From: an uncultured delta proteobacterium | GTDB lineage: Bacteria; Myxococcota_A; UBA9160; SMWR01 | Assembly: GCA_963832165.1 (NCBI GenBank) | Contig: CAWHTE010000007.1 | Coordinates: 800,001 to 864,000 of the forward strand | Length of the DNA stretch: 64,000 bases | Direction of reading: 5' to 3' | In this document: positions 1 to 64,000 of the stretch, piece after piece | Position numbering within the stretch: the first letter of the stretch is position 1 | Layout of the letters: each line of letters begins with the position of its first letter | Made by a program: the position numbers and the translations under genes | Notes under the pieces: model-generated | What the model saw: only the letters and a program-made list of their open reading frames with translations | What the model was told of the DNA's origin: nothing | The model's database searches: none

Positions 1-8
1 GGCACGTC

Positions 9-29
9 AACTGGATTTGAATCCAGTTC
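9..29. repeat. AT-rich palindrome AACTGGATT-TG-AATCCAGTT (copy 1)
   Basis: Perfect 9-bp arms; exact reverse complement of 14209..14229. Confidence 0.8.
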
Positions 30-49
30 CCCTGCACATTCCCCATGAC

Positions 50-430
50 ATGACCCGCGAAGAGGCGAACAAGGCGGTGCTGCGTCGCTGGTACGACGAG
101 ATGTGGGCGCACTGCGCGTTCGATCTGGTTCCCGAGATCGCGGGGCCCACCTACACGCGCCACGACTTCGGCGGCACGCGCACGGTCACGGCGGAGCAGT
201 ATCGCGATCAGCTCGCGGCGACTGTCAAAGACTGGAAGATCTCCGACTTCCACTACTTCCTGATGGCCGAGGGCGAATTCGTCACCGCGATCGGCACGTG
301 GCTCGTGAACGACAGCCTGCGGTGGGACTGGGTGCAGACGTTCCGGATCGCAAACGGCAAGATCGTCGAGACCTGGCTGCCCGCGATGGCGACGGAGGGG
401 AAGTGGTCGGAGGCGGATATTCCCGGCTGA
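50..430 (+). CDS. SnoaL-like / ester cyclase (NTF2-fold) protein
   Basis: MTREEANKAVLRRWYDEMW...FRIANGKIVETW pattern typical of SnoaL-like proteins; ATG at 50 preferred over TTG at 17. Confidence 0.7.
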   Translation: MTREEANKAVLRRWYDEMWAHCAFDLVPEIAGPTYTRHDFGGTRTVTAEQYRDQLAATVKDWKISDFHYFLMAEGEFVTAIGTWLVNDSLRWDWVQTFRIANGKIVETWLPAMATEGKWSEADIPG

Positions 431-432
431 CC

Positions 433-461
433 GGCGGGATCGCTTCGCTCTCCCGCCCTAC
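433..461 (-). repeat. GTAG-type REP-like palindromic repeat (copy 1)
   Basis: Minus strand reads GTAGGGCGGGAGAGCGAAGCGATCCCGCC, identical to 39240..39268. Confidence 0.8.
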
Positions 462-883
462 GAGATCTCCCATAGCGTTTCGTAGTTCGCGATCGGCCGC
501 TCGAAGCGGACGCCGTCCCGGGTGAACTGCTCGGCGAGCGCCTGCATGGGCGCGAGGATCTGCATCTGCTGCGCGTGCGCGAGGGAATCCCAGACGCTCA
601 CGTTCACCATGCTGCTCGACTCGCGGTCGATCGCGGCGAAGTAGTGAAGGCAGCCGGGGAGGTAACGGATCGCCGGAACGAGCGTCTTCTGCGCCTCGTC
701 GAGGCGGTCCCTCACGGCCTCGTACCTCTCGGGCGGGAACGATCCTCGTGAGATGCGCACGATCGGCGGCGAGGAAGGCGTCGTCTGGCCGCGAGCCGCG
801 GGTGCAATTCCCGCAGCGAGCAGAGCCGCGAGCAATCCCCGCACGACTTCGCGGCGGCTGGTGCTCGGTGCGGATTCGGCCAT
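458..883 (-). CDS. ABM-like (dimeric alpha-beta barrel) protein with a Tat-like leader
   Basis: SRREVVRGLL..AARG leader; LPGCLHYFAAID..VSVWDSL pattern. Confidence 0.6.
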   Translation of the reverse strand: MAESAPSTSRREVVRGLLAALLAAGIAPAARGQTTPSSPPIVRISRGSFPPERYEAVRDRLDEAQKTLVPAIRYLPGCLHYFAAIDRESSSMVNVSVWDSLAHAQQMQILAPMQALAEQFTRDGVRFERPIANYETLWEIS

Positions 884-893
884 TGCAGCCCTC

Positions 894-3800
894 CTACTCG
901 AACGCCGCCAGCGCCTCGCGCAGCCGCTGCCGATAGTTCTCGACGCGCGGGACCTTGATCCCTTCGTAACCGCGCACGAGGTCGGGCAGCTCTGCGAGCT
1001 TCACGGCCGCATCGAGGCTGGACGCGTCGAGCCGCGCGAGCACGCGGTCGATCGCCGCGACGTACTCGCCGGGCAGCTCGCGCTCGAGTCGTCGCACATG
1101 CGCGTAGCCGAACGGGTCGAACGGAGTGCCGCGCACGAACTTGCCCTTCGCGAGCAGGCGCACCGCGGGCCCCGCCCAGCTCGGGATCGCGATCTTGTGC
1201 GTGAGACCCATCGCGCGAAGGATCGGCGGGTGCAGCTTCCACGCGATCCGCCCGTTCCGTCCCGCGACCTCGCGCGCGGCGGCAAGGCCGTCGGCGTCGG
1301 TCATGAGCCGCGCGACCTCGTACTCGTCCTTGTACGCGGTGAGCTTGAACAGGCTCGCGGCGACGGCCGCGAGCAGGCGCGTGCTCTCGGGGTCCACTCC
1401 GCGCTCGGCATGGCTCACGCGCTCGAGCGCATCGAGCCACCCGCGCGCCGTGCGGACGCTCTGCCACGCGCACAGCTCCGCGGCATAGCGCGTGAGCTCG
1501 GCCTGCAGCGCGGGCGGAGCGCCGAGCGCCGCGATCCGCGCCGCGATCGCCTCGGGCACCACGTGTGCCGAGGCCACGACCTGCACGTCGTCGCCGAGGT
1601 CGACGCGGCGCGCCGCCGCAACCGCCTGCGGCGCCGCGATCTGCGCGCGGCCCCAGCGGAACGCGGCGATGTTCGCCTCGACGGCCGTGCCGTTGAGGGC
1701 GAGCGCTTCCTCGAGGTGCGCGGCGCTGATCGGCAGGCAGCCGGCCTGATGCGCCATGCCCACCACGAAGAAGTTCGCCGTGGTCGCGCGGCCGAACAGA
1801 TCCTCGGTGATCGCGAATGCATCCGCCCAGTGCTGCGCATCGGCGCGCGTGACGGCCGCGATGCGGCGCGTTAGGTCGCCCGGCGACGGGAGCCGCACGC
1901 CCGGGTGCGTGATCATCTCGCCGGTCGGCGTCGGCGACGTCGAGCCCACCACCGCGGTACGCGCGGGATCCGCCGTGAGCATGCCCTTCTCGGACGCCGC
2001 GACGAGCTGATCGAACGCGAGCAGCAGATCCGCCTGGGCCTCGCCGAGCCGATTGGTCGCGGTCGGCGCAGAGCGCGACAGACGCAGGTCGCTCACGACG
2101 GGGCCCGCCTTCTGCGACAGGCCGATCTGGTCGAGGCCGCGCACGTGGTAGCCGTCGAGCATCGCAGCGGTGCCGAGCACCTGCGCCACCGTCACCACGC
2201 CCGTGCCGCCGATGCCCGTGATCCGCATCGCGAACTCGTCTTCGGAAACGATCGGCGCGGGCTCGGGCAGATTCGCGGGCGGCTCGGGCAGCACCTCGCG
2301 CACCGCCGCGCTCTCGTCCTTGCGAGCTCGTCGAGTGCGCTTCGGAGTGATCGTCATGAACGAGGGGCAATCGCCCTCGAGGCACGAGAAATCGAGATTG
2401 CACGTCGTCTGATCGATCGTCGTCTTGCGCCCGAACGGCGTGTCGATCGGCTGCACCGAGAGGCAGTTGGAAACCTCGCCGCAGTGGCCGCAGCCCTCGC
2501 AGATGCGGTGGTTGATCACGACGCGCTGCTGCGGCGTCGGGATCTTCCCGCGCTTGCGCAGGCGGCGCGCTTCCGCGGCGCAGCCCTGGTCGTGGATCAG
2601 CACGGTCACGCCCGGGATCTGCGCGAGCAGCTCTTGTGCCTCGAGCAGGCGCGTGCGCTCCCAGACCTCGACGCTGCTCGGCAGCGCCGCGTCGCGGTAG
2701 CGCTCGACGTCTTCGGTGGTGATCAGCACGCGCGCGACGCCTTGCGTGTGCAGGATGCGCGCGACCTCGGGCACCGCGAGCTGGCCCTGCGGATGCTGCC
2801 CGCCCGTCATCGCGACCGTGCCGTTGTAGAGCAGCTTGAACGTGATGTTCACCTTCGCCGCGACCGCGGCCTGGATCGCGAGCTGCCCCGAGTGGAAGTA
2901 GGTGCCGTCGCCGAGGTTCTGCACGAAGTGCTTGCGCGCGACGAAGTCGGCCATGCCGATCCACTGCGTGCCCTCGTTGCCCATGCACGCGACGCCCGTG
3001 ACGCTGCCGATGCGCTCGGGATCCATCAGCATCACCATCGTGTGGCAGCCGATCCCCGCGCCCACGAGCGAGCCCTCGGGCACCTCGGTGCTGCGGTTGT
3101 GCGGGCAGCCCGAGCAGAAGAACGGCGTGCGCTGCACCGAGAGCGCTGCGACCGCGTGCCCGGCGGGAGCCTGCTCGGGCGCCAGCTTCACGCCGACGCG
3201 CGCCTCGATCCGTCGGCGCAGGATCGGCACCAGGATGTCCGCGTCGAGCGCGCCGTGGCCCGGCACGAGCTGCTCGCCGACCTCGTCCATCTTGCCGACC
3301 ACGATCGGCCGATCGGCGAGCCCGTAGAGCGCGTCCTTGATCAGCGCTTCGATGTTGGGCTGCTTCTCCTCGATCACGAACACCTCGCGCAGCCCGCGCG
3401 CGAAGTTCCGGATCGTGCCCGCATCGAACGGCAGCGGCATCCCCATCTTGAGCACGCGGATGCCGCACGCTCGGATCTCGTCGTCGCTCTTGATCCCGAG
3501 GCGCGCGAACGCCTCGCGCACCTCGCGGTAGGTGATGCCCGAGGCGACGATCCCGATCGTCGCGTTGGGCGTCTCCACCGCGACCGCGTTCAGCGCGTTG
3601 TCGACCGCGTACTGGCGCGCGAGCTCGTAGCGCACCTCGTAGATCTCGCGCTCGCGCTCCACGCTGAAGGGCGCGAGCAGGATTGCGTCGGGGCGATGGC
3701 GGTAGAGCTGGCCTTCGACCTGCGGCATCACGGGCACGATCCGCTCCGGGTGCAGGTGCACGGTGGCCGTGGCGTCCGCGACGTCGGCCACGATCTTGAG

Positions 3801-4397
3801 CGCCGACCACAGTCCCGTCACGCGCGACATCGCGATCGCGTGGCGGCCGAGGTCGAGCGCCTCCGCGGGATCCCCCGGATAGAGCACGGGCATGTGCATG
3901 TCGGAGAGCGCGCCCGCGGACGACGAGGGAAGTGTGGAGCTCTTCGCGGCCGGATCGTCGCCCACGATCGCCACCGCGCCGCCGTGCATCGAGGTGCCGG
4001 CATAGACCGCGTGGCGCAGCGCGTCGGTGGCGCGATCGACGCCGGGCGCCTTGCCGTACCAGATCCCGATGACGCCGTCGTAGAGGCAGTCGGGCTGCGC
4101 GGCCGCGATCTGCGAGCCCATCACCGCACTCGCCGCATACTCCTCGTTCATCGCGGGGCGGCAGACGACCGGGAGATCGGGTGCCAGCCTGGCGGCCGAT
4201 GCGACGGTCACGTCGTAGCCGCCCAGCGGCGAGCCGGGATAGCCCGAGATGAACGCCGCCGTGTTCAGGCCCGCGCGCCGATCCGCGCGCAGCTGCTCGA
4301 GCGGAAGGCGGGCGAGCGCCTGGATCCCGGTCAGGAAGACCGTTCCGGAATCCGCGAGATATCGGTCGACGAGCCGATACGGCTCTGCCCGCGGCAT
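894..4397 (-). CDS. Indolepyruvate:ferredoxin oxidoreductase family protein (fused alpha/beta)
   Basis: FLTGIQAL, SGYPGSPLGG, RTPFFCSGCPHN, GDGTYFHSG, CEGCGHC, GIGGTGVVT, YKDEYEVAR motifs. Confidence 0.95.
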   Translation of the reverse strand: MPRAEPYRLVDRYLADSGTVFLTGIQALARLPLEQLRADRRAGLNTAAFISGYPGSPLGGYDVTVASAARLAPDLPVVCRPAMNEEYAASAVMGSQIAAAQPDCLYDGVIGIWYGKAPGVDRATDALRHAVYAGTSMHGGAVAIVGDDPAAKSSTLPSSSAGALSDMHMPVLYPGDPAEALDLGRHAIAMSRVTGLWSALKIVADVADATATVHLHPERIVPVMPQVEGQLYRHRPDAILLAPFSVEREREIYEVRYELARQYAVDNALNAVAVETPNATIGIVASGITYREVREAFARLGIKSDDEIRACGIRVLKMGMPLPFDAGTIRNFARGLREVFVIEEKQPNIEALIKDALYGLADRPIVVGKMDEVGEQLVPGHGALDADILVPILRRRIEARVGVKLAPEQAPAGHAVAALSVQRTPFFCSGCPHNRSTEVPEGSLVGAGIGCHTMVMLMDPERIGSVTGVACMGNEGTQWIGMADFVARKHFVQNLGDGTYFHSGQLAIQAAVAAKVNITFKLLYNGTVAMTGGQHPQGQLAVPEVARILHTQGVARVLITTEDVERYRDAALPSSVEVWERTRLLEAQELLAQIPGVTVLIHDQGCAAEARRLRKRGKIPTPQQRVVINHRICEGCGHCGEVSNCLSVQPIDTPFGRKTTIDQTTCNLDFSCLEGDCPSFMTITPKRTRRARKDESAAVREVLPEPPANLPEPAPIVSEDEFAMRITGIGGTGVVTVAQVLGTAAMLDGYHVRGLDQIGLSQKAGPVVSDLRLSRSAPTATNRLGEAQADLLLAFDQLVAASEKGMLTADPARTAVVGSTSPTPTGEMITHPGVRLPSPGDLTRRIAAVTRADAQHWADAFAITEDLFGRATTANFFVVGMAHQAGCLPISAAHLEEALALNGTAVEANIAAFRWGRAQIAAPQAVAAARRVDLGDDVQVVASAHVVPEAIAARIAALGAPPALQAELTRYAAELCAWQSVRTARGWLDALERVSHAERGVDPESTRLLAAVAASLFKLTAYKDEYEVARLMTDADGLAAAREVAGRNGRIAWKLHPPILRAMGLTHKIAIPSWAGPAVRLLAKGKFVRGTPFDPFGYAHVRRLERELPGEYVAAIDRVLARLDASSLDAAVKLAELPDLVRGYEGIKVPRVENYRQRLREALAAFE

Positions 4398-4450
4398 GGC
4401 AAAGACCCCCGTTGCATTACGATAGCTGACGACGGTGGTAGGCTGCGCGG

Positions 4451-5242
4451 ATGCGCTGGATCCTTCCGCTCGCGGTCGCGCTCGCCGCTGCCGCTTCGGC
4501 GGAGGAGCAGAGCGCGAGCCCGCAGGCGGTTCTCGAGGCCGCGTTCGCGAACCGCTTCGAGGTGGACATGATCTCCGAGATGGAGATCGTGGTGCGCGAT
4601 CGCGGCGGGAGCGAGCAGCGCCGCCTGGTGCAGGCCGTCTCGAAGCGCATCGACGGCCGGTCCAACTCGATCGGCCGCGTGCTCGAGCCCGCGAGCCTGC
4701 GTGGGCTCACGGTGCTGATCTCGGAGGTGGCGGACGGTGGCCGCGACACATTCGTGTACCTGCCCGCACTGCTGCGCGCGCGCCGGATCGCCGGCGCGCA
4801 GCGGCTCGATGCGTTCCTGGGCAGCGACCTCACCTACGAGGACTTCGAGCGCCAGCGCGCCGCGGATTTCACGGTCGAGCCGCTGCCTCCCGAGGTCGTG
4901 GCGGGCGAGCCCTGCACGATGCTGCGCGCGCTGCCGCGCGACGAACGCGCCTACGCGTCGATGGTGGTCGCGGTGGCGCCCGATCACGCGATCCTCGAGT
5001 ACCGCTATTTCAAGCCCGAGGCCGCGACGCCCTATCGCGTGATCGAGACGCCGCGCGACCAGATGCACCGCGAGGGCGGGCATCTGCTGCCGACGCTGTT
5101 CGCGGTGCGCCACCTCGAGCGCGGCACGGCCACCGACCTCGTGCTGCGCAAGCTCGCGGTCAACCCGAAGATCGACGACCGCATCTTCTCCGTGCGCACG
5201 CTCGACCAGCAGCGGCCGCTGCCGCGGATCCGCGCACAGTAA
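4451..5242 (+). CDS. Outer-membrane lipoprotein-sorting (LolA-like) protein
   Basis: Signal peptide; YLPAL..RRI..FLGSDLTYEDF motif. Confidence 0.8.
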   Translation: MRWILPLAVALAAAASAEEQSASPQAVLEAAFANRFEVDMISEMEIVVRDRGGSEQRRLVQAVSKRIDGRSNSIGRVLEPASLRGLTVLISEVADGGRDTFVYLPALLRARRIAGAQRLDAFLGSDLTYEDFERQRAADFTVEPLPPEVVAGEPCTMLRALPRDERAYASMVVAVAPDHAILEYRYFKPEAATPYRVIETPRDQMHREGGHLLPTLFAVRHLERGTATDLVLRKLAVNPKIDDRIFSVRTLDQQRPLPRIRAQ

Positions 5243-5253
5243 GGGAGGTTTCC

Positions 5254-5739
5254 ATGCGTGAATTGCTCGAGCGTTTCGCCACGATGCCGCGAAAGACGTT
5301 CGCCCCTGGAGAGACGCTCGTGGTCGACGGGCAGCGATCGGGGTCGCTCTACGTCCTGATCGAGGGCACGCTCGAGGTGCAGAAGGGCGGTGTGCGCATC
5401 TCGACGATCAACGAACCGGGTGTGTGCATCGGGGAGGTCGGGCTTCTCCTCGACATCCCCGCGACGGCCACCGTGGTAGCCGCCACGCCGACGACCGTGC
5501 ACGTGGCCGAAGATGGCGCGGCAGTGTTGCGCACCGAGCCCGAGGTGACGGTGGCGGTCGCCCGGCTCCTCGCCGAGCGCCTCAACCTGGTCACGACGTT
5601 CCTCGCCGACCTCAAGCGTCAGTACGCCGGGGAGGGCGGATCGCTTGCGGTGGTGGACAAGGTGTTGGCCGGTCTCACCCAACGGACCGGGCCCGCTGCG
5701 AAGCCGGGATCGGCTCGCGAGCCCGACCCGCTGTATTGA
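5254..5739 (+). CDS. Cyclic nucleotide-binding domain protein
   Basis: GGAGG RBS; LYVLIEGTLEV..GEVGLLLDIPATATV cNMP-binding pattern. Confidence 0.85.
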   Translation: MRELLERFATMPRKTFAPGETLVVDGQRSGSLYVLIEGTLEVQKGGVRISTINEPGVCIGEVGLLLDIPATATVVAATPTTVHVAEDGAAVLRTEPEVTVAVARLLAERLNLVTTFLADLKRQYAGEGGSLAVVDKVLAGLTQRTGPAAKPGSAREPDPLY

Positions 5740-5752
5740 TCGGAGCGCAGGG

Positions 5753-6502
5753 TCAGAACGACGGGCGCTGGAGCACCAGGGGTTCGTCGAGCCGTTGCAC
5801 CTCCACGCCGAGCAGCGAGCGCCAGGTCGCCTCGTGCGTGTCGACGTCGATCTCGATGTGCGCGGGCACCGGGCCGATCTGTCGCCCGGCGTTGAAGACC
5901 CACGTCGAACCGATCCGATCCACCCATGAACCGTCCTCGCGAAACGGCGGGTTGTGCACGTGACCCGTCAACACCAGGTCGGGTTGGTACTCGATGATCC
6001 AGCTGCGCAGATCGGCGTCGCCGTAGTGCTTCTTTCCGGTCCAACAGGTCGGCGAGTCGCTCGGAGGCCAGTGATACACCCACACCCACGTTCCGGGCGG
6101 GCGCTGGCCGTCGCTTCGGAGCTGACCCGCGACGCGGGAATGACCGCGCGGGCCGTCCCACCACGGGCACACCGTCACGGTGGCGTCGTGCAGGGCCAGG
6201 ACGTCTCCGTCGACGCGGACCCCCAGCGCTCGCAGCGGTTCCAGCCACAGCGCGCATTGTTCACCGTCGGCGTCCGGACCGGTGAGATCGTGATTGCCCG
6301 AGGCGACCAGCAGCTTGTTCGGCTCGGCAACTCGCTCGAACACGGCATGCAGCACGGCGATCTGGGCATCCAGCGGCACCGACGATGCGATGTCGAGCTG
6401 GTCGCCGGCCAGCACCACGAGGTCGTAGTCCGGAATGCGGCCCAGTACCCAGTCGATCTGGGGAAGCACATAGTGCAGGTCCGAGACCAGCAGGATCCGC
6501 AC
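5753..6502 (-). CDS. Calcineurin-like metallophosphoesterase
   Basis: SDLH, AGDQLD, GNHD and GHVH motifs; GTG start after GGAGGAG. Confidence 0.9.
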   Translation of the reverse strand: MRILLVSDLHYVLPQIDWVLGRIPDYDLVVLAGDQLDIASSVPLDAQIAVLHAVFERVAEPNKLLVASGNHDLTGPDADGEQCALWLEPLRALGVRVDGDVLALHDATVTVCPWWDGPRGHSRVAGQLRSDGQRPPGTWVWVYHWPPSDSPTCWTGKKHYGDADLRSWIIEYQPDLVLTGHVHNPPFREDGSWVDRIGSTWVFNAGRQIGPVPAHIEIDVDTHEATWRSLLGVEVQRLDEPLVLQRPSF

Positions 6503-6534
6503 GCCGTCTCCTCCCACTTCGCCCTGACGGCTGA

Positions 6535-7089
6535 TCAGATCTCCAGCGGCGCGATGTCCGCGAGCGAGATCTTGCGCTGCGCGATGCCCGCGAACATGTC
6601 GACGCCCGAATACGTCTCCTCGCCCGTGAGCTTTCCTTCGGCCTGGTCCACCGGCCACACCACGCCCATGCGCGACTCGCCCACGTAGTAGGCGTTCGGA
6701 TCGTCCACCTCGATGCCCATCGCGCGCAACGTCGTACCCGGGTAGGCCATGCGCATCACGCCCTCGGTGAACACGGAATCCGCGTCGACGATCACGCGGT
6801 CGCACGCGAACTCGAGCCGGAACGCGCCCGTCTGGACGATCGTGAGATCGTAGAACTGCCGCACGGCGTCCTTGCTGCCGGTCGGGTTCAGGATCGGGTC
6901 GTTCGGCATCGAGTGGGTGACATAGCGCGGCCGTTGCGTGAGCGTCGCGACGACCCCCTCGATGTCGGCCTTCGCCTCGGCCTTCATGTGCGCGAGCACG
7001 AGCTCGAGGTTGCGGCGCAGCGTCGGGTCGCGTTCGTCGGCGAGTCGCTTCTCCACGAGCTTCCAGGTGCGGTTCGGATCGAGCTTCAT
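6535..7089 (-). CDS. NTF2/SnoaL-like domain protein
   Basis: HMKAE..DIEGVVATL..AVRQFY..GEETY pattern. Confidence 0.7.
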   Translation of the reverse strand: MKLDPNRTWKLVEKRLADERDPTLRRNLELVLAHMKAEAKADIEGVVATLTQRPRYVTHSMPNDPILNPTGSKDAVRQFYDLTIVQTGAFRLEFACDRVIVDADSVFTEGVMRMAYPGTTLRAMGIEVDDPNAYYVGESRMGVVWPVDQAEGKLTGEETYSGVDMFAGIAQRKISLADIAPLEI

Positions 7090-9458
7090 GACTTGTCTCC
7101 CTTCTTATGGTCTTCGTTCGCCTTCGGCTCACTGGGCGCAGCTTGCAACCAGGCCGGCTGTGTTCCGATGATTCCCTCGCGCTCCCAGCGCGCGAGCTCG
7201 TCCTCGGAGATGCCGAGCTCGCCTGCGAGCACCTCGCGGTTGTGCTGTCCGAGCGTAGGCGGCGGACGCCGCGGCCGCCCGTCGGCGAGGCCGACGTACG
7301 GAAGACCGGGATAGCGCGCGGCGCCCGTCACCGGATGCTCGAGCGTCTGGAAATAGCCGCGATGCTCGAGCTGGGGGTGCGGCATCACGAAGTGCGCGTT
7401 CACGAGCCGCTGCGCGGGAACTCCTTTGTCGAGCAGCTCCTGCTCGAGCATCGCGACGTCTCGGTTCGCGAGCGTGCGAGCGAGCGCGGCGTCGATCGCG
7501 TCGTGCTGCGCGCGCCGGTCGGTGAACTGCGCCAGCGAGCCCTCGGGCAGCAGCGAGATGACCGCGCGCCACTGCGCGTCGCTCTCCACCGCGATCGCGA
7601 TCCGCTCCCCGCCGCGGCAGGCGTAGACTCCTTGCGGCGCCGCGTCGGGACTGCGGTTCCCCTCGGAGCAGAGCAGCACGCCGTAGGCGCTGTGCTCGAT
7701 CACCTGCTCGGCGGCGATGTTCAACCCCGGCTCCACGAGCGGCACCTCGACGAGTTGACCGCGCCCCGTGCGGCGCCGGTGCTCGAGCGCAGCGAAGAGT
7801 CCGACGACGGCGTGCAGTCCTCCGACCGGATCGCACACGTTCGCAACCATCGGAAGATCGGGATACCCACCACGCCAGGCGATTCCGCACGCTTGCTCGA
7901 TGTTCATCGCGAAGCCCGTCCGGTCGCGCCACGGGCCGTCGAGTCCCCAGGCCGGCATGCGCACGACCACGAGCCGCGGGTTCCACGCCGACAGCGTCTC
8001 GAAGCCGAGGCCGAACTGCTCGAGCACGCGCGCGGAGTAGTTCTCGATCAGGACGTCCGCACGCTCGACGAGCGTGCGCAGCGCGGCGCGCGCCTCCTCG
8101 CCGTCGAGCCGCAGCGTGATGGCGCGTTTGTCCGTGTTGACACTCTGGAAGATCGAGCTCGCCTCCCACACGGGCAGCCCGGGCTTCGCGTTCACGAAGC
8201 GGATGCCGTCGGGTCGCTGGATCGATTCGATCTTGACCACCTCGGCGCCCAACATCGCGAGGGTCTGCGTTGCGAACGGGCCGGCCCAGAACGCGGTGAG
8301 GTCGACTACGCGCAGGCCCGCGAGCGGTGCTTCGGCGGTGGTGTTTGGCCCGTGTTCGCGCTCGTTTGCGCGCGGGAGCCAGCCCGGCGTGTGCTCCCCG
8401 AGCCGCGGCGCGCGTTCGATCGACGCGCGATCGACCTCCGCGAGCGCGATCGGCGGCCGCGGCTGCACGAAACCATGCGGGTTCTCGACGAACACGCCGC
8501 GCTCGGTGAAGTGATCGGTGCGCGGCAGCGTCTCGCCGTTGCCGACCGGCGCCGACGGGATCCGCAGCAGCTCCGTCTGCTCGAGGATCTCGGCGACCTT
8601 GCGCTGACGCGTCCAGTCGCGGATCACCTGGTGGAAGAATGGCAGGTTCGCCGAACGCTCCTGCGCCCAGCGCCAGCGCGGATCCTTGCCGATCTCCGGC
8701 CGGCCGATCATCAGGCAGAAATCTTCCCACTGCTGGCTGGTCACGGGCGCGAATCCGACCCAGCCGTCGGCCGCGGGCTCGACTCCCGGAGCGTCGAGAT
8801 ACATCGGGAGGTCTCCGCCGACGAACTGGCCGTTGAGATCGGAGAACACCGGGCCGACGGCGATCATCGCCTCGAAGATCGACACGTCGACGTGTCGGCC
8901 GCGTCCGGTGGCACGCGCGGCTGTCCACGCGCCGAGCGCCGCGACCGCTGCGAACGCGCCCGCGGCGTACTCGCCGAGCCGGCCTCCGGCGCCGACCGGC
9001 CCGCGCTCGGCCATCCCGCGGCGCGCGATCAATCCGGTCGCCGCCTGCAGCGTGAACTCGGTCGCTGGCCTCTCGGCGTAGGGGCCGGTCGTCCCCCACG
9101 GTGTGATCGAGACCACGCACAGGCGCGGGTTCGCCGCGCGGAGCTCTTCGGCACGGCTGTTCGCGAATACGATGTCCGCCTCGCGCGCGAGCTCGCGCAG
9201 GCGCGCGCGCGAGGTCTCGTCGGCGCCGCACAGCGCCGCGCGCTTGCCCGCGTTCAGGAACTGGAACAGCGCGGAATCCGTGTTTTCTGGAAGCTCGACA
9301 CGCGCGGCGGTGCGCCGCCGCAGCGGGTCGCCGGGCGCTTCCTCGATCTTGAGCACGTCGGCGCCCTGGTCGCACAGGAGCTTCGTCGCGTACGGCCCCG
9401 CGATCTCGGTCGAGAGATCGAGCACGCGCAGTGCCGAGAACGGGCGCTTCCCGGCCAT
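7086..9458 (-). CDS. Family III CoA-transferase (CaiB/BaiF), tandem double domain
   Basis: Two copies of the V(L/V)DL...AGP(Y/F)AT..L...GA(D/E)V.KIE N-terminal motif. Confidence 0.92.
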   Translation of the reverse strand: MAGKRPFSALRVLDLSTEIAGPYATKLLCDQGADVLKIEEAPGDPLRRRTAARVELPENTDSALFQFLNAGKRAALCGADETSRARLRELAREADIVFANSRAEELRAANPRLCVVSITPWGTTGPYAERPATEFTLQAATGLIARRGMAERGPVGAGGRLGEYAAGAFAAVAALGAWTAARATGRGRHVDVSIFEAMIAVGPVFSDLNGQFVGGDLPMYLDAPGVEPAADGWVGFAPVTSQQWEDFCLMIGRPEIGKDPRWRWAQERSANLPFFHQVIRDWTRQRKVAEILEQTELLRIPSAPVGNGETLPRTDHFTERGVFVENPHGFVQPRPPIALAEVDRASIERAPRLGEHTPGWLPRANEREHGPNTTAEAPLAGLRVVDLTAFWAGPFATQTLAMLGAEVVKIESIQRPDGIRFVNAKPGLPVWEASSIFQSVNTDKRAITLRLDGEEARAALRTLVERADVLIENYSARVLEQFGLGFETLSAWNPRLVVVRMPAWGLDGPWRDRTGFAMNIEQACGIAWRGGYPDLPMVANVCDPVGGLHAVVGLFAALEHRRRTGRGQLVEVPLVEPGLNIAAEQVIEHSAYGVLLCSEGNRSPDAAPQGVYACRGGERIAIAVESDAQWRAVISLLPEGSLAQFTDRRAQHDAIDAALARTLANRDVAMLEQELLDKGVPAQRLVNAHFVMPHPQLEHRGYFQTLEHPVTGAARYPGLPYVGLADGRPRRPPPTLGQHNREVLAGELGISEDELARWEREGIIGTQPAWLQAAPSEPKANEDHKKGDKS
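7112..7137 (-). repeat. Short dispersed repeat (GCGCAGCGAGCCGAAGGCGAGCGAAG family) inside the CoA-transferase 3' end
   Basis: 23/26 identical to 63391..63416. Confidence 0.6.
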
Positions 9459-9460
9459 CG

Positions 9461-10945
9461 CTACGGCTCCTGCGTGGGTGGCGGCGCGGCCGCGCGGCGC
9501 TCGAGCGCGGTGGCCATCACCTCGCGCGCCCTCGGGAGGTCGGGATTCAGGTTCAGTGCCGCCTGGCTGTGTCGCAGCGCATCATCGAAACGCCCCGCAC
9601 CCAGATAACAGTAGGCGATTCCCTGCTCCATCATCGCATTGTGCGGCGAGATCTGCAGAGAATGGGCGAAGAGCACGTCCGCATTGCGCCACACGCGCGT
9701 CTGGACGAAGGCCGCCGATCCGAGCGCGAAGAGCGCAGCCGCCACCGACGCCACCGCCACGCCTTGCGCCAGAGGACTCCGCAGCCGAGCCGCGAGCAGC
9801 TCCCAGCCGCCGAACACCATCGCGACGAACAGGCCGATGTGGGCGAGATGCGTGTAGCGATCGGCCATGCCCTGGGTGCCGTACTGCGCGAGCCCGAGCA
9901 CCGGGACGAGCGCGACGAGGAACCAGAGCCAGCCCACGAGCGGATAGCCGCGCCGCCGGTAGCGGACGGCCAGCGCGGTGAGGGCGGCGAGCAGCAGCGC
10001 GCCGAGCAGGATCTGCGCGCCCGTCCACGGCTCGCCGCCGTCGCTCGCGAGATAGGGGTGGGGATAGTGCGACGACAATTGCGCTGGCCACACCGTCTTC
10101 GCGACGTACCACGCCGGAGCGGTGATCGCGTGGACGAGTCGGTCCGCGAGCGGGATCTGCTCGAACGAGATGCGGTTGCCTTCCTGGAAGCTCGCCGTCA
10201 CGAGCAGCACCGCGAGGGCCGCCGCGAAGAACGGGACCTTCTCCGCGAAGAGGCGGACGAGTCCGGCGCGCGGGCCGGGCGGAGCGGAAAGGGCTGGACC
10301 GGGCGCAGCGTTTCCGAAGCGGCGCAGCGGCCAGTAGTCCAGCAGCAGGAACAGCACCGGCAGCGCGACCCAGGTGGCCTTCGAGAGCAGCGCGGCGACC
10401 GCGCACAGAAGCGACGCCGCGTAGGCGCGCAGCGAACCGCGCACGGCGAAGCGCGCGTAGCCGATCAGCGCGAGCAGTCCGAACGCGGCGGAGAGCACGT
10501 CCTTGCGGCTCGCGATCCAGGCCACGGACTCCACGCGCATCGGGTGCAGCGCGAACAGCGCTGCGGCGATCGCGCTGGGCCACAGGGCCCCTGTGAGCAC
10601 GCGCAGCAGCACGTAGACGAGCACGCTGTCGATCGCGTGGAGCGCGGCGTTCGTGGCGTGGAAGGCTCCCGGATCGACACCGAAAAGCGTCGCATCGGCC
10701 ATGAGCGACAGCACCACGAGCGGCGACCAGTTGAACGGCGCCGCGTCCCCGAACGCCGCGCGCGCGCCGTCGAGTCCGATCCCGGCCTTCACCCAGTCGT
10801 TGCGCGTGACGTACTTGTCGTCGTCGAAGAGGCACGCGTCGTCCGATCGAGGCGGGAGCGATATGAAATCGAAACCGAGGGTCTGTCCGTAGACGGCCAG
10901 GGTTGCGATGACGAGCGCCGCCGCGACTGCGAGATCGCGTCTCAT
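9461..10945 (-). CDS. TMTC-like membrane glycosyltransferase (GT-C) with C-terminal TPR
   Basis: DDDKYVT, FALHPMRVESVAWIASRKDVL, MADRYTHL motifs; TPR at the end. Confidence 0.85.
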   Translation of the reverse strand: MRRDLAVAAALVIATLAVYGQTLGFDFISLPPRSDDACLFDDDKYVTRNDWVKAGIGLDGARAAFGDAAPFNWSPLVVLSLMADATLFGVDPGAFHATNAALHAIDSVLVYVLLRVLTGALWPSAIAAALFALHPMRVESVAWIASRKDVLSAAFGLLALIGYARFAVRGSLRAYAASLLCAVAALLSKATWVALPVLFLLLDYWPLRRFGNAAPGPALSAPPGPRAGLVRLFAEKVPFFAAALAVLLVTASFQEGNRISFEQIPLADRLVHAITAPAWYVAKTVWPAQLSSHYPHPYLASDGGEPWTGAQILLGALLLAALTALAVRYRRRGYPLVGWLWFLVALVPVLGLAQYGTQGMADRYTHLAHIGLFVAMVFGGWELLAARLRSPLAQGVAVASVAAALFALGSAAFVQTRVWRNADVLFAHSLQISPHNAMMEQGIAYCYLGAGRFDDALRHSQAALNLNPDLPRAREVMATALERRAAAPPPTQEP

Positions 10946-11005
10946 GCGTGCCGCAGGCTATCTTGGCGCTGCCATGGAGTCACTGGCCGAACCGCGGAGG
11001 CCGAG

Positions 11006-11395
11006 ATGAAGAGCCCGATCGACGCCTGTCACCACGTCGCGATCGTCGTGCGCGACGCAGCGGCGGCACGCGCATTCTACGGCGAGCTGCTCGGGCTCGA
11101 GGAGCTCGAGCGGCCCGCGGACATCCGGGATCGGATCCCGGGCGCCTGGTACCGGATCGGCCCGCTCGAGCTGCACGTGTTCGAGCAGCGGGATTTCTCG
11201 CCGCCCGCGGCCGCGATCGGACCGCACATCGCGCTGCACACCGCCGACTTCGACGGCACCGTCGAGCGGCTGCGCGCGCGCGGCTGCACGTTCGCGTTCG
11301 GCCCCGGGCGGGACGGCGACGGGACCGCGCGCGCGATCGTGCGCGACCCGACCGGCAACGTGGTCGAGATCACCGACGCGGCGCTGCGCGCCTAG
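11006..11395 (+). CDS. VOC/glyoxalase family protein
   Basis: HHVAIVVRD..FYGELLGL..HIAL..RDPTGNVVE; GGAGG RBS. Confidence 0.9.
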   Translation: MKSPIDACHHVAIVVRDAAAARAFYGELLGLEELERPADIRDRIPGAWYRIGPLELHVFEQRDFSPPAAAIGPHIALHTADFDGTVERLRARGCTFAFGPGRDGDGTARAIVRDPTGNVVEITDAALRA

Positions 11396-11428
11396 CGGCG
11401 ATTGCGTCGCCGAGAGGGGGTTCACCGC

Positions 11429-12421
11429 ATGAGCGACAAACCGCTGCGAATCGGAGTCCTCGGCGCCGCCCGGATCACCCCGATGGCGCTGATCCGCCCC
11501 GCGCGCCAGGTGGACGAGGTGAAGGTGGTCGCAGTCGCCGCGCGCAGCCCCGAGCGTGCCGTGGCGTTCGCCGCGCGCCACGGCATCGAGCGCGTCCACG
11601 AGAGCTACGACGCGCTGCTCGCCGACGATGCGATCGACGCGATCTACAACCCGCTCCCGAACGGTCTGCACGCCGAGTGGTCGATCCGCGCGCTCGAGGC
11701 GGGCAAGCACGTGCTGTGCGAGAAGCCGATCGCCTCGAACGCGGCGGAGGCGGAGGAGATGGCCAAGACCGCGGAACGCACGGGTCGCGTGCTCACGGAG
11801 GCGTTCCACTGGCGCTATCACCCGCTCGCGGCGCGCATGCGCGAAGTGGTCGAGACGCAGCTCGGCGAAGTCCGTCACATCGAAGCGATGCTCTGCTTCC
11901 CTCTGCCGTTTTTCAACGATATCCGTTACTCCTGGGAGCTCGCGGGCGGCGCCATGATGGACGCCGGTTGTTACACGGTGAACATGGTGCGATGGCTCGC
12001 GGGCGCCGAGCCCGAGGTGGTGAGCGCGGAGGCTCGGCTCGCGAAGCCGAACGTCGATCGCTACATGCGCGCGGAGCTGCGGCTGCCGGGCGGACGCACG
12101 GCTCGCGTCACCGCGTCGATGTTCTCCGCGCGGCTCTTCGCGATCAAGGCGTGGGCCGTGGGCAGCGGCGGCGAGATGAGCGTATTCAACCCGCTCGCGC
12201 CCCAGTTCTACCACTCGCTCAAGATCGTGAAGCCGGGATCGACCACGCGCGAGCGGATCCGGGGCGACGCGACCTACACCCATCAGCTCCGCGCATTCGC
12301 GGAGCACGTGCGCGGAGGAAAGCCGATGTCGAGCGATGCGCGCGACGGGGTTGCGAACATGCGCGTGATCGACGCGATCTATCGCGCCGCGGGTCTGCCG
12401 CCGCGCGGGACGTCCGCGTGA
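11429..12421 (+). CDS. Gfo/Idh/MocA oxidoreductase
   Basis: IGVLGAARI, GKHVLCEKP, GGAMMDAGCY. Confidence 0.92.
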   Translation: MSDKPLRIGVLGAARITPMALIRPARQVDEVKVVAVAARSPERAVAFAARHGIERVHESYDALLADDAIDAIYNPLPNGLHAEWSIRALEAGKHVLCEKPIASNAAEAEEMAKTAERTGRVLTEAFHWRYHPLAARMREVVETQLGEVRHIEAMLCFPLPFFNDIRYSWELAGGAMMDAGCYTVNMVRWLAGAEPEVVSAEARLAKPNVDRYMRAELRLPGGRTARVTASMFSARLFAIKAWAVGSGGEMSVFNPLAPQFYHSLKIVKPGSTTRERIRGDATYTHQLRAFAEHVRGGKPMSSDARDGVANMRVIDAIYRAAGLPPRGTSA

Positions 12422-13926
12422 CCGCGGCAAGCGCACCGCGCGTCGAGATCGCCACGGGCCGGCTCGAGGGTCGCCGCGCCGAAGGCGTCGATCGCTTCCT
12501 GGGGATTCCGTTCGCGCAGCCGCCCACGGGCGCGCGGCGCTTCCGTCCGCCCGAGCCGGCCGCACCCTGGAGCGGGGTGCGCACGGCCGACGCGTTCGGC
12601 CTCGTGGCGCCGCAGAACGCGCTCGACGCGGGCGCGCTGCCGGGTATGCAGGTGGGCCCGCAGGGCGAGGACTGTCTGTCCCTGAACGTCTACACGCCCG
12701 CGGCCGACGCGGGCCGCCGCCCCGTCATGGTGTGGATCCACGGCGGCGCGTTCATGATCGGCGCGGGGTCGCAGCTGATCTATGACGGCGCAGCGCTCGC
12801 GCGGCGCGGCGACGTCGTGGTGGTGACGATCAACTACCGGATGGGCGCGCTGGGATTCCTCGACCTCGAGACGTGTCTGGGCGGCGAGTTCGCGGGCTCG
12901 GGCAATGTCGGGTTGCTCGATCAGATCGCAGCGCTCGCGTGGGTGCGCGAGAACATCGAGCGCTTCGGCGGCGACCCGCACAACGTCACGATCTTCGGCG
13001 AGTCGGCAGGCGGCATGAGCGTGGGCACGCTGCTCGGGTGCCCGGCGGCGCGCGGTCTGTTCCAGCGCGCGATTCCGCAGAGCGGCGCCGCGCACAACGC
13101 GCACGATCGCGAGACGTCCGCACGCGTGGCCGACTACTTCCTGCGCGCGCTCGGCACACGCGACGCTCGAGCGCTGCGCGATGCACCGGTCGAGCGGATC
13201 CTCGCCGCGCAGCTCCAGTGCTCGCTGCACGTGGGCGAGCTCGGCGTGCTGCTCGCGTTCCAGCCCTGCGCGGGCCATGCCGAGCTGCCCGAGCCCCCGC
13301 TCGCGGCCGTGCGCGCGGGCAGCGCAGCCGGCGTCTCCACGCTGATCGGCACGACGCGCGATGAGTGGCGCTTGTTCGAGTTCCTCGATCCCAGGTTCGG
13401 TTCGATGGACGACGCGGGCTTCCTCGCGCGCGCGGTGCAGCGCGTCGGCGAGGCGGCCCCGGTGCTCACCGACGTCTACCGCAAGGACGCACCCGAAGCG
13501 GCGCCGGTCGACCACTTCTCGGCGTTCGAAACCGACCGCGTGTTCAGGGTGCCCGCGGTGCGCCTCGCGGATGCTCAGGCCGCACACGGGCCGGTGTATG
13601 GCTACGAGTTCGCGTGGCCGTCGCCCGCGCGGCGGGGCGCGCTCGGCGCGTGCCACGCGATCGACATCCCGTTCGTGTTCGGAACGCTCGGCGCGCCCGA
13701 CATGGCCGCGTTCTCGGGCAGCGGCCCGGCGGCCGAGCGCCTGTCGGAAGCGGTGATCGACGCGTGGGCCGCGTTCGCGCGCGGCGGCGATCCCGCGTGC
13801 GCCGCGATCCCGCGCTGGCCGCGCCACGACCCCGCGACGCGCCCGACGCTGATCATCGACCGCGAGTGCCGCGTCGAGATGGCGCCGCGCGACCGCACGC
13901 TGCGCGCGTGGGACGAGCTCCTGTAA
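12418..13926 (+). CDS. Type-B carboxylesterase
   Basis: EDCLSLNV, WIHGGAF, FGESAGG, GACHAIDI. Confidence 0.93.
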   Translation: MTAASAPRVEIATGRLEGRRAEGVDRFLGIPFAQPPTGARRFRPPEPAAPWSGVRTADAFGLVAPQNALDAGALPGMQVGPQGEDCLSLNVYTPAADAGRRPVMVWIHGGAFMIGAGSQLIYDGAALARRGDVVVVTINYRMGALGFLDLETCLGGEFAGSGNVGLLDQIAALAWVRENIERFGGDPHNVTIFGESAGGMSVGTLLGCPAARGLFQRAIPQSGAAHNAHDRETSARVADYFLRALGTRDARALRDAPVERILAAQLQCSLHVGELGVLLAFQPCAGHAELPEPPLAAVRAGSAAGVSTLIGTTRDEWRLFEFLDPRFGSMDDAGFLARAVQRVGEAAPVLTDVYRKDAPEAAPVDHFSAFETDRVFRVPAVRLADAQAAHGPVYGYEFAWPSPARRGALGACHAIDIPFVFGTLGAPDMAAFSGSGPAAERLSEAVIDAWAAFARGGDPACAAIPRWPRHDPATRPTLIIDRECRVEMAPRDRTLRAWDELL

Positions 13927-14208
13927 CGAACCCCTTCCCGCGGGCTTCGCATTTCGGCCCCGGCGCGCCTCGCTCTTCTCACTCGATCCCCAACGTGATC
14001 GCGCTTCCCGTTCGATCCTGGCGCGCCCCCGCAGGTGCGCACCGTCCGGATCTCTTCCCACCGCGAGCGCCGGCGGGGCGCCCGGGGGACGGGCCGAGTT
14101 CTCGCGCCTAACCCCGCGATTTCGCTCATGTGGTCTTCGCCCGCACGCGCGGCGAGTCAGCGTACGCCCGCGCCGGGCTCGCTCCCGCGGGCGCTCATCC
14201 TGGTGAGC

Positions 14209-14230
14209 GAACTGGATTCAAATCCAGTTC
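14209..14230. repeat. AT-rich palindrome GAACTGGATT-CA-AATCCAGTTC (copy 2)
   Basis: Perfect 10-bp arms; matches the copy at 9..29. Confidence 0.8.
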
Positions 14231-14357
14231 ACGGCCGCAACTCCGCGGGTTGTTCGACGACTCGCCCAGGATGGCGACCCGAGGCGACCAAGAAACAATT
14301 ATCCAGCGAAATTTTCGCAGCCTAACTCCCGAACCCGCAGTGCAACTCGGCGAATCT

Positions 14358-14387
14358 CCGACACGTTCCCCGATCGCCCCGTACAAT
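14358..14387 (+). promoter_or_regulatory. Candidate cassette promoter (Pc-like)
   Basis: CCGACA-N18-TACAAT about 50 bp upstream of the attI-like site. Confidence 0.35.
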
Positions 14388-14427
14388 AGGCTGCGAGCTC
14401 TCGCAGTATTCGCTGCATGGGAGCGCA

Positions 14428-14446
14428 AGCTAATAAGTAGTTAGGC
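14428..14446 (+). other. attI-like integron recombination site
   Basis: AGCTAAT-AAGTA-GTTAGGC has the L box / 5-bp spacer / GTTRRRY geometry of attI simple sites; first cassette starts here. Confidence 0.7.
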
Positions 14447-14459
14447 GGCCGAGAAGCGA

Positions 14460-14958
14460 ATGCTCCGTTTCCCAGTCTTCGCCATCGCCCTGTTCTCTGT
14501 TCTGTCATCGCTCGCCCACGCTGCGGAGCCCACGAAGGCGGAGCGGATACTCGTCGAGAAGGCAGCCCCGGCGCCTCACCTTGTTCGCAGCCGGAGGGCC
14601 CATTCGGTCCTACACCGTTTCCCTAGGCGGCAATCCGGAAGGTCCCAAGGAGAGAGAGGGAGACGAACGCACACCGGAGGGGCTCTACTCCATCAATGCT
14701 CGAAACCCCAAGAGTTCCTTCCACCGCTCCCTTCAGATCTCGTATCCCAACCCCAAGGACCAAGCCCGCGCCGCCGCCGCGGGTGTTAACCCCGGGGGCC
14801 TCATCATGATCCACGGCATTCGCAACGGGCTCGGTTGGGTCGGCCGCCTCCATCGATTCCTGGATTGGACGGACGGTTGCATCGCGGTCACCGACACGGA
14901 GATGGATGAAATTTGGGAATTGGTCCAGGTTGGTACTCCAGTAGAGATCAAACCTTGA
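14460..14958 (+). CDS. Cassette 1: L,D-transpeptidase (YkuD-like), one apparent frameshift near 14567
   Basis: Signal peptide and ILVEKA in one frame; GDERTPEGLY, SYPN, GGLIMIHG, WTDGCIAV in the next. Confidence 0.88.
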
Positions 14959-15121
14959 GCAGTCGGCCGCCTAACAAGGGATCATAAGTAGGTCACGTCC
15001 TCGATCGAGGCGCGCTGCATGGGAAGGCAGCATCGAGGCGCGGTGGCGGTCTCCTCCGCTGGGGACATGCTTCGGGTTGAAACACGACCTGGGCATGGAC
15101 GCCCAACGAAGGAGGACCGCA

Positions 15122-16176
15122 ATGGAACGCTATCTCGGAGCCGACGTGCACGCCGCGAGTGTCACGTTCTGCGGGTTGGATGCGTCGGGGAAGCAGATCC
15201 GGCGCGACGTGGTGGAGACGAATGGGAAGGCGCTCGTGGGCTACCTCCAATCGTTCGCGGGGAATCTGCACTTGTGCATCGAGGAAGGCGAGTGGAGCCA
15301 GTGGCTCTACGAGATCCTCTCGCCCCATGTGGACGAGCTCGTCGTGTACCGCGGTGAGTGGAAGCCGGGCCAGAAGAGCGACGCGATCGACGCGCATGGG
15401 CTCGCGGAGAAGCTGCGCACCGGGGGGATCAAGCGGCCGGTGTACAAGGACGCGAAGCTCTTCACGGCGTTGCGCGATCGGGCTCGGACGTACACGATGG
15501 TGACCCGGGACGTGGCGCGGGTGAAGAGTCGACTGAAGAGCTTCTTTCGGTCTCGCGGCCTGCCGTGTGCGGGCGACGCGCTGTACAAGCTCGAGGAACG
15601 GGCGAAGCGTGCGCAGGCGCTGCCGCCGGCGACACGGGAAGCCGTCGAGCTCCTGGGACGCGAGCTCGATCAGCTCGAAGCGCTCAAGGCCGAAGCGGAA
15701 GCGGCGATGCTGCGCGAGTCGCATCGGCATCGGATCGCGCGGATCCTCGAGACTGCGCCCGGGCTCGGTCCGATCCGGGTCGCGCAGATGCTGCCGATCG
15801 TGGTGACCCCGTACCGCTTCCGCACCAAGCGGCAGTTTGGGCCTACTGTGGCTTTGGGGTCGTGATGCGGTCGTCGAGCGACTGGGTGCAGGACCAGGGC
15901 CGATGGGTGAAGGCTCGGGTCGTGCAGACGCGCGGTTTGAACTTCAACCACAACCGGATGCTCAAAGCGATCTTCAAGGGCGCGGCCACGACCGTCGTCG
16001 CGCACTGCGGACCGAATCCGCTGCGCGAGGGCTACGACCGGCAGCTCGAGAACGGCACGAAGCCGAACCTGGCCAAGCTCACGGTGGCGCGGCAGATCGC
16101 CGCGATCGTGCTGGCCATGTGGAAGACACAGGAGGAGTACGACCCCGGGAAGATCCACAATCTCGTCACCCACTGA
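15122..16176 (+). CDS. IS110-family transposase/recombinase (apparent single-base frameshift near 15837)
   Basis: AGGAGG RBS; YLGADVH, CIEEG, KSDAIDA (DEDD residues); APGLGPI; the next frame continues WAYCGFGVVMRSSS..NRMLKAIF..ARQIAAIVLAMWK. Confidence 0.92.
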
Positions 16177-16234
16177 TCGCTCTGCATCGACGGAGCATCG
16201 TCTGCTACAGCGAGATCTGGATCTCCGGGGCACA

Positions 16235-16365
16235 GGGTCGAGGGGAAGCATCCGTGCCAACGCGTGGCCGCGACTGCGGTTGCAGGCCCAATAACAAGGA
16301 TATGCCCCCTCGCAGGACCGAATGAAGCGATGGCCTTCGAGGCCCCGATGGAAGCATGGTTCGCA
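16235..16365 (+). ncRNA. Putative bridge/seek RNA core (two guide-bearing stem-loops); ends approximate
   Basis: TAACAAGG (16292..16299) equals the attC target flank; ATGGAAG (16348..16354) equals the IS end flank; each lies 2 nt after an AGGCCC stem arm. Confidence 0.75.
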
Positions 16366-16492
16366 AGCCCGCACGCTTCACGGCCCGAGGAGAACGCGGA
16401 GGAGGATGGCGGATGGACCCGTACGGTGCCGATCGATCGAATGATGCCTGGACGTTCGACGCCGCTAGGTCGAATAACGGAGTACCATGCTC

Positions 16493-16498
16493 TTGACA
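16493..16498 (+). promoter_or_regulatory. -35 box (TTGACA) of a predicted circle-junction promoter
   Basis: 17 bp from the IS right end; circularisation places GATCAT (14980..14985) at the -10 position. Confidence 0.7.
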
Positions 16499-16638
16499 TC
16501 GCCTACTATGGAAGGCGCTCTAGCTGACCGGCCTGCGTTCTATCGGAATCTGATAGAGTGTGGCAAGGCAGCTCGGGTGGCGTTGCGGAAGGTTCCCGCT
16601 GGCCGCCAGCTGAGCGCCGATCCGTTGGGCGGCGTGAA

Positions 16639-16989
16639 GTGAGCCGAATCGCGAGAGTGCTCTCGATGGTTCTTCTCGCTGCGTGCGCCTGCGGAAATCC
16701 CGCCGGCTTCGCCGACGTCACCCCCGCGTCTCCGATCTTTTCTCGCCCTTCTCTTGATCCGTTTGGGGGGTGGGATTGCGAGCCGGTTGGCGTCGTGACG
16801 GTTCCAGCCCGCAGCGTAGGTTTCACCGACAAGTATTTCGGGTTTGCCGAAGATGAGTTTCACCAGTCAGTGACAACTCAAACAAAGCGGCTCGGGGCGA
16901 TTCTTGTTGTTATGAGCGAAGAAGCTGATCTCGAGGCTATTGCATCGTCGGGCGAGCCTTTCCAGGCTTCCGCCTACCGCTGCAGGTAG
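16639..16989 (+). CDS. Cassette 2: hypothetical lipoprotein
   Basis: GTG start just after R'; hydrophobic leader ending LLAAC/ACAC; stop just before attC2. Confidence 0.7.
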   Translation: MSRIARVLSMVLLAACACGNPAGFADVTPASPIFSRPSLDPFGGWDCEPVGVVTVPARSVGFTDKYFGFAEDEFHQSVTTQTKRLGAILVVMSEEADLEAIASSGEPFQASAYRCR

Positions 16990-17001
16990 GTTTCCCACGC
17001 C

Positions 17002-17158
17002 GCCCAACAAGCGGTTGCAGCTGGCGGCCGCCTGCTTTGGTTGCAGTGCGGCGTCACACGGCCGACGGCCGCCGGCCCGGTGGTTGACGCGCAGCGGCCG
17101 CCGGATTGATACTCGGAGACACGCGGGGCGGCTGTAGCTGAACCGCGATCCGTTGGGC
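17002..17158 (+). other. attC site of cassette 2 (157 bp)
   Basis: R'' GCCCAAC, L'' GCGGTT(G)CAGCT, L' AGCTGAACCGC, R' GTTGGGC. Confidence 0.92.
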
Positions 17159-17178
17159 AGCGAAACTTGGGGTAGTGG

Positions 17179-17460
17179 ATGGCCGAATCGCTCGTCGCGG
17201 GCTTGGAACTCATCCGCGAAATCGCGCGGGCCCTCGCAGATCGACCGTCGTCGAGGGTTGCAGCGATCAGTCGGATTCTGGGAGTGGGATTTTTCTATCT
17301 TGTGCTCGGAGCGCTTGGTGCGCTCGCTCTGGACTTTGGTCCGCCACGACAGGTCGTCGTTGTACTCGTATTTTCCCTACTCGCCGCACTTTCTTGCAGT
17401 CTCGTTTGCCTCCTTTCGCGTTTGCGCTCGAAGACTCGACTCGACCCATCCGGTGATTGA
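17179..17460 (+). CDS. Cassette 3: small two-TM membrane protein, possibly 3'-truncated
   Basis: Two hydrophobic stretches; its stop codon falls inside attC-derived sequence. Confidence 0.55.
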   Translation: MAESLVAGLELIREIARALADRPSSRVAAISRILGVGFFYLVLGALGALALDFGPPRQVVVVLVFSLLAALSCSLVCLLSRLRSKTRLDPSGD

Positions 17461-17531
17461 CGCTCCGCGGCCGCCGGGTTGATACTCGGAGGTACGCGGG
17501 GCGGCCGTAGCTGAGCCGCGACGCGTTGGGC
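17450..17531 (+). other. Truncated attC (right half only)
   Basis: 72/82 identical by manual alignment to 17077..17158; no R''/L'' half upstream. Confidence 0.85.
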
Positions 17532-17544
17532 GACGTGATTCGAG

Positions 17545-17961
17545 ATGAAGACTCATCTGACAGCGCTCACGGCCGTATCCCTCGGTTCGCTCGCTTCAGC
17601 GTGCGCTTCGTCGACCGACGCGCCGATCCACTACTCCCATCCGCCCGCGATCCAGGTCGACTATCCGGATGTAGCGATGCCTACCGTCTCCACCCCAGAC
17701 TTCATGCCGGAGGTCGTCCCCGAAGCGACCGTTCCGCTCAGGACTCCGGACGCACCCGCGTCCACGGCGTTCATTTGTGGTGGCATTACGATCGCGCCAG
17801 CTCCTGAGCTCTACGGCACGACGTGGAGAGTACGCTCGATCTCGAGTACGCGGACATCATCGCAAACGCGTCTCACCGAGGAAGAACGCTACTTCTCGGA
17901 TTGGTACGACGACCTCAAGCAACCAACTGTCATCTTCCACTTGGAACCCGTGTACCGATGA
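17545..17961 (+). CDS. Cassette 4-type hypothetical lipoprotein (no downstream attC seen)
   Basis: ATG 14 bp after R'; MKTHLTALTAVSLGSLASAC leader with lipobox-like Cys. Confidence 0.65.
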   Translation: MKTHLTALTAVSLGSLASACASSTDAPIHYSHPPAIQVDYPDVAMPTVSTPDFMPEVVPEATVPLRTPDAPASTAFICGGITIAPAPELYGTTWRVRSISSTRTSSQTRLTEEERYFSDWYDDLKQPTVIFHLEPVYR

Positions 17962-18407
17962 AGCTCGTCCAGGAGTTCACCCTCACCGCAACGCTGAAGC
18001 CGCCGCTGCCGATCGGGGCCGGCCCGATCGGTACGCGCATGTACTACGAGGTGATCAGCGGAGCGATCACCGGCGAGCGGCTGCGCGGGACGCTGCTCGG
18101 CGGCGGCGAATGGGCGCTGATCGGACCGGACGGCTTTCTGAGGATCGATGTGCGTCTGCAGGCCGAAACCCACGATGGAGCCTACCTCTACATCCAGTAC
18201 ACCGGCCTCCTCGAATTGAACGAGGCTGTTCAGCGTGCGCTCGCGAGCGGCAAGGGCACCGACTTCGGCGAACAGTACTTCTTCACGAACCCGCGTATCG
18301 AGACCGGCGACAAGCGATACGCGTGGCTCAACACGACCTTCTTCATCGGCGAAGGTCACGCCCTTCCGGCGCTCGGCGTCGGGTATCGCGTCTGGCGCCC
18401 GGCTTGA
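17958..18407 (+). CDS. DUF3237 family protein
   Basis: IGAGPIGTR..GERLRGTLLGGGEW..DVRLQAETHDGA..ETGDKRYAWLN. Confidence 0.88.
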   Translation: MKLVQEFTLTATLKPPLPIGAGPIGTRMYYEVISGAITGERLRGTLLGGGEWALIGPDGFLRIDVRLQAETHDGAYLYIQYTGLLELNEAVQRALASGKGTDFGEQYFFTNPRIETGDKRYAWLNTTFFIGEGHALPALGVGYRVWRPA

Positions 18408-18784
18408 CCAAGAAACGACCTGCCCGGAAATCCAAGCGATCGGAGGCGTCGTTCGACACCGCTCGCGCGATCGCGCTCGGGCTTTCCGGCGTAGAGGAGG
18501 GCGCGTCCTACGGCACGCCCGCGTTCCGCGTGCGCGGAAAGATGTTTGCGCGCTTCCATCAGGACGGTGAGTCGCTCGTCGTGCGAGCCGACTTCGAGGC
18601 CCGCGAGGCCCTGCTGCGGGCCAACCCGAAGGCGTTCTACCTGACGGAGCACTATCGCGCGTATCCGTGGGTCCTGCTCCGGCTGGCCGCCATCTCGCGA
18701 TCCGATCTCTCCGATGTTCTCGAAGAGGCATGGCGCCGATGTGCTCCGCGGACCCTCGCCCAGCCCGCCACCCGGAAGCGCTAG
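18404..18784 (+). CDS. MmcQ/YjbR family protein
   Basis: VEEGASYGTPAFRVRGKMFAR..HYRAYPWVLLRL..EEAWR. Confidence 0.85.
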   Translation: MTKKRPARKSKRSEASFDTARAIALGLSGVEEGASYGTPAFRVRGKMFARFHQDGESLVVRADFEAREALLRANPKAFYLTEHYRAYPWVLLRLAAISRSDLSDVLEEAWRRCAPRTLAQPATRKR

Positions 18785-18981
18785 TCTTCCGGCCGGTCAA
18801 CCGACCCGAGGTTCCCGTTCGTGACTCCCGCGCAGTAGCCAGATCTCGACCGAAATTCGTTCGGCTACTTCACCGGTGCAATCGCACCGACATGCGGAGT
18901 GGTGTGACGCGAGGTCGGGGTCTGGCGGTGCGCGAGCCGTCATGAGATCTCCCGGCCTACCGCCACGACCAGTCCGCTCGC

Positions 18982-19007
18982 GTGAGCTCCCTCCGCCGGG
19001 AGCTCAC
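18982..19007 (+). promoter_or_regulatory. 10-bp hairpin covering the probable RBS of the next gene
   Basis: GTGAGCTCCC-TCCGCC-GGGAGCTCAC directly before TTG at 19010. Confidence 0.5.
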
Positions 19008-19009
19008 CC

Positions 19010-19568
19010 TTGCACGCCCTCGTATGGCGAGTGGTTCCGATTGCCGTTCCGACCTGGCCCGTCCGCTGCACGCGCTGCGGCGCACCCGAGCTCGAAACCA
19101 CCGAGAGATTCCGCGTCAACGCGAACGGACCCCTGCACGACGTCTGGTTGATCTATCGCTGTCCGCGCTGTGGCCTTCCGCGCAAGCGGTCGATCCTGCG
19201 CCGCATTCGCGAGAGCGCGAGCGGTTCGCTCGACACCTACCGCCACAGCGATCCGCAGGCGGCTGTGCGGTGGGCGTTCGAGCTGTCGCGCGGCGTGCCG
19301 GCGGCCTATCGCGTCGATCGACCGCCGCTCGCGCTGCCGACGGTCCTCGATGTGAGGATCGAGCAACCCGTTGCGTGCAGTGCGCGCTGGGATGTGTTCC
19401 TGGCCCGCGAGCTCGGCTGCTCCCGGTTGCTCCCGGTCGCACGTGCGCTCGGCGTGGCGATCGGGCGCGCTGCTCGTCGCGCCGGCGGCTCGCCCTCGCT
19501 CGGCGATTCGCGACGGCGATCGCTTCCGGACGCGGCTGGACGGGGCGGGACGCATGACAATTCCCTGA
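19010..19568 (+). pseudogene. DUF1062-like Zn-ribbon protein, frameshifted by a 10-bp tandem duplication
   Basis: CTRC..FRVNANG..DVWLIYRCPRC; TGCTCCCGGT duplicated at 19418..19437; removing one copy gives a continuous frame to 19568. Confidence 0.7.
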
Positions 19569-19614
19569 ATCGAATCCGCTATCTTGGCGCGCCTACCACA
19601 CCGGAGGCTCCGTC

Positions 19615-20037
19615 TTGGCCCGTCTCTCGTCCGCGCTGCTCTCGATCTCCCTCGCATTCGCGTTCGCCGCCGCCGCCGCGCGCGCGGGCGAAGCGCCGGA
19701 CTGGGACAAGCTCGCGGCGATCTCGCGCATCGAGATCCTCACCCACGACGAGGACGGCGACGTACGCGAGACCACGATCTGGTTCGCGGTGGTCGACGGG
19801 CAGGGCTTCATCCGCACCGGCGACAGCAACTGGGCCGAGAACATCCACCGCAATCCGAGCGACGTGGTGCTGCGGATCGAGGGCGTGGAGTATCCGCTGC
19901 GCGCGGAATTCATCGAGAACGACGCGCTGCGCGAGCGGATCGTCGCGGCATTCCGCGAGAAGTACGGCTGGACCGACGGCGCCGTCCAGTTCGTGCGCGG
20001 CAAGCGTCCCAACATCATGCACATGGTTTCTCGTTAG
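19615..20037 (+). CDS. Exported split-barrel protein (DUF2255 / nitroreductase-like)
   Basis: Signal peptide; RETTIWFAVVDG..WAENIHRNP..AFREKYGW. Confidence 0.65.
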   Translation: MARLSSALLSISLAFAFAAAAARAGEAPDWDKLAAISRIEILTHDEDGDVRETTIWFAVVDGQGFIRTGDSNWAENIHRNPSDVVLRIEGVEYPLRAEFIENDALRERIVAAFREKYGWTDGAVQFVRGKRPNIMHMVSR

Positions 20038-20055
20038 GCGCAGGTCGGGGTCCCC

Positions 20056-21735
20056 ATGTCCGAGCTCAACAAGTTCAGCCGACGCATCACGCAGCCGAAG
20101 TCGCAGGGTGGCTCGCAGGCGCAGCTCTACGCGGTGGGCCTCAGCGAAGCCGACATGGACAAGGCGCAGGTCGGGATCGCGAGCGTCTGGTTCGAGGGCA
20201 ACCCGTGCAACATGCACCTCCTCGATCTGGCGACGGCCGTGAAGGAGGGCGTCGCCGCGGCGGGCCTGGTCGGGCTGCGCTTCAACACGGTCGGCGTCTC
20301 CGACGGCACTTCGATGGGCACCGAGGGGATGAAGTACTCGCTCCAGTCGCGCGACCTGATCGCGGACTCGATCGAGACCGTGATGTGCGCGCAGTGGTAC
20401 GACGCGAACATCTCGATCCCGGGCTGCGACAAGAACATGCCGGGCTGCGTGATGGCGATGGGGCGGGTGAACCGGCCCTCGATCATGGTCTACGGCGGCA
20501 CGATCCGCCCAGGCAAGAGCCGCTCCGGCCAGCCGCTCGACATCGTCTCGGCGCTGACCTCGTACGGCGAGTTCATCGCGCACCGTATCGACGAGGACAC
20601 GCGCCGCGACATCGTGCGCCACGCGTGCCCGGGCGCCGGCGCGTGCGGTGGCATGTTCACCGCCAACACGATGGCGTCGGCGATCGAGGCGCTCGGCATG
20701 AGCCTGCCGGGCAGCTCGTCGACGCCGGCCGAGGATCCGGCGAAGCTGGACGAGTGCCGCCGCGCGGGCGACGCGATCAAGCACCTGCTCGAGCTCGATC
20801 TCAAGCCGCGCGACATCATGACGCGCGCCGCGTTCGAGAACGCGATGGTCGTGACGATGGTGCTCGGCGGCTCAACCAACGCCGTGCTTCACCTGATCGC
20901 GATGGCGCGCTCGGTCGGTGTGCCCCTCACGATCGACGACTTCCAGTCCGTGAGCGACCGCACGCCGTTCCTGGCCGATCTGCGGCCGAGCGGCCGCTAT
21001 GCGATGGAGGATCTCCACGACGTCGGCGGTGTGCCCGCGCTCATGAAGATGCTGCTCGCGCGCGGCGCGCTCGATGGCAGCTGCATCACGGTCACGGGCA
21101 AGACCCTCGCGGAGAACCTCGCCGATGCGCCCGATCTCGCGCCGGGTCAGACCGTGATCCACGCGTGGGACGACCCGATCAAGGAGACGGGCCACATCCA
21201 GATCCTGCGCGGCAATCTCGCTCTGGATGGCTGCGTCGCGAAGATCACCGGCAAGGAAGGGCTCGCGTTCAGCGGCACCGCGATCGCGTTCGACTCCGAG
21301 GAGGCGATGCTCGCGGCGCTCGAGCGCGGGGAGATCCGCAAGGGCCACGTGATCGTGATCCGCTACGAGGGGCCGCGCGGCGGGCCCGGCATGCGCGAGA
21401 TGCTCACGCCGACCTCGGCGATCGTGGGGATGGGGCTCGCTGCCGACACCGCGCTCGTCACGGACGGGCGCTTCTCGGGCGGATCGGCCGGATTCATCAT
21501 CGGGCACGTGACGCCCGAGGCGCAGGACGGCGGGGCGATCGCGCTCGTGCACGACGGCGACCGGATCACGATCGACGCGAAGAAGCGCACGATCGACCTC
21601 GAGGTGAGCGCCGCGGAGCTCGAACGGCGCCGCGCGGCCTGGACCGCGCCGCCGCTGCGCGCCACGCGCGGCACGCTCGCGAGGTACATCCGGAACGTGC
21701 GCCCGGCCTCCGAAGGCTGCGTGACGGACGAGTAG
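20056..21735 (+). CDS. ilvD: Dihydroxy-acid dehydratase
   Basis: [55 protein letters not shown]. Confidence 0.97.
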
Positions 21736-21737
21736 AC

Positions 21738-22297
21738 GTGCGCGTCTCGATCGTCATTCCCTGCTTCAACGAAGCGGAGACCATCGAGGCGCTCGTCGAA
21801 GCGGTGCGCGCCGTCGGACCTCCCAGACCGGGAGATCGTGCTCGTCGACGACGGCTCGACGGATGCGACCGATCGTGCAGGCCAAGCTCGCGGGGCGCGT
21901 CGACCGCGCGCTGCGCCACGAGCGCAACCGCGGCAAGGGCGCCGCGCTGCGCACGGGGTTCGCCGGCGGCGAGTCTCACCGCGTGCTCTATTTCTGGCAC
22001 GCGGTGATGTACAAGCTGCTCACGCTGCTCTCGAACGTGCTGACCGACTTGAACCTCACCGACATGGAGGCCTGCTACAAGGCGTTCCGGCGCGAGGTGC
22101 TCGAGCGCATCGAGCTCGAGGAGGATCGCTTCGGCTTCGAGCCCGAGATCACCGCGAAGGCGGCCCGGCTTCGCGTGCGGATCTACGAGGTGGGCGTCTC
22201 CTACGCAGGCCGCACCTACGCCGAGGGCAAGAAGGTCGGCTGGCGCGACGGCCTGCACGCCGTCTGGTGCGTGCTGAAGTACAACCTGCTGCGCTAG
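21738..22297 (+). pseudogene. GT2 (DPM1-like) glycosyltransferase with frameshifts and an internal deletion
   Basis: VSIVIPCFNE, LVDDGSTD and NRGKGAALRTGF fall in different frames; the QDADLEY segment is missing before GGESHRVLYFWH; TDMEACYK and FGFEPEIT are present. Confidence 0.8.
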
Positions 22298-22312
22298 CGG
22301 GTGGTCGTGCTC

Positions 22313-22720
22313 CTAGCGAGGAGTGCGCTCGAACGCCGGAATGCCCTCGGGCACGTGGTGCCACGCCTGCTTCTCGGCGGTGTAGATCGCCATCTGCGGC
22401 CCGCCGAACACGCTCGGATCGTCGAGCGATCCCACCTTGATCAGCACGATCCCCGCGAGCCCCGGCGCGTGCGTGAGCAGATGGGTGCCGCACTCGGCGC
22501 AGAACTCGCGCGTGACCGGCGTCGCGAGATCCTTGCGCTGGAACGGCTTGCCCGCGCCGCGCGTATACGCGAAGCCGGTCGCGGGCACACCCATCACGAA
22601 GTTCGGGGCGCCGCCCGTGATGTACTGACACTCGCGGCAGTGACACTGGCCCTTGAGCACCGCATCGCCCTCGATGCGGTAACGCACCGCGCCGCAGTAG
22701 CAACCGCCTTCGACGTTCAT
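22313..22720 (-). CDS. GFA family protein
   Basis: GGCYCGAVRY, CHCRECQ, FCAECGT. Confidence 0.92.
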   Translation of the reverse strand: MNVEGGCYCGAVRYRIEGDAVLKGQCHCRECQYITGGAPNFVMGVPATGFAYTRGAGKPFQRKDLATPVTREFCAECGTHLLTHAPGLAGIVLIKVGSLDDPSVFGGPQMAIYTAEKQAWHHVPEGIPAFERTPR

Positions 22721-22733
22721 TGCGATCCTCCTG

Positions 22734-23759
22734 TCATTCTGCGCGCGCGATCTCCTCGATCCGCGCGAGCGCTTCGTCGATGTCGCCCGCCGACACGTCG
22801 AGATGCGTGACGGCGCGGAAGCGACCCGGAGCGATCTGGTTGATGCGCAGCGCGCGATCGCGCAGGCCGCGCGCGAACGCGGCGGCGTCATCAACCTCGA
22901 ACATCACCATGTTCGTCTCGGGCGCGGGACGCACGGCGATGCCCAGCGCGGCCAGTCCCTCGGCGAGCCGTTTCGCGTTCGCGTGGTCGAGCGCGAGCCG
23001 ATCGATGTGATGGTCGAGCGCGTACAGGCCCGCGGCCGCGAGGATCCCCGCCTGGCGCATCGCGCCGCCGAGCAGCTTGCGCGCGCGGTGCACCTCGCGG
23101 ATCTGCGCATGGCTGCCGCACACGAGCGAGCCCACGGGCGCGCCGAGCCCCTTCGAGAGGCAGAAGCTCACCGTGTCGAACGGCTCGGCCCAGACCGCGG
23201 CGGGCACCCCCGTCGCGATCACCGCATTGAACAGCCGCGCGCCGTCGAGGTGGATCCCGAGCCCGAGCTCGCGCGCGGCGGCAGCCGCGTCGCGCAGCGC
23301 GTCGAGCGGGAAGATCCGGCCGCCCGCGAAGTTGTGGGTATTCTCGAACGCGAGCACGCGCGTGGGCGCGACGTGGGAATCCTGGGAGGGAACCACGGCC
23401 TGCCGCACGTCGCGCGCGTCGAACAGGCCGTCGCGGCCGATCGTCTTCACGTGCACGCCCCAGAGCGCGGCCGGCGCACCCGCCTCGTAGCGCAACAGGT
23501 GTGCGTTCTCGCTCGCGAGCACCACGTCTCCCGGGCGCGTGAGCGTGCGCAGCGACGCCTGGTTCCCCATGCTGCCCGACGGCACGAACAGCGCGGCTTC
23601 CTTGCCGAGCAGCGCAGCCGCGCGGCGCTGCAGCGCATCCACGGTCGGGTCTTCGCCGTAGACGTCGTCGCCGACGGGTGCCTTCGCGATCGCCTCGCGC
23701 ATCGCGGGCGTCGGCTGGGTGACGGTGTCGCTGCGCAGGTCGATCGATCGGAGGCTCAC
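22734..23759 (-). CDS. ltaE: Low-specificity L-threonine aldolase
   Basis: [44 protein letters not shown]. Confidence 0.93.
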
Positions 23760-25156
23760 GTCCGCGGCCAGTCGTGCGCCCACGGCCGCGCGCGTTCGAA
23801 CGCGAACGCGGCTTGCAGCACGAGATCGTCGCGGTGGCGCGGCGCGGCGATCTGCAGGCCGACCGGCAGTCCCGCCTTCGAAAGACCCGCTCGCACCGTG
23901 GCCGCGGGGTGCCAGGACAGGTTCCACGGAATCGTGAAGCTCGCGACGCCGACGGGCGCCTGGACGCGGCCCTCGGTCTCCGCGGGCAGGGGTCCGCGCG
24001 CGGGCGGCGCATCGAACGGAACCGTCGGCGTGAGCACGAGGTCGTAGCGATCGAATATTTCGGCGCACCAGCGGTTGAGCTTCTCGCGCTCGCGGCGGAT
24101 CTCCGCCCAGAACAAAGGTGTCATGCGCCGCCCCGCGAGCATGCCCTGGAGATAACCGCGCCCGAACTCGTGCTCGTGCTCGGCCAACAGGGGCTCGATC
24201 TTCCCCAGCCCCTCGAACGCACCGAGCATGCCCCACTTGCGGCCGAGCTCCGGCGGGCCGCCCTCGAACTCCTCGAAGCGGTGGTCCTGCGCGAAGAAGC
24301 GCGCCGCATCGTACGCGAGGTCGGCGACGTCGCTCTGCACCACGGCATAGCCGAAATCCGCCGAATAGCCGACGCGCAGCCCGCTCGGCAGATCGCCGAG
24401 CACCGCGCGGTACGAGATGCCCGGGTGCGGCAGCGAGTTGGGGTCGCGCGGGTGTGCGCCCGCGGTGAGATCGAGGAACAGCGCGGCGTCTTCGACCGTG
24501 CGCGTGAGCGGTCCGTGCACGGCGGTGTCGTCCATCACCCAGAGCTCGCCGTCGTGCGGGATCCGGCCGTAGCTCGGCTTGAGCCCGAAGCAGCCCGTGA
24601 ACGATGCGGGCAGGCGCACCGATCCTCCGCCGTCGCTCGCGGTGACGAGCGAGACGACGCCACCCGCGATCGCCGCGGAGGATCCGCCCGACGACCCGCC
24701 CGGCGTGCGCTCGAGATTCCACGGATTGCGCGACGCGCCGAACAGCAGGTTCTTGGTGATCGCGGTATGCCCGAACTCGGGAGCGTTGGTCTTGCCGACC
24801 ACGATGGCGCCGGCGCCGCGCAGCCGCTCCACCTGGGCCGAGTCGGCGCTCGCGAGGTTGTCCTTGAACGGAACCGAGCCGTGCGACGTCACGAGCCCGC
24901 GCGCGTCTTCGAGGTCCTTCACGCCGAGCGGGATCCCCTCGAGCGGGCGCGCGTCGCCGCTCGCGATCCGCTGATCCGCGGCGCGCGCTGCAGCGAGCAA
25001 TGCATCGCGATCGTCGACCGCGGCGAACGCATTGAGCGTCTCGTGCGTCGCGTCGATGCGCCCGAGCGTCTCGGTCATGAGCTCGACGGCCGAGACCGAT
25101 CGCCGCGCGAGCGCTTCGATCTGCTGGGTGAGGGGGCGGAACAGGAGATCCGACAT
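23756..25156 (-). CDS. Amidase signature family protein
   Basis: [34 protein letters not shown]. Confidence 0.93.
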
Positions 25157-25194
25157 GGCGGTACCTCGCGGTGTTCGGGGTGCCCGCCAGCTTA

Positions 25195-26016
25195 TCAGCT
25201 GGGCGCAGGCGCGTGGGCGGAGAGGTGCTGGGTGACCGCGACGATCACCTCGATCGGGCGCTCCAGGTGGACGTTGTGTCCCGCACCCGAGATCTCGATC
25301 AGCCGCGCAGACGGCAGCTTCGCCACTGCCGCTTCCGCGCCGTCTCTCGTGAGCAGCGTGCTGTGGGCCCCGCGGATCACGAGCGCCGGGCAGCGCACGT
25401 CCTCGAGCCGTTCGTGCGGCGTCGGCGGCAGCCCGAACCAGCGTGGATCGAATTTGTAGACGAACCGGCCATCGGGCAGCTCGCGGATCGAGCGCTCGGC
25501 GAGCGACTCGCGCACGCGTTCGGACACACCCGGTGTCGACGGCATCAGGCGGTAGCGCGCGATCGCCTCTTCGCGCGTCGCGTAGGAGCGACGCAGCGAG
25601 AGCGCGAGGCGCGTGCGGCGACGCTCGCGCGCGGCCGCACCGAACGAGACCTCGATCGCCACGAGCCCCCACACGCGGGGATGTCGAGCGGCGAAATCGA
25701 GTGCGATGTGACCACCCATCGAATGCCCGACGAGTGCTATGTCTTCGTGGCCGAGCTCTGCGACGAGCGCTTCGAGATCGCGATGAAACGCGCCGACGAC
25801 GAGCTCTTCGGGATGATCGCTGTCTCCGTGACCGCGAAAATCCAGACACACGACCCGGAAGTGCTCCGCGAGTGACGGGGCGATTTCGTCCCACCAATGC
25901 AGGTTTGCGCCGCCGCCGTGCAACATCACCACGCACGGTGAACTCGGGTCGCCGCGCAGCTCGGCGTTGAGGGAGACCCCGTCGAGCTCGGGTCGGGTGA
26001 AGCGCAGCGTCTCCAT
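25195..26016 (-). CDS. Alpha/beta hydrolase
   Basis: [25 protein letters not shown]. Confidence 0.9.
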
Positions 26017-26154
26017 GTCGCGCGCCGATGCTAGCCCGGCGGTGCCCCTCGCGTGCGTCTGTCGCGGTCGAGTGAGCCCGCACACGCACAACTCGGGCTC
26101 CGATCGAGGCAGCGCGGAAATGGCTCGGGGAGCCCGAAATCGGGCGTTTTTCGA

Positions 26155-26183
26155 TTGTCACCGACGCTCGACACCCCTATGAT
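26155..26183 (+). promoter_or_regulatory. Sigma70-type promoter of the histone gene
   Basis: TTGTCA-N17-TATGAT, 5/6 match in each box. Confidence 0.7.
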
Positions 26184-26258
26184 CCGGCCCGCCTTCGAGC
26201 ATTCGACGTGTTCGACGAGCCGAAAACGTGACCGAGAAATGTGGAGTGGGAGGAACCG

Positions 26259-26462
26259 ATGGCAGCCAAGAAGAAGGCCGCGAAGGCGACGGGTGGTGAT
26301 CTGATCATCTCCAAGTCGCGCACCAAGGCCGCAGCGAAGAAGTGCAACGTCGGGAGCGAGTTCTATGGCGCGCTCGACAAGAAGGTTCGAGCGATCATCG
26401 CGGACGCCGAGGGGCGCGCGACCGGCAACAAGCGCAAGACGCTGAAGGCCGTCGACCTCTAG
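26259..26462 (+). CDS. Bacterial histone-fold protein (DUF1931 / face-to-face type) with a Lys/Ala-rich N-terminal tail
   Basis: 67 aa, basic; LIISKS..NVGSEFYGALDKKVRAIIADAEGRA..NKRKTLKAVDL including the RKT...DL histone signature; GGAGG RBS. Confidence 0.88.
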   Translation: MAAKKKAAKATGGDLIISKSRTKAAAKKCNVGSEFYGALDKKVRAIIADAEGRATGNKRKTLKAVDL

Positions 26463-26492
26463 CCTCGAAGGCTGGAGCGTCGGGGATCTAAG

Positions 26493-26526
26493 ACGGGCCC
26501 GCCGGCAATGCCGGCGGGCCCGTTCT
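26493..26526. terminator. Hairpin terminator between convergent genes
   Basis: 14-bp perfect stem ACGGGCCCGCCGGC-AAT-GCCGGCGGGCCCGT; weak T tract. Confidence 0.7.
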
Positions 26527-26538
26527 GCTGGAGCCCGG

Positions 26539-28158
26539 CTACGGAACCGCGTAGAACCGCAGCGCCGATGGGCGCTCGTGGTCGTGATACACGGTGCGCA
26601 CGAGCGGCGCGGGGTCGCCGGGCTCACAGCGCGCGAAGCGCGGCAGCGACGAGCCCGCCACCTCGACGCGCAGCCGCGTCCCCGCGGCGATCCGCGCCGC
26701 CGCGACGCCGAGATCGATTTCGAATGGGCCTGCGTCCGGGTGCGCGCGCGCGATGCCCTCGGCGAGCCAGCGCGCGGCGCCGTTCGGCGCGACCGCGACG
26801 AGCTTCGCGCTCGTGTCCTGCGCGGATGCGGGCGCGTCCGCGTGCAGGCAGAGCCGCACGCGGCCCGCGATCTCGAGCGATGCCGAGAGCGGCTCGCCCG
26901 TGAAGCAGAGCACGTCGCCGCGCTCCTCCACGGGTCGCTGATCGACGGCGCCCGCGACACCCGCGACGGCCGCACCGCCCAGCGAGGGAACGGGATCCGC
27001 CGGATCCGACACGAACGAGTCGGCGCGGTCCTGGCCGGGCTCGGCCGCGAGCCGGCCATCTCCCGCGGCCGAGTTCGCGGAGCCATCGCCGCGCAGGTAG
27101 AGCGTGTGCTCGCGCGTCGATTCGGGCGGCCAGCGCAGCGCCTCGCGCCAGCCCGCACCGCGCACGAACACGCGCGCGGGCACGTCGCGCACGGGACGCG
27201 CTCCCACGGCGTGCGCGACGAAGCGGAGCACGGCGCGCGAGGTCACCGCGATGAGGTTCGTCCCGCGCGCGCGCTCCTCGCGCGGAATCGGTGCGGCGCC
27301 CCAGGGCCCGATCAGCAGCTCGGGCGCGGCGAGCCCGCGCTCGGCGTTGTGCGCGGAGATCGTCTCGAAGTCGGCATAGACCGCCGGGAACGCGCACTCG
27401 TACCAACCGCCCAGGAACAGCGCGCGCGGCGGTGACGCGGGGAGCGCGGGCGTGCGATCGCGCCACCACGCGTCTCGCTTCGGATGCGCGAGCCAATCGC
27501 GAAACGCAGAAAGCTCGCGCAGCGCGACGCGGTCGCACTCGCCGAGCGGGCGATGGCGCGCAGCGCGATCGAGATCGAGCGCGCTGGGCTCGTAGCCGAA
27601 GCGACCGTCGACGCGCGCGGCGAGAGCGAGTGCCGCTTCGAGCTGCAGCACACCGCCCGGGTGCAGCCACGCATACGGATCGCGCGCGCCGAATCCCGCG
27701 ACGAGCCCCGCCACGGGCGCGCTCGCGGCCGATAGCGCGGCCCACGCCGCGAACGCGGAGTAGCCGACGCCGAGCAGCACGACTGATCCGTCGCACCAGG
27801 GCTGCTCGGAGATCCAGCGCAGCGCCGCGTCTCCGTCGGCGACCTCGTCGGCGAACGGCCGGAACTCACCCTCCGAGGCATCGCGGCCGCGACAGGTCTG
27901 GATCGCCACGGTGCGGCCGTCCTCGGCGAGCCAGTGGGCCAGGCGTTCGATCGGGCTTCCCGCGTTACCGCCCGCGAGCGGGCGCTCGGTGCGGATCAGC
28001 ACGGTGCCGCGCCGGACGCTCGCGTCGCTGGGTCGCAGCACGCGCGTCGCGAGCCGCACACCGTCGGCCGCCGTCATCCACGCGTTCGACTCGAGCACCG
28101 CCGAGCGCGCGGGCGGGAGGCCGAGCCACCGCCGCTCGAGGCGACGGCGAGCGCTCAA
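26539..28158 (-). CDS. CocE/NonD family hydrolase
   Basis: DGVRLAT, RGRDASEGEF, GGWYE, LIGPW, DPADPVPSLGG, VEERGDVLCFT; nucleophile region reads GVGYS, so it may be divergent. Confidence 0.82.
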   Translation of the reverse strand: MSARRRLERRWLGLPPARSAVLESNAWMTAADGVRLATRVLRPSDASVRRGTVLIRTERPLAGGNAGSPIERLAHWLAEDGRTVAIQTCRGRDASEGEFRPFADEVADGDAALRWISEQPWCDGSVVLLGVGYSAFAAWAALSAASAPVAGLVAGFGARDPYAWLHPGGVLQLEAALALAARVDGRFGYEPSALDLDRAARHRPLGECDRVALRELSAFRDWLAHPKRDAWWRDRTPALPASPPRALFLGGWYECAFPAVYADFETISAHNAERGLAAPELLIGPWGAAPIPREERARGTNLIAVTSRAVLRFVAHAVGARPVRDVPARVFVRGAGWREALRWPPESTREHTLYLRGDGSANSAAGDGRLAAEPGQDRADSFVSDPADPVPSLGGAAVAGVAGAVDQRPVEERGDVLCFTGEPLSASLEIAGRVRLCLHADAPASAQDTSAKLVAVAPNGAARWLAEGIARAHPDAGPFEIDLGVAAARIAAGTRLRVEVAGSSLPRFARCEPGDPAPLVRTVYHDHERPSALRFYAVP

Positions 28159-29292
28159 GCGCGTGCGCCGTCGGGATCGAGGTTGACGCCGACCCGGAAC
28201 AGGTGTTCGACGCCCGCGCGCCGCAGCACCTCCGGATCGCGCAGGCCGTGCTCCGCGGCGAGATGGGCGAGCCCCGCGCTCGCGAAGCGCGCGGCCTTCG
28301 CGATCGCGGCCGGCGTCGACTCGGCGTCGCCGAGCGGCAGGCGGTCGGCCACGGCGATCCGGTTCGCGAGCGCGATCAACGCGTAGAAGATCGCGCGGCG
28401 CTCCACCTCGTCGAGCTCGGCGATCGCGCGGAAGATCCGATCGCCCGCGCCGCCGGTCGCGGGCAGCTGGGGTAGCCAGATCGGGCAGCGGCCACTCCGC
28501 GGGCACGAGCGTCTCTTCCGCCGGAAGCTCGCGACGCGCGCGCTCGTCGAGGAACCGGTACACGCGCATCGCGTCGTCCCAGGTCGGGAAGCCCAGATCC
28601 TCGAGCCGGCCCGTGCGCCAGCGCAGCGCCCACTCTTCCGAATCGGATTCGAGCTCCCACATGATCGCCTGCATCAGGCGGAAGTAGCTCCAGTACGCGC
28701 TCTCGAACAGCGAGCGCAAGAGACCCGTGACGTCGGCGATGTCGTCGCCGTCGGCGAGCGCCCAGTAGTGGAACTGCCCCTCGAGCGTCAGCGAGTCGGC
28801 GGGCGGCGACCAGCCCTGCCAATCGTCGGGCTTCTGCTCGACGCCGATCCGCGCGCGCAGCGCGAGCACGAGCAGCTCGCTGTCGATCGACTCGAGCGTG
28901 CGCACCTGCGCTTCTGACGAGGTACGCGCGAACGCCTGGAGCCACTCGTTCGCGGTCGCGATGTCGACGTCGTTGCCGCGCCACGCGTCGAGATCGAGCG
29001 CCGCGACGGTCTGCTCGGGTGTCGCGTACTCGATCACCCACGCCGCATCGGCGAGGCCGATCGCCTTGACCGTGAAGCAGAACTCCGCGGGCGGGAGCTC
29101 CGGGATCAGCGCTTCGGGATTCGGTACGAGCCCGAGGATGCGGCCGCGGTCCGCGAGCGGCGACTCGCACACGATCGCCACCTGCGCGTCGAGCGGAAGG
29201 CCGGCGAGCGCCCGTTCGGCCGCTTTCGGATCGCGGCGCGCGAGAGCGAGCAGCTCTTGCGCGCCGGGTTCGGTGCGAGCGACCCCGTCCAT
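28155..29292 (-). CDS. DUF6178-like protein (apparent frameshift near 28480)
   Basis: YATPEQ..LDLDAW..EEWALRWRTGRLEDLGFP; another frame continues LANRIAVAD..LFRVG. Confidence 0.65.
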
Positions 29293-29325
29293 CGCGGCGC
29301 GAGGGTAGCAGGGGCTGCTGCGGCT

Positions 29326-29973
29326 ATGCTCCCCGCCGTGACCTCCGTCGATCAGATCCGCCTCTCCCTCGCTGCCCGAAAGCCGGTGCTCTTGCCCGTG
29401 GGTCGGGTGCGCCACGCCGCGGTCGCGATGGTGCTCGCCGAGGGAAAGTCGGGAACGGAGGTGCTGTTCATCGAACGCGCGCGCGCCCTGGGTGATCCGT
29501 GGTCGGGCCACATGGCGTTCCCGGGCGGCCGCGTCGATCCGGGTGATGCGAGCGGCCGCGCGGCGGCCGAGCGCGAGACGCTCGAGGAAGTGGGACTCTC
29601 GCTGGCCGGGTCCGAGCTGCTCGGACGCCTCGACGACAAGACAGGCAACCCGCGCACGAACCCCGAGCTCGTGATCTCCGCGTTCGTCTACCACTCGCCA
29701 TCGCCGGGTGCGCTCGCGATCAACCACGAAGTGCAGGACGCGTTCTGGTTCCCGCTCGACGGGCTGCTCGATCGCGCGCGCCACGTGCAGTACACCGCGC
29801 ACGGCGAGTACGAGTTTCCGGGCATCCTGGTCGGCGAGCCGGACCGCCACGTGGTCTGGGGGCTGACCTACAGCTTCCTCGAGTCGTTCTTCGTCACGCT
29901 CGGAACGCCGCTGCCCGACCGCTGGACCGCAGAGATGAGGAGCTTCGCACGCCAGATCGAGCAGCGGAGTTAG
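29326..29973 (+). CDS. Nudix hydrolase, CoA pyrophosphatase type
   Basis: DPWSGHMAFPGGRVDPGD..AAERETLEEVGL; VWGLT. Confidence 0.9.
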   Translation: MLPAVTSVDQIRLSLAARKPVLLPVGRVRHAAVAMVLAEGKSGTEVLFIERARALGDPWSGHMAFPGGRVDPGDASGRAAAERETLEEVGLSLAGSELLGRLDDKTGNPRTNPELVISAFVYHSPSPGALAINHEVQDAFWFPLDGLLDRARHVQYTAHGEYEFPGILVGEPDRHVVWGLTYSFLESFFVTLGTPLPDRWTAEMRSFARQIEQRS

Positions 29974-30179
29974 TCGGTGCGGGGCGATTCCGGCATGTCG
30001 GGATCACCGGGCTCGAACGCATGACACGCGCGCACGGGAAGCGGCGGATATCGCAGCAGCGACGGGTCCTCGTCGGCTCGCCGACAGCGCCAGAACTCGC
30101 TGCCGCGCGCACTGCGCTGCACCACCGCGTGCACGCATCTCGCGCACAGACCCACGCGCGCAACCCGGGCGTCACTCAC
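29970..30179 (-). CDS. Small four-Cys hypothetical protein
   Basis: GLCARC..FWRC..YPPLPVRAC. Confidence 0.6.
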   Translation of the reverse strand: MSDARVARVGLCARCVHAVVQRSARGSEFWRCRRADEDPSLLRYPPLPVRACHAFEPGDPDMPESPRTD

Positions 30180-30212
30180 GGCGCCGGCGCCTCCACCTAG
30201 CGCGGGGCCCCC

Positions 30213-31124
30213 ATGGGTGGCAGTCTACAGCGCGCCGTGGGGCGCTGGAAGCGGATCCTCGATCGACTCGAGCGAGTGCTCGCCCTCTCGGAGCGCGCCC
30301 TCGAGTCGCAGAGCGGCGCGGATCCAGGAACCGCGCTGTTCGAGCGCGCCACGGCGTTGCGCTGGGATGCGCGGCGCGGGTCCGGGCGTCTGCGGCCGAT
30401 CGAACGGCCGCAGCTCTTCGATCTCGAGGATCTGGTCGGGATCGACAGCGCGCTCGACCGCCTGATCGCCAACACCGAGCAGTTCCTGGCCGGGCTCCCG
30501 TTCAATCACGTGCTGCTTCACGGCGAGCGCGGCACGGGAAAATCGTCGGCGGTGCGCGGTCTGCTCGAGCGCTATGCGGACGGCGGTCTGCGCATCGTGG
30601 AGTTGCACCGCGCCGATCTGCTCGACCTGCCCGACGTGCTCGAGCTGCTCGCGCGCGCGCCACAGCGCTTCGTGATCTTCTGCGACGATCTCTCGTTCGA
30701 TTCCGGCGATCCGGGCTATCGCGAGCTCAAGGCGGCGCTCGAGGGCAGCCTCGCGGCGCCGGCTCCGAACGTCTGCATCGTCGCCACGAGCAACCGGCGC
30801 CATCTGATCCAGGAGCGGGTATCCGACAACGCGCAGATCGGTCTCGACGCCGCGGGCGACCTCCACGTCGGCGAGACGGTCGACGAGAAGCTCGCGCTCT
30901 CCGATCGATTCGGGCTGGTGATCGGCTTCTATCCCTTCGATCAGGATGCCTACCTCGAGGTGGTGAAGCACTACGCTGCGAAGGCCGCGCTCGAGACGCC
31001 CTGGGAAGAGCTGCGCGCCGAGGCGCTGCGCTGGGCGCTGCGGCGCGCGAGCCGCTCGGGTCGCAGCGCGAAGCAGTTCGTCGACGACTGGGCCGGCCGC
31101 AAGGCCCTGGCGCACACGCGGTAG
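30213..31124 (+). CDS. DUF815 AAA+ ATP-binding protein
   Basis: GERGTGKSS, IFCDDLSF, ATSNRRHL, LSDRFGL, RSGRSAKQF. Confidence 0.92.
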   Translation: MGGSLQRAVGRWKRILDRLERVLALSERALESQSGADPGTALFERATALRWDARRGSGRLRPIERPQLFDLEDLVGIDSALDRLIANTEQFLAGLPFNHVLLHGERGTGKSSAVRGLLERYADGGLRIVELHRADLLDLPDVLELLARAPQRFVIFCDDLSFDSGDPGYRELKAALEGSLAAPAPNVCIVATSNRRHLIQERVSDNAQIGLDAAGDLHVGETVDEKLALSDRFGLVIGFYPFDQDAYLEVVKHYAAKAALETPWEELRAEALRWALRRASRSGRSAKQFVDDWAGRKALAHTR

Positions 31125-31131
31125 GAGGGGG

Positions 31132-32185
31132 ATGGGCGAAGCCCTCGGCGTCTCGATCGGCGGGCTCGTCGCGATCGCGGCGCTCGTGCTGATGAACGCC
31201 TACTTCGTGGCGACCGAGTTCGCGCTCGTGGCGGTGCGCAGCACGCAGATGGAGCTCTGGCTGGCCGAGGGACGGCGCGGCGCTGCGTCGGCCGCGGTGG
31301 CGATCGAGCATCTCGACGATGCGTTCGCCGCGTGCCAGTTCGGCATCACGATGGCGAGCATCGCGCTCGGGTTCCTCGGTGAGCCCGTGCTCGCGGAGGT
31401 GATCGCACCGATGCTCGGCGCCGTGGGGGTCATGGCTCCGGCGGCGGTGCACTCGGTGGCGGTCGCGCTCGCATTCGCGATCGTGACCTTCCTGCACGTC
31501 GTCCTAGGCGAGCTCGCACCGCGTGCGCTGGCGCTCGACCGCCCTGGGACCGTGGCGCTCACGTGCGCGCGACCGCTGCTCGTGTTCGGCCGTGTATTCC
31601 GCCCGGTGCTGTGGCTGATGAACGCTTCCGGCAATCTACTCGTGCGCGCGCTCGGCATCCGCCCGTCTGGGCAGGCCGAGCGAGGTGCACACGGCCGAAG
31701 AGCTCTCGATGCTCGTCGCGGAGTCGCGCGCGGCCGGCGAGATCCGGCCCTACGCGGGCCGCATGCTCGGCAACGTGTTCCGGCTCGGGCGCACGCGGCT
31801 GCGCGACGTGATGATCCCGCGCGAGAAGGTCGTGGCGATCGAGCGCGGCATCCGCTCGGACGCGCTGCTCGACCTGATCAAGGAATCGGGCTTCACGCGC
31901 ATCCCCGTCTACGACGGCACGCTCGACAACGTGATCGGCATCCTGCACACGAAGGACCTGTTCCAGGTCTACGCCGACCGGCGCGTGGTGATCCTCGAAG
32001 ACGCGGTCCGGCCCGCGGAGTTCTTCCCGTCCGATCTGTCACTCGTCAACGCGCTGCGGCGTTTCCGGCGCAGCCGCCAGCACCTCGCGATCGTGCGCGA
32101 CGAGGGCGGCCCCGTGATCGGCGTCCTCACGCTCGAGGACGTGCTCGAGCAGATCGTGGGCGATATCGAGGACGAGCACGACTAG
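31132..32185 (+). CDS. CNNM/CBS (TlyC/hemolysin family) protein, apparent frameshift near 31682
   Basis: NAYFVATEFALV, LHVVLGELAP; next frame VMIPR, GFTRIPVY, TLEDVLEQIVGDIEDEHD. Confidence 0.88.
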
Positions 32186-32191
32186 GAGCGG

Positions 32192-33379
32192 CTAGCGGAT
32201 CAGCCCCAGCTCCCGGCCCATCTGCGCGAACGCCTCGAGCGCGCGGTCGAGGTGCTCGCGCGTGTGGGTCGCGATGCACGAGGTGCGGATCATCGCGCGG
32301 CCGCGCGGCACCGCGGGCGACACCACGGGGTTCACGAACACGCCGAGCTCCTGGAGCCGCATCGTCGCGCGGTAGACGTCTTCGTCCGAGCCGACCACCA
32401 CCGGGATCACGGGCGAGGACGACTCTCCCGTATCGAAGCCGAGCGTGTCGAGCTCGCGCTTGAGATAGCGCGCGTTCTCCCAGAGCTGCTTGCGCCGCTC
32501 GGGCTCGCGCTCGATGATGTCCAGCGACTTGCGCGCTGCCGCGACCGACGCGGGTGGAAGCGCGGCCGAGAAGATCCCGCTGCGCGCTGTGTGCCGGATG
32601 TGGTTGATCACGGGGGCGCTGCCGGCCACGAAGCCGCCGACCGTGGCGAGCGACTTCGAGAACGTGCCCATCAAGAGGTCGACCTCTTCGTCGACCCCGA
32701 AGTGTTCGGGCGTGCCGCGCCCGGTCTCGCCGAACACGCCGAGCCCGTGCGCGTCGTCCACCATCAGGCGCGCGCCGTGCTGGCGCGCGAGCCGCACGAT
32801 CTCGGGCAGCGGCGCGACGTCGCCCTCCATCGAGAACACGCCGTCCACGACGATCAGGATCCCGGAGCCGCTCTTGATCTGATCGAGCTTGCGCGCGAGG
32901 TCGCCCATGTCGTTGTGGCGGTACTTCACGGTGCGCCCGAATCCGAGCCGGCAGCCATCGATGATGCAGGCGTGATCGAGCGCATCGAGCACGGCGACAT
33001 CGCGGCGCCCGAGCAGGCTCGACAGCACGCCCAGGTTCACCTGGAAGCCCGTGGAGAAGACGAGCGCGGACTCCCGGCGCGTGAACTCCGCGAGGCGCTC
33101 CTCGAGCTCGACGTGCAGGTCGAGCGTGCCGTTGAGCAGGCGCGACCCCGCCACCCCGGTGCCGTAGACGGCGAGCGCCACGGTGGCCGCTTCCTTCACC
33201 TCGGGGTGGTTCGCGAGGCCGAGGTAGTTGTTCGACCCCAGCATCACGAGCTCGCGGTCGCCGCACAGCACGAGCGGGTCCTGGGCGGAGGAGAGCGCCC
33301 GGTAGTAGGGATACATTCCGGCGGCGCGCGTAGCGACTACGCGTGCCCCGATCTCGCTGCACTTCGCGAAGACGTCCAC
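32192..33379 (-). CDS. Alpha-oxoamine synthase (PLP), probably serine palmitoyltransferase
   Basis: GSNNYLGL, GSRLLNGT, HACIIDG, DGVFSMEGD, DDAHG, GTFSKS. Confidence 0.8.
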   Translation of the reverse strand: MDVFAKCSEIGARVVATRAAGMYPYYRALSSAQDPLVLCGDRELVMLGSNNYLGLANHPEVKEAATVALAVYGTGVAGSRLLNGTLDLHVELEERLAEFTRRESALVFSTGFQVNLGVLSSLLGRRDVAVLDALDHACIIDGCRLGFGRTVKYRHNDMGDLARKLDQIKSGSGILIVVDGVFSMEGDVAPLPEIVRLARQHGARLMVDDAHGLGVFGETGRGTPEHFGVDEEVDLLMGTFSKSLATVGGFVAGSAPVINHIRHTARSGIFSAALPPASVAAARKSLDIIEREPERRKQLWENARYLKRELDTLGFDTGESSSPVIPVVVGSDEDVYRATMRLQELGVFVNPVVSPAVPRGRAMIRTSCIATHTREHLDRALEAFAQMGRELGLIR

Positions 33380-33637
33380 TCGCCCTTCCACTCGCCGCCG
33401 CCGATCCACGTTCTCGTCGGCAGTAATCGGTGGGGGGATCGCCGAGCGATGCCCCCGGAGGGTATCCACACACCACGCCGTCTCGCCAGAGGGAGTCTCG
33501 GCTGCAGCCGCTGGTCGGGTCCGGGGCGCCCAACTAGAATCGTCTCCGGTTCGACGCGTCGTTCCCCCCGGTCGCTCGAGCTCGCAGGGCGGCGCCGCCA
33601 TCGCGGTCCCGCCACCCGCCCGCATCGGGAGGAAAAC

Positions 33638-34492
33638 ATGCGCGTTCGCGGTGTCGCGCGGTGCCTCGTGCTTGCGGTGGCGGCGTGGAGTCTCGCCGGA
33701 GGACCCGCGCGTGCGAGTGACGAGGCCGATGCGGCGCGCGAGAGCGATGTCGAGGTGGTGCCGAAGGAGTTCGCGGACGAGGAGTTCGCGGACGAGGAGG
33801 GGTGGGACCCCGAAGACGATCTGCTCGACGAGTCGGCCCGGCGCGATCCCTTCGAGGGTCTCAACCGCGGCGTCTTCTCGTTCAACCGCGGCATGGATAG
33901 CTGGCTGTTCGATCCGATCACGCGCGGATACCAGTTTGCCGTGCCCGTGCCGGGCCGGCGCGCGATCTATCGCGCCTTCCAGAACCTCGATTCGCCCGTG
34001 ATCCTGGCCAATCACATGCTCCAGTTCCGCGTGGTCGACGCGGCGAGCACCACCACGCGCTTCGTGATCAACTCCTCGATCGGCGTGGCCGGGCTGTTCG
34101 ATCCAGCCGCAGATTTCTTCGAGGTCTACCGCCGCGAGGGCGACTTCGGCCAGACGCTCGCGCGCTACGGATCGCCGAGCGGGCCGTACCTGATGCTGCC
34201 GATCTTCGGGCCGAGCACCGTTCGCGACGTATTCGGCGACGTGGTCGACATCCTCGCCGACCCGGTCTCCTATCTGCTCGGCCCGGTCCGGTGGTGGACG
34301 CTCATGCTCGGCGGCGGCGAGGGACTCACCGCGCGCGAGGCCCATTTCGATGACCTCGTCGAGCTCGAGAAGGGCTCGATCGACTTCTACTCCGCGCTGC
34401 GCAGCGCGTATCTCCAGAACCGGGATGCGATGGTGCGCGAGGCGCGCAGCGCGTCGGTGACCGCAGGAATCGCGACGACCGCCGCGCACTAG
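33638..34492 (+). CDS. mlaA: MlaA/VacJ family protein
   Basis: DPFEGLNR, RFVINSSIGVAGLFD, DFGQTL, GPYLMLPIFGPSTVRD. Confidence 0.9.
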   Translation: MRVRGVARCLVLAVAAWSLAGGPARASDEADAARESDVEVVPKEFADEEFADEEGWDPEDDLLDESARRDPFEGLNRGVFSFNRGMDSWLFDPITRGYQFAVPVPGRRAIYRAFQNLDSPVILANHMLQFRVVDAASTTTRFVINSSIGVAGLFDPAADFFEVYRREGDFGQTLARYGSPSGPYLMLPIFGPSTVRDVFGDVVDILADPVSYLLGPVRWWTLMLGGGEGLTAREAHFDDLVELEKGSIDFYSALRSAYLQNRDAMVREARSASVTAGIATTAAH

Positions 34493-35343
34493 CGCGCGCG
34501 AAGAACGGCCTCCGCGAGCTCCTCGAGCTTCGGGATCGCGTCGCGCCCGCGCGACCAGGGCAGCACGGAGACGCGGTCGACGCCCGCGTCGGCATAACGT
34601 CGCAGGACGTCGGAGTCGAGCGGACCACCGCGGTGGCCCACCGTCACCTCGAACGGTTCGCGCTCGCGACCCGCCTTCGCGCGCAGCGTGCGCAGCGTCG
34701 CGATGCACTGCTGTGCGCTCTGTGGATCGTGCGCGACGCCGTACCAGCCGTCGCCGAGCGCGGCCGCGCGTCGCAGCGCGGTGGGGCTCTCTCCGCCGAA
34801 CAGGATCGGGGGGTGTGGTTTCTGCACGGGCTTGGGCTCGAACTTCAGCGGTCCGAACTCGAAGAACCGCCCGTGGAACTCGGGCTCGGCCTGGGTCCAG
34901 AGCGCCTTCAGCACCATCACGCATTCGCGCATGCGGCTGCCGCGCGTCGCGAACTCGATGCCGACGGCTCGGAACTCCTCCTCGAGCCAGCCGACGCCGA
35001 TGCCCAGACAGAGACGCCCTTCCGAGAGCACGTCGAGGCTCATCAACATCCGCGCGGCGACGATCGGGTTGCGCAGCGGCAGCACGTAGATGTTGGTGCC
35101 GAGCCGGATGCGCGACGTGGCCGCCGCGATGTGGGTGAGCAGGAGCAGCGGATCGAGGATCGGGGTGTCGGGCGTGAACGGCGGGCGGCCGTCGTCCGAG
35201 TACGGGTAGCGGCTCTCGAGCTGCACGGGCAGCACGAGGTGCTCGGGGACCCACACCGATTCGAATCCGAGCTGCTCGGCGCGCGCCGCGACGCTGGCCA
35301 TCTGGCCGTGGCGGAGCAGGAACAGAGGGATGCCGATCTTCAC
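34489..35343 (-). CDS. LLM-class (probably F420-dependent) oxidoreductase
   Basis: GFESVWVPEH, IRLGTNIYVLPLRNP, PKPVQKPHPPI. Confidence 0.88.
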   Translation of the reverse strand: MKIGIPLFLLRHGQMASVAARAEQLGFESVWVPEHLVLPVQLESRYPYSDDGRPPFTPDTPILDPLLLLTHIAAATSRIRLGTNIYVLPLRNPIVAARMLMSLDVLSEGRLCLGIGVGWLEEEFRAVGIEFATRGSRMRECVMVLKALWTQAEPEFHGRFFEFGPLKFEPKPVQKPHPPILFGGESPTALRRAAALGDGWYGVAHDPQSAQQCIATLRTLRAKAGREREPFEVTVGHRGGPLDSDVLRRYADAGVDRVSVLPWSRGRDAIPKLEELAEAVLRAR

Positions 35344-35394
35344 GGGTCTCCGCCGGTTTACAAGCGAACGTGGGACCGGATAGCATGATCCGCC

Positions 35395-36588
35395 TTGAAG
35401 GCCAGGGAGCTACAGAACAAGGCTGCCATCGTAGGAATTGGCTGCACCGACTTCTCGCGCAACTCCGGCCGCAGCGAATACCAGCTCGCGCTCGAAGCGG
35501 CGGTGGCCGCATGCCGCGACGCGGGCATCTCGCCGCACGAGATCGACGGAATGTCGATGCCCGCCTATCAAGCCGAGACGTGCGATGAGTCGGCGCTGAT
35601 CAACGGTCTCGGGATGAAGAACCTCAGCTACGTGTCCTCGCTCGGACACGGCGGCGGGTCCGCGTGCGGCGTGGTGGGTCACGCCGCGCTCGCGGTGGCC
35701 ACGGGAATGGCGAGCACCGTGCTGTGTCTGCGCGCGCTGAACTCGCGCTCGGAGTTCCGCTACGGACAGTTCGACAAGGACCGCGGCGAGGAGGACCTCG
35801 AGTCGCCCGTGCCGTGGTTCTATGCGTTCCTGCATCCGTGGGGCTTCTTCACGCCCGCGCAGTGGGCCGCGTTCTGGGCGCGGCGCCACATGCACGAGTA
35901 CGGCACGAAGCCGGAGCATTTCGGCGCGATCGCCGTGGCGGCGCGCAAGCACGCCGCGCGCAATCCCAACGCGCGCTTCTATCAGCAGCCGATCACGATG
36001 CGCGACTATCTCGACTGCCGGATGGTCGTGGACCCGCTGCGCTTGTTCGACTGCTGTCTGGAGACCGACGGAGCCTGCGCAGTGATCGTCACGAGTGCGG
36101 AGCGCGCGCGCGATCTCGCGCAGCGGCCCGCCTACATCCGCGCAATGGCGCAGGGCACCGGCGGCGCGGGGCTGTTTCCGATCACGTCGTTCAACCGCGA
36201 GCGCCTCACGGGCATGGAAGAGACCCAGCGCATGGCGGACTTCCTGTTCGCGATGGCCGATCTGCGCCGCGAGGACATCGACGTGGCGGAGCTCTACGAC
36301 CACTTCGGCCCGCTCGTGCTCCTGAGCCTCGAGGATCTCGGCTTCTGCGCTCCCGGGGAGGGCGGGTCGTTCGTCGAGGGCGGGCGGATCGAGCTCGGCG
36401 GCGAGCTGCCGATCAACACCCACGGCGGGCTGGTCGCGGAGGCCTACATCCACGGGTTCAATCACATCGTGGAAGGCGTGCGCCAGGTGCGCGGCACCTC
36501 GACGTCGCAGGTGGAAGATGCAGAGCACGTGCTGGTGACGAGCGCCGACGGCGTTCCGACGAGCGGGCTGATCTTGAGCAGATGCTAG
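35395..36588 (+). CDS. Thiolase-like lipid-transfer protein (Ltp2-like)
   Basis: AIVGIGCT, PLRLFDCCLETDG, LYDHF, INTHGG..EAYIHG. Confidence 0.88.
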   Translation: MKARELQNKAAIVGIGCTDFSRNSGRSEYQLALEAAVAACRDAGISPHEIDGMSMPAYQAETCDESALINGLGMKNLSYVSSLGHGGGSACGVVGHAALAVATGMASTVLCLRALNSRSEFRYGQFDKDRGEEDLESPVPWFYAFLHPWGFFTPAQWAAFWARRHMHEYGTKPEHFGAIAVAARKHAARNPNARFYQQPITMRDYLDCRMVVDPLRLFDCCLETDGACAVIVTSAERARDLAQRPAYIRAMAQGTGGAGLFPITSFNRERLTGMEETQRMADFLFAMADLRREDIDVAELYDHFGPLVLLSLEDLGFCAPGEGGSFVEGGRIELGGELPINTHGGLVAEAYIHGFNHIVEGVRQVRGTSTSQVEDAEHVLVTSADGVPTSGLILSRC

Positions 36589-36595
36589 GTGGAGC

Positions 36596-37012
36596 ATGAA
36601 CAAGCAGGTGCGCAGACCGGTACCCGCACTCGAGCGCGACACGAAGGGCTTCTGGGAGTCGCTCCGCCAGCACCAGCTCGTGATCCAGCGCTGCCTCGAG
36701 TGCCGCACCTATCGCCATCACCCGCGGCCGATGTGCCCCGAGTGCCACTCGCTCGAGTTCGAGTGGGCGCCGATGTCCGGGCGCGGCACGGTCTACACGT
36801 ACGCGCTCGTGAACCATCCGCTGCACCCGTTCTGGGCCGGGAAGACTCCCTACAACGTCGTGCTCATCGAGCTCGAAGAGGGCGTGCGGATCGTCTCGAG
36901 TCTCGTCGACTGCCCCAATGATCTGGTCCGAATCGGCATGCCCGTGACGGTCGTCTGGGAGGACGTCTCGGAGGAGATCAGCCTGCCGATGTTTCGCCCC
37001 GTCACCGCCTGA
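36596..37012 (+). CDS. Zn-ribbon/OB-fold (DUF35, ChsH2 C-terminal-like) protein
   Basis: FWE..QRCLEC..PRPMCPEC..SGRGTVY..ELEEG..IGMPV. Confidence 0.9.
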   Translation: MNKQVRRPVPALERDTKGFWESLRQHQLVIQRCLECRTYRHHPRPMCPECHSLEFEWAPMSGRGTVYTYALVNHPLHPFWAGKTPYNVVLIELEEGVRIVSSLVDCPNDLVRIGMPVTVVWEDVSEEISLPMFRPVTA

Positions 37013-39243
37013 TGCCGCTCCAGGGTGTACGCGTCGTCGTGCTCGGCGGCGGCGTACCGTGCGCGTTCGCCGCGAAGTGGCTCGCCGCGCTCGGGGCGCA
37101 GGTGGTGTCGCCGCGCGCGAGCAGCGCGCGCAGGGATCTGCCCGATCTGCTGGCGCGTGCAGACGTCGTGATCGATGGAACGGCGTGGAGCGCAGAGAGC
37201 TGGGGGTTGAACCTCGAGTTCTCCGACCTGCCCGTGGTCCGCGTGACACCGTTTGGCGTCGGTGGTCCGTACACCGGGATGCCTTTCACGCCGCTGACGC
37301 TCGCCGCGCTGTCGGGGCTCATGTGGCACGTCGGCGACGCGGACCGGCCCCCGCTCGTGCAGTGGGGCGACCAGGTGGAGCAGCTCGCGGGTCTGCACGC
37401 CTTCGCGGCCGCGCTCGCCGTGCTCTGGGCGGGCGGATCCACCGCGCTCGAGGTCGCCGCGCTCGAGGTGGCCGCGGCGCTCTTGGGACATCACACGGGT
37501 CGCCATTCCCAAGTCCCCCTCGACCTGCCGCGCCAGCCCGCGCGCTCGCTGTGGCGCCTGTACCAGACCGCGGACGGGTGGGCGGGCCTCTCGTGCACGC
37601 CGAGAGATCAGCCGCGAGTGGCAGAGGTGATGGGCCTGCCCGAGATCGCTGCAGCGCTGCCGTTCATGGGCCGCAACGAGCGCGACGAGGCGGTGCTCCG
37701 GCCGCTGCTCGACGCGTGGTTCCGCGCGCGCACCTCGGCCGAGGTCGAAGCGCTCGGCCGCGCGCAGAGCGTTCCGCTATGCGCGGTGCGAAACGTGAGC
37801 GAGGTAGCGTCGGCGCCGCAGCTCGTGCACCGCGGGTTCTTCACGCGTGGCGAAGACGGGGCGCTGCGGCCCGGCCAGCTCTGGCACAGCGATGCACACG
37901 GCTGGGTGACTGCGCCCGAGCCCGGCTCCGACGTGCGCGCGTGGCGCGATGCGCCGCTGCGGCGGCCCGCGCCGCGAGGATCTCCGGCGCGACTCCCGCT
38001 CGAGGGCGTGCGCGTGCTCGACCTCGGTCAGGTGTGGGCTGGGCCGTACGCCGCGATGCTGCTCGGCGATCAGGGCGCCGATGTGATCAAGATCGAATCG
38101 CCGAGCCGCTGGGATCCGAACCGCTGTGCCGTGGCGCCCGGGCCCGGCCGCGAGAAGGAGTGGTGGAACACCGGCGCGTACTTCACCGAGTACAACCGCA
38201 ACAAGCGCGCACTCGGGCTCGAGATCGCACGACCGCGCGGGCGGGAGGTGCTCGCGCGGCTCGTGCGCGGCGCGGACGTCGTGATCGAGAACTTCCGCGC
38301 GGGCGTGCTCGACCGCCTCGGGATCGGATACGGCTGGCTGCGTGCGCAGCGCGACGACGTGATCCTCGTGAGCATGGCGGCATTCGGCCAGACCGGCCCC
38401 GACTGCGAGCGTCCCGGCTACGGCCCCGTGATGGAGGAGCTCTCCGGGCTCGCGAGTCTCACGGGTTGGGGTGACGGACGTCCGCAGCTCGCGATCGGTT
38501 ATGCGTACGGCGACCCGGTCGCCGCGGCGGCGGCGGCCGCTGCGTCGCTCGCCGCGCTCCTGTACCGGCGGCGCACCGGGCGCGGCCAGCACGTCGACCT
38601 CGCCCAGTTCGAGGTGCTGGTGGCGATGATCGGCGAAGCGTTCGCCGAATGGAGCCGCACCGGAGTAGAGCCGCCCCAGCAGGGGAACCGCAGCCCGGGA
38701 TGTGCGCCGCACGGCGTGTATCCGTGCGAGGGCGTCGACGAGTGGGTGGCGATCGCGGTCGAGAACGACGTGCATTGGCGCGGATTGCGCAGCGCGATGG
38801 GTGAGCCGGAATGGTCGCGAGACGCCGGTTTCGACACGGCGCGCGGACGCTGCGCGGACTCCGATCTGCTCGACGAACGGATCTCGGCCTGGACGCGCGC
38901 GCGGCGCAAGGCCGAGGTCTTCGAACGCTGCATCGCCGTTGGGGTTCCTGCCGCACCCGTGCATCGCAGCGGCGAGCTGCTCGAGAACGCGCAGCTCTCG
39001 TCGCGCTCGTTCTACGAGCGGGTGGTGCATCCGGCGGGTGGCGAGTGGCGCATGCACGGCTGGGAGTGGCGGCCCGCAGGCGCCGGGCGCTGCGTGCGCG
39101 GGCTCGCGCCGGATTTCGGGTCGGGCAACCAGGAGATCCTGCGCGAGGTGGGATACTCGGACGAAGAGATCTCGGCGCTCGCAGCCGAAGGAGTCATCGG
39201 CTCCACACCCATCGGTGTTCCGCGGCTTCCCGGCAGCTCGTAG
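37012..39243 (+). CDS. Family III CoA-transferase, tandem double domain
   Basis: Degenerate first domain; second domain VLDLGQVWAGP..GADVIKIE..NRNKR..ENFR. Confidence 0.9.
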   Translation: MPLQGVRVVVLGGGVPCAFAAKWLAALGAQVVSPRASSARRDLPDLLARADVVIDGTAWSAESWGLNLEFSDLPVVRVTPFGVGGPYTGMPFTPLTLAALSGLMWHVGDADRPPLVQWGDQVEQLAGLHAFAAALAVLWAGGSTALEVAALEVAAALLGHHTGRHSQVPLDLPRQPARSLWRLYQTADGWAGLSCTPRDQPRVAEVMGLPEIAAALPFMGRNERDEAVLRPLLDAWFRARTSAEVEALGRAQSVPLCAVRNVSEVASAPQLVHRGFFTRGEDGALRPGQLWHSDAHGWVTAPEPGSDVRAWRDAPLRRPAPRGSPARLPLEGVRVLDLGQVWAGPYAAMLLGDQGADVIKIESPSRWDPNRCAVAPGPGREKEWWNTGAYFTEYNRNKRALGLEIARPRGREVLARLVRGADVVIENFRAGVLDRLGIGYGWLRAQRDDVILVSMAAFGQTGPDCERPGYGPVMEELSGLASLTGWGDGRPQLAIGYAYGDPVAAAAAAAASLAALLYRRRTGRGQHVDLAQFEVLVAMIGEAFAEWSRTGVEPPQQGNRSPGCAPHGVYPCEGVDEWVAIAVENDVHWRGLRSAMGEPEWSRDAGFDTARGRCADSDLLDERISAWTRARRKAEVFERCIAVGVPAAPVHRSGELLENAQLSSRSFYERVVHPAGGEWRMHGWEWRPAGAGRCVRGLAPDFGSGNQEILREVGYSDEEISALAAEGVIGSTPIGVPRLPGSS

Positions 39244-39323
39244 GGCGGGAGAGCGAAGCGATCCCGCCATCAGGCAACGGGCTGCTGGATGGCGGGATCC
39301 GCCTTTGGCTTCTCCCGCCCTAC
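39240..39323. repeat. Inverted pair of GTAG-type REP-like repeats (copies 2 and 3)
   Basis: 39240..39268 on + and 39291..39323 on -; each is GTAG followed by a GGCGGGA..TCCCGCC hairpin. Confidence 0.8.
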
Positions 39324-39946
39324 TTCCACACCGTGCAGATCTCTTCGGCGGTCGACAGGTAGGCGAGGTTGCGCAGCGTGTACTGCAGCGCATCGCGCGC
39401 ATAGGAGGGCGGAGCCCCCGCGACGCAATCGCCTGGGATCACGACGGTGTAGCCGCGGTTGACGGCTTCGATCGCGGCTCCCGTGATCGCGATGTTGATC
39501 GACACGCCCGCGAGCACGACCGTCCTGACTCCGGCGCTGCGCAATCGCCCGTCGAGACCCGTCTCGTGGAACGCCGTCAGGCCGTGATCGCGCACGGCCA
39601 CGATGTCTTGCGGCTCGGGTCCGAGCTCGGGGACGACCGCGGCGCCCGCGGCGCTGCGCGACGGGTCCGCGCCGCCGCTGCGAGCGAGCGTGCGTGCACC
39701 GAGCGGCGTGTTCGCGAGCGGACCCGGGCCGTCTGCGCTGAGTGCGACCGTGCAGTGATAGACGCGCACACCCGCCTTGCGCGCGCGAGACAGGAAGCTC
39801 CGCAGCGTCGGGAGCATCTCGCCGTCGCGGACCACGCGTGCGAGGTCGCCGACCAGCGATTGGTCGCCGAGCACGCTCTGCTGGCACTCGATCACGAGCA
39901 CCGCGGTGTGAGCCGGCTCCAGGAGCGCGCGCCAGTCGACCGGCAT
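39320..39946 (-). CDS. Isochorismatase-like cysteine hydrolase family protein
   Basis: TAVLVIECQ, TGLDGRLRSAGVRTVVLAGVS, AVNRGY; the usual catalytic Cys appears replaced. Confidence 0.8.
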   Translation of the reverse strand: MPVDWRALLEPAHTAVLVIECQQSVLGDQSLVGDLARVVRDGEMLPTLRSFLSRARKAGVRVYHCTVALSADGPGPLANTPLGARTLARSGGADPSRSAAGAAVVPELGPEPQDIVAVRDHGLTAFHETGLDGRLRSAGVRTVVLAGVSINIAITGAAIEAVNRGYTVVIPGDCVAGAPPSYARDALQYTLRNLAYLSTAEEICTVWK

Positions 39947-39958
39947 CGAGACTCGGGC

Positions 39959-40609
39959 TCAGCTCTCTCCGCCCGCCGCGAGCTTCGCGATCTTCGCGTC
40001 GAGCGCGACGAGCAGCGCGTCGATGTTCTGGCGCTTCACGATCGAGACGAACTCGGAGCGCCGCAGTGCGAGCTCGCTCACGGTGCCGTCGAGGTAGACG
40101 TCGATCACCTTCCAGCTGCCGCCGGTCTGGTGCATGCGGTAGTTCAGATCGATGTTCTTGTCGGTGGGATCGATCAGCTGGCTCTTGACGATCATGGTGT
40201 CGCGCGGGCCCTTCACTTCACCGAGCGTCTTGAACGACTGGCCCGAATAGCCGTCGAAGCGGCCCGCGTAGTTCGCGACCATGAACCGCTCGAACGTGGC
40301 GAGGTAGCGCTGCCGCGCGTCCTCGCTCGCGGCCTTCCACTGCGCCTCGCCGAGCGACTTGCGCGCCATCTCGGGGACGTCGAAGTAGGTGGGGATCACG
40401 GTGCGGAGCTTCTGCTCGCGCCCCGCATAACCGAGCGCGACCGCGTTCTTCATCACGTCGAGCAGGCCCGCGTGCAGACCATCGATCGCCGCGCTGGGCG
40501 CCGTCTCCGCGTCGGTGCGCGCCGCGGGATCGCCCAGTGCGGGTTGCGCGAGGAACGCCGTGAGCAGAACGAGCGCGAGGCGCGAGAGCGCGCGCGGGGA
40601 TTGGTGCAT
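39959..40609 (-). CDS. mlaC: MlaC/Ttg2D (HpnM-like) periplasmic lipid shuttle
   Basis: Signal peptide; FDVPEMARKSLG..W; WKVIDVYLDGTVSELALRRSEF. Confidence 0.85.
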   Translation of the reverse strand: MHQSPRALSRLALVLLTAFLAQPALGDPAARTDAETAPSAAIDGLHAGLLDVMKNAVALGYAGREQKLRTVIPTYFDVPEMARKSLGEAQWKAASEDARQRYLATFERFMVANYAGRFDGYSGQSFKTLGEVKGPRDTMIVKSQLIDPTDKNIDLNYRMHQTGGSWKVIDVYLDGTVSELALRRSEFVSIVKRQNIDALLVALDAKIAKLAAGGES

Positions 40610-40701
40610 GTGGGCGGACCTCGAACCAGGCGGGGGAGGGGATCGGAAGAAGAACGGGTTTCAATGTAGCGAACCCGCTCTATTGGGAGGTGACGCGCGT
40701 C

Positions 40702-41568
40702 TCAATCGCTGAGCACGAAGCTCGCCACTGCATCGTTGAAGCCGCTCGGGTTGTCCGTCATCACCGAGTGTCCCGCCTGTGGGACGACTGCGAGGCGACC
40801 CTGCTTCAGCACCTCGTCCACCATGCGATCGGCGATCTCGGGCGAGAGGATGTCCGAGGCCGCGCCGCGCACCACGAGCGCAGGGCACGGCAGCGCCGCG
40901 AGCGCGTCCCACATGCGCTGCTGCAGCGAGCGCTCCTGTTGCTCCGCGTCGGGAGCTTCTGCGCGCCCCGCGGTGATGCCGCGCAGCGCGGGATCCATGG
41001 CGAGCTCGAACTTTCCGTCGCTGCGCCGGCGCAACCCGTGCACCGCCATCCGACGCAGCGACTCCGGCGTGGCCGCGGGATAGGCCAGCGAGAGAGCGCG
41101 CGCGTACTCCTCGACGCTGTCGAACGTCGGCTTCATGTTCATCTCGACGTCCTGGCGGATGCGAATGCTGCCGCGCGCATCGACCTCGGGCCCGATGTCG
41201 ACGATCACGAGCCCCGCGACGCGCTCGGGGTGCCGGCCCGCGAACAGCGTGGCGACGCGCCCGCCGAGCGAATGCGCGACCAACACCACGCGCTCGATGC
41301 CGAGCGCCGCGGTCACTGCCTCCACGTCGTCGACGAGCGAGTCGATGTCGTAGCGACCCTGCGGATCCCAGTCCGATTGGCCGTGCCCGCGGTGATCGAG
41401 CGCGAGCGTGCGGTAGTAGGGCGCGACGATCGGTGCGAAGTCGTCCCAGATGTGCGCTTCGTTTCCGAAGCCGTGCAGGAGCAGCATCGGCACGCCTTCG
41501 GTGCTCCATTCGAGCAGGTGCAACTCGGCGCCGTGGGCGCCCTTCACGCGAAGATCTCTGGGTTGCAT
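40702..41568 (-). CDS. Alpha/beta hydrolase
   Basis: LLHGF, DHRGHGQS, AHSLGG, AGHSV. Confidence 0.9.
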   Translation of the reverse strand: MQPRDLRVKGAHGAELHLLEWSTEGVPMLLLHGFGNEAHIWDDFAPIVAPYYRTLALDHRGHGQSDWDPQGRYDIDSLVDDVEAVTAALGIERVVLVAHSLGGRVATLFAGRHPERVAGLVIVDIGPEVDARGSIRIRQDVEMNMKPTFDSVEEYARALSLAYPAATPESLRRMAVHGLRRRSDGKFELAMDPALRGITAGRAEAPDAEQQERSLQQRMWDALAALPCPALVVRGAASDILSPEIADRMVDEVLKQGRLAVVPQAGHSVMTDNPSGFNDAVASFVLSD

Positions 41569-41611
41569 GCGCCCATCATACACCGAGGGTTCGCGGTGCT
41601 ACGTTGGTTGC

Positions 41612-43030
41612 GTGAGCGCTCCCGCGAACGTGATCGAATCGCTCGATCGGGGCATCGACGCGGCGATCGACGACCTCACGGCGCTCGCACGGATCCCGTC
41701 CGTGTCGGCGCCCGGGTTCGACGCCGCGCACGTCGCGCGCTGCGCACAGGCGACCGCGGAGCTTCTCGCAAAGAGCGGCCTCGAGCGCGTCGAGATCCTC
41801 ACGCTTCCGGGTGCGCACCCGTACGTGGTGGCCGAGTGGCTCCACGCCGGTCCCGATGCGCCGACGGTCCTCGTCTACGCGCACCACGACGTGCAGCCGC
41901 CCGGTCGCGAGAGCTACTGGCACTCGCCGCCGTTCGAACCGACCCGGCGCGGAGATGGGCGCCTCTACGGCCGCGGCGTGGTCGACGACAAGGCGGGCGT
42001 GTTGCTGCACCTCGCCGCGCAGCGCGCGTGGCTTTCGGCTGCCGGCGCGCTGCCCGTCAACGTGAAGTGGATCGTCGAAGGAGAGGAGGAGATCGGCTCC
42101 GAGCATCTCGCCGAATTCCTGCGCACGCACCGCGCGCGCCTCGACTGCGACGTGCTCGTGCTCTCGGACACCGCGAATCTCGAAACGGGCATTCCGTCGC
42201 TCACGACGAGTCTGCGCGGGATCGTGCAGGTCGACGTCACCGTGCGCGCGCTCGATCACCCGATCCACAGCGGCATGTGGGGCGGTCCGGTGCCAGACGC
42301 CGCCACCGCGTTGACCTCGCTGCTCGCGCGCCTCGTCGACGAGCGCGGCGCGATCGCGGTGCCGGGCATCTACGACGACGTGCCGGAGCTCTCCGCGCCG
42401 GAGCGCGAGTCGATCGCGGCGCTGCCGTTCGACGCGGCCGCGTTCCGCCGCGACGCGGGCATGGACGCCCGCACCGCATTCATCGGCGAGAGCGACCGCA
42501 CGATCTACGAGCGCCTCTGGCATCGCCCCTCGCTCGCGTTGACCGCGCTCGAGGGCATGCCGCTCGCCACGGCAGCGAATCAGCTGATGGCCGAGGCGCG
42601 CGCGCGGATCGGGGTGCGCGTCGCGCCGGGGCAGAACCCGCAGCGCGCCGCGGAGCTCGTTGCCGAGTTCGTGAAGCGCGATCCGCCGGCGGGCGTGCGC
42701 GTGGAGACCTCGGTCCCTGCAGCCGTGGCGGGCTGGAAGACGCGCGCGGACGGGCCCGCCTTCGACGCCGCGCGCCGCGCACTGCGCGAGGGCTACGGGC
42801 GCGAGGCGGTCGTGATCGGCTGCGGCGGCTCGATCCCGTTCGTGGGTCCGTTCGTCGAGGTGCTGGGCGGGGTACCCGCGTTGCTCCTGGGGCTCGAAGA
42901 TCCGCCCTGCAATGCCCACGGGGAGAACGAGAGCCTGGATCTCGCCGACTTCCGCAAGGCCGCACATAGCTCGGCACACCTGCTCGCCGAGCTCTGCACA
43001 CTCCCGCGCGCGCGCGGCGCGCGCCGCTAG
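41612..43030 (+). CDS. M20 family dipeptidase
   Basis: [36 protein letters not shown]. Confidence 0.92.
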
Positions 43031-43065
43031 ACCGCTATCTTCGCCCGACAAGGAGATCCCCCAGA

Positions 43066-45341
43066 ATGCCCGCGATCGAGACCACCCCCGCATTGGTCGC
43101 GCGTGTCTACGAGACCCTCGCGCGCAACGTCGCTGCGGTTCGCAAGCGGTTGAACCGCCCACTGACCTACGCCGAGAAGATCTTCTACGGCCATCTCGAC
43201 GATCCCGCGTCGGCCGAGCTCGTTGCCGGCGCGAGCTATGTCGGGCTCCATCCCGATCGCGTCGCGATGCAGGACGCCACCGCGCAGATGGCGGTCTTGC
43301 AGTTCATGCTCGCGGGCAAGAGCGAGACCGCGGTGCCCACCACCGTGCACTGCGACCACCTGATCCAGGCCTACGTCGGCGCCGAGGCCGACATGAAGAC
43401 CGCGCGCACCACCAACGCCGAGGTATACGAGTTCCTGCGCAGCGCATCCGCGCGCTATGGGATCGGATTCTGGGGCCCGGGCGCCGGCATCATCCACCAG
43501 GTGGTACTCGAGAACTACGCGTTCCCGGGCGGCATGATGATCGGCACCGATTCGCACACGCCCAACGCGGGCGGCCTCGGCATGTTCGCGTGCGGAGTCG
43601 GCGGCGCAGATGCGGTCGACGTGATGGCGGGCTTCGCGTGGGAGGTGCTGCATCCGAAGTTCGTCGGCGTGCGCCTCACGGGCAAGCTCTCGGGATGGAC
43701 GGCGCCCAAGGACGTGATCTTGAAGGTCTGCGAGATCCTGACCGTGCAGGGCGGAACGAACCGCGTGATCGAGTACTTCGGCCCCGGCGCGCGCACGATC
43801 AGCTGCACCGGCAAGGGCACGATCACGAACATGGGTGCCGAGCTGGGCGCGACCACTTCCGTCTTCCCCTACGACGAGCGGATGGCCACGTACCTCAAGG
43901 CGACCGGGCGCGAGGAGCTCGCGGATCTCGCCAACCGGCACGCCGAGATGCTGCGTGCAGATCCCGAGGTGGAGTCCGATCCCGCGCGCTTCTTCGACGA
44001 GGTGGTCGAGATCGATCTCTCGACGCTCGAGCCCCACGTCGTGGGCCCGCACACGCCCGACCTCGCACGTCCGGTCTCGCGCATGGCGCGCGATGCGCGC
44101 GAGAACGGGTATCCGCTCCAGCTCACGTCCGCGCTGATCGGGAGCTGCACGAACTCCTCGTACGAGGATCTCGAGCGCGCCGCGGACGTCGCACGGCAGG
44201 CGATCGCACAGGGCGCGCGCGCGAAGACGAAGCTCTGGGTGACGCCCGGCTCCGAGCAGATCCACCAGACGATCCGGCGCGACGGTCAGATGGCCGACTT
44301 CGAGGCGATCGGCGGGCTCGTGCTCGCGAACGCGTGCGGGCCGTGCATCGGGCAGTGGAAGCGCGACGACGTGGCCGAGGGCGAAGAGAACTCGATCATC
44401 AACTCCTACAACCGCAACTTCCGCAAGCGCAACGACGGCAACAGCGGCACCTCCTCGTTCATCGCGAGCCCCGAGATCGTGGTGGCCTATGCGCTCGCGG
44501 GCACGCTCGACGTTCGATCCGCTCGCCGACGCGATCGAGGGCGAGCGCGGCGCGTTCAAGCTCAACCCGCCCGCGCCGGCGCCCGAGATCCCGCGCAACG
44601 GGTTCGTTGCGAGCCGGCTCGGCTACGAGGATCCGCCCAAGGATCCCGCGCGCGTGAAGGTGAGCGTCGATCCGAACAGCGATCGGCTGCAGCTGCTCGA
44701 GCCGTTCGAGCCCTGGCACGGCGGCGACTTCGAGCGCCTGCCGCTGCTCGTGAAGGCGAAGGGGAAGTGCACCACCGACCACATCTCGCCGGCCGGGAAG
44801 TGGCTCACCTACCGCGGTCACCTCGAGAACATCAGCGACAACATGCTCTCCGGTGCGGTCAACGCATTCACGGGTGACGCGGGTACGGGCACCGATCCGC
44901 TCTCGGGCGCGCACGGCGTGCCGATCTCGAAGATCGCGCGTCACTTCAAGGCCGAGGGGCTGCGCTGGGTGGTCGTCGGCGACGAGAACTACGGCGAGGG
45001 CTCGAGCCGCGAGCACGCGGCGATGTCGCCGCGCCTGCTCGGCGCCGCGGCCGTGCTCGTGCGCAGCTTCGCGCGGATTCACGAGACCAACCTGAAGAAG
45101 CAGGGCGTGCTGCCGCTCACGTTCCAGAATCCCGCGGACTACGAGCGCGTTGCCGAAGGAGACCGCATCAGCATTCGGGGCCTCGTCGAATCTCGCACCC
45201 GGGAAGCCGCTGACCGTGGTGCTGCACCACGCCGACGGAACAGAGGAGTCGTGCGCGGCGCAGCACACGCTGAACGCCGAGCAGATCGCGTGGTTCCGCG
45301 CCGGCTCGGCGCTGAACCTGCTCCGGAGGGGTCGTAACTAG
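43066..45341 (+). CDS. Aconitate hydratase (mitochondrial-type), apparent frameshifts near 44510 and 45185
   Basis: [58 protein letters not shown]. Confidence 0.92.
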
Positions 45342-45359
45342 CGTCGGTCGGAGCTGAAA

Positions 45360-46283
45360 GTGCCGCGGACGCTCGTGATCGTGAACCCGCACAGCGCCGG
45401 AGGCGCTACGCGTCGGCGCTGGCGCGCGCTCGAGCCGCGCGTGCGCGACGCACTCGGCGCGGTCGAGATCGAACACACGCGCGCCGCGCGCGACGCGGAG
45501 CGGCTCGCACGCGAAGCGGTGCGCGCGGGGATCGAGCGCGTGGTGGTGGCGGGCGGCGACGGCACGCTCGCGGAGGTGGCCACGGGTCTCTTGCGCGCGC
45601 AGCTCGGCGGCTACGCCGAGCTCGGCGTGCTGCCGATGGGCACCGGCTGCGACTTCGCGCGCACGCTCGGCGTGCCGCGCGATCCCGACGCTGCGCTCGA
45701 GGTGCTGCGGACCGGCAAGGGCCGGCGCATCGATGCGGGACACGCGCACTACATCGGCCGCGACGGTGCACCGGCCGACTCCTACTTCCTGAACGTGGCG
45801 AGCTTTGGCGTGTCCAGCCTCGTCGTGGAGCTCGCGCAGCGCCACGCGCGCTGGCTCGGTGGAACGACCGCGTTCGCGGTCGCGACCGTGCTCGCGCTGC
45901 TTCGCCACCGCAACGCGCGCGTCGCGCTGCGCGTGGACGGCGCTCTCGCGCTCGATGCGTACGTCGCGCTCGGAGCCGCTGCGAATGGACGCCAGTTCGG
46001 CGGCGGCATGCAGATCGCGCCCGACGCGCGGCTCGACGACGGTCGCCTCGATGTGGTGTGGGTCGCGAATACGAGCGCGCTCCAGCTGATCCCCAAGCTG
46101 CCCAAGCTCTATCGCGGCACGCACCTGGCCGATCCGGTCGTGGGCACGCGGCGCGGCCGGCGGATCGAGGCCGACGCGGCGCCCGGGGCCGTTCTGCTCG
46201 AACTCGATGGCGAGCCGATCGGTTCTCTGCCGGCGCAGATCGAGGTCGTGCCGGACGCGCTCTCGGTGGTCGGGCCGGCGTGA
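45360..46283 (+). CDS. Diacylglycerol/sphingosine kinase-family lipid kinase
   Basis: IVNPHSAGG, AGGDGT, LPMGTG.DFAR, FGGG, LDGE. Confidence 0.9.
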   Translation: MPRTLVIVNPHSAGGATRRRWRALEPRVRDALGAVEIEHTRAARDAERLAREAVRAGIERVVVAGGDGTLAEVATGLLRAQLGGYAELGVLPMGTGCDFARTLGVPRDPDAALEVLRTGKGRRIDAGHAHYIGRDGAPADSYFLNVASFGVSSLVVELAQRHARWLGGTTAFAVATVLALLRHRNARVALRVDGALALDAYVALGAAANGRQFGGGMQIAPDARLDDGRLDVVWVANTSALQLIPKLPKLYRGTHLADPVVGTRRGRRIEADAAPGAVLLELDGEPIGSLPAQIEVVPDALSVVGPA

Positions 46284-47236
46284 GCGATCTGCTCGAGTCG
46301 GTGCGCGCGGCGTGCGCGCGCGTCGCCGAGCTCGCGCGTTTCGTCTCGATCGACGATCTGGGGCTCGAGCACTGGGTGGACGCCAAGCGCGATCTCGTGG
46401 CCGTCGCGAGCGCAGACCCCGCACACCAGCACTTCGACGATCCCGCTACGACGCTCGCCTACGTCGTGACGCTCGACGCGATCAACTTCGGCTCGGGCTG
46501 GTTCCCGGAGCTGGTCAAGCGCCCGGGCATGTCGGGCTATTTCACGGTGGCGACCAGCCTGCGCGAGCAGTTCGCGCGCGCGGGCGCGTGGACCGCGGCC
46601 GACCTCGCGCGGATCGACGCGGATCACTGCGCCGACCTGTTCGGCCAGCGCGGGAACGGCGCCGTGCGCGAGCTCATGGAGCTGTTCGCGCGCGCGCTGA
46701 ACGATCTCGGCGCGTGGCTCGACGCGCGCCACGGCGGCTCGTTCGCGCGAGCGGTACAGGCCGCGGGTGGCAGCGCGGAGCGCCTCGCCGCGTCGCTGGC
46801 CGAGATGCCGCTGTATCGCGACGTAGCGCGTTATGCCGGCTTCGAGGTCCCGCTGTACAAGCGCGCGCAGCTCACCGCGGCCGATCTCGCGGCCGCGTTC
46901 GGCGGCCGAGGCTGCGGCGAGTTCCGCGATCTCGGCGATCTCACGATCTTCGCGGACAACCTGGTCCCCCACGTGCTGCGCCGCGAGGGGGTGCTCCGCT
47001 ACGACCCCGACCTCGCCGCGCGCATCGACCGCGGGGAGCTCGTGCCCGCGGGCTCGCCCGAGGAGGTGGAGATCCGCGCGGTCGCTCTGCATGCGGTCGA
47101 GCGCGCCGTCCGCGCGCTGCGCGAGCGAGGGGTCGACGCGAGCGCGCAGCGGCTCGACTATCTGCTCTGGCATCGCGGTCAGCAGCCGGAGATCAAGGCC
47201 CATCCCCGGCACCGCACGCGGTGCCCGTACTATTGA
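46280..47236 (+). CDS. qng1: Queuosine-nucleotide N-glycosylase (Q salvage, DUF2419 family)
   Basis: LDAINFGSG, LYKRAQL, LTIFADNLVPHVL, EEVEIRA, LDYLLW, HRTR..YY. Confidence 0.85.
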   Translation: MSDLLESVRAACARVAELARFVSIDDLGLEHWVDAKRDLVAVASADPAHQHFDDPATTLAYVVTLDAINFGSGWFPELVKRPGMSGYFTVATSLREQFARAGAWTAADLARIDADHCADLFGQRGNGAVRELMELFARALNDLGAWLDARHGGSFARAVQAAGGSAERLAASLAEMPLYRDVARYAGFEVPLYKRAQLTAADLAAAFGGRGCGEFRDLGDLTIFADNLVPHVLRREGVLRYDPDLAARIDRGELVPAGSPEEVEIRAVALHAVERAVRALRERGVDASAQRLDYLLWHRGQQPEIKAHPRHRTRCPYY

Positions 47237-47757
47237 TGGGAACGAAGGTGGTGCGACGGCGCGTGTTCGACGGGACCCTGATCATGCTGATCGCCGTGCT
47301 GGCTGCGGTGTCCGCGGCCGCGTACTGGCGCGGCGGCAACCAACTCGTGGCAGAGGGGTTCTCTTCGGGGTGGAACCAGCTCGTGCGCTTCGGCCCGATG
47401 ATCGTGGTGTCGTTCCTCGCCGCGGGCTTCGCCGATCTGTTGATTCCGCCCGCTTGGGTGCGCGAGCACCTCGGCGCCGACTCGGGATTGCGCGGGATCG
47501 CGCTCGCCACGGGCGTCGGCATCGTCACGCCCGCGGGTCCGTTCGTGTCGATGCCGATCGCGGCCGCGATGATCCGCACGGGCGCGGGCGCGGGTCCCGT
47601 GGTGGCGTTCCTGTCCTCGTGGTCGCTGCTCGCGGTACACCGGTTGGTGGCGTGGGAAGTCCCGATCCTGGGCTGGCGCTTCGCGCTCCTGCGCTTTGCC
47701 ATCTGCGCAGCGCTGCCGCTCGTTGCGGGCTTCGCCGCGCGAGCGTTGAGTCGTTAG
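47236..47757 (+). CDS. Small permease-like membrane protein (DUF318-like half)
   Basis: Several TM helices; LGADSGLRGI..TPAGPFVSMP. Confidence 0.7.
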   Translation: MGTKVVRRRVFDGTLIMLIAVLAAVSAAAYWRGGNQLVAEGFSSGWNQLVRFGPMIVVSFLAAGFADLLIPPAWVREHLGADSGLRGIALATGVGIVTPAGPFVSMPIAAAMIRTGAGAGPVVAFLSSWSLLAVHRLVAWEVPILGWRFALLRFAICAALPLVAGFAARALSR

Positions 47758-47784
47758 TCGTGAAGCGCGGTCGTCTGGCGTCGA

Positions 47785-48138
47785 GTGCAGCGATCTGTGG
47801 CTCTGGTCGCCGCGGCCACGCTGGGTTGTGGCGGAGAGGCGCTGTGCGAGAACACGTCGCCCGTCGAGATCCCGTCTCCGGACGGCCAGCTCGGGGCCTG
47901 GGTCTTCATCCGGCGCTGTGGCCCGACCACCGCGAGCTCGGTTCAGGTGACCATCCTGCCGGCCGGCTCCACCGCGCCCGCCGAAGCCGGCAATGTGTTC
48001 GCGATCGAGCCCGTGACCGGCGTCTCCGTGAAATGGCCGGCGAATCGCGAGCTGCTGATCTCGCGCGCGCCTGGCGGCACCGTGTCGAAACAGGAGCCGC
48101 GGGTCTCGGACGTCACGATCACCTATCGACTCGAGTAG
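47785..48138 (+). CDS. Hypothetical lipoprotein
   Basis: Leader ending TLGC; SPDG..FIRRCGPTT..VQVTI. Confidence 0.6.
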   Translation: MQRSVALVAAATLGCGGEALCENTSPVEIPSPDGQLGAWVFIRRCGPTTASSVQVTILPAGSTAPAEAGNVFAIEPVTGVSVKWPANRELLISRAPGGTVSKQEPRVSDVTITYRLE

Positions 48139-49422
48139 GAGCCGGCTTCGCGGAGACGGTCGTACACGCCGCGATCGCGTCGGCGAGCGCATCGCGGCGC
48201 CCTGCGTCGAGGTAGGGCGCGCGCAGTGCGTCGCCCGCGGCGACGCGCACGGCGGCCGCGTCGAGGTTGGGCGGCAGCGCGAGCAGCAGGCGCGCGGTGC
48301 GCTCGCCGATCCGCAGGAGACTCGGGCGCAGCTCGCGATCGAGATCGGGGAGCGCTTCGGGGTGGTAGCTCGGGTCCTTCGTGGCCTGGAGCTGCACGAA
48401 GCGCGCGGCCTCGAACTGGGCCTCGAACAGCGCGCGCACGCGCGTGTCGGGAGGCGGCGTGCGGCCAGTGCGCTTCGCCTCCGCGCGCAGGTCGGCGAGC
48501 GCTTTGTCGATCACGAGCGCCTCGCGCTCGGGCACCACGAGCGGGACGCCGTCGCGGCGCTTCACGACGCCCACGAGCGGCATCAGCGCGAGCCGCTCGT
48601 CGAGCGCCGCGAGCAGCGCACGCAGCGGCTCCGCGGTCCGCGCAGTCGGGGCTCCGAGCCATCGTTCGCGGAGCGCCGCGAGCGTGCCATCGGCTTCGCG
48701 CGCGAGCAGCCACGTGTCGAAGTCGGCGGCGAGCTCGGGCAGGTCGGCGCGCACGAGCCACGCCTTGCGGTCGCGCGAGAGCGGGCCGATCCGCGCGAGC
48801 GGCTGATCGACGCGCTTCTCCCAGAGCGGTGCCTCCGCGCCGTCGGTCACCACCGCGTCGACGCGCTCTTCGATCAAAAGCTCGATCACGGCCTCGTTCT
48901 TGGGAACCGTGATCAGCGTCGCATTGGGAAAGCTCGCGCGCGCCACCTGCTCGAGATGGCCGCCGCGGTTCACGGCGATCCGGATCTGCGGGCGGTCGAG
49001 CGTGGACGAGCCACCCCAGCGCTCGGGCGTCCGCGCGAGCGCGAACGCTTCGGTCTCGGCGACGGCCACCGCGAAGCGACCCGCCGCCGACCGCTCGGGC
49101 CGCACCGTGATCCCGGAAGCGGCCACGTCGAAGCTCCCGGCTGCGAGCTCGGCGACCAGCTGCGGCCAGCGGAAGCGCACGAAGCGGAGCTCGCGGCCGC
49201 GCTCGGCGGCCCAGGCGCGCAACAGCGCCACGTCGAACCCCTCGGGCTCGGCGCGGTCGTTCCGCGCGTGGCTGAACGGCGCGTAGTCCCCGCTCGTGCC
49301 CACCCGGAGCGCGACCGCGGGGTCGGCGGCCGCCGCCGCAGCGGCGAGCCACAGCGCGGCCAGGAGGGCCAGGACGCGCCCGGGCCGAGCGCCCCCGGGC
49401 GGTTTGACCGACTTTGCCCCAT
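48119..49422 (-). CDS. Exported cyclohexadienyl dehydratase (PheC-like) - chorismate mutase (AroQ) fusion; start uncertain
   Basis: Signal peptide, VGTSGDYAPFS, SGITV, VNRGG; C-terminal LDERLALM..V..VK..P..VPEREALV; no in-frame start close to the leader, so possibly a frameshift from ATG 49422. Confidence 0.75.
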
Positions 49423-49579
49423 CCCCTAACCTGCGGCTCTTCCTGCGTTTCCGGCAATTGTGCACGGCGCTACGGAACCCGAGACCCGCAATCGGTGTCC
49501 GCCCTGCCAGCCCGCAAGCGGGCCGGACCGAGACGAGTCGAGTTCGGCGGATTCCGTTGGGAAGGGTGGAGGCGCTGCC

Positions 49580-50077
49580 ATGTTGTCGATCGAAGACGTC
49601 GAATCTGGCTCGAACGTCGTCCACAAGAACACGGGCCTGCGCTACGCGGTCGTCGACGTCAGCGACACCGAGGTGCTGCTTTCGCCGGAATCCGACGCGA
49701 CGATGCAGGACCTGATGGTTCCGGTCGATCTCTTCCTGGCCGAGTTCATCGAGGGCGATCGCTACAGCGCGCCGCGGCGCACCGGCAGCGGCCGCGGTCG
49801 CGGCGCCCGGCGCCCTCCGCAGCAGCGCGCGACACCGAGCGGCCCGAAGGTGCGCGGCCGGGTGAAGAAGCTGGTGCCCGATCGGGGCTTCGGCTTCGTG
49901 CGCGGCGACGATGGCAAGGAAGTCTTCTTTCATCGCTCCGGCCTCGGCGCGAACGACTACGACGCGCTGTCCGAGGGTGACATCGTCGAGTACGTGGTGC
50001 AGGAAGGTCCGCGCGGCCCGCGCGCCGAGAACGTGAAGGCGGTCGGCGCCGACGGGGTCGCGACGACCAGCCCGTAG
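49580..50077 (+). CDS. Cold-shock domain protein with an extra N-terminal domain
   Basis: GGAGG RBS; C-terminal GRVK..RGFGFV..EVFFH..EGPRGPRAENV. Confidence 0.85.
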   Translation: MLSIEDVESGSNVVHKNTGLRYAVVDVSDTEVLLSPESDATMQDLMVPVDLFLAEFIEGDRYSAPRRTGSGRGRGARRPPQQRATPSGPKVRGRVKKLVPDRGFGFVRGDDGKEVFFHRSGLGANDYDALSEGDIVEYVVQEGPRGPRAENVKAVGADGVATTSP

Positions 50078-50083
50078 CCCCGC

Positions 50084-51730
50084 TCATTGGTAGCGGTGCA
50101 CGATCGGGAGCCGTCTCCCGCTGCCGAACGCCTTGGTCGAAGTGCGCAGCACGAGCGGCGTCTGGCGCCGCTTGTACTCGTTGCGGTCGAGGCGCGATAC
50201 GACCTGCTCCACGAGCTTGCGGTCGGCGCCCGGCGGCGGCTGGATCGCCGCCGCGCCGAGCCCGCCCTCGATCGCCTGGGCGAGGATCGCATCGAGCACG
50301 GGGTACTCGGGCAGATCGTCGCTGTCGAACTGATCCGGTGCGAGCTCCGCGGACGGCTCCTTCTCGATACTGCGCGCGGGAATCCGCTCGCTGCCCGCGA
50401 GCGCGTTCGCGCGCCGCGCGATCGCGTACACGTCGTGCTTGTAGACGTCGCCGAGCACGGCGAGCCCGCCCACGGTGTCGCCGTAGAGCGTGCAGTAGCC
50501 GACCGAGAGCTCGCTCTTGTTGCCCGTCGCGAGCACGAGGCGCCGCTCCGCATTCGACACCGCCATCAGGATCGCGCCGCGAATGCGCGCCTGGATGTTC
50601 TGCTGCGCGAGGCCGTAGTCGCCGCGCGCGCCGAAGAGCGAGCGGAATACGTCGAGATAGGCGCGGAAGATCGGCTCGATCGGGACCACGCGCGTGTCGA
50701 TGCCGAGATTGCGGCCGAGCGCGAGCGCATCCTCGATGCTGTGCTCGGACGAGAACGGGCTCGGCATCGCCACGCCGAGCACCTGCTCGGGGCCGAGCGC
50801 GGCGACCGCGAGGTGCGCCGTGACCGCCGAATCGATTCCGCCCGAGAGCCCGACCACGGCACCCGGCGGCAAGCCCTGCTTGCCGAAGTAGTCGCGGATT
50901 CCGAGCACGAGGCCCGTCTCGAGCTGCGTGGTGCGGTCGGGCTCGGGCACGGCGTCGGGCGCGAGGCCGGGCTCGGACGCGGGCAGGTCGACCACGCCGA
51001 ACGCGGTGTCGAACAGCGGCAGCACGCAGTGCACGCGACCCGCGGCGTCGGACACGAACGAGCCGCCGTCGAAGATCAGCTCGTCGTTGCCACCGACCTG
51101 GTTCACGAACGCGATCGGGACGCCGTGCTGCGCCGCGAGTCGCGCGATCATGCCGCGCCGCTCGCGCGCCTTGTCGACGTGCCACGGTGAGCAGGACGGA
51201 TTGAGGATCAGGTTGGCGCCGGCGCGTGCGAGCTCGCCGACGGGATCCACCGCGTAGCCCATCGGCTCGACCCAGGTGTCTTCGCAGACGGTGAGACCCA
51301 GAACTGTGTCGCCGTCGCCGAACGGAACGGGCTCGCGCCACTCGGCGGGCGTGAAGTGGCGGCGCTCGTTGAACACGTCGTAGGTCGGCAGATGAGTCTT
51401 CGCGCGCGCGGCGACCTGACGACCACCCGCGAGCAACACGCACGCATTGTGGAACGCGCCGCGCCGGCCCTCGACCGGCAGCACGGCGCCGAGCGCGATC
51501 GCTACCTGGTGGGACGACGCCGCGAGCGTGTCGAGTTCGCGCAGCTGGTCGCGTACGAAGCCGTCGCGCTCGATCAGATCCATCGGCGGGTAGCCCGTGA
51601 GTACCATTTCCGGCGCGACCAGCAGGTCGGCGCGCTCGCTCGCGGCCTTCGCGGCCGCCTCCTCCACGAGCCGGCGGTTGCCCGCGAGATCACCGACGGT
51701 CGGGTTCAGCTGGGCGAGCGCGATGCGCAT
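50084..51730 (-). CDS. nadE: Glutamine-dependent NAD+ synthetase
   Basis: MRIALAQLN, CED, VGGNDELIFDG, GLSGGIDS, NIQAR, TGNKSE, PSAELAPDQ. Confidence 0.96.
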   Translation of the reverse strand: MRIALAQLNPTVGDLAGNRRLVEEAAAKAASERADLLVAPEMVLTGYPPMDLIERDGFVRDQLRELDTLAASSHQVAIALGAVLPVEGRRGAFHNACVLLAGGRQVAARAKTHLPTYDVFNERRHFTPAEWREPVPFGDGDTVLGLTVCEDTWVEPMGYAVDPVGELARAGANLILNPSCSPWHVDKARERRGMIARLAAQHGVPIAFVNQVGGNDELIFDGGSFVSDAAGRVHCVLPLFDTAFGVVDLPASEPGLAPDAVPEPDRTTQLETGLVLGIRDYFGKQGLPPGAVVGLSGGIDSAVTAHLAVAALGPEQVLGVAMPSPFSSEHSIEDALALGRNLGIDTRVVPIEPIFRAYLDVFRSLFGARGDYGLAQQNIQARIRGAILMAVSNAERRLVLATGNKSELSVGYCTLYGDTVGGLAVLGDVYKHDVYAIARRANALAGSERIPARSIEKEPSAELAPDQFDSDDLPEYPVLDAILAQAIEGGLGAAAIQPPPGADRKLVEQVVSRLDRNEYKRRQTPLVLRTSTKAFGSGRRLPIVHRYQ

Positions 51731-51795
51731 GGGGCGAAGATCGGGGCGCGCCGCGACAGCGTCAAGCCAGCTCAGCCGACTTCGTCGTCTGCTCG

Positions 51796-52263
51796 CTACT
51801 CGAAATACGCGTAGTTCACGCGCGCGCGGCACGCGAGCGTTTCGCCGCCCTCCGGCTCGAACCACACGTCGAAGCCGAGGCGACAGCCGTTGCCCGCCAG
51901 CACGCGCGCGCGCGCGAGTCGCGCGCCCATGCGCACGCGCGAGCCCGCCGTCACCGCGGCCGGAAACTCGCAGCGGTCGATACCCGTGTTGATCGCGGTC
52001 GACCAGCCCTGCAAGACGATCAGCTGCGACAGCAGTCCCGGCACGAGCGACAACAGCAGGTATCCGTCGGCGATCGTGCTCTTCCACGGCGATTCGCGCG
52101 AGGCGCGCTCGGCGTCGAGGTGGATCCAACGCGTATCGCCGGTCGCGCGGCCGAATTGCTCGATGCGATTCTGCTCGATCGCGAGCCACTGCGTGGTGCC
52201 GAGCTCGGTGCCCTGGAAATCGGGCGTCGAGGCCATCGACGCGATCACGAGCGGCTTCGCCAT
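51796..52263 (-). CDS. MaoC-like dehydratase
   Basis: IEQNRIEQFGRATGD..WIH.D..TIADGYLLLSL. Confidence 0.85.
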   Translation of the reverse strand: MAKPLVIASMASTPDFQGTELGTTQWLAIEQNRIEQFGRATGDTRWIHLDAERASRESPWKSTIADGYLLLSLVPGLLSQLIVLQGWSTAINTGIDRCEFPAAVTAGSRVRMGARLARARVLAGNGCRLGFDVWFEPEGGETLACRARVNYAYFE

Positions 52264-52314
52264 CGCGGGTAACCTAACCCGCCTATAATGGGCTCGCCCC
52301 TCGGAGGACTCCCC

Positions 52315-53865
52315 ATGCTCTCACGACCTCGCAACGCCGTGCTCTTCGCGCTCGCCCTCTCGCTCGTGGCGGGCTACTTCGTGACGGGTCACTTCCTCTA
52401 CGTGGCGCCGATCGGGCTCGACTCGAGCGCATTCCCGCTCGGCGAGTGGCTGCAGTCGTGGGCGCCGGGAGTCCATCACGCGATCGCGGGCCCCGTGTGG
52501 GCGCTGGGTTCGCTGCTCGTGATCATGGTGGTTTCGGTCTGGCTGGTGCGGCGTTCGGTGGCGGGCCGCGTCGATCCCGCGCGCCGCAGCTTTCTCACGG
52601 GCGCGGGCTCGGGCGCGGGCATCGCGCTCGGCTCGCTCCTGCTCGGCGGCGCGAGCGGTGCGGCGCGCGCATTTCTGGGCTGGGGCACCGGGACCCAGGG
52701 GTGGGCGCCGGTCGGCTCGGAGATCAATGACCGCGAGGTCCCGTTCACGCATCCCGAGTGGAAGGAGGCGTGGAAGGGCAGCCGCGTCGAGAACTATCGG
52801 CGCTTCGGGCGCACGGAATGGAACATCTCCGACATCGTGCTCGGCACCGGTCGGATCAGCGGCGAAGATGGCGAGCAGATCGCGCGGCTCGCGATCGAGC
52901 GCGGCATCAACTACTTCGACACGTCGCCCGACTACTCTGCCTCGGGGAGCGAGGTGGCGATGGGCAAGGCGATCCGCGCGGTGTCGCGCGATCAGCTCTT
53001 CATCGCTTCCAAGTTCTGCACCCCGATTGGGCACCTGCCGCCGGGCACGCCCGTGGTGAAATACGTCGAGGCGGTCGAGGGGAGCCTGTCGCGGCTCGGC
53101 ACCGACTACATCGACCTCTGCCACATCCACTCGTGCGACGAGGTCGCGCGCCTGCTCGACCCGAACGTGCACGAGGCATTCGACCGCCTGAAGCAGGCGG
53201 GCAAGGTGCGCTTCCTCGGCTTCTCGACCCACACGCCCAATCTGGTCGAGGTCGTGAGCGCGGGCATCGAGTCGAACCGCTTCGACGTGATGATGATCGC
53301 CTACCACCACGGCATCTGGCCGCAGGTGCCCGAGCTCGCGCGCCGCGCGCGCGAGGAACACGACATGGGCGTCGTCGCGATGAAGACGCTCAAGGGCGCC
53401 AAGCACCGCGGGCTGCTCGATTTCCAGCAGTACGCGGATTCCTACACGCAAGCCGCGCTCAAGTGGGCGCTCTCGAACGAGCACGTCTCGGCCGCGGTGA
53501 TCTCGTTCTTCGAGCTCCAGCACGTCGACGAGTACCTCGCGGCGTCGGGCAAGCGCCTCACGTCCGAAGATCTCGCGATCCTTCGCGAGTACGATCGCCA
53601 GATCGCCGGTAACTACTGCGGCCCGCACTGCGGCGCGTGTCTGTCCTCGTGCCCCGAAGGCCTGCCGATCCACGACGTGCTGCGCCACCGCATGTACTTC
53701 GAGGACTACGGCTGGGAGAAGGAAGGGATCCAGCGCTATGCCGCGCTCGCGAAGGACGCGAGCGTGTGCGCGACGTGCCCTGCGCCGTGCGCGGGTTCGT
53801 GCGTGGTCGGGATCGACATCCAGGAGCGCATGAAGGGCGCGCACGAGCTGCTCACGCTCGGGTGA
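52315..53865 (+). CDS. Membrane-anchored aldo/keto reductase with a C-terminal Fe-S dicluster-like domain
   Basis: GGAGG RBS; N-terminal TM helices; GINYFDTSPDY, SLSRLGTDYIDL, GKVRFLGFSTH; C..HCGAC...CP and CATC...C...C. Confidence 0.88.
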   Translation: MLSRPRNAVLFALALSLVAGYFVTGHFLYVAPIGLDSSAFPLGEWLQSWAPGVHHAIAGPVWALGSLLVIMVVSVWLVRRSVAGRVDPARRSFLTGAGSGAGIALGSLLLGGASGAARAFLGWGTGTQGWAPVGSEINDREVPFTHPEWKEAWKGSRVENYRRFGRTEWNISDIVLGTGRISGEDGEQIARLAIERGINYFDTSPDYSASGSEVAMGKAIRAVSRDQLFIASKFCTPIGHLPPGTPVVKYVEAVEGSLSRLGTDYIDLCHIHSCDEVARLLDPNVHEAFDRLKQAGKVRFLGFSTHTPNLVEVVSAGIESNRFDVMMIAYHHGIWPQVPELARRAREEHDMGVVAMKTLKGAKHRGLLDFQQYADSYTQAALKWALSNEHVSAAVISFFELQHVDEYLAASGKRLTSEDLAILREYDRQIAGNYCGPHCGACLSSCPEGLPIHDVLRHRMYFEDYGWEKEGIQRYAALAKDASVCATCPAPCAGSCVVGIDIQERMKGAHELLTLG

Positions 53866-53886
53866 TCGCGCGGGTCTGCGCCGTCG

Positions 53887-55278
53887 TCAGCTCTCGCGCT
53901 CGATCGCCGCGACGAATGCGTCGTGCAGCACCTCGCGGATGCGCGTGAGCGAGGCGGTGCCGTAGGTCTTGCGGAACGCCGAGAGGGGGATGATGCCCTT
54001 GGCCATCGAGCGGTGGCCGCCGCCGACGCCGAGGCCCTCGACCACGGCCCGCACCACCTCGCCCGCCGCGCGCACGTAGCCGACGTTGCGCACCGAGAAC
54101 ACGAGGTCGTTGCCGACAATGCCGGCCGCGATCGCCCACTCCGCACCCTCGGCCTGGAGGCCGAGATCGGCCACCTGCGGGATCACGTCCTCGCGCACGC
54201 GGCCGAGCACGAGCACGTGCAGGTCGTCGCGCACCTCGGTCTTCGCGAGCGCCTTGCCGAGCGCGCGCAGCGCATCGGTGGGCAGCGCGGGGCGCTCGAT
54301 CCGGCGCAGCAGCGCGGGGCTGTGCAGCGCGTGCAGATACGCGAACGCCGTCATGTCGTGTGAGCTCGTCTCGCGGCCGAGCAGCTGCGTGTCGCTCTTG
54401 ATTCCGTACAGGAGCGCGGTGGCGAGCCGCGGGCGGACCTCCATGTCGGCCGCGCGCACGTACTCGGTGAGCACGGTCGAAGTCGCGCCGTAGCTCGGGC
54501 GGATGTCGCTGATCACCGCGTCGTAGCCGCTGCGCTCGGGGTGGTGATCGATCACGACGTCCACCGACATCACGCGCGCGGGCGGGCTCTCGCCGAACAC
54601 GGGCGGCTGTACGTCGACCAGCGCGAGCGCGTCGAACTCGCCGAGCTCGTCGGGTGTGACCGTGCGGATCTCGACGCCGAGCGCGCGCACCATCGCGATG
54701 TTCTCGGGCCGCTTCACCTCGCCGAACGAGATCAGCGGCGCGGTCGGGCGGCGCCGTCCGAGCACCGCGCGCAGCGCGTAGCCGCCGGCGATCCCATCGG
54801 GATCCGGATCGGGCTGGAGCAGGATGCCCACCTTCTCGCGTCGCTCGAGCAGCGAGCGCACCCCGACCACGCGGCGCAGATTACCGAGCATCGAGAACTC
54901 GTCGTCGACGTCGTCGCGGATCAGCGAGCGCAGGCCCGTCGCGCGCAGGCACGGATGTTTCGGCAGGTCGGTGGCGTCCACGGCGTCCGAGAGCATCAGC
55001 ACGGGCGCCTGGGGCGTGGTCTCCGAGACGATCGCGACCGCCTCGCGCGCGAACGCGGAGTCCTCGGTCACGAACGCGATCTCGTCGTCGGCGGTCGCGC
55101 CGAGCTTCGCGATCGCCTCGGCGCACAGGCCGCCCGGGAGCACGTTGAAGCCCTTCGTGCGAGAGCGCGCCGATTCCTCGGACCGCGGCACCCAGTAGAG
55201 GATCTCGTTTTCGTCGGCGCCGATCCGGCTCCAGAGGCGCGCGGAGCGGAGCCCATCACAGACGATGAACCGGCTCAA
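53887..55278 (-). CDS. DHH-family phosphoesterase with an N-terminal accessory domain
   Basis: PDPDG, IDHH, GATST, YGIKSDT, GGGH. Confidence 0.88.
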   Translation of the reverse strand: MSRFIVCDGLRSARLWSRIGADENEILYWVPRSEESARSRTKGFNVLPGGLCAEAIAKLGATADDEIAFVTEDSAFAREAVAIVSETTPQAPVLMLSDAVDATDLPKHPCLRATGLRSLIRDDVDDEFSMLGNLRRVVGVRSLLERREKVGILLQPDPDPDGIAGGYALRAVLGRRRPTAPLISFGEVKRPENIAMVRALGVEIRTVTPDELGEFDALALVDVQPPVFGESPPARVMSVDVVIDHHPERSGYDAVISDIRPSYGATSTVLTEYVRAADMEVRPRLATALLYGIKSDTQLLGRETSSHDMTAFAYLHALHSPALLRRIERPALPTDALRALGKALAKTEVRDDLHVLVLGRVREDVIPQVADLGLQAEGAEWAIAAGIVGNDLVFSVRNVGYVRAAGEVVRAVVEGLGVGGGHRSMAKGIIPLSAFRKTYGTASLTRIREVLHDAFVAAIERES

Positions 55279-55396
55279 TCGGCCCCCTAACTCAGCCGCG
55301 CCCGCATTGTAGCGAGGGGGTCGGGTCGACACCCTTGGGGGGGCGACCCGGCCCGCCGCCTTGCGGCGGCCGCCGACATCCGGCAAACGAGGGGCA

Positions 55397-56242
55397 GTGC
55401 AGCCGATCTTCGTGGGAGACGTCCAGGGGTGCGACGATGAGTTCGCCGAGCTGCTCGCGCGCGCCCAGGCGGAGTTCGGCAGCGAGTTCGAGCTCTGGTC
55501 CGTGGGCGATCTGATCAACCGCGGGCCCGACAACCTCGCCCCGCTCTCGCGTGTCCGCGAGCTCGAGGATCGCGGCCGCGCGCGCTACGTGCTCGGCAAT
55601 CACGAGCTCTCGCTGCTGCGCTGCTGGCTGGGGCTGCGCGAGGTCTCCGAGTTCGACTCGTTCCAGGACGTGCTCGAGGCGCCCGATGCCGACGAGTGGA
55701 TGGAGTGGATCCGAACGCGCCCGCTCGCCTGCACGGGGAAGCTCGGCAGGCAGTCGTTCGCGATGGTCCACGCGAGCGTGGAGCCCCGCTGGTCGCTCGG
55801 CGACCTCGAGCGCGCGGCGCGCGAGGTCGAGAAGCGCATGCGCGCGCCGATCAAGGAGCTGCGCGCGTACCTGGGCAGCTCGCCCGCGCCCGAAGAGGAC
55901 CTGCTCGGGCGCCTCACGAGCGGCCGCAGCGTCGGTCCGCACGGCACGTGGTCGTCCGAAGAGCCGGTCGGCAAGGAGCGCGCGTGGCACGAGGCGTGGT
56001 TGGAGCGGGAGCACGACTACGGGGTCGTGTACGGACACTGGGCGATGCAGGGCCTCCACGTCGCGCCAGGCCTGCGCGGCCTCGACACGGGCTGCGTGCA
56101 CCACGGCCGCGGCCGCAACGGCTCTCTGACCGCGTGGATTCCCGATCGCGAGCGGAAGCGCCCATTCGACGTTCCCGACGAGCGCTTCTGGTCGATCCCC
56201 GCGCGCCGCGCCTACTACGCGCGTCGCGACGCGCGCGGCTAA
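55397..56242 (+). CDS. apaH: ApaH-like diadenosine tetraphosphatase
   Basis: GDVQGC, GDLINRGP, LGNHE, MVHA, YGHWA, LDTGCV. Confidence 0.85.
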   Translation: MQPIFVGDVQGCDDEFAELLARAQAEFGSEFELWSVGDLINRGPDNLAPLSRVRELEDRGRARYVLGNHELSLLRCWLGLREVSEFDSFQDVLEAPDADEWMEWIRTRPLACTGKLGRQSFAMVHASVEPRWSLGDLERAAREVEKRMRAPIKELRAYLGSSPAPEEDLLGRLTSGRSVGPHGTWSSEEPVGKERAWHEAWLEREHDYGVVYGHWAMQGLHVAPGLRGLDTGCVHHGRGRNGSLTAWIPDRERKRPFDVPDERFWSIPARRAYYARRDARG

Positions 56243-56391
56243 CGCAGCTCGGCGCGCGGACGCCGCAGTCCGCTCTCGAGCTCCTGGGCGGCGCGGTGGT
56301 GCAGCTGCGCCTCGTCGCTGCGACCCGTGTCCTCGAGCAGCTCGCCGAGCGCGCGGTCCGGGTGCATACCCGACGTGCCGCCGCGGTCCAT
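56239..56391 (-). CDS. 50-aa small protein or TPR-like remnant
   Basis: GGGAGG-AAA-ATG start; LGELLEDTGRSDEA..H.RAA..L resembles a TPR helix pair. Confidence 0.35.
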   Translation of the reverse strand: MDRGGTSGMHPDRALGELLEDTGRSDEAQLHHRAAQELESGLRRPRAELR

Positions 56392-56436
56392 TTTCCTCCC
56401 GCTGATCATGGGGCTCCGGCTAGACTGCCCCCGCTC

Positions 56437-57765
<1,329 letters not shown>

Positions 57766-57979
57766 CGGGACGTCTACTGGATTCGTGAGATCGCTGAGTA
57801 GTTGATGGGGCACTTTGCCTCCGGATCCTGTCTTGACCGGCTCCCCATTGGACGTAGATTCGATTCGATGATCTAACGACCTATGGGGGGGCGGGATGGT
57901 GCCCCGTGCCCGTGCCTCGAATTCCTGGATCGAATCAGTTGCCCCGAAGGGGCAGTGCGCGCGCCCGACCGAGGGGATC

Positions 57980-59548
57980 GTGAAGGCGTTCGACTGGGCC
58001 GGGTTCCTCGGGCACCACTCGATCCTCTCGACCCTCGACGCGAAGCACGCGGACTGGCTCCTGAGCGAGGACGTGTCGACCGAGCGGAGGTATGAGCCCG
58101 GCGCGGTGATCGTTCGGGAGGGAGACGAGGACGACTCGGTCTTCCTGATCGGGTCGGGCACTGCGGAAGCGGTGCTCGAGAATGAACGCGGTCAGACGAT
58201 CCTGCTGTCGCTCATGCTGCCCGGCGAGACCTTCGGTGAGATGGCCTTCTTCGAAGGCATGCCCCGCTCCGCCACGGTCCGCGCGCGCGACGCCTGCATC
58301 GTTCTCGAGCTGAAGGGCCACGAGCTACGGCGTCTTTCCGACTCGCGGCCCGACATAGAGTTCCAGGTCCTGCTCACGGTGAGCGAGCGCCTTCGCAACA
58401 AGAACGAACGGCTCATGGGCCTGCATCTCAAGGCGGTCGAAGAGGCCAATCGCGCGAAGGACGAGTTCTTCGCGATGCTGGGGCACGAGCTGCGGAATCC
58501 GCTGGGTGTGATCAGCGCCGCCATTCACGTCCTCGACGCACGTGGAGGTGCGGACGAGCGGGCGGCGCGTCTTCGCGAGATCATTGCCCGGCAGACGAAG
58601 CACTTATCGCTCCTGGTCGACGATCTGCTCGACGTCTCGACGCTGATCGCGGGAAGACTCGCGCTCGAGCGAAGGCCGGTGAACCTGCACGAGCTCGTGG
58701 AGCGGTCACTTTCCTCCTACCGCGAAGTCGGAACCGTGTCCCAGCGCTTGACTTCGCTGACAGGCGAGGCGTCTTGGGTGGATGCCGATCCGACTCGCTT
58801 GGAACAAGTCGTCAGGAACCTTCTCGACAACGCGGTGAAATACACGCCGCTCGAGGGGCGAATCGACGTCAGCATCGCGAGCGAGTTCGGCGAGGTGATC
58901 CTGCGCGTTCGCGACACGGGCATCGGTATCGAGCAGCACTCGCTTCCGCTGATCTTCGACCCCTTCGTGCAGGTGAATCGCAGCCCGGTCCATAGCGGTG
59001 TCGGAATCGGCCTCACGCTCGTGAAATTCCTCGTGGAGCTGCACGGCGGCACGGTGTCCGCTTCGAGTGAGGGGCTGAATCGAGGCAGCGAGTTCGCCGT
59101 GCGACTGCCACTCGCCTCGCACGCGACCACGACGCCAGGACCCGGCAACGATCGAACCGCCCCGCAACGCACCCGCCACATCGTGATCGTCGACGACCAT
59201 CCCGATGTGCGCGAGACCCTGCGGATGCTGCTCAAGGCGTGGGGCCACCGCGTGGAGGAGGCGGAGACCGGAGAGCGTGGGCTCGAGATCATCCAGAGTT
59301 CGCACCCCGACGCCGTGCTGCTGGACATCGGCCTACCTGATCTCGACGGCTGTTCGGTCGCCCGGACCGTGCGATCCGCGCCCGGAGGAGATGCCTGTCT
59401 GCTGGTCGCAATCACCGGCTATGGAGCCGCTGCGGATCGCCTCCGAACCCGCGAGGCGGGATTCGATGCCCATCTGACGAAGCCGCTCGACAAGGACGAG
59501 CTCGCCCGGCTCCTCGCTCGGAGACACGACGGCTCGCGTACGCACTGA
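57980..59548 (+). CDS. Hybrid histidine kinase: cNMP-binding + HisKA/HATPase + receiver
   Basis: FGEMAF..PRSATV; GHELRNPL; NLLDNAVKY; DTGIG; VDD..LDIGLP..KP. Confidence 0.92.
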   Translation: MKAFDWAGFLGHHSILSTLDAKHADWLLSEDVSTERRYEPGAVIVREGDEDDSVFLIGSGTAEAVLENERGQTILLSLMLPGETFGEMAFFEGMPRSATVRARDACIVLELKGHELRRLSDSRPDIEFQVLLTVSERLRNKNERLMGLHLKAVEEANRAKDEFFAMLGHELRNPLGVISAAIHVLDARGGADERAARLREIIARQTKHLSLLVDDLLDVSTLIAGRLALERRPVNLHELVERSLSSYREVGTVSQRLTSLTGEASWVDADPTRLEQVVRNLLDNAVKYTPLEGRIDVSIASEFGEVILRVRDTGIGIEQHSLPLIFDPFVQVNRSPVHSGVGIGLTLVKFLVELHGGTVSASSEGLNRGSEFAVRLPLASHATTTPGPGNDRTAPQRTRHIVIVDDHPDVRETLRMLLKAWGHRVEEAETGERGLEIIQSSHPDAVLLDIGLPDLDGCSVARTVRSAPGGDACLLVAITGYGAAADRLRTREAGFDAHLTKPLDKDELARLLARRHDGSRTH

Positions 59549-59558
59549 GCAGACCGGT

Positions 59559-59633
59559 TCTCCGAAGCTTCCCCTGCGTTGAAGCGGGCGGTGGAGTAGC
59601 CGCAGAGCTACCTCTGTCCACTGCCCCAGGAGA
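59559..59633 (+). ncRNA. Moco-RNA-like structured leader (candidate riboswitch)
   Basis: TCTCC(GA) pairs with the SD GGAGA; internal stems GCTTC/GAAGC, GGGCGGTGGA/TCCACTGCCC and GTAGC/GCTAC; directly upstream of modA. Confidence 0.55.
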
Positions 59634-59637
59634 TCTG

Positions 59638-60384
59638 ATGCGGCGCCTCGCTTTCGCTCTCGTGTGCGCGATCGCGCTCGCAGCCGCAGCGCAGCCTGCC
59701 CCGACCGTGCACGTGCTCGCCGCGGCGAGCCTCACCGAAGTCGCCCTGGCGCTCGCGAAGCGCTTCGAGGGCGCGCGCGTGGTGACGAGCTTCGGCGCTT
59801 CGAGCGAGCTCGCGCGGCAGATCAAGGATGGTGCGCCCGCCGACGTCTTCCTCTCGGCGAGCCCGGAGTGGGTCGACTTCCTGCGCGAGGCGAACGCGGT
59901 CGACGGCGCACCCGTCGTGTTCGCGCGCAACGAGCTCGTCTGCATCACCGCGAAGGGGAGCCCGCTCGAGGCGAAGGGCGCGAGCGATCCCCGGGTACTG
60001 CTCGATCGGCTCGCAAAGGGAGATCGCGTGGCCATTGCGGATGCGGGTGTTCCTGCCGGCGACTACGCGCGCAAGGCGCTCGGGAAGCTCGGCGTGCTCG
60101 CGGCCTACGAGCCGCAGCTCGTGGGGCAGAAGGACGTGCGCGCCGTGCTGCATGCGGTGGAGCAGGGCGAGCTCCCGGCGGGCTTCGTCTACGCGACCGA
60201 TGCCAAGGTGGCCAAGGTGGACGTGCTCTTCGCGTTCGATCCGGCGACCCACCCGCCGATCGAGTACCACGGAGCGGCGCTGCGCGGAGCCGCGAATCCG
60301 ATCGGCGCGCAGCGCTTCGTCGCTGATCTGCGCGGCGAGCCCGCGCGCGCACTCTTGCGCGCCGCGGGTTTCGCGCTCCCATAG
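59638..60384 (+). CDS. modA: Molybdate ABC transporter substrate-binding protein
   Basis: AAASL, FGASSELARQI, ADVFLSAS, VPAGDYA, GFVYATD. Confidence 0.95.
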   Translation: MRRLAFALVCAIALAAAAQPAPTVHVLAAASLTEVALALAKRFEGARVVTSFGASSELARQIKDGAPADVFLSASPEWVDFLREANAVDGAPVVFARNELVCITAKGSPLEAKGASDPRVLLDRLAKGDRVAIADAGVPAGDYARKALGKLGVLAAYEPQLVGQKDVRAVLHAVEQGELPAGFVYATDAKVAKVDVLFAFDPATHPPIEYHGAALRGAANPIGAQRFVADLRGEPARALLRAAGFALP

Positions 60385-60391
60385 GGTTGCC

Positions 60392-61069
60392 ATGCTGAGC
60401 GAGGCCGAGCGGGAGGTCGTCTTCCTCTCGCTGCGCGTCGCCGCGCTCGCCGCGGCCGCGAGCCTCGTGCCGGGCATCGCGTGCGGCTGGGTGCTCGCGC
60501 GCTGGCGCCATCCGCTGCGCGCAGTGCTGCAGGGCATCGTGATGCTGCCTCTCGTCCTGCCGCCGGTCGTGACGGGCTACCTGCTGCTCTACGCGTTCGG
60601 GCGCAGCCGGCCGCTCGGCCGCGCCTGGCACGAGCTCACGGGGGGCTACATCGCCTACACGACTGCGGCGTGTGTGATCGCCGCGGCCGTGGTCGGCTTC
60701 CCGCTGCTGGTCGAGGCGATCCGGCTCTCGATGCTCGCGGTGGACGAGCGGCTCGAGCAGGTGTCGCGCAGCCTCGGGCGCGGACCGCTCGACACGTTCG
60801 CGCGCGTGACGCTGCCGCTCGCGCTGCCGGGCGTGCTCGCGGGTACGGTGCTCTCGTTCGCGCGAGCACTCGGCGAGTTCGGAGCCACGATCGTGCTCGC
60901 GGGCAACGTCGCAGGCGAGACGCGCACGATCCCCGTGGCCGTGTACACGCTCCTCAACGTGCGCGACGGCGAGACGGCCGTCTTGCGACTCACCGCCGTG
61001 AGCGTCGCGCTCGCATTGGCCGCGCTGCTGGGCTCGTTCTGGCTCTCTGCCCGGCAGAGATCCACCTGA
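60392..61069 (+). CDS. modB: Molybdate ABC transporter permease
   Basis: LPLVLPPVVTGY, FARALGEFGAT. Confidence 0.95.
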   Translation: MLSEAEREVVFLSLRVAALAAAASLVPGIACGWVLARWRHPLRAVLQGIVMLPLVLPPVVTGYLLLYAFGRSRPLGRAWHELTGGYIAYTTAACVIAAAVVGFPLLVEAIRLSMLAVDERLEQVSRSLGRGPLDTFARVTLPLALPGVLAGTVLSFARALGEFGATIVLAGNVAGETRTIPVAVYTLLNVRDGETAVLRLTAVSVALALAALLGSFWLSARQRST

Positions 61070-62142
61070 TGCTCGAAGCGAGAATCCACCAGCGCTTCCC
61101 CGGGTTCGCACTCGACGTGGACTTCGCGAGCGCGGGCCCCGTACTCGGCGTATTCGGCGCATCCGCGAGCGGAAAGACGACGCTCCTGCACGCGCTCGCG
61201 GGTTTGCTCCGGCCGCAGGAGGCGCGCATCGCCGTGCGCGGACGCGAGCTCTGCGTGCGCCCGCGCGGGCGCTGGGTACCGCCGGAGCGCCGCCGGCTCG
61301 CGCTCGTGACGCAGGATCCGCTCCTGCTGCCGCACCGAAGCGTGCGGGGCAATCTGTCGTTTGCGCCCGGCGCCGCGCAGCGTCTCGCGGGCGAGGCGGG
61401 GCGGCGCGTGCTCGAGGTGCTGCGTCTCGCGCCATTGCTGGACCGCGGTGTCGGCAACCTCTCGGGCGGCGAGCGCCAGCGTGTGGCGATGGGCCGCGCG
61501 TTGCTGGCCGACCCGGAGCTCTTGCTGCTCGACGAGCCGACGAGCGCGCTCGACGCCGAGCTCTCGCGCGATGTGCTGGGTCTCCTGCTCCAGGTGAAGC
61601 ACGAGCTCGGCGTGCCGATGGTGTTCGTCACGCATCGCGCTGCGGAGCTGCTCGCGCTGGTCGACGACTGCATCGTCCTCGAGGGCGGCCGCTGCATCGC
61701 GCAGGGCGCTCCGATCGATGTACTCAAGCGGCCGCGCGCGCTCGGCGTCGCGAACCTCGTGGGCGTAGACAACCTGTTGCGACTTCCGGTTCTGCGCCAC
61801 GACGAGCCGGACGGCGTGACGCTGCTCGAGCTCGGTCACGACCTGCCGCTCGCGGCCCCGCTCTGCGCCGCCGTGCCGGGATCGCGCGTCGACGTGGGCT
61901 TCTACGCGGACGAGATCCTGTTGTGCCGCGAGGCGCCAAAGGGCGTCTCGGCTCGCAACGTGCTGCCGTGCGAGGTGCGCGCGATCGACTTCATGGGTCG
62001 CGAGGTGCTGGCCGAGCTCGTCGTGGGCGAGGTGACGCTGCTCGCGCGCCTCACCCCCGCTGCGGCGCGCGAGCTCGATCTCGTCGCGGGCACGCGCGCC
62101 GTGGCCGTCGTGAAGACGTCCGCGATCCACCACCTCGGCTGA
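61069..62142 (+). CDS. modC: Molybdate ABC transporter ATPase with TOBE domain
   Basis: GASASGKT, LSGGERQRV, LLLDEP, SARN, AVVK. Confidence 0.93.
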   Translation: MLEARIHQRFPGFALDVDFASAGPVLGVFGASASGKTTLLHALAGLLRPQEARIAVRGRELCVRPRGRWVPPERRRLALVTQDPLLLPHRSVRGNLSFAPGAAQRLAGEAGRRVLEVLRLAPLLDRGVGNLSGGERQRVAMGRALLADPELLLLDEPTSALDAELSRDVLGLLLQVKHELGVPMVFVTHRAAELLALVDDCIVLEGGRCIAQGAPIDVLKRPRALGVANLVGVDNLLRLPVLRHDEPDGVTLLELGHDLPLAAPLCAAVPGSRVDVGFYADEILLCREAPKGVSARNVLPCEVRAIDFMGREVLAELVVGEVTLLARLTPAAARELDLVAGTRAVAVVKTSAIHHLG

Positions 62143-62185
62143 GGGGCAAAGGGCCTCCGGCCGCAGCCCACCCTACCATCGCGGG

Positions 62186-63346
62186 ATGGGCGAGACGGCC
62201 GGCGACGTCGTAGAGCTGCGCATCGACGCGCTGGCGGCGGGCGGCGACGGCGTCGGCCGCACGGCGGAGGGGCTCGTCGTCTTCGTGCCGCGAACCGCGC
62301 CGGGCGATCGCGTGCGCGCGCGGATCGAGGCGCTGCACCCGCGCTATGCGCGCGCCGAGCCCGAGCAGATCCTCGAGCCGTCTCCCGCGCGCGTCGCGCC
62401 CTCCTGTCCGGTGTTCGGCGAGTGCGGCGGTTGCAGCTGGCAGCACGTGGATTATGCGGCGCAGTGCGACGCGAAGCGGCAGATCGTGGAGGACGCGCTT
62501 CGCCGGGTCGGGAAGCTCTCGCTGCCGGGCCCGGTCGCCTTCCATCCATCGCCCTCGCCGTATGCCTACCGCTCTCGCGCGCGCGTCGCGGTGGAAGGAG
62601 GCAACGTCGGCTACCGGCGCGCACACAGCCGCGCGCTGTGCGCGGTGAGCGGCTGCCCGATCCTGTGCGAGCCCGCCGAAGTGCAGCTGCGCGCGCTCGC
62701 GGCCAGACCGCCCGCACGCGATGGCGAGTGGGAGATAGCGGCCGGTGCGCGTTCCGCGCGCGCGCACGAGGTCGACACCCCCGGCCCCGCGATCGAGCTC
62801 GAGGTGGGCGGCGACAAGCTGCGCGTCTCCGCGGGCGTGTTCTTCCAGGGCAACCCCGGGTTGTACGCGGCGCTCGTGGAGTCGGTGGCGGGCGCCGCGG
62901 GCACCGGCGACCTCGCGCTCGAGCTCTACGCGGGCTGCGGGTTCTTCACGCTCGCGCTCGCGCGCGCGTTCGGGCGCGTGATCGCGGTGGAGGCGGACGG
63001 CGCGGCCGTCGCCGACCTGCGCCACAACCTCGCGCGCGCGGCGCTGCGCGCCGAGGTCGTGCGGGAGCGGGTCGAGACGGCGCTCTCGGGCGCGCGCGTG
63101 CGCGCGGCCCGGCCCGACGCGGTGGTGCTCGACCCGCCGCGCACGGGTCTCCCGCGCGGAGCGGCCGCCGCGCTCTGCGCGCTCGAGCCCGCGCGCATCG
63201 CGTATCTCTCGTGCGACCCGGCGACGCTCGCGCGCGATCTCGCCGCGCTCGTGGCGGGAGGCTTCGAGCTGGAAGGGATCGAGGCGTTCGATCTGTTCCC
63301 GCAGACGCCCCACGTGGAGGTGCTCGCGAGCCTTCAGCGAAACTAG
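62186..63346 (+). CDS. rlmD: 23S rRNA (uracil-5)-methyltransferase, RlmD/TrmA family
   Basis: TRAM domain, C....CGGC.WQH, FFQGN, LDPPR, YLSCDP.TLARD, DLFPQTPHVE. Confidence 0.88.
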   Translation: MGETAGDVVELRIDALAAGGDGVGRTAEGLVVFVPRTAPGDRVRARIEALHPRYARAEPEQILEPSPARVAPSCPVFGECGGCSWQHVDYAAQCDAKRQIVEDALRRVGKLSLPGPVAFHPSPSPYAYRSRARVAVEGGNVGYRRAHSRALCAVSGCPILCEPAEVQLRALAARPPARDGEWEIAAGARSARAHEVDTPGPAIELEVGGDKLRVSAGVFFQGNPGLYAALVESVAGAAGTGDLALELYAGCGFFTLALARAFGRVIAVEADGAAVADLRHNLARAALRAEVVRERVETALSGARVRAARPDAVVLDPPRTGLPRGAAAALCALEPARIAYLSCDPATLARDLAALVAGGFELEGIEAFDLFPQTPHVEVLASLQRN

Positions 63347-63390
63347 ACGCAGCTTCACCGACCGCAAGGAGGGCGACTGGGTCGCCCGAC

Positions 63391-63438
63391 GCGCAGCGAG
63401 CCGAAGGCGAGCGAAGCTAGAGCTAGAGCTGGAGCTAG
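63391..63438 (+). repeat. Dispersed 26-bp repeat followed by an (AGCTRG)4 microsatellite
   Basis: GCGCAGCGAGCCGAAGGCGAGCGAAG followed by AGCTAG AGCTAG AGCTGG AGCTAG. Confidence 0.6.
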
Positions 63439-63522
63439 ACGCAGCGGCGTTCGCGCGGCATGATGATGTCGCCGCTCCCGTGCGGCCCTCACGCTGCCCG
63501 CCCCCTGGATCCGGAGTTCGCT

Positions 63523-64000
63523 GTGCCGACATCCGATCCCGCTCTCCGGCCGGACCGACGGTCCGACGAGCGAAGCTCGTTCACCCTCTACGTGGAGGGT
63601 CCGCGCGACCGCAGCATCCTGTGCGCGTGGGCCAAGCGGCTGTTGCCTCGAGGTGCACGCGACCTGCTCGACGGCTCGGTGATCCTGGGCGGGCGCCGGC
63701 CCGCACGCGCGGTCGAGCATTTCCGCGCGAGGGCCGCGGGCTCGCATGGGCTGTGCGTGCTCGATCGCGACGAGGACGCCGCGTCGCAGCTCGACGCGGA
63801 GCAGGGACTCGAGTTTTTCACCTGGAGTCGCCGCCACATCGAGAGCTATCTGCTCGTGCCGGGCGCGATCCGGCGCGCGCTGTCGCTGCCCGCGAGCGAC
63901 CACCGGCTCGAGGCGGCGCTCGAGCGCGAGCTTCCGCAGAGCGAGGACGCCTCGGGCTGGCGCGCGCTCGACGCGAAGCGGCTGCTCGCCGAGACCGGAC
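63523..64000 (+). CDS. TOPRIM-domain protein (OLD/DUF4435-like), runs off the window end
   Basis: Not in the ORF track because it has no stop in the window; manual translation gives LYVEGPRD, VILGG, VLDRD, RRHIESYLL. Confidence 0.7.
   Translation, partial: MPTSDPALRPDRRSDERSSFTLYVEGPRDRSILCAWAKRLLPRGARDLLDGSVILGGRRPARAVEHFRARAAGSHGLCVLDRDEDAASQLDAEQGLEFFTWSRRHIESYLLVPGAIRRALSLPASDHRLEAALERELPQSEDASGWRALDAKRLLAETG

Follow-up and report, generated by a model that had tools for sequence, protein, structure and literature searches.

A predicted two-loop guide RNA in a diverged IS1111-type insertion sequence that targets attC sites

In a 64,000-nucleotide stretch of the genome of an uncultured delta proteobacterium (the window), positions 16237-16364 very probably encode the guide RNA, a bridge RNA or long seekRNA, of an IS1111-type insertion sequence aimed at attC sites, here called IS-A (Table 1). 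Comparison with related elements shows a conserved fold, a core shared by both loops and, for three of the four guide strands, changes that keep step with the DNA they match. By analogy with the published work on IS621, ISEc11 and ISKpn4, the RNA would be produced, bound by the transposase and used in strand exchange, and we infer only from natural retargeting that it is reprogrammable. A first-pass annotation of the window had read the 3' non-coding region of the element as a two-loop RNA, with loop 1 directed at attC and loop 2 at the element end, and this core reading is borne out by guide covariation and compensatory base pairs. The kind of element is already known, because seekRNAs of ISKpn4 and ISPst6 and predicted bridge RNAs in the right end of IS1111 elements have been published (PMC11187229, PMC11208160). 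attC-targeting IS1111 elements with seekRNAs date from 2024, and IS-A adds a very diverged member of that kind, from a distant lineage of soil bacteria.

Table 1. Features of IS-A, its predicted guide RNA and the attC sites, in positions of the window
Feature	Position	Strand	Basis or detail
IS1111-type insertion sequence IS-A	14979..16514	+	1536 bp in the window copy, one core copy included
Left end of IS-A	14979..14997	+	first base G; GATCAT 14980-14985; repeat arm AGTAGG 14987-14992
Right end of IS-A	16493..16514	+	TTGACA 16493-98; repeat arm CCTACT 16502-07; terminal ATGGAAG
Transposase gene (DEDD/RuvC-like domain and IS110 C-terminal domain)	15122..16176	+	frame shifts at T-run 15836-15838 in the window copy
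Two-loop bridge/seek RNA module (predicted), 128 nt	16237..16364	+	41-sequence alignment, consensus fold, covariance model 142 bits
Target-binding loop (loop 1)	16240..16311	+	outer stem to outer stem 72 nt; consensus fold
Loop 1 outer stem	16240-44, 16248-51 with 16302-05, 16307-11		GAGGG+GCAU with AUGC+CCCUC; consensus fold
Loop 1 variable inner hairpin	16266-16288		consensus fold
Right-target guide TGCCAACGCG, 5' strand of loop 1	16255..16264	+	complementary to GCGTTGG
Left-target guide TAACAAGG, 3' strand of loop 1	16292..16299	+	identical to 14972-14979
Donor-binding loop (loop 2)	16315..16362	+	consensus fold
Loop 2 stems	outer 16315-20/16357-62; inner 16332-35/16341-44		outer GGACCG/UGGUUC; inner GGCC/GGCC
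Left-donor guide ATGGAAG	16348..16354	+	identical to right end 16508-16514; right end is ATGGA plus core AG
attC no. 1, left part	14966..14978	+	R'' GCCTAAC (14969-14975) within GCCGCCTAAC, then spacer AAG
attC no. 1, right part	16515..16633	+	L'', central region, L', R' GTTGGGC (16624-16630)
attC no. 2, unoccupied	17001..17160	+	starts CCCAACAAG, then CGGTTGCAGCTG

Results

Two copies of the element define its ends

A second copy of IS-A in the same genome (the twin, G000:C5:195378-196913) differs from the window copy by one T only. The element was delimited as 14979-16514 because identity between the two copies stops at these positions. The twin occupies a different attC, at the equivalent position and in the same orientation, and the only junction sequence common to both sides of the element is AAG (14976-78 and 16512-14); the crossover core corresponds to the last bases, (A)AG, of the left part of attC no. 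1. Both genomic copies and the relatives described below show insertion that is specific for site and orientation, with no long target duplication. The non-coding region downstream of the transposase gene is the longer one, at 338 nt (16177-16514) versus 143 nt upstream (14979-15121). Subterminal inverted repeats in IS-A span only 6 bp (AGTAGG/CCTACT), the range quoted for the IS1111 group being 7-17 bp (PMC11208160); the repeat arms of the relatives measure 5 to 8 bp and both ends change together, for example AGAAAGC/GCTTTCT and GAAGG/CCTTC. The left-end motif NATCAT is present in all 29 readable left ends of the relatives, and TTGACA lies at a fixed distance from the right end in 49 of 51.

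In IS-A this TTGACA stands 16 nt from the right end, and across a circle junction it would stand 17 nt from the left-end GATCAT. A linear promoter scan of 14900-16700 returned 0 promoter-like sites. The promoter that we propose, with TTGACA as -35, a spacer of 17 nt and GATCAT as -10, would form only where the two ends meet in the circle. The constancy of the ATCAT and TTGACA motifs would fit such a role, and for ISEc11 a comparable junction promoter has been described (PMC11187229, citing Prosseda 2006).

The transposase is a diverged member of the IS110 family

The open reading frames 15077-15865 and 15358-16176 are two frames of a single transposase gene. With one T more in the run at 15836-38, the twin has an open frame of 351 amino acids. 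The first-pass annotation had called the recombinase complete, which fails for the window copy; because its own frame is broken, the window copy would depend on the intact twin. The neighbouring YkuD gene apparently changes frame too, in a C-run, and the broken transposase gene may therefore be a homopolymer assembly error. A DNA contig of sequencing run X1 carries the extra-T form, but this contig may stem from the twin copy.

Domain assignments agree with the IS1111-type classification. PF01548 matched the N-terminal part encoded in the window (E 2.8e-10), and on the intact twin protein both PF01548, the DEDD domain (39.5 bits, cut-off 29), and PF02371, the C-terminal IS110 domain (37.4 bits, cut-off 21.3), scored above their cut-offs. 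Candidate DEDD residues, read off the sequence alone, are D8, E54/55, D87 and D90. In a weak alignment (E 0.066) with the IS621 transposase (8wt6_A), Ser252 of the twin falls opposite the ESG serine, and the serine motif of IS-A is SS, not SG. The profile for IS110 family RNA-guided transposases, NF033542, gave 112.9 bits, under the NCBI curated cut-off of 140, in a full-length match (protein 4-338, profile 1-342 of 343); the sub-cut-off score marks a diverged member of the family, not a non-member.

ISKpn4 is plasmid-borne. When 72,556 plasmids were searched by tblastn, the best of 232 matching PLSDB records reached 28% identity, and the IS-A transposase is 26% identical to that of a second attC-targeting element in the same genome. 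The most distant pair in the IS1111-attC group is reported to be 46% identical (Siddiquee et al. 2024, PMC11187229). The plasmid comparison points to, but falls short of proving, a lineage separate from that group. Among 8000 candidates scored, at least 3044 are transposase relatives at E <= 1e-10, and these carry only the names 'transposase', 'hypothetical protein' or 'IS110 family transposase'.

IS-A divides an attC site in a cassette array

The site interrupted by IS-A, attC no. 1, ends on the right in GATCC-GTTGGGCGGC (16619-33), of which GTTGGGCGGC occupies 16624-16633. Its RYYYAAC (R'') and GTTRRRY (R') boxes recur in sites on two other contigs, C2 and C5. When the two halves were rejoined by script, the site folded with R'' and R' paired, L'' and L' paired with bulges and the spacer open, at DNA fold energies of -41.8 kcal/mol for the top and -34.9 kcal/mol for the bottom strand. 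The R'-type motif recurs in the window at 16620 and 17148, with a third, variant R' at 17508-17531 in a partial attC-like site at about 17460-17535, and a further attC-like site probably lies at about 14304-14447, upstream of the YkuD cassette. Elsewhere in the genome the motif marks 5 sites within 3.7 kb on C2 and 2 sites adjoining the twin on C5. On C2, C5 and C7 the sites are spaced 0.4 to 2 kb apart, in one orientation and between short open reading frames, as in a cassette array.

If these repeats belonged to some other palindromic family, 'attC-targeting' would be a misnomer. The lack of a detectable integron integrase would suit that reading: in the 89%-complete assembly TIGR02249 gave 5 matches, none over the cut-off of 265 bits and the best at 72.6. 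Clusters of attC sites without an integrase are, however, a known state, and the paired boxes, the bulged L''/L' pairing, the unpaired spacer and the regular recurrence of the sites make this alternative very improbable. We therefore keep the attC reading. Sites used by the relatives were also recorded: L015, L044 and L057 occupy sites that share the right half of attC no. 2, L041 and L051 occupy sites with CAACAAG on the left, and among relatives with the guide TAACAAG and a readable right junction, 19 of 20 have an attC-type right flank.

Two loops of one layout carry the predicted guides

Both loops of the predicted RNA follow the same plan. Loop 1, closed in the sequence by CGAGGGG (16239-16245) and CCCCTCG (16306-16312), contains CCG-N10-TGGCC at 16252-16269 and AGGCCC (16284-16289) followed by AA and TAACAAGG (16292-16299). 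Loop 2, closed by GGACC (16315-16319) and GGTTC (16358-16362), contains CCG-N10-TGGCC at 16318-16335 and AGGCCC (16340-16345) followed by CG and ATGGAAG (16348-16354). The first 7 nt of both left guides terminate in AAG, and the left-target guide is composed of the left target TAACA, the core AG and the first left-end base. On the opposite strands, CCAACGC (16257-16263) of loop 1 complements GCGTTGG, the actual right flank here being GCGCTCT (16515-16521), and ATGA (16322-16325) of loop 2 complements TCAT (14982-14985) of the left end. All of the coordinates, stems and identities given by the first-pass annotation were found in the sequence, and its prediction that CAACGC would suit a GCGTTG variant of attC is confirmed on C5, where an unoccupied attC with exact GCGTTGG lies about 0.7 kb from the twin.

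Each guide word occurs once in the element (14980-16500), at the guide position. Of 20000 shuffles of 16177-16500 that preserved the dinucleotides, 21 contained the 8-mer, 734 the 7-mer and 0 both. The joint occurrence of the two guide matches is not due to chance.

The guides change together with target and donor

We collected 65 related loci, 20 from genome contigs by a protein-based scan and 45 from metagenomes by a DNA pattern of the conserved RNA scaffold. The genome loci, at 40-91% identity, come from Gemmatimonadota, 'delta proteobacterium', Acidobacteriota and other metagenome-assembled genomes. From 51 distinct RNA sequences, 40 were aligned with that of the window and 11 were left out: L015, whose RNA is the same as the window's; L052 and L072, near-duplicates of rows used; L025, L031, L053, L054, L058 and L079, with long insertions in the inner hairpin; and L041 and L063, with mis-trimmed 3' ends. 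Element ends were located by regular expressions on NATCAT and TTGACA, by which some loci were missed or misread; the left end of L022 and the right end of L002 were mis-located.

Covariation of the guides with target and donor among homologues had been put forward as the test of the RNA reading, and it was found for the left-target, right-target and donor guides. The left-target comparison used 28 elements with a readable left junction, L022 having been dropped. Their guides fall into 14 distinct classes, among them TGTAAGG (L019), TCCATAGA (L020, L076), TAGCAAGG (L043), TAGACAGG (L067) and TGGCAAGA (L073). In 16 of the 28 elements the 8 bases preceding NATCAT repeat the guide 8-mer exactly, and the remaining 12 show 1 or 2 mismatches. 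At the five variable guide positions, 66 of 70 positions are identical in cognate pairs, compared with a mean of 1.87 out of 5 in non-cognate pairs; 0 of 100000 permutations reached the observed value, a count that, like the other permutation counts given here, overstates independence because the relatives share ancestry.

The right-target guide follows its flank more loosely. Over 38 elements, the mean longest complementary run was 5.16 against the element's own flank and 3.22 against the flanks of others, and no permutation among 20000 reached the cognate mean. L020, L035, L065 and L076 have runs of 8 to 10 nt. Elements aimed at attC generally have right-side runs of 3 to 6, those aimed elsewhere more often 6 to 10. 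In the window copy the longest right-side run is 3 nt, no more than chance would give, and the left side matches at 8 of 8. Across the family, one strand of the target loop matches the DNA to the left of the core, and the opposite strand complements the DNA to the right.

On the donor side, 28 of 38 relatives carry the same 7-mer in the guide and at the right end. Changed guide classes that still match the right end are ACGCAAG (L022), ATAGAAC (L027, L030, L032) and ATGGACG (L035), and the misses lie mostly in a group with the guide ATGGATG, whose junctions have assorted cores. The target and donor loops share their core: the dinucleotide at positions 6-7 is equal in both loops in 40 of 41 sequences (AG 30, TG 7, AC 3), the one exception being L035, with TG and CG.

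The fourth guide would be the 5' strand of loop 2, reading the left end, and it showed no covariation: 29 of 29 left ends have ATCAT, and the RNA base is T or C. The partial matches on the opposite strands that the earlier annotation had described are present in the sequence, but its ATGA/TCAT donor pairing, a 4-nt match without covariation, was rejected. The pairing is unsupported because the left ends read NATCAT throughout while the RNA base varies.

These observations bear on an alternative in which only loop 1 guides, as the equivalent of a short seekRNA, and loop 2 is a protein-binding scaffold whose ATGGAAG likeness has another cause, such as DNA motifs bound by the transposase. An 82-nt ISEc11 seekRNA with target matches alone is reported to have sufficed for movement (PMC11187229), and loop 1 here spans 72 nt (16240-16311). 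Loop 2 is also far more conserved than loop 1, and its 5' strand does not covary with the left end. Three observations speak against this alternative. In three independent classes (ACGCAAG, ATAGAAC and ATGGACG) the loop 2 guide has changed along with the right end, the core dinucleotide of loop 2 follows that of loop 1 in all but one sequence, and position 8 of the loop 2 guide tends to match the first right-flank base, as detailed below. We consider guidance by loop 1 alone very improbable and retain a guide RNA in which both loops read DNA.

Position 8 of the left guides tends to follow the integrated junction. In the left-target guide this base agrees with the one that opens the left end in 19 of 23 elements, a set that includes L022 with its mis-located left end (114 of 100000 permutations reach this count), and with the next target base in only 18 of 38. 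In the donor guide it equals the first right-flank base in 22 of 38 (76 of 100000 permutations) and the first left-end base in only 6 of the same 23. The window copy matches at the left-target position (G 16299 and G 14979) and mismatches at the donor position (C 16355 and G 16515). The left guides tend to match the integrated junction, which insertion produces and from which excision starts, and this pattern could mirror the handshake guides of IS621. We treat the mirror-image reading as a lead and not as a result, because the relatives are not independent.

A conserved fold, and a relative in an RNA library

The consensus fold of the 41 sequences has 25 pairs, 11 of them with compensatory changes, mostly in the inner hairpin of loop 1. 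This hairpin is hypervariable, and at its four central pairs both sides have changed in 6 to 12 sequences. In the alignment as a whole, compensatory changes preserve four stems, and internal loops lie between conserved stems as expected of a structured RNA. A covariance model built from the alignment (R1) found the window copy and the twin at 142 bits, with no other match in the window. It misses the RNA of the attC-targeting element L012 on C2 and also the IS110-family loci L003 and L009-L011; either their scaffolds differ or the model is not broad enough. Thermodynamic stability was dropped as an argument because shuffling 16177-16515 gives folds just as stable, with z = +0.62 and 68 of 100 shuffles doing as well. 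The proposal to fold the region and model its covariance accordingly had a divided outcome, with stability giving nothing and the compensatory pairs and the 142-bit model speaking for an RNA. An Rfam search by E-value over 14000-18000 found no family at the RNA. Its sole match, a weak tRNA-Sec-like hit at 14189-14267, is unrelated to the RNA, was not called by ARAGORN and was set aside.

Among the sequencing runs, 20 entries contain part of the stretch and none contains half of its words. Four runs (X18, X19, X20 and X1) were compared, all of them as contigs, from which neither transcript boundaries nor levels can be read and in which a lack of cover carries no meaning; X19 and X20 probably represent DNA. 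In X18, recorded as RNA, a 1011-nt contig about 90% identical to 15647-16537 spans the transposase gene, the RNA region and the right end and runs into an attC-like flank, with no information on ends or strand. This contig shows that a relative was present in the library, and could be DNA carry-over.

Such carry-over, a fold energy that is not distinctive and the fact that the RNA is known here from sequence comparison would leave room for a further reading, in which the flank and end sequences repeated inside the element act at the DNA level, for example as subterminal binding sites or scars of old recombination, and are not parts of an RNA. We regard it as extremely improbable. The compensatory changes preserve four stems; the strands of the loops are one sense and one antisense, as RNA-DNA pairing to both strands requires; and related elements have been shown experimentally to use such RNA, according to the published accounts (PMC11187229; PMC11208160). 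A structured guide RNA remains the reading that we adopt.

Discussion

In the mechanism that we propose for IS-A, the element would excise as a circle in which the right end is joined to the left end across the AG core. The circle junction would create the promoter TTGACA-17-nt spacer-GATCAT, driving the transposase gene and the RNA behind it, and the RNA would fold into two internal loops. The 5' strand CCAACGC would pair within the L'' box, with the top strand immediately beyond the core on its right side. The DEDD/serine transposase would then exchange strands at the common AG, and the element would land in one orientation between the R'' spacer and L''.

IS-A resembles the published attC-targeting elements in several ways. 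ISKpn4 and ISPst6 target one end of attC sites and make seekRNAs of 82-86 nt from the downstream non-coding region, which co-purify with the transposase; a like seekRNA was predicted for ISPa25 (Siddiquee et al. 2024, PMC11187229). As described for these three, IS-A has its predicted guide RNA in the non-coding region downstream of the transposase gene, one attC end as target, subterminal inverted repeats, though of 6 bp only, and close relatives that were naturally redirected. As in the IS1111 seekRNAs of the same account, the top-strand match lies 5' of the bottom-strand match. IS-A differs from ISKpn4, ISPst6 and ISPa25 in a transposase far from any on plasmids (28%, PLSDB) and in its serine motif, SS. 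The published pair ISEc11 and ISXne4 likewise combines related transposases and a conserved RNA scaffold with guide bases that follow a different site (PMC11187229), whereas the IS-A clade holds at least 14 guide classes in one alignment, recognised by comparing sequences.

With IS621, as described, IS-A shares a pair of internal loops devoted to target and donor, and a core common to both (PMC11208160, PMC11208158). The IS621 plan, by which each loop offers one strand to the bottom strand on the left of the core and one to the top strand on its right, would recur in IS-A apart from the right-donor guide. Unlike IS621, whose RNA lies in the left end and whose core is CT, IS-A has its RNA in the right end and the core AG, and the strand order within each loop is reversed. 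The right end is also where Durrant et al. (2024) predicted bridge RNAs in 93% of IS1111 elements (PMC11208160). In IS621 the handshake guides stand next to the right guides and, once strands have been exchanged, pair with the non-cognate DNA (Hiraizumi et al. 2024, PMC11208158), whereas the extra 'cross-matching' base of IS-A stands beside the left guides. Pairing of a right-donor guide, in contrast to the IS621 arrangement, is unsupported in IS-A.

A further reading, which we hold possible but doubtful, is that IS-A represents a separate, deep and unnamed IS1111-type branch, abundant in uncultured soil bacteria. In such a branch the extra base of the left guides would match the product of recombination and not its substrate, mirroring the handshake guides of IS621, and attC would be targeted almost wholly by the left guide on the conserved R'' and spacer, with a loose right guide; the genome of IS-A would hold three mutually distant IS110-family lineages that all land in attC. 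If this were true, targeting led by the left guide would let one element enter attC sites of many sequences, and three mutually distant IS110-family lineages in one genome would make attC a convergent landing pad.

The guide RNA of IS-A opens no new mechanism. Since three of its four guide strands can be assigned from the sequence, it offers a readable natural example of a bridge or seekRNA, and a clade retargeted naturally to at least 14 sites on one scaffold provides raw material for working out how IS1111-type recombinases, a group studied less than IS621, may be designed. For the host, the array described here would be an example of environmental gene cassettes, lacking an integrase, that are colonised and split by RNA-guided elements. 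Insertion parts R'' from L'', and it should thereby block the excision of neighbouring cassettes.

Cassette array around the insertion

The insertion sequence lies within a small cassette array spanning window positions 14304-17535, whose members are listed in the table together with two copies of another IS110-family element elsewhere in the genome. The assembly yielded no integron integrase. Positions 14189-14267, just upstream of the array, weakly resemble tRNA-Sec, scoring 33.7 bits where the gathering score is 47, and may represent a tRNA fragment; ARAGORN called no tRNA there. The YkuD gene is apparently split over two frames, with the signal peptide in the frame of 14460, the YkuD domain in the frame of 14581, and the change near the C-run at 14566-14569. 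Since the frame changes in both this gene and the transposase gene occur at a homopolymer, this genome may contain frequent assembly errors at such runs.

Features of the cassette array and of the duplicated IS110-family element
Feature	Coordinates	Location and remarks
Probable attC	~14304-14447	window
YkuD (L,D-transpeptidase, PF03734) cassette	14460-14958 (gene)	window, between probable attC and attC no. 1
attC no. 1		window, between YkuD cassette and ORF 16640-16989; interrupted by the insertion sequence
ORF	16640-16989	window, array member
attC, unoccupied	17001-17160	window
ORF	17179-17460	window, array member
Partial attC	end near 17535	window
L010	~234.3-235.5 kb	contig C1 of G000; copy of third IS110-family element
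L011	~96.7-97.9 kb	contig C11 of G000; copy of third IS110-family element

Target and core variation among related loci

One relative of the window element (L017:1552-2100) is inserted after TAACAAG and abuts the left end of an element resembling L012, the IS1111-type element on contig C2. The right-target guide of this relative, CATCTC, and GAGATG in the left end of its neighbor are complementary. The relative seems to have been aimed at an already occupied attC. Another relative (L027:3628-4100), 40% identical and recorded as Acidimicrobiia, immediately follows TAAC in an attC-like site, which places it three bases farther upstream than the window element. Its guide reads GCCTA+AC and its donor guide ATAGA+AC, while its right guide shows a 7-nt match (AGCGCCT to AGGCGCT).

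A subgroup of seven loci (L024, L037, L040, L048, L060, L071 and L074) carries TG in both guides. The core bases at their junctions are assorted (AG, CG, CA, AA and CC). G-U pairs would be compatible with some of these junction cores but not with others. The mismatch may reflect loose core matching, off-target events, or the way in which element ends were read.

Separately, the transposase encoded at L002:1842-2894 (minus strand) gave a sub-threshold match to the NCBI model for the TIGR-Tas RNA-guided endonuclease; the match covers residues 122-313 and scores 50.8 bits, where the cut-off is 100.

Other IS110-family lineages at attC in the same genome

A second IS1111-type element (L012, G000:C2:367993-369402, minus strand), whose transposase is 26% identical to that of the window element, lies in a clear array and is inserted at the same position, after TAACAAG, of a different attC. 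Like the window element, it carries both TAACAAG and ATGGAAG in its 3' region and has a right end terminating in ATGGAAG; its RNA did not match the covariance model built from the RNAs of the window element and its relatives. A third IS110-family element of ~1.2 kb is present as two identical copies, L010 and L011; both have the opposite orientation and directly follow GATCCGTTAG at the R' end of an attC. Therefore, three distant lineages in one genome all land in attC.
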